From a virus, in IMG/VR virus record IMGVR_UViG_3300042894_006198, positions 32,001 to 96,000 of that record: DNA of 64,000 nt, one strand, 5' to 3'. Below the pieces are notes generated by a model. The model did not search any database. It was not told the DNA's origin and saw only the letters and a program-made list of their open reading frames with translations. A program made the translations under genes and the position numbers. This document shows positions 1 through 64,000 of the stretch, piece by piece. The number at the start of each line of letters is the position of its first letter. Within the stretch, counting starts at the first letter, position 1.

Positions 1-40
1 ATCTAGAAGTTACTAAGAAAAGTGGATTACCATTCTTTTA

Positions 41-60
41 AGATGACCTAACGGTCATCT
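41..60. other. Perfect 8-bp hairpin AGATGACC-TAAC-GGTCATCT
   Basis: Inverted repeat read directly. A second imperfect hairpin (GTGTAC..GTACAC, about 65-101) and T-tracts follow, so it may be a terminator or processing signal. Confidence 0.5.
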
Positions 61-199
61 ATTCGTGTACTAGCTTACGCTATCGCTACAGCTACGTACA
101 CTCATTTTTTTCTATTATTATTTTTTTGCCTATTTCTTTTTTGCAAAAAGGTGGATAAATGTAAAGTTAATTGCATATATCCACGATTTATAATCTTTC

Positions 200-618
200 T
201 TCCCTGCCTACTTGCGTAGAAGGTGCTCACTTCGTGTATTTTACTCAGGTAGGTTTGACTATGTCACCCCGAAACTTGTTAACAAGAAATACACCGCATA
301 CACTGTAAAGTTAATAACCGCAGTGAGTTAGTTATTAACACAGTCTCGACCCTTTTCCACTATCATCATGATCGAGCACTTGGTAAAAAAATAGTATCTT
401 TACCCCAACCTACTTTACAGTAGATCCAACTATTACGACAATAGAAACGTGATATACCTTGGGTATCCGTTTAAGCGTCCTTGTAACCATAATGGTTTTT
501 CGGATAGTCTATTGAAGATGCTGTAGAACTCAGCTAAGGCATTGACCAACTTTCATCAGTTTACCTACGTTGCGTTACTAGGTCATGCAACCGTACCCAT
601 TGTTCTATAAAACAGCCC
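200..618 (-). ncRNA. Candidate large structured non-coding RNA of unknown family
   Basis: No ORF of 60 aa or more. About ten nested helices (223-228/374-379, 234-241/287-294, 302-318/331-344, 382-387/399-404, 410-423, 430-444, 464-469/501-506, 569-573/587-591). Two hairpins have GNRA tetraloops (GCAA, GUAA) only when read on the minus strand. Confidence 0.55.
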
Positions 619-1131
619 TTAGTTTGAGACCTGAGAATGTTTTTTGAATATACCTGAGTTGAGAGTGAAAAATGTGTCTAATTCTGAGATAATCCATACA
701 CCGTAATCAGGACTTTTATATACCATATAACTTGGTACATCCCACTTTACAGTGTCTTGGACAGCAATGTAACGACCTTTATGATTAAATTTCATAAACA
801 GCACGTTTAAGTCATGCTCGTCGCTTACATCTAATAGTTGTTGTAACCAACCATTCAATACTTTGCAATTAGTTAGTAGTTGATGAAAAGGAAAGTCTCC
901 ATAGTTTTTGCATTCAATATTGAGCAATGGAAACGACACCCCAGGTATAATATCCCCCTTAAAGCTGCGTACCTGCCCTTCATGCAATACTTCTTTACGT
1001 CCCTTATTTGATCCACCAACATATGCGCCACTATTTGGAACACGAATAAAAGATTCATTATACCTATCACTTAAGTATTTTGCAATCTCTCGTTCAAAAC
1101 TACTTCCTTTAATTTTACTTGCTGATGGCAT
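619..1131 (-). CDS. Holliday junction resolvase (Hjc-like PD-(D/E)XK nuclease)
   Basis: KG-x-x-FERE N-terminus, SGA, GDII and IECK catalytic motifs; adjacent to gp46/gp47. Confidence 0.85.
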   Translation of the reverse strand: MPSASKIKGSSFEREIAKYLSDRYNESFIRVPNSGAYVGGSNKGRKEVLHEGQVRSFKGDIIPGVSFPLLNIECKNYGDFPFHQLLTNCKVLNGWLQQLLDVSDEHDLNVLFMKFNHKGRYIAVQDTVKWDVPSYMVYKSPDYGVWIISELDTFFTLNSGIFKKHSQVSN

Positions 1132-1147
1132 AATCCCTACTTATACC

Positions 1148-3313
1148 CTATGCTGCCAAACTATTTTTTTCATTTGACAACTGATAACTTGTAAACCCAC
1201 CTTCTTTGACCACTTGTAGCACGTTAGTTACACGACTTACAAGCTCATCACGATGTGAGATTAACCAAACTGATTTGTCCCTGCGTCTGCCTAATTCTTT
1301 AAATAACATGACCGCATTTTCTACACCAACACTATCTAACCCATTATCAATCATTTCATCAACAAATAATAAGTTGATACCTTGGTATAAATTTTCCCAT
1401 ACATCCCTAAAAGCAAATGATAGGGATAGTATTAATCTTGTACTTTCACCACGACTAAAGTTACCATAACTTAGCTCACGACCTAATTCAGTAATTTCTA
1501 CCGATAAATCGTTTTGAAACTTCACACGATGTGGTAAACCCATCTTATCTAAATAATGACTCAAACGTGAATTCAAATAATTTAGATTTTGGTCAATAAT
1601 TTTCTTACGCAAAAAGCTTTTCTTATTGGTCAGTAAATCTAACAAATATTCTTGGTGCTTTAACATACGTGTTAAATCATTCAATTGATCATATGACACT
1701 ACCGCAATACTATTAGTCATCATGTCATTAATTTGCTCTGCATAAGGATCAACTTCTTCAAAACGCTTTTCTAACGCTTGTTCCAACTTTTCAACAGTGC
1801 TTTGATGCTTTAAAGCTGCTTCTAAAGTACTGTATATGGTAGTAGGCTTATCACCTAACTCACCTACCTCTAACTTTACGTTGTCATATTGTTCGTTTAG
1901 TGCATCAATATCATTGTCATGAAGTGTTGTAGTTTGTTGAAAATCTTGCTGTAATTTCAATGTTTTTTCAGATAAAGAGTCAATAGTTGACTTATGATTT
2001 AACGCTTCTTCTAATGTTTTATAGTGTACAGCAGGAATTGTTGGTATATTACCAATATCTTTAAGTATAGTATTATATTCTTTTGCCTGATTTTCTGCTG
2101 TACTTAATTCAGTTTTCAGTTCAGCTAAACGATCTTCTTTGTTTTTTAGCGTAAGCTTATGTGTTTGATCATGATAATCTTGACCACATGCATAGCATTT
2201 ATGATCATGTAACTTCACTAATTCTTCGTTAATAGTTGCAATTTCTTTATTCAACCGTGTACAAGTAGCATTGCTAGCATCAAATAATTTCTTAGTATTA
2301 TCTCTTGTAAGAGTTTTATCCTTAATTTCAGAAATAATTTTTAAGTTTTTAATTTCGATATTAATATCAATATTTTTTAACGCATTCATCTGCGTAACTA
2401 TTGCTTCTTTATTTTTCTTGTAAGTTATTACCGCATCATTATATCGTTTGTTTAATTTTGCTGTTTCCGCAGTAAAATGAGTTTTGGCATTGGTTAGCTT
2501 AGTATAATTTTCATTATACTTTGATAGTGTGCGATGTGAGGCAAGTTCTTGTTGAATATCAATTTTGTATAATTCAACTAATTGATTCGTATAATTGGCA
2601 ACATCCTCATCTTTTTTGGTAATCCATAGTGCTTGTCTACGCTTAAGATTATCAATTTGTTCTTGTATTTTGGTGTTTGCGTCTTGCAACCCACGTATTT
2701 TAAATTCTTCTTGTTGAATTTGATCTTTTACTGAACGATTTAATTCTTTAATACTTTCTGCTTTTTCTGAAAGTATAGTAATACCAAGTAATTGTTCAAT
2801 AATTTCACGTTGGTCTGCTGCTTTAAGTGCTAAAAATGGTTCATTATAAGTGTTTAAGGCAACAGTATGCTTAAACATCTCAGAAGAAATTCCAACAACG
2901 GATTCAATTGCAAGCTGTGTTTCACGACTATCTCCTTGACTTTCATTTTCATCTTCTGAGAATTCTTGCTCAGCATTATCAACATAAAATTTAAGTATAT
3001 TTGGTTTACGACCACGTTCAATACGATATTCTGTGCCATTTACCTCAAAGTCTAAAGTAACTAACATATGTTTACCGTTAGTCAGGTTAATTAAATTATC
3101 TCTTTTAATATTATTAAGTACGCTACCATATAATACATAGCACAATGCTTGAATAATCGTTGATTTACCTGTGCCATTACGTGCACCATCACCGCCTAAG
3201 TCACGATTTTCACCAAGAATAAGTGTTAAATCGTTGCGAGCAAAGTTAATATACTGTGATACTGCACCAACAGATAAGAAGTTTTTAATCGATAGTTGTT
3301 TTATAATTATCAT
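1148..3313 (-). CDS. gp46: Recombination endonuclease ATPase subunit (T4 gp46 / SbcC / Rad50-like)
   Basis: IKNFLS N-terminus, Walker A NGTGKST, coiled coil with CYAC zinc hook, FSRGE signature, Walker B LFVDE, ISH motif. Confidence 0.95.
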   Translation of the reverse strand: MIIIKQLSIKNFLSVGAVSQYINFARNDLTLILGENRDLGGDGARNGTGKSTIIQALCYVLYGSVLNNIKRDNLINLTNGKHMLVTLDFEVNGTEYRIERGRKPNILKFYVDNAEQEFSEDENESQGDSRETQLAIESVVGISSEMFKHTVALNTYNEPFLALKAADQREIIEQLLGITILSEKAESIKELNRSVKDQIQQEEFKIRGLQDANTKIQEQIDNLKRRQALWITKKDEDVANYTNQLVELYKIDIQQELASHRTLSKYNENYTKLTNAKTHFTAETAKLNKRYNDAVITYKKNKEAIVTQMNALKNIDINIEIKNLKIISEIKDKTLTRDNTKKLFDASNATCTRLNKEIATINEELVKLHDHKCYACGQDYHDQTHKLTLKNKEDRLAELKTELSTAENQAKEYNTILKDIGNIPTIPAVHYKTLEEALNHKSTIDSLSEKTLKLQQDFQQTTTLHDNDIDALNEQYDNVKLEVGELGDKPTTIYSTLEAALKHQSTVEKLEQALEKRFEEVDPYAEQINDMMTNSIAVVSYDQLNDLTRMLKHQEYLLDLLTNKKSFLRKKIIDQNLNYLNSRLSHYLDKMGLPHRVKFQNDLSVEITELGRELSYGNFSRGESTRLILSLSFAFRDVWENLYQGINLLFVDEMIDNGLDSVGVENAVMLFKELGRRRDKSVWLISHRDELVSRVTNVLQVVKEGGFTSYQLSNEKNSLAA

Positions 3314-4326
3314 AGATTTTTATAGATATTGAGCAATAATTGCTTGTCAAACTTACCCTCATCAAGTTGTTCAATTTGGGATAGTACTATAGCATCAACG
3401 GATTCAAATTGCAAATTGGCTTCAAAATTATTGTCAGTTTCAATATCCACTCGTTGTGGAATCATAGTCATTTCACGCAATTTATATTCTTTCATAATTG
3501 TTTCCTTTATGCTGCTAGACTCCTCATAACTTATATCTGTATCAATAGTGATGCGTAAACACCCATTTTGAATCAGTAATGAGTCAGGGTTTTCTAAAAT
3601 TTGTGTTAAATTATATGTACGAAATTTAGGTTGATTAGGCCACGAATGATAAGTTGGTTTATCGCCCCATGCTAGTATCATCATGCCACGATCATCATCA
3701 TTTACATCACTATAATTATGCGGAAATGCGTTACCAATATATGTGATGTTTCCTTTTGTTTGGCGTTTATGAAAATGTCCTGTAAAAACATGGTCAAAAT
3801 GTTGTAGTTGATTACGATTGATTTCACCATGATCAGGCATTTCAACCATAGCATTCATATAGAATGATGGTAATTCAAAGTGACCAAACAAGTATTGTGC
3901 GTTTAACTTTTGTAATTTTTTATAATCTTCACCAATAAGCCATGGTGCAATGATGCAATCCCCATCAACAATCCAATCGTTACAAATAATAATTCGATCA
4001 AGGTGTTTTGCCCATTCCATACTCTGTACATCACGACGATCTCTATAATACAAGTCATGATTACCCACGATGAAATATATTTTTTCAAAGTTTTCATTGA
4101 GTTTTTCTAGTGCCCGTAAACTATAATTTTGTGTTAGTACATTAATTGTTGCACGATTATGGTTCCAATCACCTAGAAAAAAACATGTTTCACACCCATG
4201 TTTTTTAGCGGTTGCTATAAACCATTCGACAAATTGTAAGCAGTCTTCGTTATGTTGTATACTATTGTTCTTTAGACCAAAGTGTATATCGGTAAAAACT
4301 GCTGCTTTTTTAAATAAATTAGTCAT
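3310..4326 (-). CDS. gp47: Recombination endonuclease nuclease subunit (T4 gp47 / SbcD / Mre11-like)
   Basis: Metallophosphoesterase motifs DIHFG, GDW, GNHD, GHF, GHFH; overlaps the gp46 start. Confidence 0.95.
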   Translation of the reverse strand: MTNLFKKAAVFTDIHFGLKNNSIQHNEDCLQFVEWFIATAKKHGCETCFFLGDWNHNRATINVLTQNYSLRALEKLNENFEKIYFIVGNHDLYYRDRRDVQSMEWAKHLDRIIICNDWIVDGDCIIAPWLIGEDYKKLQKLNAQYLFGHFELPSFYMNAMVEMPDHGEINRNQLQHFDHVFTGHFHKRQTKGNITYIGNAFPHNYSDVNDDDRGMMILAWGDKPTYHSWPNQPKFRTYNLTQILENPDSLLIQNGCLRITIDTDISYEESSSIKETIMKEYKLREMTMIPQRVDIETDNNFEANLQFESVDAIVLSQIEQLDEGKFDKQLLLNIYKNL

Positions 4327-4332
4327 TCAAAG

Positions 4333-4361
4333 AATGTACTGTAGCTTGTATGACAAGTCAA
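4333..4361 (-). promoter_or_regulatory. sigma70-type promoter for gp47-gp46
   Basis: Minus strand TTGACT-17 nt-TACATT. The predicted +1 falls at about the gp47 ATG (4326). Confidence 0.6.
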
Positions 4362-4365
4362 AAAA

Positions 4366-5253
4366 TTAGGATTCCTCAGCAAATTGACGTGACCAACTTG
4401 GATTTAACCCGTTAGCCTCTAGTATGTCATCACGTATACCTTGATTTTTCTTTTCTGTGTTCAATACTCGACAGAAAGAATTAGTAATGGCTGCGGTATA
4501 ATACGCAAAAGGATTGCTAGATTTAGCTTCGTTAAATCGTAAACCAACATAAGTCAACTGTAAAATTGCTGCGCCACGCATTTCATCATTATAGGTATAA
4601 CCACGCCAATTAAACCTCATGGCATATTTTTCACACAGCATAAGATACATTTTTGCTAATTTGTTAGTAATTTGCCCTTTATCTTTGTCAAAGTGCCCTG
4701 TATAGATATCTCCCTGCCAATGTGATTTACCAACACAATACATTTGGTTACCTGCTTCAGCATAGCGAAAATGTTGGAATGGTGGAAAATTAACACGAAC
4801 ATGACTCATATCGTTCATGCCCATTTCTTTGTTTAGTTTAGGATCATCTAAATCCTCGTAAGTTACTTCTTCATCCAAATCAAATTCAAATAATTCACGT
4901 GCTGATTTCTTTTTGTCTACTTTTCTAGCTTGTTTTGGTGCAAGTGGTATGTGATCCCATGTCATCACTCTGAAAACTAAATCAATATGGTCAATAGTGC
5001 TTGGGTCAATTTTAGTACCACTTTCAACTCCTAAACGATACGCACGATTTTCTTTTGCTTTTTGGATAACTTCAGGACGTAATGCAATGGCTAAGCTATT
5101 TTCAAGTGATACACCTTCTTCATAATCAATAATGTAATCATATTGATGGTCTTCAGGTTCTCGGTAACTGCAGTAAGTATTTTTGCTTAGGTGTATTTCT
5201 TTTAGTATGTCCTTATTATTAAGGTAGTTAAGGGGTTTTTTAATGACTGTCAT
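4366..5253 (-). CDS. gp55: Late-transcription sigma factor (T4 gp55-like)
   Basis: NYLNNKDILKEI N-terminus and NWRGYTYNDEM...RFNEAKSSNPFAYYT motif; T4-like gene order 55-47-46. Start moved from the track's 5289 to the ATG at 5253. Confidence 0.85.
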   Translation of the reverse strand: MTVIKKPLNYLNNKDILKEIHLSKNTYCSYREPEDHQYDYIIDYEEGVSLENSLAIALRPEVIQKAKENRAYRLGVESGTKIDPSTIDHIDLVFRVMTWDHIPLAPKQARKVDKKKSARELFEFDLDEEVTYEDLDDPKLNKEMGMNDMSHVRVNFPPFQHFRYAEAGNQMYCVGKSHWQGDIYTGHFDKDKGQITNKLAKMYLMLCEKYAMRFNWRGYTYNDEMRGAAILQLTYVGLRFNEAKSSNPFAYYTAAITNSFCRVLNTEKKNQGIRDDILEANGLNPSWSRQFAEES

Positions 5254-5385
5254 AGGGTTCCAAATGTTATAATACCTGTATTGTTGCACAGTTACAACAA
5301 AAAATCAAGAAATTTGGATTTATACAGGTGGATAGAGAATTATTTACTGCTATGAATTATAGATAAAAATACGACTTTTTAAAAT

Positions 5386-5393
5386 CATAAATA
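5386..5393 (+). promoter_or_regulatory. Late promoter (TATAAATA-like, CATAAATA)
   Basis: T4 late-promoter-like octamer just upstream of the first structural gene. Confidence 0.55.
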
Positions 5394-5412
5394 TAAAAAG
5401 AAGGGTAGAATC

Positions 5413-7884
5413 ATGTCATCAAAAGTACCATCACAAGCAGATTTACAAGCTAATAGAACGGTTCTTGAAAATCGTAATGCTAATTTAGAAAAATTAAAAG
5501 CTAAAGCATTAGCTAATGGTAGTGCGAATACTGCGGCTGAATATCAGCGCATGATTAATGAGAATAATATTAAAATAAATGATTATACTGCCAATATTAA
5601 TAACTATACTAATTATTTTAAAGCAGAGACTGAGCAACTTAATTATGAAAAATGGGTTGAAGGTGGCACGAAAGGAACGGAAGCAAACCCTATACCATCA
5701 AGCATTAAAGCTCAGACTACAACCACTGTTACTGAAGTATCCACTGATTCAGGTGGCGGAACTTATACAGTTAGTAGGGCAAAAGATACACCCAATGCAA
5801 CTAGTCAAGGTTTACAATCAAACGCTGATAAGTTAAAAGCACAGTCAGAATTGTATTTGGTTGATCCCAATACTACAGCAGGGCAAAAATTATTACAACA
5901 AGGGTTAGACAATGGCACTATTACCCAAGCACAGTTAACAGAAATTAAATCATTATCGCCTGATCAACGTTTTGATAAAGCATCTGACATAGCAAATCAA
6001 GGAATCTCACTTGAAAGCCAAGCACAAGCTGCTATGACACGTGGTGAAACATCAGTAAATTATGCGCCTAGTACCACAACAACCCGTGTTAACACTGTTA
6101 CTACTGATACAGGTAATGTAAACCCAAGACCGTTAACAGGTGCTGTTCCTGAAGCAGGTATTACTACTCAAAATGTTGGCAATCTTACGGTACAAGCAGT
6201 TAATAACAATAACGGTACAACCTCTTTAACTGCGCCATCAGGTTTAAGTGTTACTGTTGACAATAATCCTGTTGCTGCGACAAATGCAAATACAATTATA
6301 AATCCTGCAAGTGATCCTAACACAAACCCAAATACTTCGCCTGTTAATACACCTTCGCAAGTAAGTTCATCAGACATTGCTGCAGAATGGCGTGGACAAG
6401 CGTTACAAGCACAACAACAAAAAACTGATGCAGAGGTAAGATTAGCAAGCACTACGCAACAACGAGTACAAAATGATTTAGAAATTGTACGACTACGAGA
6501 ACAAATTTCTAATCCTAATACAGCACCTGATGCAAGAAATATAGCAGAACAACAACTTGCATCATTAACTAATGAAAATAGTACGCTAGCTATACAACAA
6601 AATGCGATTACTTCAGAAATACAAAATTACCAAACTGCTATAAATCTTTCTACTGCTAATGCAGAATCTGCTGAAGCTGCCCCTGAAGGAGTTAATAATC
6701 CTGTAGCTCAAGTTGTTGGCGAAGAACCTTCAATATTATTGACACCTGAAACACAGAATGAAGCTGCATTTTTAGAAGCCAATGGTGCTGTATATAATGA
6801 ACCACCAACCATAGATCCTGCAACTAGCGGAGAAAATTTTGTTGATTTTGATGATGCACCTATACCACGTAGTCAACAAACCATTGACCCAAATAGTGAT
6901 GCAGGTCTTGCAGCATTGGAAGGCATTGATACACCAAGTATCGATCCTGCCTTTGGAGAAGATGAATATGGTGCAGGTGGCGAAACAATTGGCCCAGGCG
7001 CAACCATCGGCGTTCGTGCACAACCAAATACAGATCAATTTGTTGGTGATTCTAATAATAGTAATCAATCACCTGCTGTAAAATTTCAAAAAGCTGCTGA
7101 TTGGCGTGTACGCATTAGTTTAGCTCCAAGCGCAACCTATTTGTATAAAGACCCAAAAATAAGTAATAAAGATATATTATATCCATTACAATCAACGAAT
7201 GGTGTAATATTTCCTTACTTACCTACTGTACAGTTAAATTATACTGCTAATTATGATGCAACTGAACCTACACATAGTAACTACAAAATTTTTAGTTATC
7301 GTAATAGCGCAGTAAGCGATATTCAAATTACAGGTGATTTTACTGCACAAAACGTATCCGAAGCCATATACTTACGTGCTGTAATACATTTTTTTCGTAG
7401 CGCAGCTAAGATGTTTTATGGACAAGATCAAGCACCTAAAGCAGGTACTCCACCACCCTTACTTTACTTAAGTGGTTTTGGTGAATATCAATTTGATAAT
7501 CATCCTATGGTGATTAGTAGTTTTAACTATAGTTTGCCCAATGATGTAGATTATATCATGGCAGGTTCAGTAAGCGGTGGTATTAGACAAAGTAATAATC
7601 AAAACCTTAGCCCACCTGCTACATCAACTAATCCATTTTTAACACAGTTTAATCGTTTAGTAGGTAGTAGGTTAGAAAAAGGTGCATTGAATAGACCACC
7701 TGAATTTAGAACAGTGATAACAGGTGAAACAACCCGTATACCTACAAAGATACAAATACAACTAACTTTCCATCCGATAGTAACACGTCGAACGATAAGT
7801 AATAAATTCAGTTTACGTGATTATGCAACAGGAAAATTATTACAAGGAAGCACCAACGCAGGTTTTGGTGGAGGAGTATGGTAA
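5413..7884 (+). CDS. Baseplate tail-tube cap/initiator-like protein (gp48/gp54-like C-terminal domain) with long N-terminal extension
   Basis: C-terminal about 260 aa: DWRVRI...VIFPYLPTV...HSNY...ITGDFTAQN...PPPLLYLSGFG...PMVISSFNYSLP, resembling tube-fold proteins; precedes the gp53-like gene. Confidence 0.65.
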   Translation: MSSKVPSQADLQANRTVLENRNANLEKLKAKALANGSANTAAEYQRMINENNIKINDYTANINNYTNYFKAETEQLNYEKWVEGGTKGTEANPIPSSIKAQTTTTVTEVSTDSGGGTYTVSRAKDTPNATSQGLQSNADKLKAQSELYLVDPNTTAGQKLLQQGLDNGTITQAQLTEIKSLSPDQRFDKASDIANQGISLESQAQAAMTRGETSVNYAPSTTTTRVNTVTTDTGNVNPRPLTGAVPEAGITTQNVGNLTVQAVNNNNGTTSLTAPSGLSVTVDNNPVAATNANTIINPASDPNTNPNTSPVNTPSQVSSSDIAAEWRGQALQAQQQKTDAEVRLASTTQQRVQNDLEIVRLREQISNPNTAPDARNIAEQQLASLTNENSTLAIQQNAITSEIQNYQTAINLSTANAESAEAAPEGVNNPVAQVVGEEPSILLTPETQNEAAFLEANGAVYNEPPTIDPATSGENFVDFDDAPIPRSQQTIDPNSDAGLAALEGIDTPSIDPAFGEDEYGAGGETIGPGATIGVRAQPNTDQFVGDSNNSNQSPAVKFQKAADWRVRISLAPSATYLYKDPKISNKDILYPLQSTNGVIFPYLPTVQLNYTANYDATEPTHSNYKIFSYRNSAVSDIQITGDFTAQNVSEAIYLRAVIHFFRSAAKMFYGQDQAPKAGTPPPLLYLSGFGEYQFDNHPMVISSFNYSLPNDVDYIMAGSVSGGIRQSNNQNLSPPATSTNPFLTQFNRLVGSRLEKGALNRPPEFRTVITGETTRIPTKIQIQLTFHPIVTRRTISNKFSLRDYATGKLLQGSTNAGFGGGVW

Positions 7885-8184
7885 ATGAAATATCCATCAA
7901 CTAGCCCTTATTATCTAACCAACGTAGTCAATAATGCTTACTTAGACGTTATGACTAATCGCCCTATACCTATTAATACAGGTGATGTATATTGGGAAAT
8001 TACATCAACTTACCATTTACGTCCTGATTTATTAGCTTTTGACTTATATGATGAATCAAAATTATGGTGGGTATTTGCACAGCGTAACCCAAATACGTTG
8101 GTAGATCCGTTATACGATTTTGTTCAAGGCAAAAGAATATATCTACCTAAAGCAGAAACATTAAAAGCAGTGTTAGGATTATAA
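7885..8184 (+). CDS. gp53: Baseplate wedge protein, gp53-like (LysM-related)
   Basis: RPDLLAFDLY...LWWVFAQRN motif, size and position. Confidence 0.8.
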   Translation: MKYPSTSPYYLTNVVNNAYLDVMTNRPIPINTGDVYWEITSTYHLRPDLLAFDLYDESKLWWVFAQRNPNTLVDPLYDFVQGKRIYLPKAETLKAVLGL

Positions 8185-17800: not shown

Positions 17801-18769
17801 ACAACATTTTATACAGACTATGATCCTGTTTCCTATAACATTGTAAGTATTAGTGCAGCTACACCTGCTGTTGTTACTACATTGCCACATAATTTTAGTG
17901 ATGGGCAACGTGTAGTTATTACAGGTGCAGGTACAAATAATGGTGTAAAATTTGTAAAAGTTACAGGATATACATCAACAACCTTTGCGCTTTATAGTGA
18001 TCCTAGCTTAACAACACCTGTTACAGGGGTGTCAGCAGTAAGTGGTATTGTCAAAACCGTCCCAGGTTGGTACACCACCGTACTAAACAATGTTACTAAC
18101 GTTGTTACCCTAAGCGATGTTACTGCAGATTATAGCGTTGAATCAGGACGTGGTGCTATAATTTTCCAATATCGACATAATAGTAATAATACTACCCGCA
18201 TCGACCCTGGAACCACCAACATCATTGATTTATACGTTGTAACACAACAATATTATACTGAATATACCAATTGGATTAATGATACGACAGGCGTATTGCC
18301 TGAACCATTAGTACCAACAATTAATCAACTTACTCAAGCTTATGGTGATGTTGATCAATATAAAATGTTAAGTGACAGTGTTGTATTGAATAGTGTACAG
18401 TTTAAGCCATTATTTGGACAAAAAGCTTCACCTGCATTACGTGGTACGATTAAAATTATTAAAAGTCCATTTACCACTGCTAGTGATAGTCAAATACGTA
18501 GTGCTACATTAACTGCACTGAATAATTATTTTAGTTTAGATAAGTGGAATTTTGGCGATACTTTCTATTTTAGTGAATTAACAGCTTATTTGCACGTTGA
18601 GTTAGGTGATTTGATTAATTCTGTGGTGGTAGTACCACAAGATCCTAATCAAAAATTCGGTGATTTATATGAAGTACGCTGTGCACCATACGAGATTTTT
18701 GTTAATGGTGCCACTGCAAATGATATTGTCATTGTAGCTAGCCTTACACCAACCGTTTTGCAGCAATAA
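14834..18769 (+). CDS. gp6: Baseplate wedge subunit gp6-like (extended)
   Basis: DYETLR...FNDYIESSEFIALLDVMAY...ENFIDTAERRDSV, FGDGVF, ESLASIKERAP...QNRMVNGEDY motifs. Confidence 0.9.
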   Translation: MASSSRQSALFGVQDWKKIYQTYREADFVSYDYETLRKTFIDYLTTYYPETFNDYIESSEFIALLDVMAYMGQALAFRSDLNARENFIDTAERRDSVIKLANLVSYTPKRNITAQGTLKITAIQTTEDIRDINGTPLANQPIQWNDPANPYWQTQFNSIINSSLISSQYVGRPGNSATLLGIKTDEYTLSIPGGYLPIVPFVAQVDGVDMNFEAVSVTSLNRDYLYEIPPAPSGAFNILYQNDRLGFGSANTGWFVYFKQGVLQNVDFNFPDAVENNVQLVNIEGINNTDTWLYKLDSQGNTEQLWTQVESIYANAQLQLENSLRTIFSVTSRANDQVTYVFGDGVFAEIPVGSFRAYVRSGNALKYTIDPNEIQGITVNIGYLSRTNRIETLTLTLSLQNPINTALTRESLASIKERAPARYYTQNRMVNGEDYTNFPYTLYNSIVKSKALNRSSIGVTRSLDLLDPTGKYSSTNVFANDGALWIVDGDDPTTGAPTSATTFSLSNINFATEFLTQSFKQIISSSQCQQYYLQYYPRYSGYYTPAGVSGSYQVYWNLSTVNSDNVTGYFYISTTADYPQTVGPLNGTDLRYIAQGTLIKFVCPNPDTQCFDKNNRIVTRQPNYIIGDKTYIWVGVEEVIGDGENFGNGNLENGSGPITLSEYVPQTAIIDKTLSSTYTVTAITKATPGIVTTSGTHLLVDGQEVVLTGVVGMTEVNAKTYYAKVTGYSTTTFALYNDPALENPVNTSIYTTYVSGGTVTTTATGIIPSIDTSLSNTIIRQCLNLIQLRQDFALSFDNSITANLERWEVVQPIPTSSVTPTSYFMSFTFNSVDNVYYVRYRTLQYYFGSVSEVRFFFDQFEKVFDNKSGQTIADFVNIQGVNSNLQSAAPLGTDYFLDIIAQPVQSDGYADDYAVEITSIDSDTGYPIDPDFFELITDTTTSPYPYVFFRTVTDSLGLYRQEIVPNGAIVIAQETYADVYANRYLYPAGTTFYTDYDPVSYNIVSISAATPAVVTTLPHNFSDGQRVVITGAGTNNGVKFVKVTGYTSTTFALYSDPSLTTPVTGVSAVSGIVKTVPGWYTTVLNNVTNVVTLSDVTADYSVESGRGAIIFQYRHNSNNTTRIDPGTTNIIDLYVVTQQYYTEYTNWINDTTGVLPEPLVPTINQLTQAYGDVDQYKMLSDSVVLNSVQFKPLFGQKASPALRGTIKIIKSPFTTASDSQIRSATLTALNNYFSLDKWNFGDTFYFSELTAYLHVELGDLINSVVVVPQDPNQKFGDLYEVRCAPYEIFVNGATANDIVIVASLTPTVLQQ

Positions 18770-18825
18770 TCTAAATATGCTGATAATTACGGCGACTAAA
18801 TACATTTATTAGCATATAAAATAAC

Positions 18826-21800
18826 ATGGTAACTAAGGTACGCACAATCGATTTTTTGCCTGAAATATTCAGGACTGAGACTAACAGACAATTTTTGTCT
18901 GCTACACTTGACCAATTGACGCAGCAAAAGAATGTATCTGCCGTACAGGGATATATTGGCGAGAAATTTGGTTATGGTATTAGTAGAAATGACAAGTATG
19001 TTGTTGAGCCTGATAAAACTAGAACTGATTATCAGTTAGAACCTGCAGTTATCTTTTTAAAAGATGATACGCAAACACCACAAGACTTCATCACTTATCC
19101 TGGCATCGTCGATGCACTGCGACAACCCAATAATGTTACCTTAAACCCACAATCATTGTTTGAACAAGACAGTTACAGTTGGGAATCTTTTATTAACTAT
19201 GACAAATTATTAAACTATCAGCAGTACTATTGGTTACCGCTTGGTCCTGACACCGTGTTAGTATCTACTGATACTGTATATAATCGCAGAACCTATACCG
19301 TTATTGATTCAAATGATGGTTATCGCATTTCAACGTTTGCTCAAAAAAACCCAATCATCACGTTATTACGTGGTGGAACATATAAGTTTGTAGTCGATGG
19401 CAATGCGCCATTTTGGATTCAAGGTGTCCCAGGCACCAACGGAACCGAACCCCTATACCCAAATATAAGCACAAGAGATGTACTAGGTGTTACAAATAAT
19501 GGTACGGCAAGTGGTGAAATAACCTTTACAGTACCTGCAAGAGATGCACAATCGCAGTATATATTGCCTGGTAATCATACGGTGGATATTATTTGCACAA
19601 GTAATTATGATGACATAAATGGTAAAACTTTAGCAGATATTGGTGGTTCAATTGATGGTGTTACTGATTTGAATGGTAAAACTATTATGTTTTACGGTCC
19701 ATCTAGTGTGGCTAATCAAATTAAGTACTATCGTATTGAATATGATACAAACAATAACTTAACTGCAACAACAACACCTGATGCTAATTATACAAGTGTT
19801 TCTACCATTGGCGTAGTTGATGTAAGTGATATTTACGCAGGTATGGTTATTTCAGGTAGTGGTATACCATCAGGTACTATAGTAGAAAACATTATCAATT
19901 CAAATTTATACTTAAGCAATGCTATTACTGTAACTACATCAACTACATTAACATTTAGCAATAATCGTTTTCCTGTGCCACCATCAGTGTCAGTAGGCTA
20001 TAACGCAGCACCATATGCTGCATATGATCAAAATTATATTGATCCACTACAAAGTTCATATACACCCGTAGAAATTGGTTTTGATCAAACAATTGTATTA
20101 CGCTTGGTAGATATTGGCAATATTCCTACTATGGAAACTATTACTGCTAACTTAGGTACTGTATATCAAGCAAGAAAGTTCTTTAGAAATTTAGCAGGTC
20201 AAATTGAGTTAATACCATATCTTAGCGCACAATTAGATAGACTATACTATCAAAACGCTAATGATCCAAATAGTGTTGGTATTATTGAATTGATTGAAAG
20301 TAACGCTGATGCTTATATCTACATTAGTGATATTCTCGGTAAAACAAATTATACAAGTCCTAATAAAGTACAATTTACTAATGGTTTGAAAATTAGTTTT
20401 GAAGGTAATGTAGTACCAAGTTCATACGAGGGTAATGAGTATTATGTAGAAGGTGTAGGAACAGCCATTCAATTGATTCCTGTAGGTGATTATGCAACAC
20501 CTGAGATCTATACTGATCCAATTTTTGTACCTTATGACATGGAACCTTACGATACAACAGGATATGATGTTGTATTGAATCAACCACTTGATGCGGATTA
20601 TTTAACAATTAGTAGATTATCACGTGATCGCAATGCATGGTCACGTAGCAATCGTTGGTTTCATTATGATGTGTTACAAGCTACCTACAATTATACAAAG
20701 AGTGCACGTTCATTAGAAGATTTACAAAGTACAACAAATAGAGCAAAGCGTCCTATTATAGAATTTGTGCCTAATTTAAAATTATTTGATAGTGGTACAA
20801 AATCATTAGGTTCAGTAGACTTTTTTGATACTGCTACTACAGATTTATTATCTACTGTAGAGGGCATTGTACCTACATTACCAACTATAGCTAATTTTTC
20901 ATCAGCAACAGAGGCTATTGTAACCATTAATAATACACAATTGGTTGGTACTATTAATCCATCTTTACCTGTTACATTAATCGAAGGACAATCTGTTGTA
21001 TTACAAATACCTAGCACATGGCCTACAGAATGGCAAGTTTTAGATAATCAAATATATTATATCTATGACATAAACACGTCTAGCCCAACTGTTACTACTT
21101 TTAAATTATCAAGTGTTTCTACTATTGATACACCTGATCCTCTTGATACAAATGGTTTTACAGCACCATCAGTAGGCACAGCCTATGCAAGTTTTGGTGA
21201 GTATATTATTGATGGTGAAAGTGTATTTGATGGTGCTAGAATTATTGTAAGTAATGATACTGATGCTAGTGTACGAAGTAAAGTATATTATGCAACCTTT
21301 GTTCAAATCGATACAGCGGGAACTGTTGTAGCAAGTTTTGTTCCTGATACAGATGTTACAGTGACTAATTTAAGTCAAGCAGTTATTACACGAGGTGACG
21401 TATCTTATAATCATCTTGGACGAACATTTGTTTATGAAGATGTGTTGTTTAATAATGCAGGTGGATGGCAACAATGTCAACTAAAGACAGGACCTAACCA
21501 AGCACCCCTATTTGATATATTAAATGAAAATGGTGTAAGTTTTAGTAATACGTCATCATATCCTGCTACTACTTTTGCAGGAACAAAGTTATTTTCATAT
21601 ACAGAAAATAGTTCTAATCCTGATGATCCTGTATTAGGTTTTCCATTAGAATACACAAGTTTAGAAAATACTAGTGATATTAATTTCACAGTAAACCTTA
21701 ACGTAGATACATTTAGTTATACAAGTGGTTCAACTACTGTTACAGAATTAATCAATACAGGCTATGTTAATCAATATGAAATCATTGATGTACCAACCAA

Positions 21801-24800
21801 GCGTATTGGATGGGTAAATTCTATAGAGCAAAGTGTACAATATCAAGTATTTTCATTTACAACATCAGCTCTTAATACAGCAAACAATATTACAACGGTA
21901 AGATGTGATATTCCTGCTCAACCTGACACAGGATGGAATCCTGTTAAAGTATATCTAAATAATCGTTACTTAAAACCAAATGAATTTACCTACACAGTGA
22001 CTTCATCAGAAACTATTGTGTATATACCTAATGGATTTAATGATTTACCTGTTGTAGTGGAACTGCTTAGTGCAGAGGTTAGTCCTACAGCATACTATAC
22101 AGTACCTACTAACCTAGAAAATAATCCATTCAATGTCAACCCAACAACAATTGATTTAGGTGGTATTAGAAATCATTGGATTAGTATATGCGAAAATAGT
22201 GGATTAGTAACGGGTAGCTTTGTTGGTAATAATAATAGTCGTGATTTACCAAATTTAGATCCATATGGAAATAAGATTATTCAAAACAGTGCGGCAATGT
22301 TGTTGCCTGGGTTGTTTTTGCGTAAAGCAGGGTATAATATATTAGATGCGTTAAATTTTAATTCTAATGAATATACAAATTATAAACAAGTTATTGTTGA
22401 TACTGCTTATCAGTTAGATTTTGGTCCTTACGACAGCCCATCGACCATATTAGATACTATAGTACAGCGTTTAGTACAAGCTAAAGCAGATACTGCTCCT
22501 TTCTTTTGGAGCGATATGTATTTTAGTGGCGATCCTTATATCACTAACACTTATCGTTTCCGTAATCAAGCAAGCACTGCTACCTATACATTAAGTAGAA
22601 TCTATGATTTTACAAGTGCAAATTACTATGGTTTAGGCATTTATGTAACACGTATCATTGATGGTATTGCACGTGAGATACAATTATTGCGTGATGTAAA
22701 TTGGGTAACTAGTACAACATCACCTAGCGTAACCATAACCTATAGTTTTTTAGCAGGTGATGTTGTTACCGTTAAAGAATATAATCAAACTTATGGTACA
22801 TTCTGTCCTAATACACCATCAAAATTAGGCACCTATCCTGCTTTTGTACCACAGGTATTGCTTGATAATACATACCTTACGCCAACGTATTTTATTGTAG
22901 GTCATGATGGTAGTTATAATAAGTTATATGGTACATATATTAATGGTCGTTTAACAGACCCACGTGACATTGCACTGTTTGAGTTTGAAAATCGTGTATG
23001 GAATAATATTAAAGTAACACAAGATATTCCTATTGTTTATGCCGATGTAGCCCCAGGCAAATTCCGCACCACGTCATATTCTGAAGAAGAAATTTTACAG
23101 ATTAAAAATCCATCATTCTTAAATTGGATTGGAAAGAATAGATTAGATTATAGAACTAATTTCTACCGTTCAAATAACGCATTTTCATATAATTATCGTG
23201 GCAGCACAATGAGTATTGATGATAGTATCATTACTCAAGGCTATTGGCGTGGTATATACAATTGGCTATATGATACAGATACGCCAAACATTACACCATG
23301 GAAAATGTTAGGCTTTGCAGTACGTCCTACATGGTGGCTAAGTTATTATGGTGATGCACCATATACTAGTGATAATACTACATTGTGGACAGATTTATCA
23401 AATGGTTTTGTTTGGAATAATGGTGATAGTTATACTATTACAAAATATGTTCGCCCACAATTATTAAGCATTATACCTGTTGATAGTATGGGCAATCTAG
23501 TGCCACCATTAGAATTAGTTGTTAATTTCTATAATACGCTTGATTTTAATAAAAGTTGGTTACCAGGCGATGACTCCCCAACCGAAGCAAGTTATGAAAA
23601 GAGTAGCACTTATCCATTTGATTTAATGCGTTTGTTAGTATTGACAAAACCTGCACAATTTTTTAATTTAAATGTTGATCGTGATTTATATAAGTTTGAT
23701 GTTGAGTTAGGGCAATGGTTATACAATAACCGTTATCATATTAACCCTAATGATATTGTTGTATATGGTGATGGTACGCCAAAGCATAGTTATATTAATT
23801 GGGTAGTAGATTATTTAAATCAGCGTGGTATATCATCAACCTCTGAGGTACAAGTATCTTTACAAAATTTAGATGTGCGTTTGGTATATCGTGTTGGTGG
23901 ATTTACTGCTAAAAAGTTTTTAAGTTTTCTAGTAGAAAAAGCAAGCACTAATAGTGCAAACACAGGATTATTGATTCCTGATGATAGTTATAACATATTA
24001 TTGTATGATAACGTGCCATTTGATAAGATTACTTGGTCTAGTGTGGTTGTACAAAAAACTGAAAAAGGATATTCAGTTTGGGGTAATAGTTTAACACAAA
24101 GTTTCTTTACTTGTGCTCAACCCTTAAACAACAATTACAAAGAAGTTGTTAGTTATGGTGATTATCGTGTCAGCGTAAGTACAGGATTTAGTAAAACACA
24201 AACTTACATTGTGCCTTATGGTACAGAATTTTATAGTTTAGAAGGTGTAGCTGAATTTTTAGTGCGTTATGGCGCACACTTAGCCAATCAAGGTATGTTG
24301 TTTGTTAACATATTTGATGGGGTAGAATATAATTGGACACAAATGGTTGCTGAGTTTTTATATTGGCAATCACAAAAATGGTCAGTGGGTAGTTTAATTA
24401 ATCTTAACCCTAATAGCCAACGTTTAAGTATTAACAAAGATAATTTTATTGTACAACCATTAACTTTACAACAAAGTAATTTTGTACTTGATCAAAACAT
24501 GTCGCCTATCAAACCAACGAATATGATGATTAATCGTGATGGCACTGCTTTTGAGTTACAAGTAAAAAATGTTGGTGATACTTTAGCTTATTCTGTTTTC
24601 AACATGTCAAATATTGAACATGCTATTGTGTTTGATAATATTACATTGTTTAATGACGTTATCTATAACGTATCAATTGGTTTACGTCAAGAACGTATTT
24701 TAATGAAAGGATATGTTACTGCTGAGTGGAATGGCTATGTTGATGCACAAGGATTTTTATTAAATCAAAATAATGTACAAGAATGGCAATCAAATATCAA

Positions 24801-27800
24801 GTATTCAAAGGGACAAATTGTTACTTATAAAGGACAATATTGGGTTGCATCTGAAATTATTGAACCTAACGCAAACTTTAATCAAGAACAATGGATAAAG
24901 AGTGATTATGAATCTGTACAAACAGGATTATTAGCTAACCCTAGCACTGAAGCTGCGGAAGCATTGTCTTTTTACAATACCAACGTTGCTGCATTAAATG
25001 AAGATACTGATTTATTATCATTTAGTTTAATTGGTTTTAGACCACGTGAGTACATGGCAGCAGCAGATTTAAGCAATATTAGCCAAGTTAATATCTATAA
25101 AAACTTTATTAAACAAAAAGGCACTAATATTATTGCTAATACGTTCAAACGTGCTGAATTTGCACAAGGACAAATTGACTACGATATTTACGAAAATTGG
25201 GCAATTAAGAGTGGTGAATTTGGCGCAGTAAACAGTAGTAATTTCGTTGAAACATTATTAATTGAGGCAGACTTAAACAGTAACCCAACGATTATAGGAT
25301 TTACTGATAGTAACATTACCTCGGTTAATGGTGCTCAACAAAATACAAACATCAATGAATTAATTAATTGGGACAGAAAACCTTCTACTGCTAATTTCTT
25401 GCCACCTATGATATCAAATTATACGGTGCAGCAGGGTATACCCACAGCAGGTTATGTTAATTATGATGATGTTGAAATTACTTCATATACTTACGAAGGT
25501 TTAAATGATTTAACAACCACTGTACAAAATATGTACTATGGTGATTATATATGGTTGGCTGATTATTTAAGTACATGGAATGTAAGCACACCATTAAGTG
25601 TTGGCGCAGTAGTTGTATTATTACAAAATAATTTAAACAGTACATGCACGTTAACTTTTGATAAGCCACACGGTTTAGTAAAGAATCAACGTTTCAGCGT
25701 AGTTGGTTTTAATAGCGAAGTAGATGGATATTATATAGTAAACACGGTATTATCACTTAATTCAGTACTCATTAATTTAATACTGCCAAACAATATTCGT
25801 ACCATTGAAGGTGTAGGTATTGCTTTTAAGTTTCAGAATCATCGTGTTACACAGCCAAGTGCAGCTAATAATTTCCCTATTGCAGGTAATGAGTTTACTA
25901 GAAAGAAAATTTGGGCAGATGAAAACGGTCCTGAGCCTGATAAACAGTGGGCAGTATGGGAAAGTGTTCCCGTATTTCAACTTACCACATTAACAAGCAC
26001 TGCTAGTAGTGGACAAACAGGCGCAGTTGCCTATAATTCTACTGTAGGCTCAGTGGTTGCTTATGCAGGTTATGTTCGTGTATTCCCATTAATTGGTTCA
26101 CCTTATAATCTACTATCATCTTCTAGTGTAACAGCTATTGCTGTGGCAGGAAGTTATATTTTTACAGTAAGTGGCACAACCCTAAGAATTTATAATGCAC
26201 CAACAACTACAGCAGTACAAACAATAACGTTAAGTAATACATGTACAAGTATTGACACAAGTGCAACAGGAACTATTGTATATGTTGGTAGCCCAAGCAC
26301 GAATAATGTTTACCAATATGTTAACACAGGTGCATCTTGGGTAGCAGGTGCAACAATTACTACACCTAGCGCAAGTGGCAGTGTAGGTGCTGTATTAGGG
26401 TTTGGTACATCTGTTACATGTAGTAATCAAGGTAATAAGTTATTTGTAGGCGCACCAACGTCAACTATTAGTGGTATTACACAAGCAGGTGCTGTATATG
26501 CGTTTGATTATACAGGCAGTGCAGTAAATTTACAACAAACTATAGTCAACCCTGCACCACATCAAGGTGGGTTATTTGGTAGAAGTGTTTCTACTTTCCA
26601 ATATGGTAGTGATTTTATAATTGGTGCACCATTTAATTTACAAACTGTTGATGGTATTAATAACGTAGAGGGCGCAGTATATCGTTATACAAGTCCTGCA
26701 CAACGTTATGGTACAATAAGCGGTGTAGTATCAGCAACTTATCCATTTAGTGGTACCTTATACATTGATAACGATACAATTACTATTACTTCAGCAGCTA
26801 ATTTAGCAGGTATTGTGTCACAAATTAATGCAGGATTAACGGGTTCAGGTCGCACTGCGCTAGCATCATATAGTGGTTCAACGTTAACGATTGCGGTAGA
26901 TCCTGACTTAGTGGATACACCACTTAATTTAATTGACATTAGTAGTAACAGTGTGGCTACACTAACTGCTTTAGGTTTGACACCCTATGTGTTAACACAA
27001 ACAATTTACGAACCTTACAAAACAAATACATCACAATTTGGTTATTTGGTTGCGATGAATGAGCTTAATAGTATAGCTATTTCTGCACCTACAGCAACCA
27101 AACATGATTTAACTACATTTGATTTTAGTGATGATTATGCTAATAATGACACTATATTTGATTGGGGTGCTACTACATTTATTGATCAGTGGCCTTTATT
27201 TGGTGAAGTTTGTGTATACGATTATCTTCCTGCTGCAAATGAAAACATATTAAACACAGGTAAGTATGTTTTTGCAGAATATGCTAATGATCCAACATAC
27301 AACATTGCTAATTATGGTTTACAACCACAATATGGTAACGGTGGATTATCATTTAATAACAGTGTTATTACTGTAACTAGCCCAAATTGGGGTACACCTG
27401 ATGTTGGTCGTGTAACACAATTTACAAATAGTAATAGACAAACATGGAACGTTATTCGTGCTCCATTGGCTGCCGTTGATATTAATAAGTTACAGTTTAT
27501 TGAAATATACGATACTATTGACAATCAAACATTAGATTATCTTGATTATATCGATCCAATACAAGGGAAAATGTTTGGTGCTGTAGAAAGTAATATAGAT
27601 TTTATTACAACAAAAGATCCTGCAGGATATGGCATTAACAAACCTGCTTGGACAGAAGATATGGTAGGTCGTATTTGGTTTGATCCAAGTGAAATAAGAA
27701 TGGTTGATACACATCAAAGCGCATATGGTACACCAACCATTCCTGATAGTGTATACAATTCTAAATATTGGGCACAACCATTTGTAGGTAGCTTACCACG

Positions 27801-30800
27801 TGTATATCGTTGGACAGAAAGTACGGTAGATCCTCTTAACTACAGCGGCCCAGGCACCCCTCTCGATTTTGAAACATACGTATCAGTTACCGTACAAGAT
27901 AATAATATTAATAGTTTAGTTACGTTGTATTATTTTTGGGTAGAAAATAATCCCATTATTGATACTAAGATAGGCAAAACACTTAATACATCAACAATAG
28001 CATCGTATATTCTTAACCCATTGGGGTCAGGTATATCTTACTTAGCACCATTAGGTACAAATTCTGTAGCATTGTTTAACAGCACTAATTATGTTCGTGC
28101 TAATAATAGTGCGCTACATATTGGATATTCAAGCACTGTCAATTCAGATCAAAAACATATTGAGTTTAATTTAATCCGTGAGGGCGATCCATTTGATTTC
28201 TTAAATGGTGTGCCAAACACACGTCGAGTAGGTCAAGAAGAACCAAAAGGGTTATATCTTAAGTTTATTAATAGCTTTGCAGGGCGTAATATTTTAGGAC
28301 AAACTGTACCTGATACTAATTTGCCATTGTTGGTACGTTATGGAACAAGTAATATCTATCGTCAAAGTATGTTCCGCAATCGTGAATTAGCCCTACAAAA
28401 TTATATTGATTATGTCAACAGCGTATTGATGTTGTACCCAATTACTGAAAGTCGTGTTATACCATTTTTAAATGAGGTTGGCTTAACATGGGATACAAGA
28501 GATTTTTGGTCTTATGAAAATTATTGGGTAAATGGTTACAGCAATGCTACTAAAGCACAAATTCAAGTACAAAGTGTGCCTGAATTAGCCTCAGTCAATG
28601 CACGTGAAGGTTTGATTGCTTATGTACAAACATCTGTAACTAGTGGGAATGGCACATATTATAGTTATACGGATGGTGAATGGGTACTAATTGGTATAGA
28701 AAATGGAACTATACAGTTTTCATCAACTTTATATACTAACACAGATTTAGATGAAACTTCCATGCCAATTCGTTACATTGTTCGTGCTATTAATGAACAA
28801 ATCTTTATTGGTGATTTACAAATTGAGCGTAATCGTTCATTAACATTAATGTTTAATTACATCATGAGCGAAGCACAACAACGTAAGAACTATTTGCCAT
28901 GGTTGAATAAAACATCGTTAATCGACGTTTCACACACTATTCGACAGCTTATACCTTATGAAAAGTTCCAACGTGATAATCAAGATTTCTTAAGTGGTTG
29001 GTTAAATGAAGTAAAACCATATCACGTAGTTATTAAAGATTTTGCTTTCCGTTATGCGGGGCAAGATACTTTTGAGGGTGATATTACAGATTTTGATGTT
29101 CCATCACGTTATGTCAACTCAATGAATCAATACGAAAGTCCAATATTGGTTTATGAATTAACGCAAACACAAGAAAATGAATACTTACCTACTAACCCAA
29201 TATGGACAACAAGCCCTTATGTAAATTGGTATAACAATTATGGTCTTAGTATTGACTCAAGTGAATTAGAAAATTTAGCTATTGCACAGTTACGATTCTT
29301 TGTTGGACGTGATGCAACAAGTATATACATTAGTAATGCTTATGGAATGCCTGCAATTGGGTATATACAAATAAATGATGAAATTATTGGTTATAACTTT
29401 ATTGATTATTATCGTGGGCGTTTGGCAGGGTTGAGTCGTGCAAGATTTGGTACGGAGATTGCGACACATAATCCTGGGGCGGACGTGGTATGTACGTTTG
29501 ACCCTGTTACAGTGATTGAAACAGGACGAGCATATGCTAACCCACCAACTATTGATGTCGTTATTGATACTGCAGTATTTCCTGAGCCACGTGAGCAAGC
29601 CATATTAACACCGATTATGGCTAATGATCGTTTAATTGGCATACAAGTAAACGATGGTGGATCAGGTTATGGTCAACAACCTGAAATTATTATACAACCT
29701 GCTTTTGAAGAAACATTTGCCGCCACAGCATTTAATACAGGTACAAATCGTGTAACCTTAACATCATCAACAAGCTTTATCAGTGGCGATTGTGTTCGTT
29801 ATCGTGTTGAAGCAGGTAGTACACCTCCTATTGGGTTAACAGATGGTGCTTATTACTATGTTCGTGTAGACACAGCATCTAATAGTTTATACTTGTTTTA
29901 TAACAAAGCAGCAGCAATTGCTAGACGAGGAGATGTTAATTACGATGATGATCGTGTTATCATGTATGGTGGTGCGGTAGGTAATGGTCATGTGTTTGGA
30001 CAAACAGCACGTGCAGTGGCATTTACAACAAGTCGCCCAACACGTGAAATTAAAACAACAATTAAATTAGATCGTACAAGCTATCGTAGTACCATATCTT
30101 CATGGGATGGTTCCAACACTGCTTATGCAGGACCTTTCACTGATCCATTGAATATAAGTTCTTCATTATTTTTAGCAAGTGGTGAGAATTATGGTTTAAT
30201 CAGTAATAGCAATATTACCATACCAACGACATTGCCTTCTACAATTTCCGTTACTACAACCACAGATCCCACTGTGTTTAAGTCTAATCAAGTAGTTGCG
30301 CTAACTGCAACGTCAGTATGGGAACCTGCTACATATGGTAATGGGCAAACCATTGTTACTTATAATACAGCAACTTCACCATTTTCATCATTTGCCATTG
30401 TAGATAATCAAGGATTAAACTTTGGTGGTGGTGCAGCAGCATTACGTGGTGCAGCTATAAGTTTTGAAAGTGATGGTAATCCTGATTATGATTTACTTGG
30501 TACACCACAATGGAATGGTAATAATTTAGCTAATACGAGTAACGTATATTGGAAGAGTATTTCTAGTATTACATCAGCAGCTTTAGCTACTGTTACAACA
30601 ACCACTGATCATAATTTAGTTAATTGGCAAAAAGTATACCTTGCAAATATCACAACAACACCAACAAGTGGTAATGTTATTAATAATAAAACATTTTATG
30701 CTAATCGTTTATCTAACAATGCTTTTTACTTGTATTCAGCTAATACTAATAGTACAGGATTAACAGCTAATGGTAATTACACAACAGGTAATATTATTAA

Positions 30801-33800
30801 TGTAACAGGTGGAAACGTAGCTAACGTATTCAGTGTCAATGATCGTATTCAATTTGGTTCTGATGCAAACGCAGTATCGTTCATTATTTCTAATCGTTGG
30901 GCAAGTAATAACAATATTCAACTCATACCACCTATTAGTGGAAATACAGGAAATGTAGGGTCAGGATCATTAATTTGGCAAACCAAACCTGAACCTACAT
31001 TAGGTTATAGTGGTGCAAATCTTATTACGGTGGGCAATGTTATACCATATATCTCTATTGTATCGTTGACAAATACCTATTCGTTTACTAATGTTGTTGC
31101 AACAAATTCTACAGTATATACGAGTGCTGCACAAAACAATCCACGTTATATTATTGGTACGATTAGTAACATTGTTGGACCACCATCAAATACATTTAAT
31201 GTCACGGTAAGTAATTTTAGCGCAAACAATGGTACATATGCTAATTGGAATATAAATTATTATATCACTGCAGCAAGTGAAGGTGTTAAGATTGACTTTG
31301 CCAATGCAAATATTGGAACCAATACAACAAGCAATGGTGTACGTGTACAGCTAGATTTTGCTAATAGTTTTGTAAGTCCTGGACAGGCGCAGGGACAAGC
31401 CATTAACTTCTATAGTGTAGTAAGTAATGCTACTACAGCAAATTTTACAGCAAATACATTTTTAACTGCTAATGTTGCATTTGATAATATATCAAACTTG
31501 TTTATTGGGCAACCTGCTTATGGTGGAAATATTGCTGCAAATACTTATATTGTAAGTATTACACCTGATCCTAATGTTGCTAATGCACCTGCAGGTACGA
31601 TACAATTTAATAATTTACAAAACCTTACACTAAGTGCTAACAATTTAGTTACATTTGCTAGAGGTTGGTATAACGAGCATATTTACTATGGTAATGTTGT
31701 TCAGGTAAGCAATAATTTTAGCAATGTTGATTTGTATTTTGACCCATTGTTTAACAATCCTGTTTCTTATGGCAATTTTACTGCAACTTATGGTTCTAAT
31801 GTTTCTAATTTAATAGCTTTTATACCTGAACCGTTAAGTGTAACGCCAAGCACAATAACCTATGCAGGTAATGTTTATATTGCAGTAAACAGTGCCACAG
31901 GCTCAAATGTATTACCTTCACTAGATTCTGCTAATTGGCAATTAGTGGGTACATCTAATCAAGCATTAAACGCTATTGATCGTATTGTGGCAGCATATCA
32001 GCCCACTGTAAATATGGTTGGTAAAGATATTAACCAACTAGTTGAAGGTACACAATATCCAAATAGTACACTATATGGTGGAATCTTAGATGAAATATTA
32101 GATCCTAATACATATTATGACAGTTATATTATCTCTCCAAGATTTACAGCGGTAGATCCTACGGTATATGATGTAAGTGGTGGACAATTTACAGATGGTT
32201 ATGCGCCCCCTGAGCTAGTTGCAGGTGTAGTATCAGATACGATAGATATTAATGTGAATACAAGGCCTGGCTCGACATGGGATTATGATTCTACTACTGC
32301 TACATTAGTTTTCCGTGTCAGCAATGTAAACCTAAGAGATAATCTAAATGGTAACAGTATTATACTACCACCTAAGGGCAGTGGTTATCGTTTACCACCT
32401 GATATTACAATTGATCCACCTCCAACATTACCTTTAGTATTTGGTGGCGTTGAGGTAACTGCTACAGGTCAACCTGTTGTCAATGGTAATGGTGGACGTT
32501 TAGGTACGCCAACAATAGGTCCTGTTGGGGCAATAAACGAAGGTAGAATATTAAGTATTCCTATTGACAACGTAGGAGCGGGGTATCGTTTAGCACCTAC
32601 AGTAATTATTGACAGACCACGTTTTGCAAACAATGTTATCAATGCTAATGGAGTACAAGCAGTTGCACGAGTTACCGTACGTAATGGTGCAATAACGGGG
32701 GTGATCATAACGCAGCCTGGGTCAGGGTATGATCCATTATACCCACCAAAAGTCACTGTTGTAGATGATGAATTAGTTGGTGTTACTGTAACAAATGGTG
32801 GCGAGGGATATAGTAATGTAACAAGTGTATATCCAACATCGACTATTACTGCACCTGATATTTTAAATACAACCATTGCAACAACTACATCAAACAGTTA
32901 TGTTATAAACGTATCAAATGTAGCAAATATTACAGCAGGTATGATTGTCAATGTTGCATATACTACAAACCTTGCAAGTAATGCTACCCTAGGTGATTCT
33001 AATATTACACTAGCAAATGTTACAGGCATTGCTTTAGGTGCAAGAGTAAGTTCAAATGTTGCTAACTTTATTTTATCAAACACTTATGTTGCTAACTTAC
33101 ATGCAGGTAATGTTATTGAATTAAGTACTCCTGTCATATCAAATGCTAGCACAACTGCTAATATTACGGTAAATCCTGCGTATGGAACATTAGTAACAAG
33201 TGTTGATACTGCTAATGCCAATGTCAATGTAAGTATACGAGGTGATTGGATAAGTGCATCAAATATTACATTCTCAGGTGCACAAGCTTATTCTAACGTA
33301 GTGTTAGGTCCTGTTTTAGTTGATCACACAGGATTTAATGTCGTTAACTTCACGCCAAACATTGTTAATACACAATTTACAAAAGTAATGACCTCTAATG
33401 CCAATGCTAATGTAGGCACTTTAGTTCTTAATTCAGTAGATGAAGTACGTATTGGTCAAAGTATTACAACGACTACAGCAAATATACTAGCAGCTAATAC
33501 TGTAGTTACTAATGTATACAAATCTAACTCTACCATTGGTATTAGTGCAAATACATTAAATGCTGCTAGCGCAAATACAGTGTTTACTTTTAGTGCACAA
33601 GAGTTTTCATTCAATGAAATTGTACAAACACCAATGGATTTGATACTGTTTAATATTGACCATACAAGTCCTATATTCAGAAATTCAGGATTATCTCTTG
33701 TTTATGCTAACTCTAACACAAGTACCTTAAGTTTTAATGGTGATTGTAGTTATGCTTTCTTATCTAACAATGTTATTACATTTAGCGCAAATGCTAATAC

Positions 33801-36800
33801 ACCAACGTCAAATACAACAACTTATCCTCAATATACAGTTTCTAATGTAAACTATAATTTAATATCGAATGTTACTACGTTAAATGTTACGCCAAACGTA
33901 GGTAATTTATCAGGTGCAGCTAATGTTTCAACATGGGTATTAGAAACTTATAATGAAACTAGAATGGTTAATTCACCAACTAATGCTGTTGATGCCAATT
34001 TATATTATGTTGATTGGACTGACAAGTTTGTTACTTTAGATTTACATTATATAGCAAATGTTGGTACACCATATATTGATGCTTATATATATGAAGTTGG
34101 TGGTGGCAATGAACTAGAGCGTACAAATACTGAAATTAATCCTGTACGTGCTAATACAACAGGTGCATTAACTGATATCTATATTGATGCTAACTATAGA
34201 GAAGTATTTTCTATTGTACGTGATCCAATATTAAGCCCAATATCAAATGCAAATAGTTTTGGCTATGTTAATCAAGTATATGCTACACCACTAGTATACA
34301 AATATACAGCAGCTAATGGTGAATATCGTAAGTTACATTATTATCCTGAGCAGTCGACTGCATATACAACAACCACAATTGCTACAACAACAAGTGGCAG
34401 TACAATACAAGTACTTGATGCACGTGGTATAATAACAGGAACTACGCTATTAAGTGAAGGTGTCAACAATACGCCAACAGTAACCGCAGTATCTTTCTCT
34501 AATATTGCGCTAAATTATTCAGGCAACGTTACTTTAGATGCTAATGTAACAATTAATTATGGTTCATTTGTTACATTTGTTGATTATACTGCTGCTGCTA
34601 ATACAGACTATTACATTGTACCACGTGATCAAGCAAATGATCCATTGGGTAAAGTTAAGATTGTATTACGTGATGCGGTAGAAGAACATGATTACTTAAG
34701 TTATGTAGTGCTTGGTAATAGTGGAGATTTTGATCCATCAACAGGCAAGACTAATTATGGCTATAGTATTCCTGAAACACAAACTACTGTATTATCTACA
34801 ACAGGTACAACCGTAGCAAATGTTACTGCAGTTGATGCTCCTAACGTAGTCATTTCTGTAAATTCTACTGCGAACATATTTGCAGGAATGGTAGCTACAG
34901 GTGGAACTATACCATCAGGTGGATCAATTGTACTAAGCGTATTAAACTCTGCTAATTTACAAATGTCAAGTGTTACAGGTATTAGTACGGGTAACAATCT
35001 TACATTCTCTTATCCACAAGCCTTTACACAAGTTGTTCCATTAGTTAATTTTGTTGGTTCACCGACTGTAACAGGTGACAACAATATTGAAAATGCGATT
35101 GTTGAAGTAAATGGTGTACGTTTATTAGATCAATTGAGTAAAGTATATATAAGTGATGGTAGTTTACCATATGCAGCACCTATACCTATACAATTAACAA
35201 GTAGTGTTAATGGTATAACAAGTGGTACAGTAACCATTGGTTCTACAACTTATACCTACTATGTTGCTGTAGGCAACAATGGATTAATTTTACTTAATAT
35301 TGATGACCCAACTAATCCTTTAGATTGGGTTCCACAGATTAATGTAACAGGTTATAATTTAAATAGCGTGGCAGTAAGTGGTACTAATATTATTGTAGTG
35401 GGTGAGCTAGGCACATGGGTAACATTGTCAACAAGTTCTATCGTAATTGCTGCATCAACACGCAGTGGATGGGTATTAAAATCGCCATTCACGGCATATA
35501 ATTTAAACTCAATTGTTTATAATGCTGTATCAAGTACGTTTGTTGTAGTTGGTGATTCACAAACCATTTACAACAGTGCCAATGATGGTTCTACTTGGAC
35601 AAATTATACTGTAGCTGATGCTACGATAACCACTGCAGGTTATACAACAACTCCTGCAACCCACAAGTACAACTTTAGAAAGATTATTTGGAACAATTAT
35701 GGTACTGCACAATCATTTGTTATTGTAGGTGATTGTAATAATTTACCTGCAGTACGTGCACCATTACCTACTGATACAAGTTATATTGGTGTAACAAACT
35801 ATGTACAAGGTATTATCATTTTAGGTAATTCTGCGGGTACTACATGGACAGTATTAGCTCCATCTGCTGAGCGTAACGATATTGGTTCATTGCGTTCAGT
35901 AAGTTATGATCCGCTAACAGGCAATGCAATTATTGTTGGACAAAACAATGCATCAACTTATATTGGTCAACCTTGGGCTAATGGTTATACAATTAACTAT
36001 AGTACATTAAGTATAACATCAACATGGTCAATTACTAATATTAACACATCATTAACATCGACTACTCCATTTACTGATATTGTATACATTGCAGATTATC
36101 AAAGTACTTCATTGCCTTCATTTTATGTGGTAGGCGAGTTTGATCAGATTGCTCCATTTACTTCAATGGTGTTTACAATAAGTGGTTCAGGTACATCATG
36201 GACAGGTGCACGAGTAGATAATCAAATTGATGGTGATATTCATGCTGCCATTGTACGTAGTAATTACGATACACTTACTGTGGGTCAGCATGGTGATGTT
36301 TATGACGTTAATACTGATACATATAGTATACCAACGGTAGCAAATCAAGTTTATGGATACAGCCCAACATTCTTAACATTAGGTACATTAGTTGTTACAC
36401 TGAATGGTATATTACAATCATATGGTATAGACTATACAGTAATTTACGATAGTAATGATACCCCTTATGTTGAATTTATTACAGCACCTGCAGTAGGTGA
36501 TTTAATTGAAATTTCCTATGTAGATAATACAAACATAAGTGATCCCTATGACATTGTATACAATACAGGCTTAGGTAGTGCTTTATTAACGTTGAATATA
36601 CCTGTACAAGCAGCAGGTGATGTGTTAACAGTAACAACCTTTAATCGCACTGCACAACAAAGTTTGAACACATTAAGCTTGCTTGGATCAACTGTTAATT
36701 CTATAGCATCAATTATTGTATCAGGTACAGTGGCTACAGTAACAACAATTAATACACATAGTTTCACAGGTGGACAAATTGTTCGTATTAATAGAACAAA

Positions 36801-37992
36801 TAGTGCGGTATATGATGGAACAGATGATTTTGGTAGTATCTATGAGATTATTGCTGCACCAACGACAACAACATTTACGATAAACGTAGATGGTGGTTCG
36901 CCTAGTATATTAGGAGCGGGTTTTGTATTCCCTGACAATCAATACTTCCTAAACCAACCTGACTTTATCATTTTAAATAAGTCAAGATTATGGGTAACGG
37001 TGAATGGTTATCGTGTTGATGAAAATAATTTTGCTTTAACTAACAATCAAGTACAAATTTTCCGTGAAATTATAGCATCAGACGAGATTGGTATATTGTC
37101 GATGACGCCTGGGGCAACGCCAAATGCTGAGTTCTTTACTATACATTTGAGTAAAACAGGTTCAGCTTCAGTATTAAGAATGCCACCTGAAGATACTACA
37201 TTTGTTACGGATGCTTTCCCAAGTGATCCACCCAATGGAATATTGTATGTACAGGATGCAGCACGTTTAATGGATAAAATTGTTCAATCAACCACTGTAG
37301 CTACGTCAACGATTAGTTTTGAAAGTGCTTATTTGGTATCAAATCAAGTTAATCGTGTTGATATTGTAGCTACAAAATATGTATCAGGTATTACTCAAGC
37401 TAGTATTGCGGTAGTTACTACAACAGTAAATCATGATTTAAGTGATGGTGATACAGTTGTGTTGAATAATGTTGGTGGTATGGTGCAAGTAAATGGACTG
37501 ACATATTATGCTAAGGTATCAGGATATGCTGCCAATCAGTTTGCACTATATGCTGATCGTGGGCTAACTACTGCATTAAATTCTACAGCATTAACTGCTT
37601 ATACAAGTGGTGGCACTTTTAATATTGAAGTAAATGGAACTTACAGTCCTGATAGTTATAACAGAATAATTGTTGAATCATACTTTACAGTGGGCACAGC
37701 AGTAGTTATTACTGTATGGATTGGGAACACTGTAATTGTCAATGGTGAATATATACGATTTACACAGTTTGATTTAACTGAAGGTACTAATAGTATTAGT
37801 GGGTTATCACGTGGTGTCAATGGTACGATAGTATCTCCAACGATTGCACGTGGTAGCTTAGTACGTCCAATTATACCAAAGAATATTTTACCAAGTACTT
37901 ACTATGGTTATTCATGGAGTGATAGTAGAAATAATCCATTACAGATTAGTGAAACTCCTGCGGCTATATTCCTAAGAAGTGCTAGTAATTAA
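18826..37992 (+). CDS. Giant (6388 aa) multidomain baseplate wedge / adhesin protein, gp7-like position
   Basis: Uninterrupted 19.2-kb ORF after gp6. Contains an EVKPYH motif, FG-GAP-like repeats, an Asp-box propeller, GSGY repeats and a CBM5/12-like motif. Confidence 0.75.
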   Translation: MVTKVRTIDFLPEIFRTETNRQFLSATLDQLTQQKNVSAVQGYIGEKFGYGISRNDKYVVEPDKTRTDYQLEPAVIFLKDDTQTPQDFITYPGIVDALRQPNNVTLNPQSLFEQDSYSWESFINYDKLLNYQQYYWLPLGPDTVLVSTDTVYNRRTYTVIDSNDGYRISTFAQKNPIITLLRGGTYKFVVDGNAPFWIQGVPGTNGTEPLYPNISTRDVLGVTNNGTASGEITFTVPARDAQSQYILPGNHTVDIICTSNYDDINGKTLADIGGSIDGVTDLNGKTIMFYGPSSVANQIKYYRIEYDTNNNLTATTTPDANYTSVSTIGVVDVSDIYAGMVISGSGIPSGTIVENIINSNLYLSNAITVTTSTTLTFSNNRFPVPPSVSVGYNAAPYAAYDQNYIDPLQSSYTPVEIGFDQTIVLRLVDIGNIPTMETITANLGTVYQARKFFRNLAGQIELIPYLSAQLDRLYYQNANDPNSVGIIELIESNADAYIYISDILGKTNYTSPNKVQFTNGLKISFEGNVVPSSYEGNEYYVEGVGTAIQLIPVGDYATPEIYTDPIFVPYDMEPYDTTGYDVVLNQPLDADYLTISRLSRDRNAWSRSNRWFHYDVLQATYNYTKSARSLEDLQSTTNRAKRPIIEFVPNLKLFDSGTKSLGSVDFFDTATTDLLSTVEGIVPTLPTIANFSSATEAIVTINNTQLVGTINPSLPVTLIEGQSVVLQIPSTWPTEWQVLDNQIYYIYDINTSSPTVTTFKLSSVSTIDTPDPLDTNGFTAPSVGTAYASFGEYIIDGESVFDGARIIVSNDTDASVRSKVYYATFVQIDTAGTVVASFVPDTDVTVTNLSQAVITRGDVSYNHLGRTFVYEDVLFNNAGGWQQCQLKTGPNQAPLFDILNENGVSFSNTSSYPATTFAGTKLFSYTENSSNPDDPVLGFPLEYTSLENTSDINFTVNLNVDTFSYTSGSTTVTELINTGYVNQYEIIDVPTKRIGWVNSIEQSVQYQVFSFTTSALNTANNITTVRCDIPAQPDTGWNPVKVYLNNRYLKPNEFTYTVTSSETIVYIPNGFNDLPVVVELLSAEVSPTAYYTVPTNLENNPFNVNPTTIDLGGIRNHWISICENSGLVTGSFVGNNNSRDLPNLDPYGNKIIQNSAAMLLPGLFLRKAGYNILDALNFNSNEYTNYKQVIVDTAYQLDFGPYDSPSTILDTIVQRLVQAKADTAPFFWSDMYFSGDPYITNTYRFRNQASTATYTLSRIYDFTSANYYGLGIYVTRIIDGIAREIQLLRDVNWVTSTTSPSVTITYSFLAGDVVTVKEYNQTYGTFCPNTPSKLGTYPAFVPQVLLDNTYLTPTYFIVGHDGSYNKLYGTYINGRLTDPRDIALFEFENRVWNNIKVTQDIPIVYADVAPGKFRTTSYSEEEILQIKNPSFLNWIGKNRLDYRTNFYRSNNAFSYNYRGSTMSIDDSIITQGYWRGIYNWLYDTDTPNITPWKMLGFAVRPTWWLSYYGDAPYTSDNTTLWTDLSNGFVWNNGDSYTITKYVRPQLLSIIPVDSMGNLVPPLELVVNFYNTLDFNKSWLPGDDSPTEASYEKSSTYPFDLMRLLVLTKPAQFFNLNVDRDLYKFDVELGQWLYNNRYHINPNDIVVYGDGTPKHSYINWVVDYLNQRGISSTSEVQVSLQNLDVRLVYRVGGFTAKKFLSFLVEKASTNSANTGLLIPDDSYNILLYDNVPFDKITWSSVVVQKTEKGYSVWGNSLTQSFFTCAQPLNNNYKEVVSYGDYRVSVSTGFSKTQTYIVPYGTEFYSLEGVAEFLVRYGAHLANQGMLFVNIFDGVEYNWTQMVAEFLYWQSQKWSVGSLINLNPNSQRLSINKDNFIVQPLTLQQSNFVLDQNMSPIKPTNMMINRDGTAFELQVKNVGDTLAYSVFNMSNIEHAIVFDNITLFNDVIYNVSIGLRQERILMKGYVTAEWNGYVDAQGFLLNQNNVQEWQSNIKYSKGQIVTYKGQYWVASEIIEPNANFNQEQWIKSDYESVQTGLLANPSTEAAEALSFYNTNVAALNEDTDLLSFSLIGFRPREYMAAADLSNISQVNIYKNFIKQKGTNIIANTFKRAEFAQGQIDYDIYENWAIKSGEFGAVNSSNFVETLLIEADLNSNPTIIGFTDSNITSVNGAQQNTNINELINWDRKPSTANFLPPMISNYTVQQGIPTAGYVNYDDVEITSYTYEGLNDLTTTVQNMYYGDYIWLADYLSTWNVSTPLSVGAVVVLLQNNLNSTCTLTFDKPHGLVKNQRFSVVGFNSEVDGYYIVNTVLSLNSVLINLILPNNIRTIEGVGIAFKFQNHRVTQPSAANNFPIAGNEFTRKKIWADENGPEPDKQWAVWESVPVFQLTTLTSTASSGQTGAVAYNSTVGSVVAYAGYVRVFPLIGSPYNLLSSSSVTAIAVAGSYIFTVSGTTLRIYNAPTTTAVQTITLSNTCTSIDTSATGTIVYVGSPSTNNVYQYVNTGASWVAGATITTPSASGSVGAVLGFGTSVTCSNQGNKLFVGAPTSTISGITQAGAVYAFDYTGSAVNLQQTIVNPAPHQGGLFGRSVSTFQYGSDFIIGAPFNLQTVDGINNVEGAVYRYTSPAQRYGTISGVVSATYPFSGTLYIDNDTITITSAANLAGIVSQINAGLTGSGRTALASYSGSTLTIAVDPDLVDTPLNLIDISSNSVATLTALGLTPYVLTQTIYEPYKTNTSQFGYLVAMNELNSIAISAPTATKHDLTTFDFSDDYANNDTIFDWGATTFIDQWPLFGEVCVYDYLPAANENILNTGKYVFAEYANDPTYNIANYGLQPQYGNGGLSFNNSVITVTSPNWGTPDVGRVTQFTNSNRQTWNVIRAPLAAVDINKLQFIEIYDTIDNQTLDYLDYIDPIQGKMFGAVESNIDFITTKDPAGYGINKPAWTEDMVGRIWFDPSEIRMVDTHQSAYGTPTIPDSVYNSKYWAQPFVGSLPRVYRWTESTVDPLNYSGPGTPLDFETYVSVTVQDNNINSLVTLYYFWVENNPIIDTKIGKTLNTSTIASYILNPLGSGISYLAPLGTNSVALFNSTNYVRANNSALHIGYSSTVNSDQKHIEFNLIREGDPFDFLNGVPNTRRVGQEEPKGLYLKFINSFAGRNILGQTVPDTNLPLLVRYGTSNIYRQSMFRNRELALQNYIDYVNSVLMLYPITESRVIPFLNEVGLTWDTRDFWSYENYWVNGYSNATKAQIQVQSVPELASVNAREGLIAYVQTSVTSGNGTYYSYTDGEWVLIGIENGTIQFSSTLYTNTDLDETSMPIRYIVRAINEQIFIGDLQIERNRSLTLMFNYIMSEAQQRKNYLPWLNKTSLIDVSHTIRQLIPYEKFQRDNQDFLSGWLNEVKPYHVVIKDFAFRYAGQDTFEGDITDFDVPSRYVNSMNQYESPILVYELTQTQENEYLPTNPIWTTSPYVNWYNNYGLSIDSSELENLAIAQLRFFVGRDATSIYISNAYGMPAIGYIQINDEIIGYNFIDYYRGRLAGLSRARFGTEIATHNPGADVVCTFDPVTVIETGRAYANPPTIDVVIDTAVFPEPREQAILTPIMANDRLIGIQVNDGGSGYGQQPEIIIQPAFEETFAATAFNTGTNRVTLTSSTSFISGDCVRYRVEAGSTPPIGLTDGAYYYVRVDTASNSLYLFYNKAAAIARRGDVNYDDDRVIMYGGAVGNGHVFGQTARAVAFTTSRPTREIKTTIKLDRTSYRSTISSWDGSNTAYAGPFTDPLNISSSLFLASGENYGLISNSNITIPTTLPSTISVTTTTDPTVFKSNQVVALTATSVWEPATYGNGQTIVTYNTATSPFSSFAIVDNQGLNFGGGAAALRGAAISFESDGNPDYDLLGTPQWNGNNLANTSNVYWKSISSITSAALATVTTTTDHNLVNWQKVYLANITTTPTSGNVINNKTFYANRLSNNAFYLYSANTNSTGLTANGNYTTGNIINVTGGNVANVFSVNDRIQFGSDANAVSFIISNRWASNNNIQLIPPISGNTGNVGSGSLIWQTKPEPTLGYSGANLITVGNVIPYISIVSLTNTYSFTNVVATNSTVYTSAAQNNPRYIIGTISNIVGPPSNTFNVTVSNFSANNGTYANWNINYYITAASEGVKIDFANANIGTNTTSNGVRVQLDFANSFVSPGQAQGQAINFYSVVSNATTANFTANTFLTANVAFDNISNLFIGQPAYGGNIAANTYIVSITPDPNVANAPAGTIQFNNLQNLTLSANNLVTFARGWYNEHIYYGNVVQVSNNFSNVDLYFDPLFNNPVSYGNFTATYGSNVSNLIAFIPEPLSVTPSTITYAGNVYIAVNSATGSNVLPSLDSANWQLVGTSNQALNAIDRIVAAYQPTVNMVGKDINQLVEGTQYPNSTLYGGILDEILDPNTYYDSYIISPRFTAVDPTVYDVSGGQFTDGYAPPELVAGVVSDTIDINVNTRPGSTWDYDSTTATLVFRVSNVNLRDNLNGNSIILPPKGSGYRLPPDITIDPPPTLPLVFGGVEVTATGQPVVNGNGGRLGTPTIGPVGAINEGRILSIPIDNVGAGYRLAPTVIIDRPRFANNVINANGVQAVARVTVRNGAITGVIITQPGSGYDPLYPPKVTVVDDELVGVTVTNGGEGYSNVTSVYPTSTITAPDILNTTIATTTSNSYVINVSNVANITAGMIVNVAYTTNLASNATLGDSNITLANVTGIALGARVSSNVANFILSNTYVANLHAGNVIELSTPVISNASTTANITVNPAYGTLVTSVDTANANVNVSIRGDWISASNITFSGAQAYSNVVLGPVLVDHTGFNVVNFTPNIVNTQFTKVMTSNANANVGTLVLNSVDEVRIGQSITTTTANILAANTVVTNVYKSNSTIGISANTLNAASANTVFTFSAQEFSFNEIVQTPMDLILFNIDHTSPIFRNSGLSLVYANSNTSTLSFNGDCSYAFLSNNVITFSANANTPTSNTTTYPQYTVSNVNYNLISNVTTLNVTPNVGNLSGAANVSTWVLETYNETRMVNSPTNAVDANLYYVDWTDKFVTLDLHYIANVGTPYIDAYIYEVGGGNELERTNTEINPVRANTTGALTDIYIDANYREVFSIVRDPILSPISNANSFGYVNQVYATPLVYKYTAANGEYRKLHYYPEQSTAYTTTTIATTTSGSTIQVLDARGIITGTTLLSEGVNNTPTVTAVSFSNIALNYSGNVTLDANVTINYGSFVTFVDYTAAANTDYYIVPRDQANDPLGKVKIVLRDAVEEHDYLSYVVLGNSGDFDPSTGKTNYGYSIPETQTTVLSTTGTTVANVTAVDAPNVVISVNSTANIFAGMVATGGTIPSGGSIVLSVLNSANLQMSSVTGISTGNNLTFSYPQAFTQVVPLVNFVGSPTVTGDNNIENAIVEVNGVRLLDQLSKVYISDGSLPYAAPIPIQLTSSVNGITSGTVTIGSTTYTYYVAVGNNGLILLNIDDPTNPLDWVPQINVTGYNLNSVAVSGTNIIVVGELGTWVTLSTSSIVIAASTRSGWVLKSPFTAYNLNSIVYNAVSSTFVVVGDSQTIYNSANDGSTWTNYTVADATITTAGYTTTPATHKYNFRKIIWNNYGTAQSFVIVGDCNNLPAVRAPLPTDTSYIGVTNYVQGIIILGNSAGTTWTVLAPSAERNDIGSLRSVSYDPLTGNAIIVGQNNASTYIGQPWANGYTINYSTLSITSTWSITNINTSLTSTTPFTDIVYIADYQSTSLPSFYVVGEFDQIAPFTSMVFTISGSGTSWTGARVDNQIDGDIHAAIVRSNYDTLTVGQHGDVYDVNTDTYSIPTVANQVYGYSPTFLTLGTLVVTLNGILQSYGIDYTVIYDSNDTPYVEFITAPAVGDLIEISYVDNTNISDPYDIVYNTGLGSALLTLNIPVQAAGDVLTVTTFNRTAQQSLNTLSLLGSTVNSIASIIVSGTVATVTTINTHSFTGGQIVRINRTNSAVYDGTDDFGSIYEIIAAPTTTTFTINVDGGSPSILGAGFVFPDNQYFLNQPDFIILNKSRLWVTVNGYRVDENNFALTNNQVQIFREIIASDEIGILSMTPGATPNAEFFTIHLSKTGSASVLRMPPEDTTFVTDAFPSDPPNGILYVQDAARLMDKIVQSTTVATSTISFESAYLVSNQVNRVDIVATKYVSGITQASIAVVTTTVNHDLSDGDTVVLNNVGGMVQVNGLTYYAKVSGYAANQFALYADRGLTTALNSTALTAYTSGGTFNIEVNGTYSPDSYNRIIVESYFTVGTAVVITVWIGNTVIVNGEYIRFTQFDLTEGTNSISGLSRGVNGTIVSPTIARGSLVRPIIPKNILPSTYYGYSWSDSRNNPLQISETPAAIFLRSASN

Positions 37993-38008
37993 AAGATAAA
38001 TATAAATT

Positions 38009-38164
38009 ATGAACAAAATGGATAAAAATATTACAAAACCTGAAGTAAAAAGTACGCAAAGTTCTAAAAAACCAAATGAACAAGGTAGTTTTTATTTTAG
38101 TAGTAGCATAAAAATTTTTGATCCACAGACACAAAAAGTTTTTGTGCATAAAAGATGTAATTGA
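38009..38164 (+). CDS. Small protein (51 aa) resembling the N-terminus of the downstream baseplate protein
   Basis: Translated by hand: MNKMDK...KPNEQGSFYFSSSIKIFDPQTQKVFVHKRCN. GATAAATA lies 6 nt upstream. Not in the ORF track. Confidence 0.7.
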   Translation: MNKMDKNITKPEVKSTQSSKKPNEQGSFYFSSSIKIFDPQTQKVFVHKRCN

Positions 38165-38176
38165 TGGAAAAAATAA

Positions 38177-38791
38177 ATGGATAAATCTACGATAGCAATT
38201 CAAGGTTTTATTAAGATATATGATCCGCATAGTGGTGAAGTACTATGTGAGAAAAAGAATGCTATTCACTATGAAAACATGAGTGAAGCGATTGCATTGA
38301 CCTTGAGCAATCGTGGGTATGGTAGCATTTATCAAATGGCTTTTGGTAATGGTGGTGCTAGTGTAGATGAAACAGGTTTAATAACTTATTTGCCACCTAA
38401 TACAACAGGTCAAAATGCTGCGTTATACAATCAAACTTATCAAAAAATTGTTGATGACACTATAGCAACCAATACTAATGCAGCACGTAATCGCATGATT
38501 GTAAGTCATGTAAATGGAACATTGTATTCAGATATTTTAGTACAGTGTTTATTAGATTATGGTGAACCTGCAGGGCAACAAGCATTTGATAATGCAACAA
38601 ACAATGAAGGATTATATGTATTTGATGAGCTAGGATTATTAGCTAATTATGGTACAGATAGTACAGGAGCGGTTCAAACCAAGTTATTGAGCCACGCAAT
38701 TTTTCACCCTGTTCAAAAAGCGTTAAATCGTCAAATACAGATTGACTATACTGTGCGTATACAAACGCTAACTAACTTGGTGACCATATGA
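38177..38791 (+). CDS. Baseplate / tail-fibre attachment protein
   Basis: MAFGNGG, FDELGL and IFHPVQK...IDYTV motifs; lies between the giant wedge protein and the fibre. Confidence 0.6.
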   Translation: MDKSTIAIQGFIKIYDPHSGEVLCEKKNAIHYENMSEAIALTLSNRGYGSIYQMAFGNGGASVDETGLITYLPPNTTGQNAALYNQTYQKIVDDTIATNTNAARNRMIVSHVNGTLYSDILVQCLLDYGEPAGQQAFDNATNNEGLYVFDELGLLANYGTDSTGAVQTKLLSHAIFHPVQKALNRQIQIDYTVRIQTLTNLVTI

Positions 38792-38817
38792 TAAATATTT
38801 AAAGATGGAAACAGAAA

Positions 38818-40773
38818 ATGGCATATCAAATTCTTAAAACTAATGGTAATTTGTTAACAACCATCCCGGATGGTACGATTTCACAGGCATACTCGACGTT
38901 GCAGTTGCCTGGGCGAAACTATAATGGGTATGGTCAATTTCTTGATACAAACTTTGTACATTTGTTAGAGAATTTTAGCAGTGCAAATGCTCCATTAAAT
39001 TCGCTTACAGGACAATTATGGTTTAATCCATCATCAAATACGTTAAGCGTGGCGATTACCGATGGCGGACCAGGCTTCACAAGCACATGGACAAGTGTTG
39101 TTACAACATCAGGTGATGTTAATAACCCTATTTTCAATGGTAACCTCACTGCAAATGGATGGTTTTATACGACAGGAAATGCACGTTTTGATGGTCCTGT
39201 TACCATAACAAATAATTCAAATAGCACATCAACAGTTACAGGAAGTTTTACTACAGTAGGTGGAGTAGGGATTGGTGGTAACTTATATGTTGGTGGTACG
39301 ATTGTTGGTACATTGTCAGGCAATGTTACAGGTAATTTAATCACAGGTGGTAGCAACAATGCAGTTGTTATTACAAATGCAAATTCTGTAGCAGTTGGTG
39401 CTTCATATTTGTCATATACAGAATCAACAGAGGCTAATTTACAAGTTGAGGGTAATTTAATTGTTGTACCACCATCGTTAAGTGGTCCACGTTTTTCGGT
39501 TGGGTCTAATGCAAACTTAGGCACAACACAAATGAACGTAGCATTTGCTAATGGTTCTTCATTCTCAGTACAAGCTAATACGATGGCGTTTACGGGACCT
39601 GGGACCTTTAGCGTAAGTACAGGTGCCAATCCAATTACATTAACAACTACTTCAAGTAATGTTGTTGTGCAAGGACAGATTGCTGCAAATAGTGTAGCAA
39701 ATGGTTCAATGGTTATTACAGTGGGTGGTAATCCTGCGTTGTCGCTAGGTCCTAATATCTATAGCAATGGATCAATGTTTGCTAAGGGTGCCATGGTTGT
39801 TGGTGCTGATGTTACAAATAGTGGTGGTTCAGGTACTACAAATGCTAGTGCAGTGTTAACTGTATATGGTACATCTGCAGCTAATTCGACAACAACAAGT
39901 GGTGCATTAAATGTACAAGGTGGTGCACGTGTTATTGGTAATTTAGTCGTAGGCACAGGTAATTCTACAGATTATGCATTTATTTTTAATACAGATAATG
40001 TTAATGCACAGTCAACATCATTTGCAACAGGAACTTTAGGTAATGGTGCTTTACAGGTACAAGGTGGTATTGGTGCAGCAGGTAACATTTATGCATATAA
40101 TACTTTATCAGGTAATGCTGTAATTTTAAGAAATGGTTTAGTATGGTTAGATACAACAGGTGAAAATAGAATTGAACGTACAGGTTCAGGGGCAAGTGCG
40201 GTAACTACTTTAGTTGTAGGTAATACATCACCCGCTATTTTTGCAAATACAAGTGCTGCTAATGCTGCTAACTTCCAATTTGGTATTACTACACCTATTT
40301 TAACTACAGGTTCGAATGCAACAAGTGGAACAATTACAGGTAATTGGACATTGTCAACAGGGTCAAAACTTAACGCTACATACGCTGACTTGGCAGAACG
40401 ATTTGAGTCTGATTATCCTTATGAAGCAGGTACAGTTGTTGAGTTAGGTGGTGAAAAAGAAATTACTGCTGTACGTCAAGATTTAAGTGAAGATGTTTTC
40501 GGTGTAATTTCTAATACAGCAGGTTATTTGATGAATGCAGGTGCAGGTGATGATGCTACTCATCCTCCTGTTGCTGTAAGTGGTCGAGTACAAGTCAATG
40601 TTTTAGGTAAGGTTAAAAAAGGTGAACGTTTAGTTAGTGCGGGTGGTGGTTTTGCACGTGCAGCCAAACATGGTGAAGCTACACATTTTACAACATTAGG
40701 ACGTGCTTTAGAAAATAAAACAACAGATGGTGTAGGGCGAGTTTTAGCAGTAGTTAATGCTAAATTAAGTTAA
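38818..40773 (+). CDS. Tail fibre protein with C-terminal chaperone/autoprocessing-like domain
   Basis: LLENF...P....GQLWF N-terminal anchor, G-AL-x-V-x-GG-x-G-x-x-GN fibre repeats, and ADLAE...GTVV...GVIS...GRV.V.V.G.V.KG..LVS C-terminal domain. Confidence 0.8.
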   Translation: MAYQILKTNGNLLTTIPDGTISQAYSTLQLPGRNYNGYGQFLDTNFVHLLENFSSANAPLNSLTGQLWFNPSSNTLSVAITDGGPGFTSTWTSVVTTSGDVNNPIFNGNLTANGWFYTTGNARFDGPVTITNNSNSTSTVTGSFTTVGGVGIGGNLYVGGTIVGTLSGNVTGNLITGGSNNAVVITNANSVAVGASYLSYTESTEANLQVEGNLIVVPPSLSGPRFSVGSNANLGTTQMNVAFANGSSFSVQANTMAFTGPGTFSVSTGANPITLTTTSSNVVVQGQIAANSVANGSMVITVGGNPALSLGPNIYSNGSMFAKGAMVVGADVTNSGGSGTTNASAVLTVYGTSAANSTTTSGALNVQGGARVIGNLVVGTGNSTDYAFIFNTDNVNAQSTSFATGTLGNGALQVQGGIGAAGNIYAYNTLSGNAVILRNGLVWLDTTGENRIERTGSGASAVTTLVVGNTSPAIFANTSAANAANFQFGITTPILTTGSNATSGTITGNWTLSTGSKLNATYADLAERFESDYPYEAGTVVELGGEKEITAVRQDLSEDVFGVISNTAGYLMNAGAGDDATHPPVAVSGRVQVNVLGKVKKGERLVSAGGGFARAAKHGEATHFTTLGRALENKTTDGVGRVLAVVNAKLS

Positions 40774-40783
40774 TGGTGAATTT

Positions 40784-41662
40784 ATGACATATAATACTGA
40801 TGGTTTAATTCAAGCTAGTGATTATAATACACGAGAAACGATAATCGACGGTATTTGGGGACCAGGCAGCGGTAGTCGTGGATGGGGCCAATCTTCATTA
40901 TCATCAGTAAATCAATTTGACATTGTCACCGCAGGACCAAGTGGTTCTCCTGTAGAATGGGCAAAACTTATACAAACGTTAAACTATATATCAGTACATG
41001 AAAATGGTACAAACACAGGTATTACTCCACCAATGACAGGTGATTTAATTACATGGTTAAGTGCTTTCGATGGACAAATGAATACATTGTGTGATGTAGG
41101 GGCAACAAACAATCGTTTTGGTACATATGCTGCTTTTAATGACCAAGGAGAAATAGCAGGTACACATTCTTCAGCATGGGGAAGTGGTTCTTCATCTATT
41201 ACAAATATCGCATCAGTTAGTTGGGGCAGTGTTGACCAAGCAAGATATTTTTTTAATGCAGGTGGTCGTATTAACATAAACATTTCATATAGTGGAGGTA
41301 GCGGTAGTCCTCAGGACAATAATTGGTCAACAGTTTGTAGCAATGCAGGTACCATGTGGGTACAAGCAATTTCAGTTGGTGGCACTGCATCAGGTTCATA
41401 TGGATATTATGGTAGTGCAGGAAGAATGTACAGTGCAAATGGAACGGGGAGTTATAGTTCAAATACATTGACAGTCGATGTGAGTGGTCAAGGTACATCA
41501 TCATTGACGTTTACTACAACATTTACCGATAATCATAATAACATATGGTTTGACCAAGTTACAGGAACTTTTCGCATTGGTATAACAGTTCGTCGCCCCA
41601 CGACAAATGGACCAATCACAGATACTTGGGGTATTGCATCAGTGAGCGTTCCTAATTTTTAA
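40784..41662 (+). CDS. Virion structural protein (short fibre/receptor-binding-like)
   Basis: Gly/Ser/Thr-rich, ARYFFNAGG motif, co-transcribed with the fibre gene. Confidence 0.55.
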   Translation: MTYNTDGLIQASDYNTRETIIDGIWGPGSGSRGWGQSSLSSVNQFDIVTAGPSGSPVEWAKLIQTLNYISVHENGTNTGITPPMTGDLITWLSAFDGQMNTLCDVGATNNRFGTYAAFNDQGEIAGTHSSAWGSGSSSITNIASVSWGSVDQARYFFNAGGRININISYSGGSGSPQDNNWSTVCSNAGTMWVQAISVGGTASGSYGYYGSAGRMYSANGTGSYSSNTLTVDVSGQGTSSLTFTTTFTDNHNNIWFDQVTGTFRIGITVRRPTTNGPITDTWGIASVSVPNF

Positions 41663-41701
41663 AAATAATTTTTATGCCTAGCAATTAAGTTAAATAATTG
41701 C

Positions 41702-42010
41702 ATGGACACAAAAGAAATTATTCAGACAGTTAAGTATCGTTATGACCAACGATTACACAAAAATTTACTAGAAGAAAGATACAAAAACAAGTTACTTGTT
41801 ATCAATCAAACAGGTTATTGGTTTGCAAGTCAACAACTTATATCTTTTTTATCAATTGAGGCATTAGGCGAACAAGTTTATATTCAAGATGAATATAAAA
41901 ATATTATTTTAGTAAATCGCCAAGAACTACTAAGTGTTCTTATTGAAACGTATCGTACTGCCATGAAGCAATGGGCAATTGAACTTGAAGAATTAAAACA
42001 AGTACGATGA
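41702..42010 (+). CDS. Hypothetical protein, first gene of the modification island
   Basis: ORF with GTTAAATA 5 nt upstream; overlaps the next gene (ATGA). Confidence 0.7.
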   Translation: MDTKEIIQTVKYRYDQRLHKNLLEERYKNKLLVINQTGYWFASQQLISFLSIEALGEQVYIQDEYKNIILVNRQELLSVLIETYRTAMKQWAIELEELKQVR

Positions 42011-42801
42011 ATCGTGGAATAGTTATTATAGCATTTGATACAGAATATCTTGAATATACAAAAATTGCAAGATTTTGTGCTAAACGTGCTAAAGAATTTT
42101 TAAAATTACCAATCACGTTAATTACGGACAAAGAATTCATTGATCCTAATGTAGACAATGTCATTTATACCAATAATGAAAGATATCAACATCGTACGTT
42201 TGGTACTGATTTACAAAAATGGCGTAATTTTAATCGTGCCGATGTGTACGATCTTAGCCCTTATGACCATACTTTATTAATTGATTGTGATTATGTTATT
42301 AATAGTGATCAATTAAATTCTTTGTGGGATTTAGATAAAAGTTTTCTTTGTCATGGTACAACAGCAGGAGTGACAAAATTTAGTAATAGTTTGATTGAAT
42401 CTTTAGGTCAATATGAATTAAACATGTGTTGGGCAACAGTTGTTATGTTTAAAAAAGATCAATTCAGTAAATCAATTTTTCACATGTGGAAAATGATACA
42501 GCAAAATTACATTTATTATGCAGCATTATTCAAATTTAATAATCAACTTTACAGAAATGATTATGCTTTAACCATTGCTTTAAATACTATGACGGGTCAC
42601 TTAGGATATGACGAGTTTTTAATTAAATACCCACTTATTAACATCTTTACTGATGTTGAAGTCAAACGTAATGAAGATGAATTTGAGTTTTATTATCAAA
42701 AAATGGTTGCTAGCACTCTCCGTCCTTACCGTGTAAAATTGTCAAACACTGATTTTCATTGTATGAACAAAAAAAGTTTATTGGAATTTATTAATGGATA
42801 A
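42007..42801 (+). CDS. Glycosyltransferase (GT-A fold, GT8-like)
   Basis: RGIVIIA N-terminal strand, SPYDHTLLIDCD (DxD), WATVVMF, RND, late H-x-x-N-K motif. Confidence 0.7.
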   Translation: MNRGIVIIAFDTEYLEYTKIARFCAKRAKEFLKLPITLITDKEFIDPNVDNVIYTNNERYQHRTFGTDLQKWRNFNRADVYDLSPYDHTLLIDCDYVINSDQLNSLWDLDKSFLCHGTTAGVTKFSNSLIESLGQYELNMCWATVVMFKKDQFSKSIFHMWKMIQQNYIYYAALFKFNNQLYRNDYALTIALNTMTGHLGYDEFLIKYPLINIFTDVEVKRNEDEFEFYYQKMVASTLRPYRVKLSNTDFHCMNKKSLLEFING

Positions 42802-43609
42802 AGGCATTGTTATTGTAGCACAAAATAATACCACTACAGATTATGTAGCTTGTGCTAGGGTATTAGCAAAAAGTATTAAAAAAACGAACCCTAATTTATC
42901 AGTGTCAGTTATAACAAATAATATTAGTGAAGCCGATCATCCTATATTCGATTATATTATACCATTCCCATATGAAAATACTTCAACTGAAGAATGGAAA
43001 TTATCATATGATTGGCAAGTATATGAAGCTAGTCCATATGATGAGACTATAAAAATCGAAAGTGATGTATTAATTACAAGAGATATTTCAGATTGGTGGG
43101 AAATTTGTGGATCACGACAATTAGTAATAGCACAAGGGTGCATGGATTATAAAAATAAAGATTCAACTTCTAGGTTTTATCGTAATTTTTTTGACAAAAA
43201 TGAATTACCTGATGTGTATAATGGTTTGGTATATTTTAATAAAACAGACTTAGTTCAAAAATTTTTTATGATTATTAAAGATATCTATACTAATTGGGAA
43301 CAATACAGAGATGCATTAGCGTATTGTGCATCTAGTGAAACACCAACTAATGATATTGCTTATGCAATAGCCACCAATATTATTGGTGAAGAAAATGCAT
43401 TATTACCAAAATCTGTCAATCCTTTAAAATGGGTTCATATGAAACCAAGAATAATTAATGTAATGAGTAATGATTGGACAAGAGAATGTTTTTTTGAAAT
43501 ATTAAAGTGCGGACAAGTAAGGATTAATAGTTATACGCAATACTACCCAATTCATTATGTTTATAAAGATTTAGCTAAAAAGTTTGAAAAATATTATGAC
43601 AACGATTGA
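42794..43609 (+). CDS. Glycosyltransferase (GT8-like), paralog of the upstream gene
   Basis: KGIVIVA, SPYDETIKIESD, YNGLVYF, ND, VHMK and PIHY motifs. Confidence 0.65.
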   Translation: MDKGIVIVAQNNTTTDYVACARVLAKSIKKTNPNLSVSVITNNISEADHPIFDYIIPFPYENTSTEEWKLSYDWQVYEASPYDETIKIESDVLITRDISDWWEICGSRQLVIAQGCMDYKNKDSTSRFYRNFFDKNELPDVYNGLVYFNKTDLVQKFFMIIKDIYTNWEQYRDALAYCASSETPTNDIAYAIATNIIGEENALLPKSVNPLKWVHMKPRIINVMSNDWTRECFFEILKCGQVRINSYTQYYPIHYVYKDLAKKFEKYYDND

Positions 43610-43952
43610 AGATATTATAAAAGCGTTTGCGTTATTAAAAGATACTCAGCCAATTACTTACGAGTACAGATTGTACTATGATGAAACCAATGGGTTACCA
43701 ATAAAATATTCAGTCGAAAAAGAGTACGGATCTTATATTACAATTAGCAAAAAAGATTATGATATAGCTAGTTTTTTAGTGCGAGTGGTAAATGGCAGAT
43801 TGATACATCCTGTTCACCCACGTTTTTTAATTATGCATGAATCAACAGGTGGATTTACTGTAGATCCGTATGATTGGACAGTATTAGTTGATCCTGAAGA
43901 ACCACATATCTTTATCGATAGCGTAAAGGTAGAAGACATTCAGAATGAGTGA
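43596..43952 (+). CDS. Hypothetical protein
   Basis: ORF overlapping both neighbours; ATG at 43596 preferred over TTG at 43584. Confidence 0.65.
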   Translation: MTTIEDIIKAFALLKDTQPITYEYRLYYDETNGLPIKYSVEKEYGSYITISKKDYDIASFLVRVVNGRLIHPVHPRFLIMHESTGGFTVDPYDWTVLVDPEEPHIFIDSVKVEDIQNE

Positions 43953-44874
43953 ATCGATAATTGATGTTGCAGATTTAGATGTTATATACTTAAGCTATGA
44001 TGAACCACAAAAAGAAGAATTTTGGCTTAAGATTAAACATATGGTTCATTGGGCAAAACGTGTCGATAATGTTTATGGCAGTGATGCGGCTCATAAAGCA
44101 GCAGCCATAGTCAGCGAAACTGAAAGGTTTATTCTTATTGATGGTGATAATTTGCCTCACGAAGATTTTTTCAATCTACAGTTTACCATAGACGAATATA
44201 ATCACCAAGCACAATTTAGATGGCGAGCAAAAAACCATGTTAATAATTTATACTATGGTAATGGTGGTTTAAGTTCATGGACACGTGACTTTGTTCTTAA
44301 TATGAAAACACATGAAAATAGTTTAGGTGATACACGAACAAATATAGAATTTTGTTTTGATCCGTTATATTGGCCTATGCATGATTGCTATAGTACAACT
44401 TATATTAATTATACACCTAAGCAAGCATGGCGAGCAGGGTTTCGTGAAGGTGTAAAATTGTGTACACGTGGTGGTGAAATCCCCCCATCACCTAAAGAGT
44501 TTATTGAATACCTATGGCCTAAAAACTTAAAAAATTTATCAATATGGTATAACCTAGGTCGAGATGTTGAAAATGGTTGGTGGGCAATGTATGGTGCACG
44601 TATGGGTACCTATTACTTAATGTTAAGAGATTGGGATCATACATTAGTTCGTGATTTTAAATATTTAGATGAGCTATGGGTTGAAACAGCTTATTCAACT
44701 GAAGAAGATTGCATACGATTGGGTGAGATATTAAAACATGATCTCGGAATCGATATTGTTGAATTTAATGCAAAACAAAGTAAATTTTTTAAAGATTATA
44801 TTAGTAACAATTGGTTTAATCGTGGATGCATGGTAAAAGAAATTGATGTTATAAGAGAATTGGAGGGATGGTAA
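43945..44874 (+). CDS. Putative glycosyltransferase (GT-A / GT2-like)
   Basis: DVIYLSYDEP, AHKAAA, FILIDGD (DxD), YGNGG and AWRAGFREGVKL motifs. Confidence 0.6.
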   Translation: MSESIIDVADLDVIYLSYDEPQKEEFWLKIKHMVHWAKRVDNVYGSDAAHKAAAIVSETERFILIDGDNLPHEDFFNLQFTIDEYNHQAQFRWRAKNHVNNLYYGNGGLSSWTRDFVLNMKTHENSLGDTRTNIEFCFDPLYWPMHDCYSTTYINYTPKQAWRAGFREGVKLCTRGGEIPPSPKEFIEYLWPKNLKNLSIWYNLGRDVENGWWAMYGARMGTYYLMLRDWDHTLVRDFKYLDELWVETAYSTEEDCIRLGEILKHDLGIDIVEFNAKQSKFFKDYISNNWFNRGCMVKEIDVIRELEGW

Positions 44875-45569
44875 TGCATCATCGTATATGTATCATAGGC
44901 ATCCCACGATGCGGAAGCCAATATGCTGTAGAATTAATCAAGCACAATGTAAAACACAACTTTTTTGATTTGGTTGAGCCATATACACATAGTTTGCCAC
45001 AAATAAATATTGACGAAAACAAACAGCTTTTTATTGAACCTACTCAATTTAACATTGATTCACATGAGGAAAGAATAAAATATACAAGTCGTATGCTTAA
45101 AGAAGGAGATCAAAATCAACCTCTTATTATGCGATTGTTTTTAGTTTATGAAATTGAAAAAATGTTATTTGATGTAATATCAGATGTACAAAATTGTAAC
45201 TTTCAATTTGTTATATTAAGAAGAAAAAATATTGAACATCAAATATTAAGTATGGGAATAGCTGATGCTAGAAACCAATACACTTTATTTCATCACGACA
45301 AATATCCAACTGAACCTGTGATGGTTACAAATTATAAGTTAATGTCTTGGTTGTATAGAAATCATCTAATGTTTGAACAACGTGTTACTGAAAATGATAT
45401 TGAAGGTATACCGTTAACCTATGAAACCGCTGTAGAAGATTTAGCCAAAGTATTAGATCAACCCATAAATATTTGTTTACCAATCAAAAAACAAATCGTT
45501 ACTGATCCTTATGATCAAATTATTAACAAAGATGAAGTAAAAGCATTCATTCAAAGTTTAATTAAATGA
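44868..45569 (+). CDS. Sulfotransferase-like P-loop protein (Stf0-like)
   Basis: IIGIPRCGSQY (5'-PSB-like loop), EP, VILRRKN...QILS (3'-PB-like) and LTYE motifs. Confidence 0.55.
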   Translation: MVMHHRICIIGIPRCGSQYAVELIKHNVKHNFFDLVEPYTHSLPQINIDENKQLFIEPTQFNIDSHEERIKYTSRMLKEGDQNQPLIMRLFLVYEIEKMLFDVISDVQNCNFQFVILRRKNIEHQILSMGIADARNQYTLFHHDKYPTEPVMVTNYKLMSWLYRNHLMFEQRVTENDIEGIPLTYETAVEDLAKVLDQPINICLPIKKQIVTDPYDQIINKDEVKAFIQSLIK

Positions 45570-46519
45570 CCAAAAAGTATATTAAGTTAGTACACAATAA
45601 CCCTGATCATGAAAATTGGTTTGTGGTAAATTGGTGTATAGGTAATACATGCAACTATAGCTGCAGCTATTGTCCAAGTGGTTTACATGATGGTAGTAAA
45701 GCATGGCCTGATCCAAACACCGTTAAACAATTTATAGCACGTCTTGCTGAACAAACATTTCCTAAAAATCTTTATTTTGAATTTACAGGTGGAGAAGTTA
45801 CTCTATGGAAATACTTTACTGATATTTGCCAATTCTGTAAAGATCTTAATATTAAGATTGGCTTGATCAGTAATGGCAGCAGAACTATACGCTATTGGGA
45901 AGAAAATAAACATTACTTTGATCATATTTGTTTGTCATATCATCCTGAAGAAGCTAACTCAGAACACTTTGTCAATGTTGTAAAAACTGTGCACAAAGAG
46001 TTGCGAACTCATGTTAATATTATGATGAGTCCTGAAAAGTTTGACGAGTGTTATATTTTAGCTACTAAAATAAAAGAATTAGGTGATTTAAGCATTGCTT
46101 TACAGCCGTTGATACATGATTTTGGTGATACGCTATATGAATATACACCTGCTCAACATACTATTTTTGACAAGCAACACGAATTAATTGTAAAGCACAT
46201 TAAGTATACTAAAGACTTTCCATATTATCGTGGAGCTATGAGAAAAGTTTTTGAAGATGGCACATCAGAACCCATGTCAGCACAACGGTTTATCAACGAT
46301 AAAACAAACAATTGGCGAGATTGGGATTGTTATGCAGGGGTTGAACAAATTGTAGTAGATATGGATGGTCGTATTTTTAGAGGATGGTGTAAGGAAGGTG
46401 GATCGATAGGGCAAATCAATGATCCTAAATTAATGATACCTCAAGACCCAATCATTTGTAGCAAAACTATGTGCCATTGTAATTTTGATATTATGGCTAC
46501 TAAAGAATTAGTGGAATGA
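45566..46519 (+). CDS. Radical SAM protein with C-terminal SPASM/twitch-like domain
   Basis: CNYSCSYC, TGGEVT, SNGS; C-terminal C-YAG...C...C-x-x-x-x-C-x-C. Confidence 0.9.
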   Translation: MTKKYIKLVHNNPDHENWFVVNWCIGNTCNYSCSYCPSGLHDGSKAWPDPNTVKQFIARLAEQTFPKNLYFEFTGGEVTLWKYFTDICQFCKDLNIKIGLISNGSRTIRYWEENKHYFDHICLSYHPEEANSEHFVNVVKTVHKELRTHVNIMMSPEKFDECYILATKIKELGDLSIALQPLIHDFGDTLYEYTPAQHTIFDKQHELIVKHIKYTKDFPYYRGAMRKVFEDGTSEPMSAQRFINDKTNNWRDWDCYAGVEQIVVDMDGRIFRGWCKEGGSIGQINDPKLMIPQDPIICSKTMCHCNFDIMATKELVE

Positions 46520-47664
46520 GTAAATTTTGTATTTTACCATGGATTAATCTGACGATTGACGTTAATGGTAGCACAAGACCATGTTGTCGTTTTGAACAAC
46601 CACAACATCAAAATAAACACAAATTACCTTTCATTATGCAAGATAGGTTAGATAAGGTTTATAACAATGACAGTTGGCAACAATTACGCCAAGCATTTTT
46701 AAATGGTGAAAAACCAACGGAGTGTCGTTCATGTTGGGATGACGAAAAAAGTGGTATACCAAGCTATAGAGAAGTATTTGTACAATCAAAATTTGTGGAC
46801 GTAAGTAAAGTTGATGTAAATTCTTTAACTGTAGAAGCACCATTAACATTAGATTTAAAACTTAACAATGTATGCAATTTAAAATGTAGAATATGTAGTC
46901 CACAACAATCATCAACCTATGCTAAAGAATTTAAACTGTTATATAATATTACCTACCCTAATGCTGATTATTATCCACAAGATAAAATAACTAATACTCA
47001 ACACGAAGAAGTTATAGCAAAATGGGGAGAAACTGTTCAACATATTGAAATGTCAGGTGGCGAACCCATGAATAGCCCCGAAAATGTAAAAGTGTTAAAA
47101 TTAATTAATGAAAAAAGTGATCTTAAAAATAAAACTATACTAATTAATACAAATGTTACAAAATGGAATAAACAGCTAATTGATTATCTTACCATGTTCA
47201 AAAAATCTATTATTTGTTTAAGTGTCGATGATTTATACGATAGACAAGAATACCACAGATTCCCTAGTAAATGGGACAATATTATTGAAAATATTGATAA
47301 ATTTATAGCATTACGTGATGAATTCCCTAATGTAGAGTTATTATTGTTTTGCACAGTAAGCAACTTTAACGTATATTATGTTCCTGAATATAAAGTATGG
47401 GCTGATAGTAAAAAATTACCTGTACATTGGAACATGTTACATTCTAACCCAAAATATTGTATACATAATTTACCAACATTAGCAAAGTCAAGAGTAAAAG
47501 ATAAACTAACAGATTTTCCTGATATTGTAAACTTTATGATGTTGCCACAAGAAGATGAACATTGGCAAGAATTTATTGATGAGTTAGAAATTCTTGATGA
47601 GCATCGTGGACAGAATTTTGATGAAACATTTGCTGAGTGGAGCGAAATAATTGGTAGGTATTAA
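46516..47664 (+). CDS. Radical SAM protein with N-terminal twitch/SPASM-like domain
   Basis: CILPW...RPCC...CRSCW, then CNLKCRIC, SGGEP, NTN. Confidence 0.9.
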   Translation: MSKFCILPWINLTIDVNGSTRPCCRFEQPQHQNKHKLPFIMQDRLDKVYNNDSWQQLRQAFLNGEKPTECRSCWDDEKSGIPSYREVFVQSKFVDVSKVDVNSLTVEAPLTLDLKLNNVCNLKCRICSPQQSSTYAKEFKLLYNITYPNADYYPQDKITNTQHEEVIAKWGETVQHIEMSGGEPMNSPENVKVLKLINEKSDLKNKTILINTNVTKWNKQLIDYLTMFKKSIICLSVDDLYDRQEYHRFPSKWDNIIENIDKFIALRDEFPNVELLLFCTVSNFNVYYVPEYKVWADSKKLPVHWNMLHSNPKYCIHNLPTLAKSRVKDKLTDFPDIVNFMMLPQEDEHWQEFIDELEILDEHRGQNFDETFAEWSEIIGRY

Positions 47665-49019
47665 CCATCTAACCAAACTTTAAATTCAGGAAATGTTTTA
47701 AGAAAATTAGTATTTCTTCTATCATCTAATTCAGTAAAAAATACAAAAACTTCCTCACCCTTATCGAACATGTTAAAGATATTTTGGTTCTTTTTAATTG
47801 CGTCTTGTGTTTGTTTTAAAAAGAAAAGAAATTCTTTCCATACATTAATAACTGATTGCCCTTCAAATTGTGGATCATTAATAAGTTCATTAAAGATTTG
47901 CAATGGTTGATCAAGATATGCTGCATATTCTCTAGGTGCAATAGTTGGACTTTGTTCTTTAGGCCAAGTTACAATATTACGATGAATATCAATAGGGTAA
48001 TATTTTTTACAACATGCTGCAAAATATTCAACATACTTATAAAATGATGGCAATCCTAACAAGTTTAAACATGGCATAAAATTGATTTTGACTAAGTCAG
48101 GTTTTGAAAGTAAGGTTTCTAAATTGTTTTTAAATCGATCCCATTTTACACCGTAGCGAATATATTCTAATTCTTCGCCAATATTTTCACCGCTTACTTG
48201 TACAATGACATTAAAGTATTGATTTAATATAGGTAAATAATTTAAAAACTTATTAAAATAAGATGGTGGCGTATTCATGTTGGTTGTAATGCATAACTCA
48301 ATTTTATCAACAGTGGTATCGTTTGACAAATTAATTGTAGGTTCACGCACTGTATTGCTATGAATTTCAATAAGTTTATCTAAACATTCATATAATAAAT
48401 CAGTTATTAACGGTTCGCCACCTATAAAACCAAACCTAGTTAAATGTTTAATGCCTGTTGTTTTATACCATTCCCAAAATAATTTTTCAGCTTCTTTTTT
48501 ACGTTCGCCCAATTGACTTGTATCTCTTGTCATAGGTATATTATATTTTTTCTTTTCTGCATACCATTGTGTACTATAATGTTCGCTACAGTAAGTACAT
48601 TTTGCGTCACATGTATTATTCAAAACTATTTCAATAATACTAGCATACGTGCTACGGGTAAGATTTGGAATGTTTTTTAGATCCTCTTTGTTTTGTGGCT
48701 CAAATCCTGTATTACGTTCCATATATTTTTCAAACATGTAATCATTTCTAGAGCTTTCAAACCCCTTATTTTCAAGTTGCCAACATGTATGACAATCATT
48801 ATGTTGCACGTTTGATAATAAGCTTTTACGTCTTTCTACATGTTCAGGTAGATTACTAAACAAATCTTGCCCTAATGATTTGCACATTTCATCTGTAATA
48901 CGTGTGCGTTTTAATGTTCTGCAGCAATAAGTAAAACTTGGTTCACTTATATAAAACATGAGATAATCCCAAGCATAACGACACAATGTGTCAGGACGTT
49001 GAGGATAAATGGGAATCAT
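47661..49019 (-). CDS. Radical SAM protein with N-terminal twitch/SPASM-like domain
   Basis: CRYAW...YCC...CHTCW, then CDAKCTYC, IGGEP, TTN. Confidence 0.9.
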   Translation of the reverse strand: MIPIYPQRPDTLCRYAWDYLMFYISEPSFTYCCRTLKRTRITDEMCKSLGQDLFSNLPEHVERRKSLLSNVQHNDCHTCWQLENKGFESSRNDYMFEKYMERNTGFEPQNKEDLKNIPNLTRSTYASIIEIVLNNTCDAKCTYCSEHYSTQWYAEKKKYNIPMTRDTSQLGERKKEAEKLFWEWYKTTGIKHLTRFGFIGGEPLITDLLYECLDKLIEIHSNTVREPTINLSNDTTVDKIELCITTNMNTPPSYFNKFLNYLPILNQYFNVIVQVSGENIGEELEYIRYGVKWDRFKNNLETLLSKPDLVKINFMPCLNLLGLPSFYKYVEYFAACCKKYYPIDIHRNIVTWPKEQSPTIAPREYAAYLDQPLQIFNELINDPQFEGQSVINVWKEFLFFLKQTQDAIKKNQNIFNMFDKGEEVFVFFTELDDRRNTNFLKTFPEFKVWLDG

Positions 49020-50071
49020 TTACGGTCACCAAATAATACGTAATGTTCAGGTGCGTATCCTTCCATAATTTCAGCACCACTATCATCTTCAGGTATAGAA
49101 AACTTATTATTCATGCTACCCCGTATAGGAACAATTGCCCATGTACATAATTCTTTGAACATAGGTATTTGTTTTAATTCTTCTTCCAAACTTAATGTTT
49201 CCTCGACGTATTGTGGTGGCATCATAAATTTTACTTCTAGGTGACCTATGTTCTGATTATTGTTTTTTACTTTTTCATCTGTGATAGCTTCTACTACTTT
49301 TACAAATTTTGCACGATCATAAAATTCAAAGTGCACTGATAAGTTCAAATTGCCATAATGAATAATTTCACGATAGTATTCAGGTTTACGTGAGCCATTA
49401 CTATGTAAGCTTATATGATGACCAAAAGCGTTTAAATATCGTAACCAATCTAAAAAGTCTTTATTGGTAGTAGGTTCACCACCACTTATAATAAAGTTTA
49501 CACTTTCACCGTTCATGAATTTTTCTTCAAGTAAATTTGTAGCTTTAATTAAGTCAGCTAATGGTTTATGTGGGTCAGTATTATTGTGTATCCAAGGCCA
49601 ACAGTACGAACAATCATAATTACATCTTCTACCAATTTCCCAATAAATTTGTTTTTGGCTGCTTGCATGAGTACGTTCCATAGCAACAAATTCATTCATG
49701 GTTGGTTTATTTTTTTCCATGATAGTTGGTAATTCTTGACTTTGGCGCAGTAAAATGATTTGTTTTTCATTAACTGCTTTGGGGATAAACAAGTCTGCCC
49801 CACAACTACATACGTTTTTTGTACAATCAATCCATTCTGTAGGTACGTCAAATGTGTCCCATACACTGCCTAGTTTACCACCTACACGGCAACTTGCTGT
49901 CCATACGCCACCATCCATATCGATGAATAAGCTATCAACACCTGCGCCACATTTCCACCCTGTTAAGTAGTTTAGTTTTGCGCCAACAAGTTCATCTGTA
50001 CTCCAATCTCTCCAATGACCCATTTCATTATAGGTTCGTATAGGTTTTCCCGCTGTTTTGTGTAATGTCAT
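49016..50071 (-). CDS. Radical SAM protein with N-terminal SPASM/twitch-like domain
   Basis: WKCGAG...C...CTKNVCSC, then CNYDCSYC, SGGEPT, SNGS. Start moved to the ATG at 50071, just downstream of a minus-strand TATAAATA. Confidence 0.9.
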   Translation of the reverse strand: MTLHKTAGKPIRTYNEMGHWRDWSTDELVGAKLNYLTGWKCGAGVDSLFIDMDGGVWTASCRVGGKLGSVWDTFDVPTEWIDCTKNVCSCGADLFIPKAVNEKQIILLRQSQELPTIMEKNKPTMNEFVAMERTHASSQKQIYWEIGRRCNYDCSYCWPWIHNNTDPHKPLADLIKATNLLEEKFMNGESVNFIISGGEPTTNKDFLDWLRYLNAFGHHISLHSNGSRKPEYYREIIHYGNLNLSVHFEFYDRAKFVKVVEAITDEKVKNNNQNIGHLEVKFMMPPQYVEETLSLEEELKQIPMFKELCTWAIVPIRGSMNNKFSIPEDDSGAEIMEGYAPEHYVLFGDRK

Positions 50072-50079
50072 AGTAGGAT

Positions 50080-50112
50080 TATTTATAAAGAACAATGTTT
50101 GTTACTTAAATA
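50080..50112. promoter_or_regulatory. Back-to-back divergent late promoters
   Basis: TATAAATA on the minus strand (50080-50087, 8 nt before the ATG at 50071) and CTTAAATA on the plus strand (50105-50112, 5 nt before the ATG at 50118). Confidence 0.65.
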
Positions 50113-50117
50113 AAACT

Positions 50118-52505
50118 ATGGATGAAGAATATGAAATTGATCGTCGATATGAATTATGGCAACGTGGATATTGGGATATACCTAAAGATTTAGACACAAG
50201 TCAATTTAATTTTGATTGGCGACCTGATCCATACGATAAACCTTACACTCATGTTTTTGGTACACAATGGCAACCAAGTGGTGGACCACGCTTTGTTATT
50301 CCTGAAAGCATTGGGTATAAGTTTCAAAACAGTCAAATTGCTAAAAAACTACCAACAAAAAATAATTGGATTATACCTGATTCATTTAGTGGACAATTTG
50401 ATTATAGTTGGCATTATGATGAATTTATTGAGGCTATACATTATGAATGGAAATGTGGCGTAAAGTATGTACATCCTGATGGCATTGATACTATTTACTT
50501 AACTGAATATGATAATATCACGCCACCAATTTATGGTAAATTTTTAAGTGATGACATTGATCATTTAGTTGAAAAACAAATTAATAATTTTTGGGTACTT
50601 AATCCCTATTGTTCTTACAACCGATTTGATTTTGTATGGAAACCAAAAAGAATTGCAGAGTTACGTTATGTTAATGTTTTTGGTAACCAACATAGTCAAG
50701 ATTTAGGCATTAAATTTATAAATGTTGAAATGTACAAACGTGGGTACAAAGACTTAAACTATGTCAACAATGTAAACTTTTTCCTTGATACTAAATTGGA
50801 TATGTTTTATATCGATCATAGTAATAGTACATCAGAAATTAATTTTAATAATCTTAAATCAAGATATCCAAAAATTACTAAAGTCAGGTTTTTTGATAAT
50901 TGGGTAGACACTATTACAAGATGCGTAAGAAAAGCTACAACGCATCTTATTTGGATTGTCAATAGTTATTATGATTATACTAATTTTCAATTTGATTATT
51001 ATCCTGCACCATGGGATATGACCAATACACATGTATTTGGTACACAATGGAATGCATGGGGTAAAACTTTTTTAATTAACTGTAATCAATGGGACTTAGT
51101 TAAAAATGTCCAAGAAGTTGAAAATATACAACCAATTAAACTAATTGATAAAAAAGCAGAAATTAAAAATTGTAAATATGATAAATTACTGATTGATTTT
51201 GGTAATGAGCATAACTTAGATGCAACCTATACAGTACCTTATCAAGGTAGTTTTTTAAGCACGATTGATTATTGGTTAAAAAAAGAAAAGTATGTAACTA
51301 GTAAAAAGAATTATAAAGTGTGGGTTGTTAGCAGTATATGTGATTATGACAAGTTTGATTTTACTTACGAACCATTACCCTTTGATGAAAAACAATTACA
51401 TGTTTTTGCTACACAGTTTGATAATCAAAAAATACAATATGGTGATACGTTTTTATTAGATGTGAATGAGTTTGTTATAGTAAGATCTCTTTTTGATAAA
51501 CTTGAAGATTATACCTCAAATCTCAAGTTCGTTGATACATTAAACGTAAAACGGATGCAACATCCTGTAATATTACATGATTATGATTGTCATATTGACG
51601 CTATAAATTTACCTACAGAACCATTCCCTTATATTCAATTGCAAAACAATCAAGTAAAACATCTTGAACCAATAAATATGTGGGAATTTCCAACAATCAA
51701 AACTAATAATGATTCTACTTCAGTTTACGTGCCTACTCATGCACTATCTTATATGACAAAAGATTTATATGATTATGAACATGTTGTTAAACCTGTTCAA
51801 TTTTATGGTGGAGAACCGCTAGATATTGTTTACATTAGTAATGGTGAACCTAAAGCTGAGCAACACTATGAACATTTACAGGAAATTGTAACTAAAAAAG
51901 GTGCAAAAAATAGAATTATTAGAGTACAAGATGTAGTGGGTAGAGTTGCTGCTTATCATGCTGCTGCAAATATTAGTACAACAAGATGGTTTTTTGCAGT
52001 GTTTGCTAAGTTGCGAGTTAATCCAACTTTTGATTGGGGTTGGCAACCTGACCGTTTAAAAACACCACGTCACTATATTTTTACAGCTATTAATCCTGTT
52101 AACCGTTTGAACTATGGTCATCAAGCTATCATTGCTTATAACAAGAAATTAGTATTAGGTAACAATGGAATAGGATTAGATTTTACAATGGACAGCGATC
52201 ATGAAGTTGTCAACATGAATAGTGGTATAGCTATGTACAATACGGATTCGTGGACAACATGGAGAACTGCATTTCGTGAAGCAATTAAATTGCGTGATTT
52301 AGTTGATAAGGGTATTGACAACGATGCTGCTTATCGTTTAGAACGTTGGTGTAATGTAGGTATTGGCGAGTATGCAGCAGATAGTCAACGTGGTGCTGTA
52401 GATGGTATAGCTTATTGGGAAGAAGTTAATGGCGACTTTGATAAGTTAAAATTAAGTTATGATTGGGCTTGGTTGCGTAAAAGGTTTGAAATTAGATATA
52501 AATGA
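50118..52505 (+). CDS. Multi-repeat glycosyltransferase-related protein
   Basis: C-terminal domain resembles 43945 (LDIVYISNGEP, AYHAAA, WRTAFREAIKL); repeated F-x-F-x-W/Y-x-P...HVF motif. Start moved from 50058. Confidence 0.6.
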   Translation: MDEEYEIDRRYELWQRGYWDIPKDLDTSQFNFDWRPDPYDKPYTHVFGTQWQPSGGPRFVIPESIGYKFQNSQIAKKLPTKNNWIIPDSFSGQFDYSWHYDEFIEAIHYEWKCGVKYVHPDGIDTIYLTEYDNITPPIYGKFLSDDIDHLVEKQINNFWVLNPYCSYNRFDFVWKPKRIAELRYVNVFGNQHSQDLGIKFINVEMYKRGYKDLNYVNNVNFFLDTKLDMFYIDHSNSTSEINFNNLKSRYPKITKVRFFDNWVDTITRCVRKATTHLIWIVNSYYDYTNFQFDYYPAPWDMTNTHVFGTQWNAWGKTFLINCNQWDLVKNVQEVENIQPIKLIDKKAEIKNCKYDKLLIDFGNEHNLDATYTVPYQGSFLSTIDYWLKKEKYVTSKKNYKVWVVSSICDYDKFDFTYEPLPFDEKQLHVFATQFDNQKIQYGDTFLLDVNEFVIVRSLFDKLEDYTSNLKFVDTLNVKRMQHPVILHDYDCHIDAINLPTEPFPYIQLQNNQVKHLEPINMWEFPTIKTNNDSTSVYVPTHALSYMTKDLYDYEHVVKPVQFYGGEPLDIVYISNGEPKAEQHYEHLQEIVTKKGAKNRIIRVQDVVGRVAAYHAAANISTTRWFFAVFAKLRVNPTFDWGWQPDRLKTPRHYIFTAINPVNRLNYGHQAIIAYNKKLVLGNNGIGLDFTMDSDHEVVNMNSGIAMYNTDSWTTWRTAFREAIKLRDLVDKGIDNDAAYRLERWCNVGIGEYAADSQRGAVDGIAYWEEVNGDFDKLKLSYDWAWLRKRFEIRYK

Positions 52506-52562
52506 TATTTGTTTGGCTTGACAATTTCCCTAAATAATGTCATACGACATGTGGAGGTTACC

Positions 52563-52892
52563 ATGAAATATTTTCTTATTGGTTTATTAACGTTTTTGGG
52601 TTTAACATATGCTAATACTACTTACGCAAATGGGTACCATCATGGGCATAGAATTCAGCAAAGACATTGGCATCATCACCATCCACACCATGTCCACAGA
52701 CCAAATTGGATAGCACCTGCTATTATTGGTGGAGTTGTTACCTATGCTTTGACAAGACCTTATATAGTTGAACAGCAGCCTGTGGTAGTACAACAAATTC
52801 CACAACCTGCTGTAGTACATTGTACAGAATGGCGTGAAGTTATGCAACCAAATGGTGCTATTGTACAAGAAAGAACATGTAGTCAACAATAA
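52563..52892 (+). CDS. Secreted/membrane His- and Pro-rich hypothetical protein
   Basis: GGAGG ribosome-binding site, signal-peptide-like N-terminus, His-rich tract, WIAPAIIGG hydrophobic segment; TTGACA at 52518. Confidence 0.7.
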   Translation: MKYFLIGLLTFLGLTYANTTYANGYHHGHRIQQRHWHHHHPHHVHRPNWIAPAIIGGVVTYALTRPYIVEQQPVVVQQIPQPAVVHCTEWREVMQPNGAIVQERTCSQQ

Positions 52893-53014
52893 TGTACGAA
52901 TTATTTTTATTTTTATTTACAATAGTAGGTTTATGGTTTATAGAAGATATATACTTACCTACACAAAAGATTGATCTTACCATAAATGATGAAGTATATA
53001 AAGGATGGTATTGA
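52892..53014 (+). CDS. Small membrane protein (40 aa)
   Basis: TAATG coupling to the previous gene; hydrophobic N-terminus MYELFLFLFTIVGLWF. Confidence 0.5.
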   Translation: MYELFLFLFTIVGLWFIEDIYLPTQKIDLTINDEVYKGWY

Positions 53015-53015
53015 T

Positions 53016-53099
53016 ATGGTAGATCCTGATGATAAATCGACAACGGTTTGGTTTTTTATTATTATTGTAAGTTTTATTGCAGCAATTATTCTAACGTAA
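53016..53099 (+). CDS. Small membrane peptide (27 aa)
   Basis: MVDPDDKSTTVWFFIIIVSFIAAIILT; tightly packed after the previous ORF. Confidence 0.4.
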   Translation: MVDPDDKSTTVWFFIIIVSFIAAIILT

Positions 53100-53158
53100 A
53101 AAATCTTTCGTCCTCACAACGTGAGTAAATATTTTTTACCACTTAAAGGAAATAATCA

Positions 53159-54289
53159 ATGAAATTTACAAAACGAACACTTGTGCATACTGCACTAGCT
53201 GCAATGACTGCTTTGGCTTTGGCAGGTTGTGGCAAAAAAGAAGAAGCCAAAGCACCTGCTGCTGAAGCACCTAAATCAGCAGAACCTTTAAAAATTGGAT
53301 TTATATATGTAGGTCCTGTTGGTGATGCAGGATGGACATTTGCTCATGACAATGGTCGTAAACATATTGAAGCTAAATTTGGTGATAAAATTAAAACTAC
53401 GTTTGTTGAGAAAGTACCTGAAGGTGCTGATGCTGAGCGTGTTATTCGTGATTTAGTTGGTCAAGGTAATAAATTAATCTTCGCAACATCATTTGGTTTT
53501 GGTGATGCAATGGAAAAAGTAGCCAAAGACCATCCTGACGTAAAGTTTGAACATGCTACAGGATATAAAACAGCAGAAAATCTACGAGTATATGAAGCAA
53601 GATTTTACGAAGATGCTTACATGGCAGGTATTGTAGCAGGTAGTATGACAAAAACTAATACATTAGGATTTGTTGCTAGTTTCCCAATTCCTGAAGTATT
53701 GCGTAATATTAATGCGTTTACTCTAGGTGCACGTAGTGTTAATCCTAAAGTTACTACCAAAGTTGTATGGGTGAATACATGGTTTGACCCACCAAAAGAG
53801 GGCGAATCAGCACAAGCATTAATTAACCAAAAAGCTGACGTATTGTTACAAAATACTGATTCTACTGCGGTATTATTAACTGCTGAGAAAAATAATAAGT
53901 ATGCTTTTGGTTGGGATAGTGATATGAGCGCATTTGCTCCAAAAGCACACTTAGGTTCAGCCATTGTAAATTGGGGACCATACTACGAAAAAGCTGTCAA
54001 TGATGTATTAGGTGGTACGTGGAAAACAAGTGACACTAAATGGGGTACTAAAGAAGGTACTAATGATTTAGTAAAGATTAATGATGTTGTATCTGATGCT
54101 GCTAAGAAAAAGGTTGATGAAGTCAAAGCAGGGTTAAAGGCAGGTACATTCCATGTGTTCAAAGGACCACTCAAAGACAACACAGGTAAAGTTGTATTGG
54201 AAAAAGATGTGGTTGGTGATGATGCATGGAAAGGTAAAATTAATTTCTACATTGAAGGTGTAGAGGGCAAAGTACCATCAGGTAAGTAA
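53159..54289 (+). CDS. BMP-family ABC transporter substrate-binding lipoprotein (purine/nucleoside-binding type)
   Basis: Lipobox LAGC; KIGFIYVGPVGDAGWTFAHD, FATSFG, HATGYK, PIPEVLRNINAF and WFDP motifs. Confidence 0.92.
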   Translation: MKFTKRTLVHTALAAMTALALAGCGKKEEAKAPAAEAPKSAEPLKIGFIYVGPVGDAGWTFAHDNGRKHIEAKFGDKIKTTFVEKVPEGADAERVIRDLVGQGNKLIFATSFGFGDAMEKVAKDHPDVKFEHATGYKTAENLRVYEARFYEDAYMAGIVAGSMTKTNTLGFVASFPIPEVLRNINAFTLGARSVNPKVTTKVVWVNTWFDPPKEGESAQALINQKADVLLQNTDSTAVLLTAEKNNKYAFGWDSDMSAFAPKAHLGSAIVNWGPYYEKAVNDVLGGTWKTSDTKWGTKEGTNDLVKINDVVSDAAKKKVDEVKAGLKAGTFHVFKGPLKDNTGKVVLEKDVVGDDAWKGKINFYIEGVEGKVPSGK

Positions 54290-54483
54290 TGTTTAATTCA
54301 GCAAGTACAAAGTTATCACTGATTGCAAAACGTGCAGGTGTTGAATACACTGAAAGCATAGAGTTATTTGCAGAGATGATAGCCGAAGAATGTGCTGAGA
54401 TTGCCGAAACAGCGTGGCAGGTAAAGTTATCTGCTGCGCCTGTTATTCGTAGACACTTTAATTTAATAGAACCTAAAGGATAA
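54289..54483 (+). CDS. Hypothetical phage protein
   Basis: TAATG coupling; E.FAE.I..ECA.I motif common in small phage proteins. Confidence 0.65.
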   Translation: MFNSASTKLSLIAKRAGVEYTESIELFAEMIAEECAEIAETAWQVKLSAAPVIRRHFNLIEPKG

Positions 54484-54489
54484 ATTATA

Positions 54490-54639
54490 ATGAAAACAAT
54501 AACTAAAGATGATGTTTATATTGGGGTTTTTGTAGTATCAATGATATTAATTGGCATATTTTTTGACATTGGACCCGTTTGTATGACAGGATGGAACCCA
54601 ATGTTAGGTGAATGTTCTGATATCGTTAAAACTAAATAA
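54490..54639 (+). CDS. Small membrane protein (49 aa)
   Basis: Translated by hand; one TM segment followed by a C-x9-C pair. Confidence 0.5.
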   Translation: MKTITKDDVYIGVFVVSMILIGIFFDIGPVCMTGWNPMLGECSDIVKTK

Positions 54640-54642
54640 TAG

Positions 54643-54939
54643 TATTGTTGTATGAAGTTGAAGGAAAAGTGCTGCGGACGGGGCTTCGATGCCCCCTGGT
54701 CCACCAAGTATGCTAGTCCGGTAGCAATAGTGTGAGTGACTACTGTCTTGTGCGAGTCAAGACCATACCTGCTGGGCCAGACATGGTTTCGACGGGGTAA
54801 CAAGTACGGATATGGACAACACGATAGGCGATGATCGTTAATCAAGCAAAACAAATAGACGCAAACGATGAAACATTTGCTCTAGCTGCCTAAACAAAGG
54901 TAAGCGGGGGTAGGAAATACCTAGCAACAGGAAATACCA
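54643..54939 (+). ncRNA. ssrA: Circularly permuted (two-piece) tmRNA, tag ANDETFALAA
   Basis: T-arm GGGGC-TTCGAT-GCCCC and acceptor 3' strand CTGGTCC-ACCA end at 54706. After an intervening segment the 5' strand GGGCCAG (54774) pairs with it, giving G3:U70, followed by TTTCGAC. Tag reading frame GCA AAC GAT GAA ACA TTT GCT CTA GCT GCC TAA at 54861-54893. Outer ends approximate. Confidence 0.93.
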
Positions 54940-54964
54940 TTAGGGGCAATGCCCCTAATTTTTT
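54939..54964 (+). terminator. Intrinsic terminator after the tmRNA
   Basis: ATTAGGGGC-AAT-GCCCCTAAT followed by a T-run. Confidence 0.8.
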
Positions 54965-55032
54965 ATTATGTTTTGTTTTTACGTAAAGTGGTATTGTTAA
55001 ATACTTCTTTAATTTTTTACAAGGAAATATAC

Positions 55033-55959
55033 ATGGCTATTAAAAATACAACCATTACCATTGAAGATACTCCTGTCAATACAACTTATCAAGATGTAAC
55101 AGGTACAACAACAGGTGCAGGAACAGGCGCAAAATTTGATGTTGTTAAAAATAATGGAGCATACAATGTTACATTAGACACTGCAACAGGTTCTTTTGGT
55201 ACAGGTTATGTAGCAGGTGACACTATTACGATTGCAGGAACAAGTTTGGGTGGCATAGCACCAACTAATAACTTGATCGTAACTGTTGGTACAGTAGGCG
55301 CAAATGGTGCTATTGCAACATTTGGTGCTGTGGGTGCAGGTCGTAAGGGTGATGGTAATATTGATGTTGTAGTAAAAATTGAAGGTACAGCATTAGATAT
55401 TGAAACTTATAATATGAATGGTAAAAGTACTGATTTTACTTTAACTTATGATGCTATTAATAAAGATATTATTGCAACAAGTGCACTAGCAACAAACGTT
55501 AAGTTTGTATTGGATGATGTTGAACGTGTTGCTTTTACTGATAAGCGTTTAGCATTTGATACAGTAGGAACAGATTTAGGTAAAATTATTGCTTTAATGG
55601 CAGCAGCTATTGGTGAAAATGACATTACCCCTGCTTATATTGGTGCAGGTATGTACCTACGTGAAAATTTAGGTTGGACAGTAAAAGAAATTGCTGCTAA
55701 GATTTTAACAAGCACTGAGTATCTAACTGACGCAGGAGGTACCTCAAATACCGTATTTGCTAAACATGTATGGCAAAATGTATTTGGTCGTGAAGGAACC
55801 TATGATGAAATAGCTTCAGTTATTGAAACTATTGAAAAACATGGATATAGTCAAGCAGACGTACTTATGGTAGCTGCAAATCGTCCTGAGCTATTAGCGC
55901 AGATTGACTTAGTTGGGTTGCAAACTACAGGTGTAGAATACGTTCCATTTGGTGGTTAA
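55033..55959 (+). CDS. Chimeric protein: phage beta-rich N-terminal domain plus DUF4214-like C-terminal domain
   Basis: AAGGA ribosome-binding site; GTGAKFDV...GTGY.AGDTITI.G domain; DVERVAFTD..LAFD...S.EY...SN..F..HVWQNVFGRE. Start moved from 54949. Confidence 0.65.
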   Translation: MAIKNTTITIEDTPVNTTYQDVTGTTTGAGTGAKFDVVKNNGAYNVTLDTATGSFGTGYVAGDTITIAGTSLGGIAPTNNLIVTVGTVGANGAIATFGAVGAGRKGDGNIDVVVKIEGTALDIETYNMNGKSTDFTLTYDAINKDIIATSALATNVKFVLDDVERVAFTDKRLAFDTVGTDLGKIIALMAAAIGENDITPAYIGAGMYLRENLGWTVKEIAAKILTSTEYLTDAGGTSNTVFAKHVWQNVFGREGTYDEIASVIETIEKHGYSQADVLMVAANRPELLAQIDLVGLQTTGVEYVPFGG

Positions 55960-55971
55960 TCCACATTATAT

Positions 55972-55997
55972 AGGGCACTAGGAGTAGTGCTCTTTTT
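55972..55997 (+). terminator. Intrinsic terminator
   Basis: AGGGCACTA-GGAG-TAGTGCTCT followed by TTTT. Confidence 0.75.
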
Positions 55998-56026
55998 AGA
56001 TATAAATATCTAAAAAGGAAAATATA

Positions 56027-56452
56027 ATGTATATATATCGTTGCAAAATCAATAAAGTTGTAGATGGTGATACAGTTGAGATTGATTTAGATCTTGGCTT
56101 TAATATTGTGTTAGTAAATCAAAAAGTACGTATGGCAGGTATTGATACTCCTGAAAGTAGAACATCTATCGCTGAAGAAAAAGAACGTGGGTTAATATCC
56201 AAGAAAAAATTAGCTGAAAAATTACCTGTAGGTAGTTGGCAACGTATTCAAACCATGCGAGCAGACAGTAACGATGATAAATTTGGTCGTATTCTTGGCG
56301 TGTTTATTATGGAAGATGGCATGAGTTTAAATCAATGGATGATTGATAATAACTATGCTGTATTGTATCAAGGTGAAAATAAAGAATTGGTACAAGAAGG
56401 TCATCGTTATAATAAACAAAAGTTGATAGAGCGTGGTGAACTAAAAGCATAA
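56027..56452 (+). CDS. Thermonuclease (staphylococcal nuclease) family protein
   Basis: VVDGDT, VRMAGIDTPE and DKFGRIL motifs; TATAAATA at 56001. Confidence 0.9.
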   Translation: MYIYRCKINKVVDGDTVEIDLDLGFNIVLVNQKVRMAGIDTPESRTSIAEEKERGLISKKKLAEKLPVGSWQRIQTMRADSNDDKFGRILGVFIMEDGMSLNQWMIDNNYAVLYQGENKELVQEGHRYNKQKLIERGELKA

Positions 56453-56462
56453 ATACATAATC

Positions 56463-57104
56463 ATGCTAACAAGAGAATTCATGCAAGAAGGGGTCAATGA
56501 CCCCAATATCTTTAAGGCTATTTTTATGGCAGGGGGTCCAGGCTCAGGCAAAAGTTTTGTTTCCCGTAAATTAGGACTACAAGCAGCAGGACTCCGCACC
56601 ATTAATAGCGATGATGCGTTTGAATTTTTGCTTCGTAAACATCAATTAGACCCTAAAATGCCACCTGAAGAACAAGAAAAGCGTGATATTGTCAGACAAC
56701 GTGCTAAACAAATGACTAAAACAAAAGAAACTAATTTGTTATATGGTCGTATTGGTTTAATAATAGATGGTACCGCAAAAAATGCTGAAAAAACTGCTAA
56801 AACTAAAGCAGGATTAGAAAGTATTGGTTATCAAACGATGATGGTATTTGTCAATACAAGTTTAGATGTAGCACTTCAACGTAACCGTATGCGTGAACGA
56901 AGCGTTCCTGATGAAGTCGTAAAACAAGCACATGCTGAAGTACAAATTGGTAAAGATGCATTGCAGCAAGTTTTTGGATCTAATTTTGTTGTCGTGCTTA
57001 ATGACATGGATCCTGATTTTAAACCTGCTTATAAAAAAGTACAACAATTTTTACGTAAACCATTAACACCCGTTGCCCAACAATGGGTTGATCAGCACCG
57101 CTAA
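56463..57104 (+). CDS. P-loop kinase (zeta-toxin / AAA_33-like)
   Basis: AGGPGSGKS, INSDD, IIDGT and ALQRNRMRER motifs. Confidence 0.8.
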   Translation: MLTREFMQEGVNDPNIFKAIFMAGGPGSGKSFVSRKLGLQAAGLRTINSDDAFEFLLRKHQLDPKMPPEEQEKRDIVRQRAKQMTKTKETNLLYGRIGLIIDGTAKNAEKTAKTKAGLESIGYQTMMVFVNTSLDVALQRNRMRERSVPDEVVKQAHAEVQIGKDALQQVFGSNFVVVLNDMDPDFKPAYKKVQQFLRKPLTPVAQQWVDQHR

Positions 57105-57199
57105 TTTCTCTAAATTGTTTGTGTAAATATAAATAATATGTCAATATATTGTCATAGACATTTATTTTCGTTATTCACACACAGAAAGGAGAGATTATA

Positions 57200-64000: not shown

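What the first reader, a model, noticed from the sequence alone, without database searches (positions are those of the whole stretch)
200..618. Candidate large structured ncRNA directly downstream of the Holliday junction resolvase
Seen: over 400 nt with no ORF in an otherwise tightly packed genome. It has a long-range helix (223-228/374-379) enclosing a multibranch domain (234-241/287-294; 302-318/331-344), several further hairpins, and GCAA/GUAA tetraloops on the minus strand (212-215, 415-418). It is co-oriented with gp47-gp46-resolvase. I could not match it to tRNA, tmRNA, RNase P or known ribozyme cores. Inference: a new large phage RNA, or a structured replication-origin/primer transcript linked to the recombination genes.
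Basis: partly seen in the sequence, partly recalled or inferred. Interest (0 to 1): 0.75.

Follow-up and report, generated by a model that had tools for sequence, protein, structure and literature searches.

The report
New large structured phage RNA gene
The gene-free stretch behind a small DNA-cutting enzyme gene of this uncultured giant lake phage encodes a real, intricately folded non-coding RNA of about 465 bases; it matches no catalogued RNA family, it differs from the large RNA that most related phages carry at the same spot, and its job is unknown.

Summary
Window 42-618 is the largest ORF-free gap in a 96%-coding window. On the minus strand (about 607 to 143) it encodes a ~465-nt structured RNA with its own hairpin-plus-U5 terminator.

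- **Homologues:** four other distinct contigs carry it (L002, L003, L004, L087).
- **Covariation:** across the five sequences 96% of cells pair. 21 of 101 pairs show compensatory double changes, against 8.7 in shuffles (0/500) and 1-3 in slid controls.
- **Strand:** G-U pairs outnumber A-C 74 to 3, which fixes the strand.
- **Known families:** Rfam 15 gives nothing. The group I model RF00028 finds all three T4 introns but nothing in this genome.

This scan has already reported a different RNA ("class B") at the same locus in other genomes. More than 120 contigs carry it. Covariance models in both directions find no similarity between class B and this window's "class A" core. A third core ("class C") sits in the same slot behind a GIY-YIG nuclease. 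Only terminator-like tail hairpins are shared.

Function is unknown. It is most likely a trans-acting folded RNA, not a cis-regulator, an origin or an mRNA. A weak likeness to the core of the T4 td group I intron is a lead only.

The parts
143..607 (-). Class-A structured RNA gene. The conserved core is 195-607, followed by a terminator. The 5' end is placed at the first conserved bases (UAGAAC, 602-607) and is not mapped.
   Evidence: Alignment A2 of five homologues: 101 pairs, 96.2% of cells paired, 21 pairs with double changes against 8.7+-2.1 in shuffles (0/500). GU/UG 74 cells against AC/CA 3. One copy in the 158-kb record.
537..591 (-). 5' hairpins. Helix 2 is GUUGC/GCAAC (587-591/569-573) with an invariant 13-nt loop. 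Helices 3 and 4 (562-566/537-541 and 555-560/545-550) carry a GAAA/GAAC loop.
   Evidence: These are invariant or change on one side only (G-U to G-C); there are no double changes.
519..535 (-). Hairpin 5. Its loop AGUUCUA (524-529 = GUUCUA) is complementary to the 5'-terminal UAGAAC (602-607), a candidate pseudoknot.
   Evidence: The stem covaries (GC to AU). The loop and 5'-end bases are invariant, so that pairing cannot be tested.
435..518 (-). Three-way junction domain. Helix 6 (508-518/435-445) encloses helix 7 (501-503/479-481, with a hairpin insert in WIN and L002 only) and helix 8 (466-471/446-452).
   Evidence: Double changes in helices 6 and 8. The 14-nt insert is present in 2 of 5 sequences.
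407..426 (-). Hairpin 9 with a UGUAAA loop.
   Evidence: Three pairs with double changes.
381..406 (-). Variable hairpin (GGUAAA...UUUACC in this window).
   Evidence: The stem sequence differs in every homologue, but a hairpin can be drawn in each. MAFFT does not align it well, so it is read by eye.
345..376 (-). Hairpin 10 (370-376/345-351) with a conserved 18-nt purine-rich loop.
Evidence: Three pairs with double changes.
302..344 (-).
   Evidence: Six pairs with double changes. L003, L004 and L087 carry a 13-19-nt insert between the 3' strands.
225..301 (-). 3' domain. Helix 13 is 296-301/225-230. Hairpin 15 is 282-286/275-279. Helix 16 is 263-270/252-259. The invariant AUAGUCAAACCUACCUGA lies at 245-262 and CGAAGUGAG at 226-234.
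   Evidence: Helix 14 has three pairs with double changes. The 18-mer is identical in all five sequences.
206..220 (-). Hairpin 17 with a GCAA tetraloop (212-215).
   Evidence: The loop differs among homologues (GCAA, GAGA, GUAA and others).
145..184 (-). Intrinsic terminator of the RNA: a hairpin at 151-184 followed by C-UUUUU (145-149).
   Evidence: Fold z = -3.3. An equivalent hairpin followed by a U-rich stretch (a U5-U7 run in L002, L004 and L087) follows the core in the other four sequences.
65..127 (+). Terminator of the convergent baseplate operon: a hairpin at 65-101 followed by T-runs at 104-127. It corresponds to the first tail hairpin of the class B and C loci.
   Evidence: Fold -27 kcal/mol, z = -7.5. 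It shares AGCGAUAGCG with a variant of the class-B tail hairpin.
42..60 (.). Palindromic hairpin AGAUGACC-GUUA-GGUCAUC, directly after the stop of the 75-aa ORF. It is the only stretch with detectable sequence similarity to the class-B loci.
   Evidence: nhmmer class B to class A, E = 9e-4. It is unique in the 64-kb window, with 0 matches expected by chance.
619..1131 (-).
   Evidence: Pfam PF24608 PDDEXK_15, E = 3e-24. In L005 the match spans profile positions 2-162 of 164, so the protein is complete and needs no further exon.
1148..4326 (-). gp46-like (1148-3313) and gp47-like (3310-4326) recombination nuclease genes, the upstream part of the same transcription direction.
   Evidence: ORFs. 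Homologues fetched.

Best explanation
Window 143-607, minus strand, is a gene for a stand-alone non-coding RNA of about 465 nt with many helices ('class A').

**Transcription (inferred).** No T4-type late promoter lies near it, and only 11 nt separate it from the nuclease stop codon. It is therefore probably transcribed as the last part of the gp47-gp46-nuclease transcript, or from a start inside that gene's end. Its own hairpin-plus-U5 terminator ends it before the terminators of the convergent baseplate operon.

**Shown.**
- The fold is under selection at the RNA level, on this strand.
- It is not coding.
- It belongs to no Rfam family.
- It occupies exactly the slot that holds a different large pseudoknotted RNA (class B) in more than 120 related jumbo-phage contigs, and a third core (class C) in another lineage.
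- The gene upstream of the slot can be either a PD-(D/E)XK or a GIY-YIG nuclease.

**Inferred.**
- The RNA acts in trans as a compact folded particle: a scaffold, a binder of a protein or small molecule, or a catalyst. It is not a cis-regulator, because no gene lies downstream of it on its strand.
- The three cores are interchangeable solutions to one task needed alongside recombination and replication functions.

What that task is remains unknown.
For: - **Homologues.** They are 66-86% identical over the roughly 410-nt aligned core.
- **Covariation.** 21 of 101 pairs have double changes. That is 0/500 shuffles and 1-3 in slid controls.
- **Strand.** G-U 74 against A-C 3.
- **Not coding.** There is no conserved ORF, and the indels are of 13-19 and 14 nt.
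- **Terminator.** It is conserved in all five sequences.
- **Rfam.** Negative.
- **Copy number.** Single copy.
- **Fixed synteny.** 101/101 loci have the nuclease upstream and 102/102 have the convergent gene downstream; 78 of the 80 loci fetched with the nuclease keep the gap.
- **Class B.** It is a real RNA with 53 of 86 covarying pairs and covariation-supported pseudoknots.
- **A and B differ.**
  - The class-B model R1 scores 106-143 bits on distant class-B members. It finds nothing in the window, even with filters off.
  - The class-A models R2 and R3 hit none of 52 class-B gaps.
- **Not plain drift.** Class-B phages differ among themselves as much as they differ from class-A phages. The nuclease is 53-60% identical within class B and 49-63% between A and B.
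- **Class C and the GIY-YIG context**.
- **Promoter.** No TATAAATA box lies within 13 kb.
Against: - There is no transcript evidence, so the ends and the independence of the RNA are inferred from sequence.
- Only five distinct class-A sequences exist (L213 is 99.8% identical to L004). Several helices are invariant and so untested, and no pseudoknot could be tested.
- 'Trans-acting particle' is reached by elimination, not by a positive test.
- Covariance models of roughly 160-175-nt subdomains could miss a small shared core, so the claim that A and B are different families is not proven.
Confidence: 0.8

Rival explanations
1. Class A is the same RNA family as class B (and C), changed beyond what sequence and subdomain covariance models can recognise. 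It would be one ancestral RNA with a small shared catalytic or binding core and lineage-specific outer helices, as with RNase P types A and B or the group I subgroups.
For: - Same slot, same strand, similar size.
- Homologous flanking genes.
- Shared tail hairpins and the CGAAGUGAG motif.
- By eye, classes B and C share a 5' pattern: hairpin, CCnUUGAG, hairpin, CGGAU.
Against: - R1, R2 and R3 find nothing across classes, although R1 still scores over 100 bits in class-B phages whose nuclease is only 53-60% identical to the rest.
- The class-B four-way junction and its two covarying pseudoknots have no counterpart in the class-A fold.
- The shared tail lies after the class-A RNA's own terminator. 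It is best read as the terminators of the neighbouring operon.
Confidence: 0.2
2. Class A derives from a T4-type (IA2) group I intron and still works as a ribozyme, for example by processing the 3' end of the nuclease transcript or by splicing itself out of an untranslated region.
For: - It shares with the T4 td intron GUUCUACA, 12 nt, then GACUAUCC (td P6', J6/7 and P7).
- It also shares a CUUG...CAAG hairpin followed by GAUAUAGUC (td P8, J8/7 and P7').
- GACUA and UAGUC are complementary.
- The 5' UAGAAC can pair with GUUCUA, as in td P6.
- R2's best alignment on td falls exactly on P8-P7'.
- T4-like phages are rich in such introns.
Against: - RF00028 finds nothing in the whole record at E <= 10, yet scores the three T4 introns at 105, 40 and 36 bits.
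- R2 on td gives only 6.3 bits, E = 0.59.
- The best local alignment to td has p of roughly 0.01-0.04, and a chained two-block alignment p of 0.04-0.15 against shuffles.
- The P3-like helix is local and covaries, and about 200 nt separate the P3'-like strand from the P8-like hairpin, so the topology is not that of group I.
- There is no exon context.
Confidence: 0.1
3. The RNA is a cofactor (guide, activator or inhibitor) of the nuclease encoded directly upstream, forming a ribonucleoprotein with it.
For: It is immediately adjacent and co-oriented in every locus with enough sequence (101/101). The layout resembles nuclease genes followed by their structured RNAs, such as TnpB and its omega RNA (from general knowledge).
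Against: - The pairing is combinatorial. Class B follows a PD-(D/E)XK gene in most phages but a GIY-YIG gene in L229. Class C follows GIY-YIG. Class A follows a PD-(D/E)XK gene 60% identical to those next to class B.
- No variable guide-like end segment was seen.
- Cultured relatives of the nuclease (SCTP-2, Phosso, PA5oct) have no such gap.
Confidence: 0.07
4. The stretch works at the DNA level or as an unstructured transcript: a replication origin with an R-loop primer, a packaging site or a recombination hotspot.
For: It lies next to the recombination genes and beside an A/T-rich tract at 104-150. T4 origins use transcripts as primers (general knowledge). An earlier first-reader note, e1-5743850, suggested this for 41-150.
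Against: - A 74 to 3 excess of G-U over A-C in pairs means selection on one RNA strand, not on DNA hairpins.
- Compensatory changes run through about 400 nt.
- The A/T tract and its hairpins read as two facing intrinsic terminators.
- No iterons were found.
Confidence: 0.04

Closest known systems
GOLLD (RF01998) and ROOL (RF03087) RNAs
   Same: These are large (about 500-800 nt), many-helix non-coding RNAs of unknown function, often carried by phages and prophages. They were found by comparative genomics and shown by cryo-EM to form RNA-only assemblies (10.1101/2024.12.08.627333, listed).
   Different: There is no sequence or structure match (Rfam E-value scans). The hosts differ, since this is a freshwater T4-like jumbo phage. 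No tRNA genes are in the window. No self-complementary loops that would suggest homo-oligomers were noticed. Oligomerisation was not tested.
The 'class B' pseudoknotted jumbo-phage RNA reported earlier by this scan on other genomes (e1-5381964, e1-5690309, e1-5791559, e1-5791569, e1-5786249)
   Same: Same locus (between the small nuclease gene and the convergent gp51/gp26-like baseplate genes), same strand, similar size, one copy per genome, and shared tail hairpins.
   Different: Covariance models and nhmmer detect no similarity between the cores in either direction. Class A has no four-way junction and no counterpart of the two class-B pseudoknots. Class A has its own terminator upstream of the tail. 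Class A is rare: five distinct sequences against more than 120 contigs.
Group I introns of T4-like phages (td, nrdB, nrdD; Rfam RF00028)
   Same: Phage-borne structured RNA of a few hundred nt lying next to a small nuclease gene. There are short colinear likenesses to the td P6'-P7 and P8-P7' segments.
   Different: It fails the RF00028 model, which detects the T4 introns. It does not interrupt a gene. The helix order differs. The likeness is not significant against shuffles.
Functionally equivalent but structurally distinct RNA classes, such as the SAM or preQ1 riboswitch classes and RNase P types A and B
   Same: Different folds are found in the same genomic context in related genomes, which suggests one task met by several RNA architectures.
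   Different: Here the task is unknown. The RNAs are far larger than riboswitch aptamers, and there is no regulated downstream gene.

Membership tests
Group I intron (Rfam RF00028) | Match to the family covariance model (P3-P8 core) at or near the gathering score | tested here: not met
   No match at E <= 10 in window 1-1500 or in the whole 158-kb record. As a positive control, the same search finds the three T4 introns at 105, 40 and 36 bits.
Group I intron (Rfam RF00028) | Interrupts a gene, so that exons on both sides join into a functional product | tested here: not met
   The upstream nuclease is complete (PF24608 profile positions 2-162 of 164 in L005). Downstream lie only terminators and a convergent gene.
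Group I intron (Rfam RF00028) | P3/P7 pseudoknot topology, with P4-P6 between the P3 5' strand and the P7 5' strand | tested here: not met
   The P3-like helix (508-518/435-445) is local and covaries. An alternative 5' partner mismatches in 3 of 5 sequences. About 200 nt lie between the P3'-like strand and the P8-like hairpin.
Group I intron (Rfam RF00028) | Guanosine-dependent self-splicing | not testable with these tools
   This needs an in vitro splicing assay.
GOLLD / ROOL / OLE / HEARO / raiA and all other Rfam 15 families | Match to the family covariance model | tested here: not met
   A cmscan of window 1-1500 at E <= 10 gave only a 17-bit MDR-NUDIX chance hit. Six related loci at E <= 1 gave none. 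Class C loci gave none.
tRNA / tmRNA | Detected by ARAGORN | tested here: not met
   The only call in the window is a tmRNA at 54615-54984.
Class-B jumbo-phage RNA (earlier findings of this scan) | Four-way-junction domain (UACCG/CGGUA closing three arms) recognisable by a covariance model | tested here: not met
   R1 finds nothing above noise in window 1-700 with filters off (best 3.7 bits). It scores 106-143 bits in divergent class-B loci.
Class-B jumbo-phage RNA (earlier findings of this scan) | Sequence similarity of the core | tested here: not met
   nhmmer from A to B and from B to A aligns only the terminal hairpin, E = 9e-4. R2 and R3 hit no class-B gap.
Class-B jumbo-phage RNA (earlier findings of this scan) | Position between the small nuclease gene and the convergent baseplate genes, on the nuclease strand | tested here: met

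The most novel reading that the evidence does not exclude
The slot behind the recombination nuclease holds interchangeable large RNAs with unrelated folds (classes A, B and C), all doing one essential job for these giant phages. Each would then be a new functional RNA class: a new ribozyme, or an RNA-only assembly used in replication, recombination or counter-defence. Class A might be a domesticated descendant of a group I intron core.
Probability: 0.12. Interest if true: 0.85.

Novelty: new variant of a known kind. Interest (0 to 1): 0.62.

Why it matters
- **New large RNA folds are rare.** Large, highly structured non-coding RNAs are uncommon, and nearly every one understood so far has turned out to be a ribozyme, a ribonucleoprotein core or an unexpected RNA assembly. 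This is a well-supported new one.
- **It comes with a natural comparison set.** Three different large RNA cores sit at one fixed genomic position in related phages, behind either of two unrelated nucleases.
  - This allows swap and complementation tests once a host-phage pair is available.
  - It also argues that the RNA, not its neighbour, carries the function.
- **It affects annotation.** Such gaps in jumbo-phage genomes should be annotated as RNA genes and not left blank.

Tried and rejected
- **Rfam.** E-value scans of the window end, six related loci and the class C loci gave nothing.
- **BLAST.** A distant blastn of 1-700 against 50,697 phage records found no match.
- **Coding.** There is no conserved ORF; the longest are 39-61 aa, at different places and on different strands.
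- **The nuclease as an intron-split gene.** Rejected, because its Pfam profile is complete.
- **Group I intron.** I recalled a likeness to td and confirmed it on the T4 sequence. RF00028 is negative with a positive control, and the shuffle tests are not significant.
- **Class A as a diverged class B.** Three covariance models and nhmmer in both directions were negative for the cores.
- **More class-A members.**
  - An 18-mer scan of IMG/VR added one member, L087, plus three chance hits.
  - A metagenome scan added only a 99.8% copy of L004.
- **A host-encoded homologue.** A genome scan with the class-B motif found only three MAG contigs that look like mis-binned phage DNA.
- **The tail hairpin as a genome-wide terminator motif.** It is unique in the window.
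- **A T4 late promoter in front of the RNA.** None within 13 kb.
- **Anti-Shine-Dalgarno and 16S-like short matches, seen by eye.** Judged to be chance and not pursued.
- **A weak R1 hit at window 16058-16176** (14 bits, E = 0.07). It lies inside coding sequence and was treated as spurious.

Full report
**Context.** The window is bases 32001-96000 of a 158-kb IMG/VR virus record.
- On the minus strand lie gp47-like (3310-4326), gp46-like (1148-3313) and a 170-aa gene (619-1131). Pfam places the last in PF24608, phage PD-(D/E)XK endonuclease.
- On the plus strand a T4_baseplate-family gene and a 75-aa ORF run into the window and stop at base 41.
- The finding is therefore a 577-nt gap between convergent genes. 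Its longest ORF is 45 aa. It is the largest ORF-free stretch of a window that is 96% covered by ORFs of 80 aa or more.

**First checks.**
- Both strands fold better than dinucleotide shuffles: z = -3.6 on the minus strand and -4.2 on the plus strand.
- Rfam 15 at E <= 10 gives only a 17-bit chance hit.
- ARAGORN finds only a tmRNA at 54615-54984.
- Distant blastn against 50,697 phage records finds nothing.

**Relatives.**
- A search with the nuclease protein fetched 80 IMG/VR loci. 78 of them keep a gap of 420-620 nt, or about 1.0-1.4 kb where an extra gene is inserted, between the nuclease stop and the convergent 75-aa gene. No ORF is conserved in it.
- The gaps fall into two sequence classes.
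  - **Class A** is the window plus L002, L003 and L004. A motif scan added L087. A metagenome scan added only a 99.8% copy of L004.
  - **Class B** has 59 distinct sequences among these loci. A motif scan found it in more than 120 contigs.

**Class A is a structured RNA.** The five sequences are 66-86% identical and align over the roughly 410-nt core.
- RNAalifold predicts 101 pairs, and 96.2% of cells are standard pairs.
- 21 pairs carry changes on both sides. Shuffles give 8.7 +- 2.1 (0/500), and partners slid by 1-3 columns give 1-3.
- G-U and U-G fill 74 cells, against 3 for A-C and C-A. The pairing is therefore selected on the minus strand, the nuclease's sense strand.
- Indels of 14 and 13-19 nt fall in hairpin tips.
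The long-range 223-228/374-379 is not conserved. Its 5' arm belongs to the covarying hairpin 370-376/345-351.
- After the core come a small hairpin with the GCAA loop (206-220) and then a hairpin at 151-184 followed by C-U5. All five sequences have an equivalent hairpin followed by a U-rich stretch, which I read as the RNA's intrinsic terminator.
- The remaining 42-140 holds two hairpins and T-runs. These read as the terminator of the convergent operon.
- The RNA is single-copy in the record.
- No TATAAATA box lies nearby, and only 11 nt separate the nuclease stop from the first conserved bases. Co-transcription with the nuclease operon is therefore the simplest reading; this is an inference.

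**Class B is also real, and different.**
- On 52 sequences RNAalifold gives 86 pairs, 53 of them with double changes.
- My covariation scan of 105 distinct sequences adds two pseudoknots with near-perfect pairing and many double changes:
  - a hairpin loop UUAUC pairs with GAUAA;
  - UCCC pairs with GGGA.
- This scan has reported class B before on other genomes as a new pseudoknotted RNA of unknown function. Look-alikes of the class-A sequence exist only in this genome.
- Tests between the classes:
  - A covariance model of the class-B four-way-junction domain (R1) finds nothing in window 1-700 even with filters off. It scores 106-143 bits in class-B loci of divergent lineages.
  - Models of the two halves of class A (R2, R3) hit only class-A loci and none of 52 class-B gaps.
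  - nhmmer aligns only the terminal hairpin.
- Protein identities show this is not plain drift. Class-B phages differ among themselves down to 54% (gp46) and 53% (nuclease). Class A differs from class B by 43-51% and 49-63%.

**The slot is modular.** A search with gp46 brought further lineages.
- In L229 the gene after gp46 is a 147-aa GIY-YIG nuclease (PF19835) in place of the PD-(D/E)XK gene, yet class B still follows it.
- In L233, L235-237, L241, L246 and L248-250 the GIY-YIG gene is followed by a third conserved core, class C.
  - It has 114 predicted pairs, 23 with double changes.
  - G-U outnumbers A-C 79 to 7.
  - There is no Rfam hit and no hit by R1-R3.
  - It shares only the two tail hairpins with class B.
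- In the window those tail hairpins lie after the RNA's own terminator, so they probably belong to the neighbouring operon.
- Cultured phages with a related nuclease (SCTP-2, Phosso, PA5oct) have no such gap.

**Group I lead.** Class A carries GUUCUACA, 12 nt, then GACUAUCC, and later a CUUG...CAAG hairpin followed by GAUAUAGUC. These resemble P6'-J6/7-P7 and P8-J8/7-P7' of the T4 td intron, which I checked on the T4 sequence. The evidence against is stronger:
- RF00028 finds all three T4 introns but nothing in this record.
- R2 on td scores 6.3 bits.
- Local and chained alignments are not clearly better than shuffles.
- The helix order differs, and there are no exons.

I keep it as a lead at about 10%.

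**Verdict.** This is a real, new, large structured RNA gene. It is one of at least three unrelated-looking cores that share one locus in a clade of uncultured freshwater T4-like jumbo phages.
- **What can be excluded:** the RNA fold, the strand bias, the convergent layout and the combinatorial pairing with two nuclease types argue against an mRNA, a DNA element, a cis-regulator and a dedicated cofactor of the neighbouring nuclease.
- **What is left, by elimination:** a trans-acting folded RNA whose biochemical role still has to be found by experiment.

Noticed in passing
L233:5045-5700, L235:4730-5400, L241, L246, L248 (plus strand of each locus): A third conserved structured core ('class C', about 350 nt) sits in the same slot, here behind a GIY-YIG nuclease gene. 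It has 114 predicted pairs, 23 with double changes, and a strong G-U excess. There is no Rfam hit. It shares only the two tail hairpins with class B.
   Followed up: partly
L229:4593-5036 and L233:4616-5044, compared with window 619-1131: The small nuclease gene after gp46 has been replaced by an unrelated one. It is PD-(D/E)XK (PF24608) in most lineages and SegE-like GIY-YIG (PF19835, 142-147 aa) in others. In L229 the class-B RNA follows the GIY-YIG gene.
   Followed up: partly
window 608-645 (minus strand) and the same place in L002, L003, L004, L087: Two tandem AGGUCU boxes (the nearer one reads AGGGCU in this window) lie 6-26 nt upstream of the conserved UAGAAC start in four of the five class-A sequences (in L002 the second box lies about 45 nt upstream). 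They are complementary to GACCU in the invariant loop of hairpin 2 (window 574-586). This could be a pseudoknot, a substrate-like helix or a protein site.
   Followed up: no
window 222-238 and 53-69: A direct repeat on the minus strand: UACACGAA-GUGAGCACC at the end of the RNA core and UACACGAA-UAGAUGACC at the tail hairpin. In class B the two halves lie side by side (CGAAGUGAG UUCU UAGAUGAAC). This hints that about 170 nt were inserted or duplicated in class A.
   Followed up: no
window 54615-54984 (+): A phage-encoded tmRNA gene with tag peptide ANDETFALAA. As I recall, such tags are typical of Betaproteobacteria, which would point to the host; I did not test this.
   Followed up: no
L215 (JBBRYT010000001.1, 461 kb, labelled Chthoniobacterales MAG), L214, L216: The class-B RNA motif occurs in three contigs filed under bacterial MAGs, one of them 461 kb long. 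These are probably jumbo-phage sequences binned into MAGs.
   Followed up: no
whole window: The T4 late-promoter box TATAAATA is strongly under-represented: 5 copies against 16 +- 3.5 expected. This fits a functional motif that is avoided elsewhere.
   Followed up: no
L245, L254, L255: In three more distant lineages (contigs of up to 524 kb) the PD-(D/E)XK gene lies inverted relative to gp46, with a 160-164-aa partner gene. The gp46-nuclease-RNA layout is absent there.
   Followed up: no
L209:1986-3001 (Sinorhizobium phage Phosso): There is a 1-kb unannotated gap between the RNase HI gene and the resolvase gene. None of R1-R3 hits it.
   Followed up: partly
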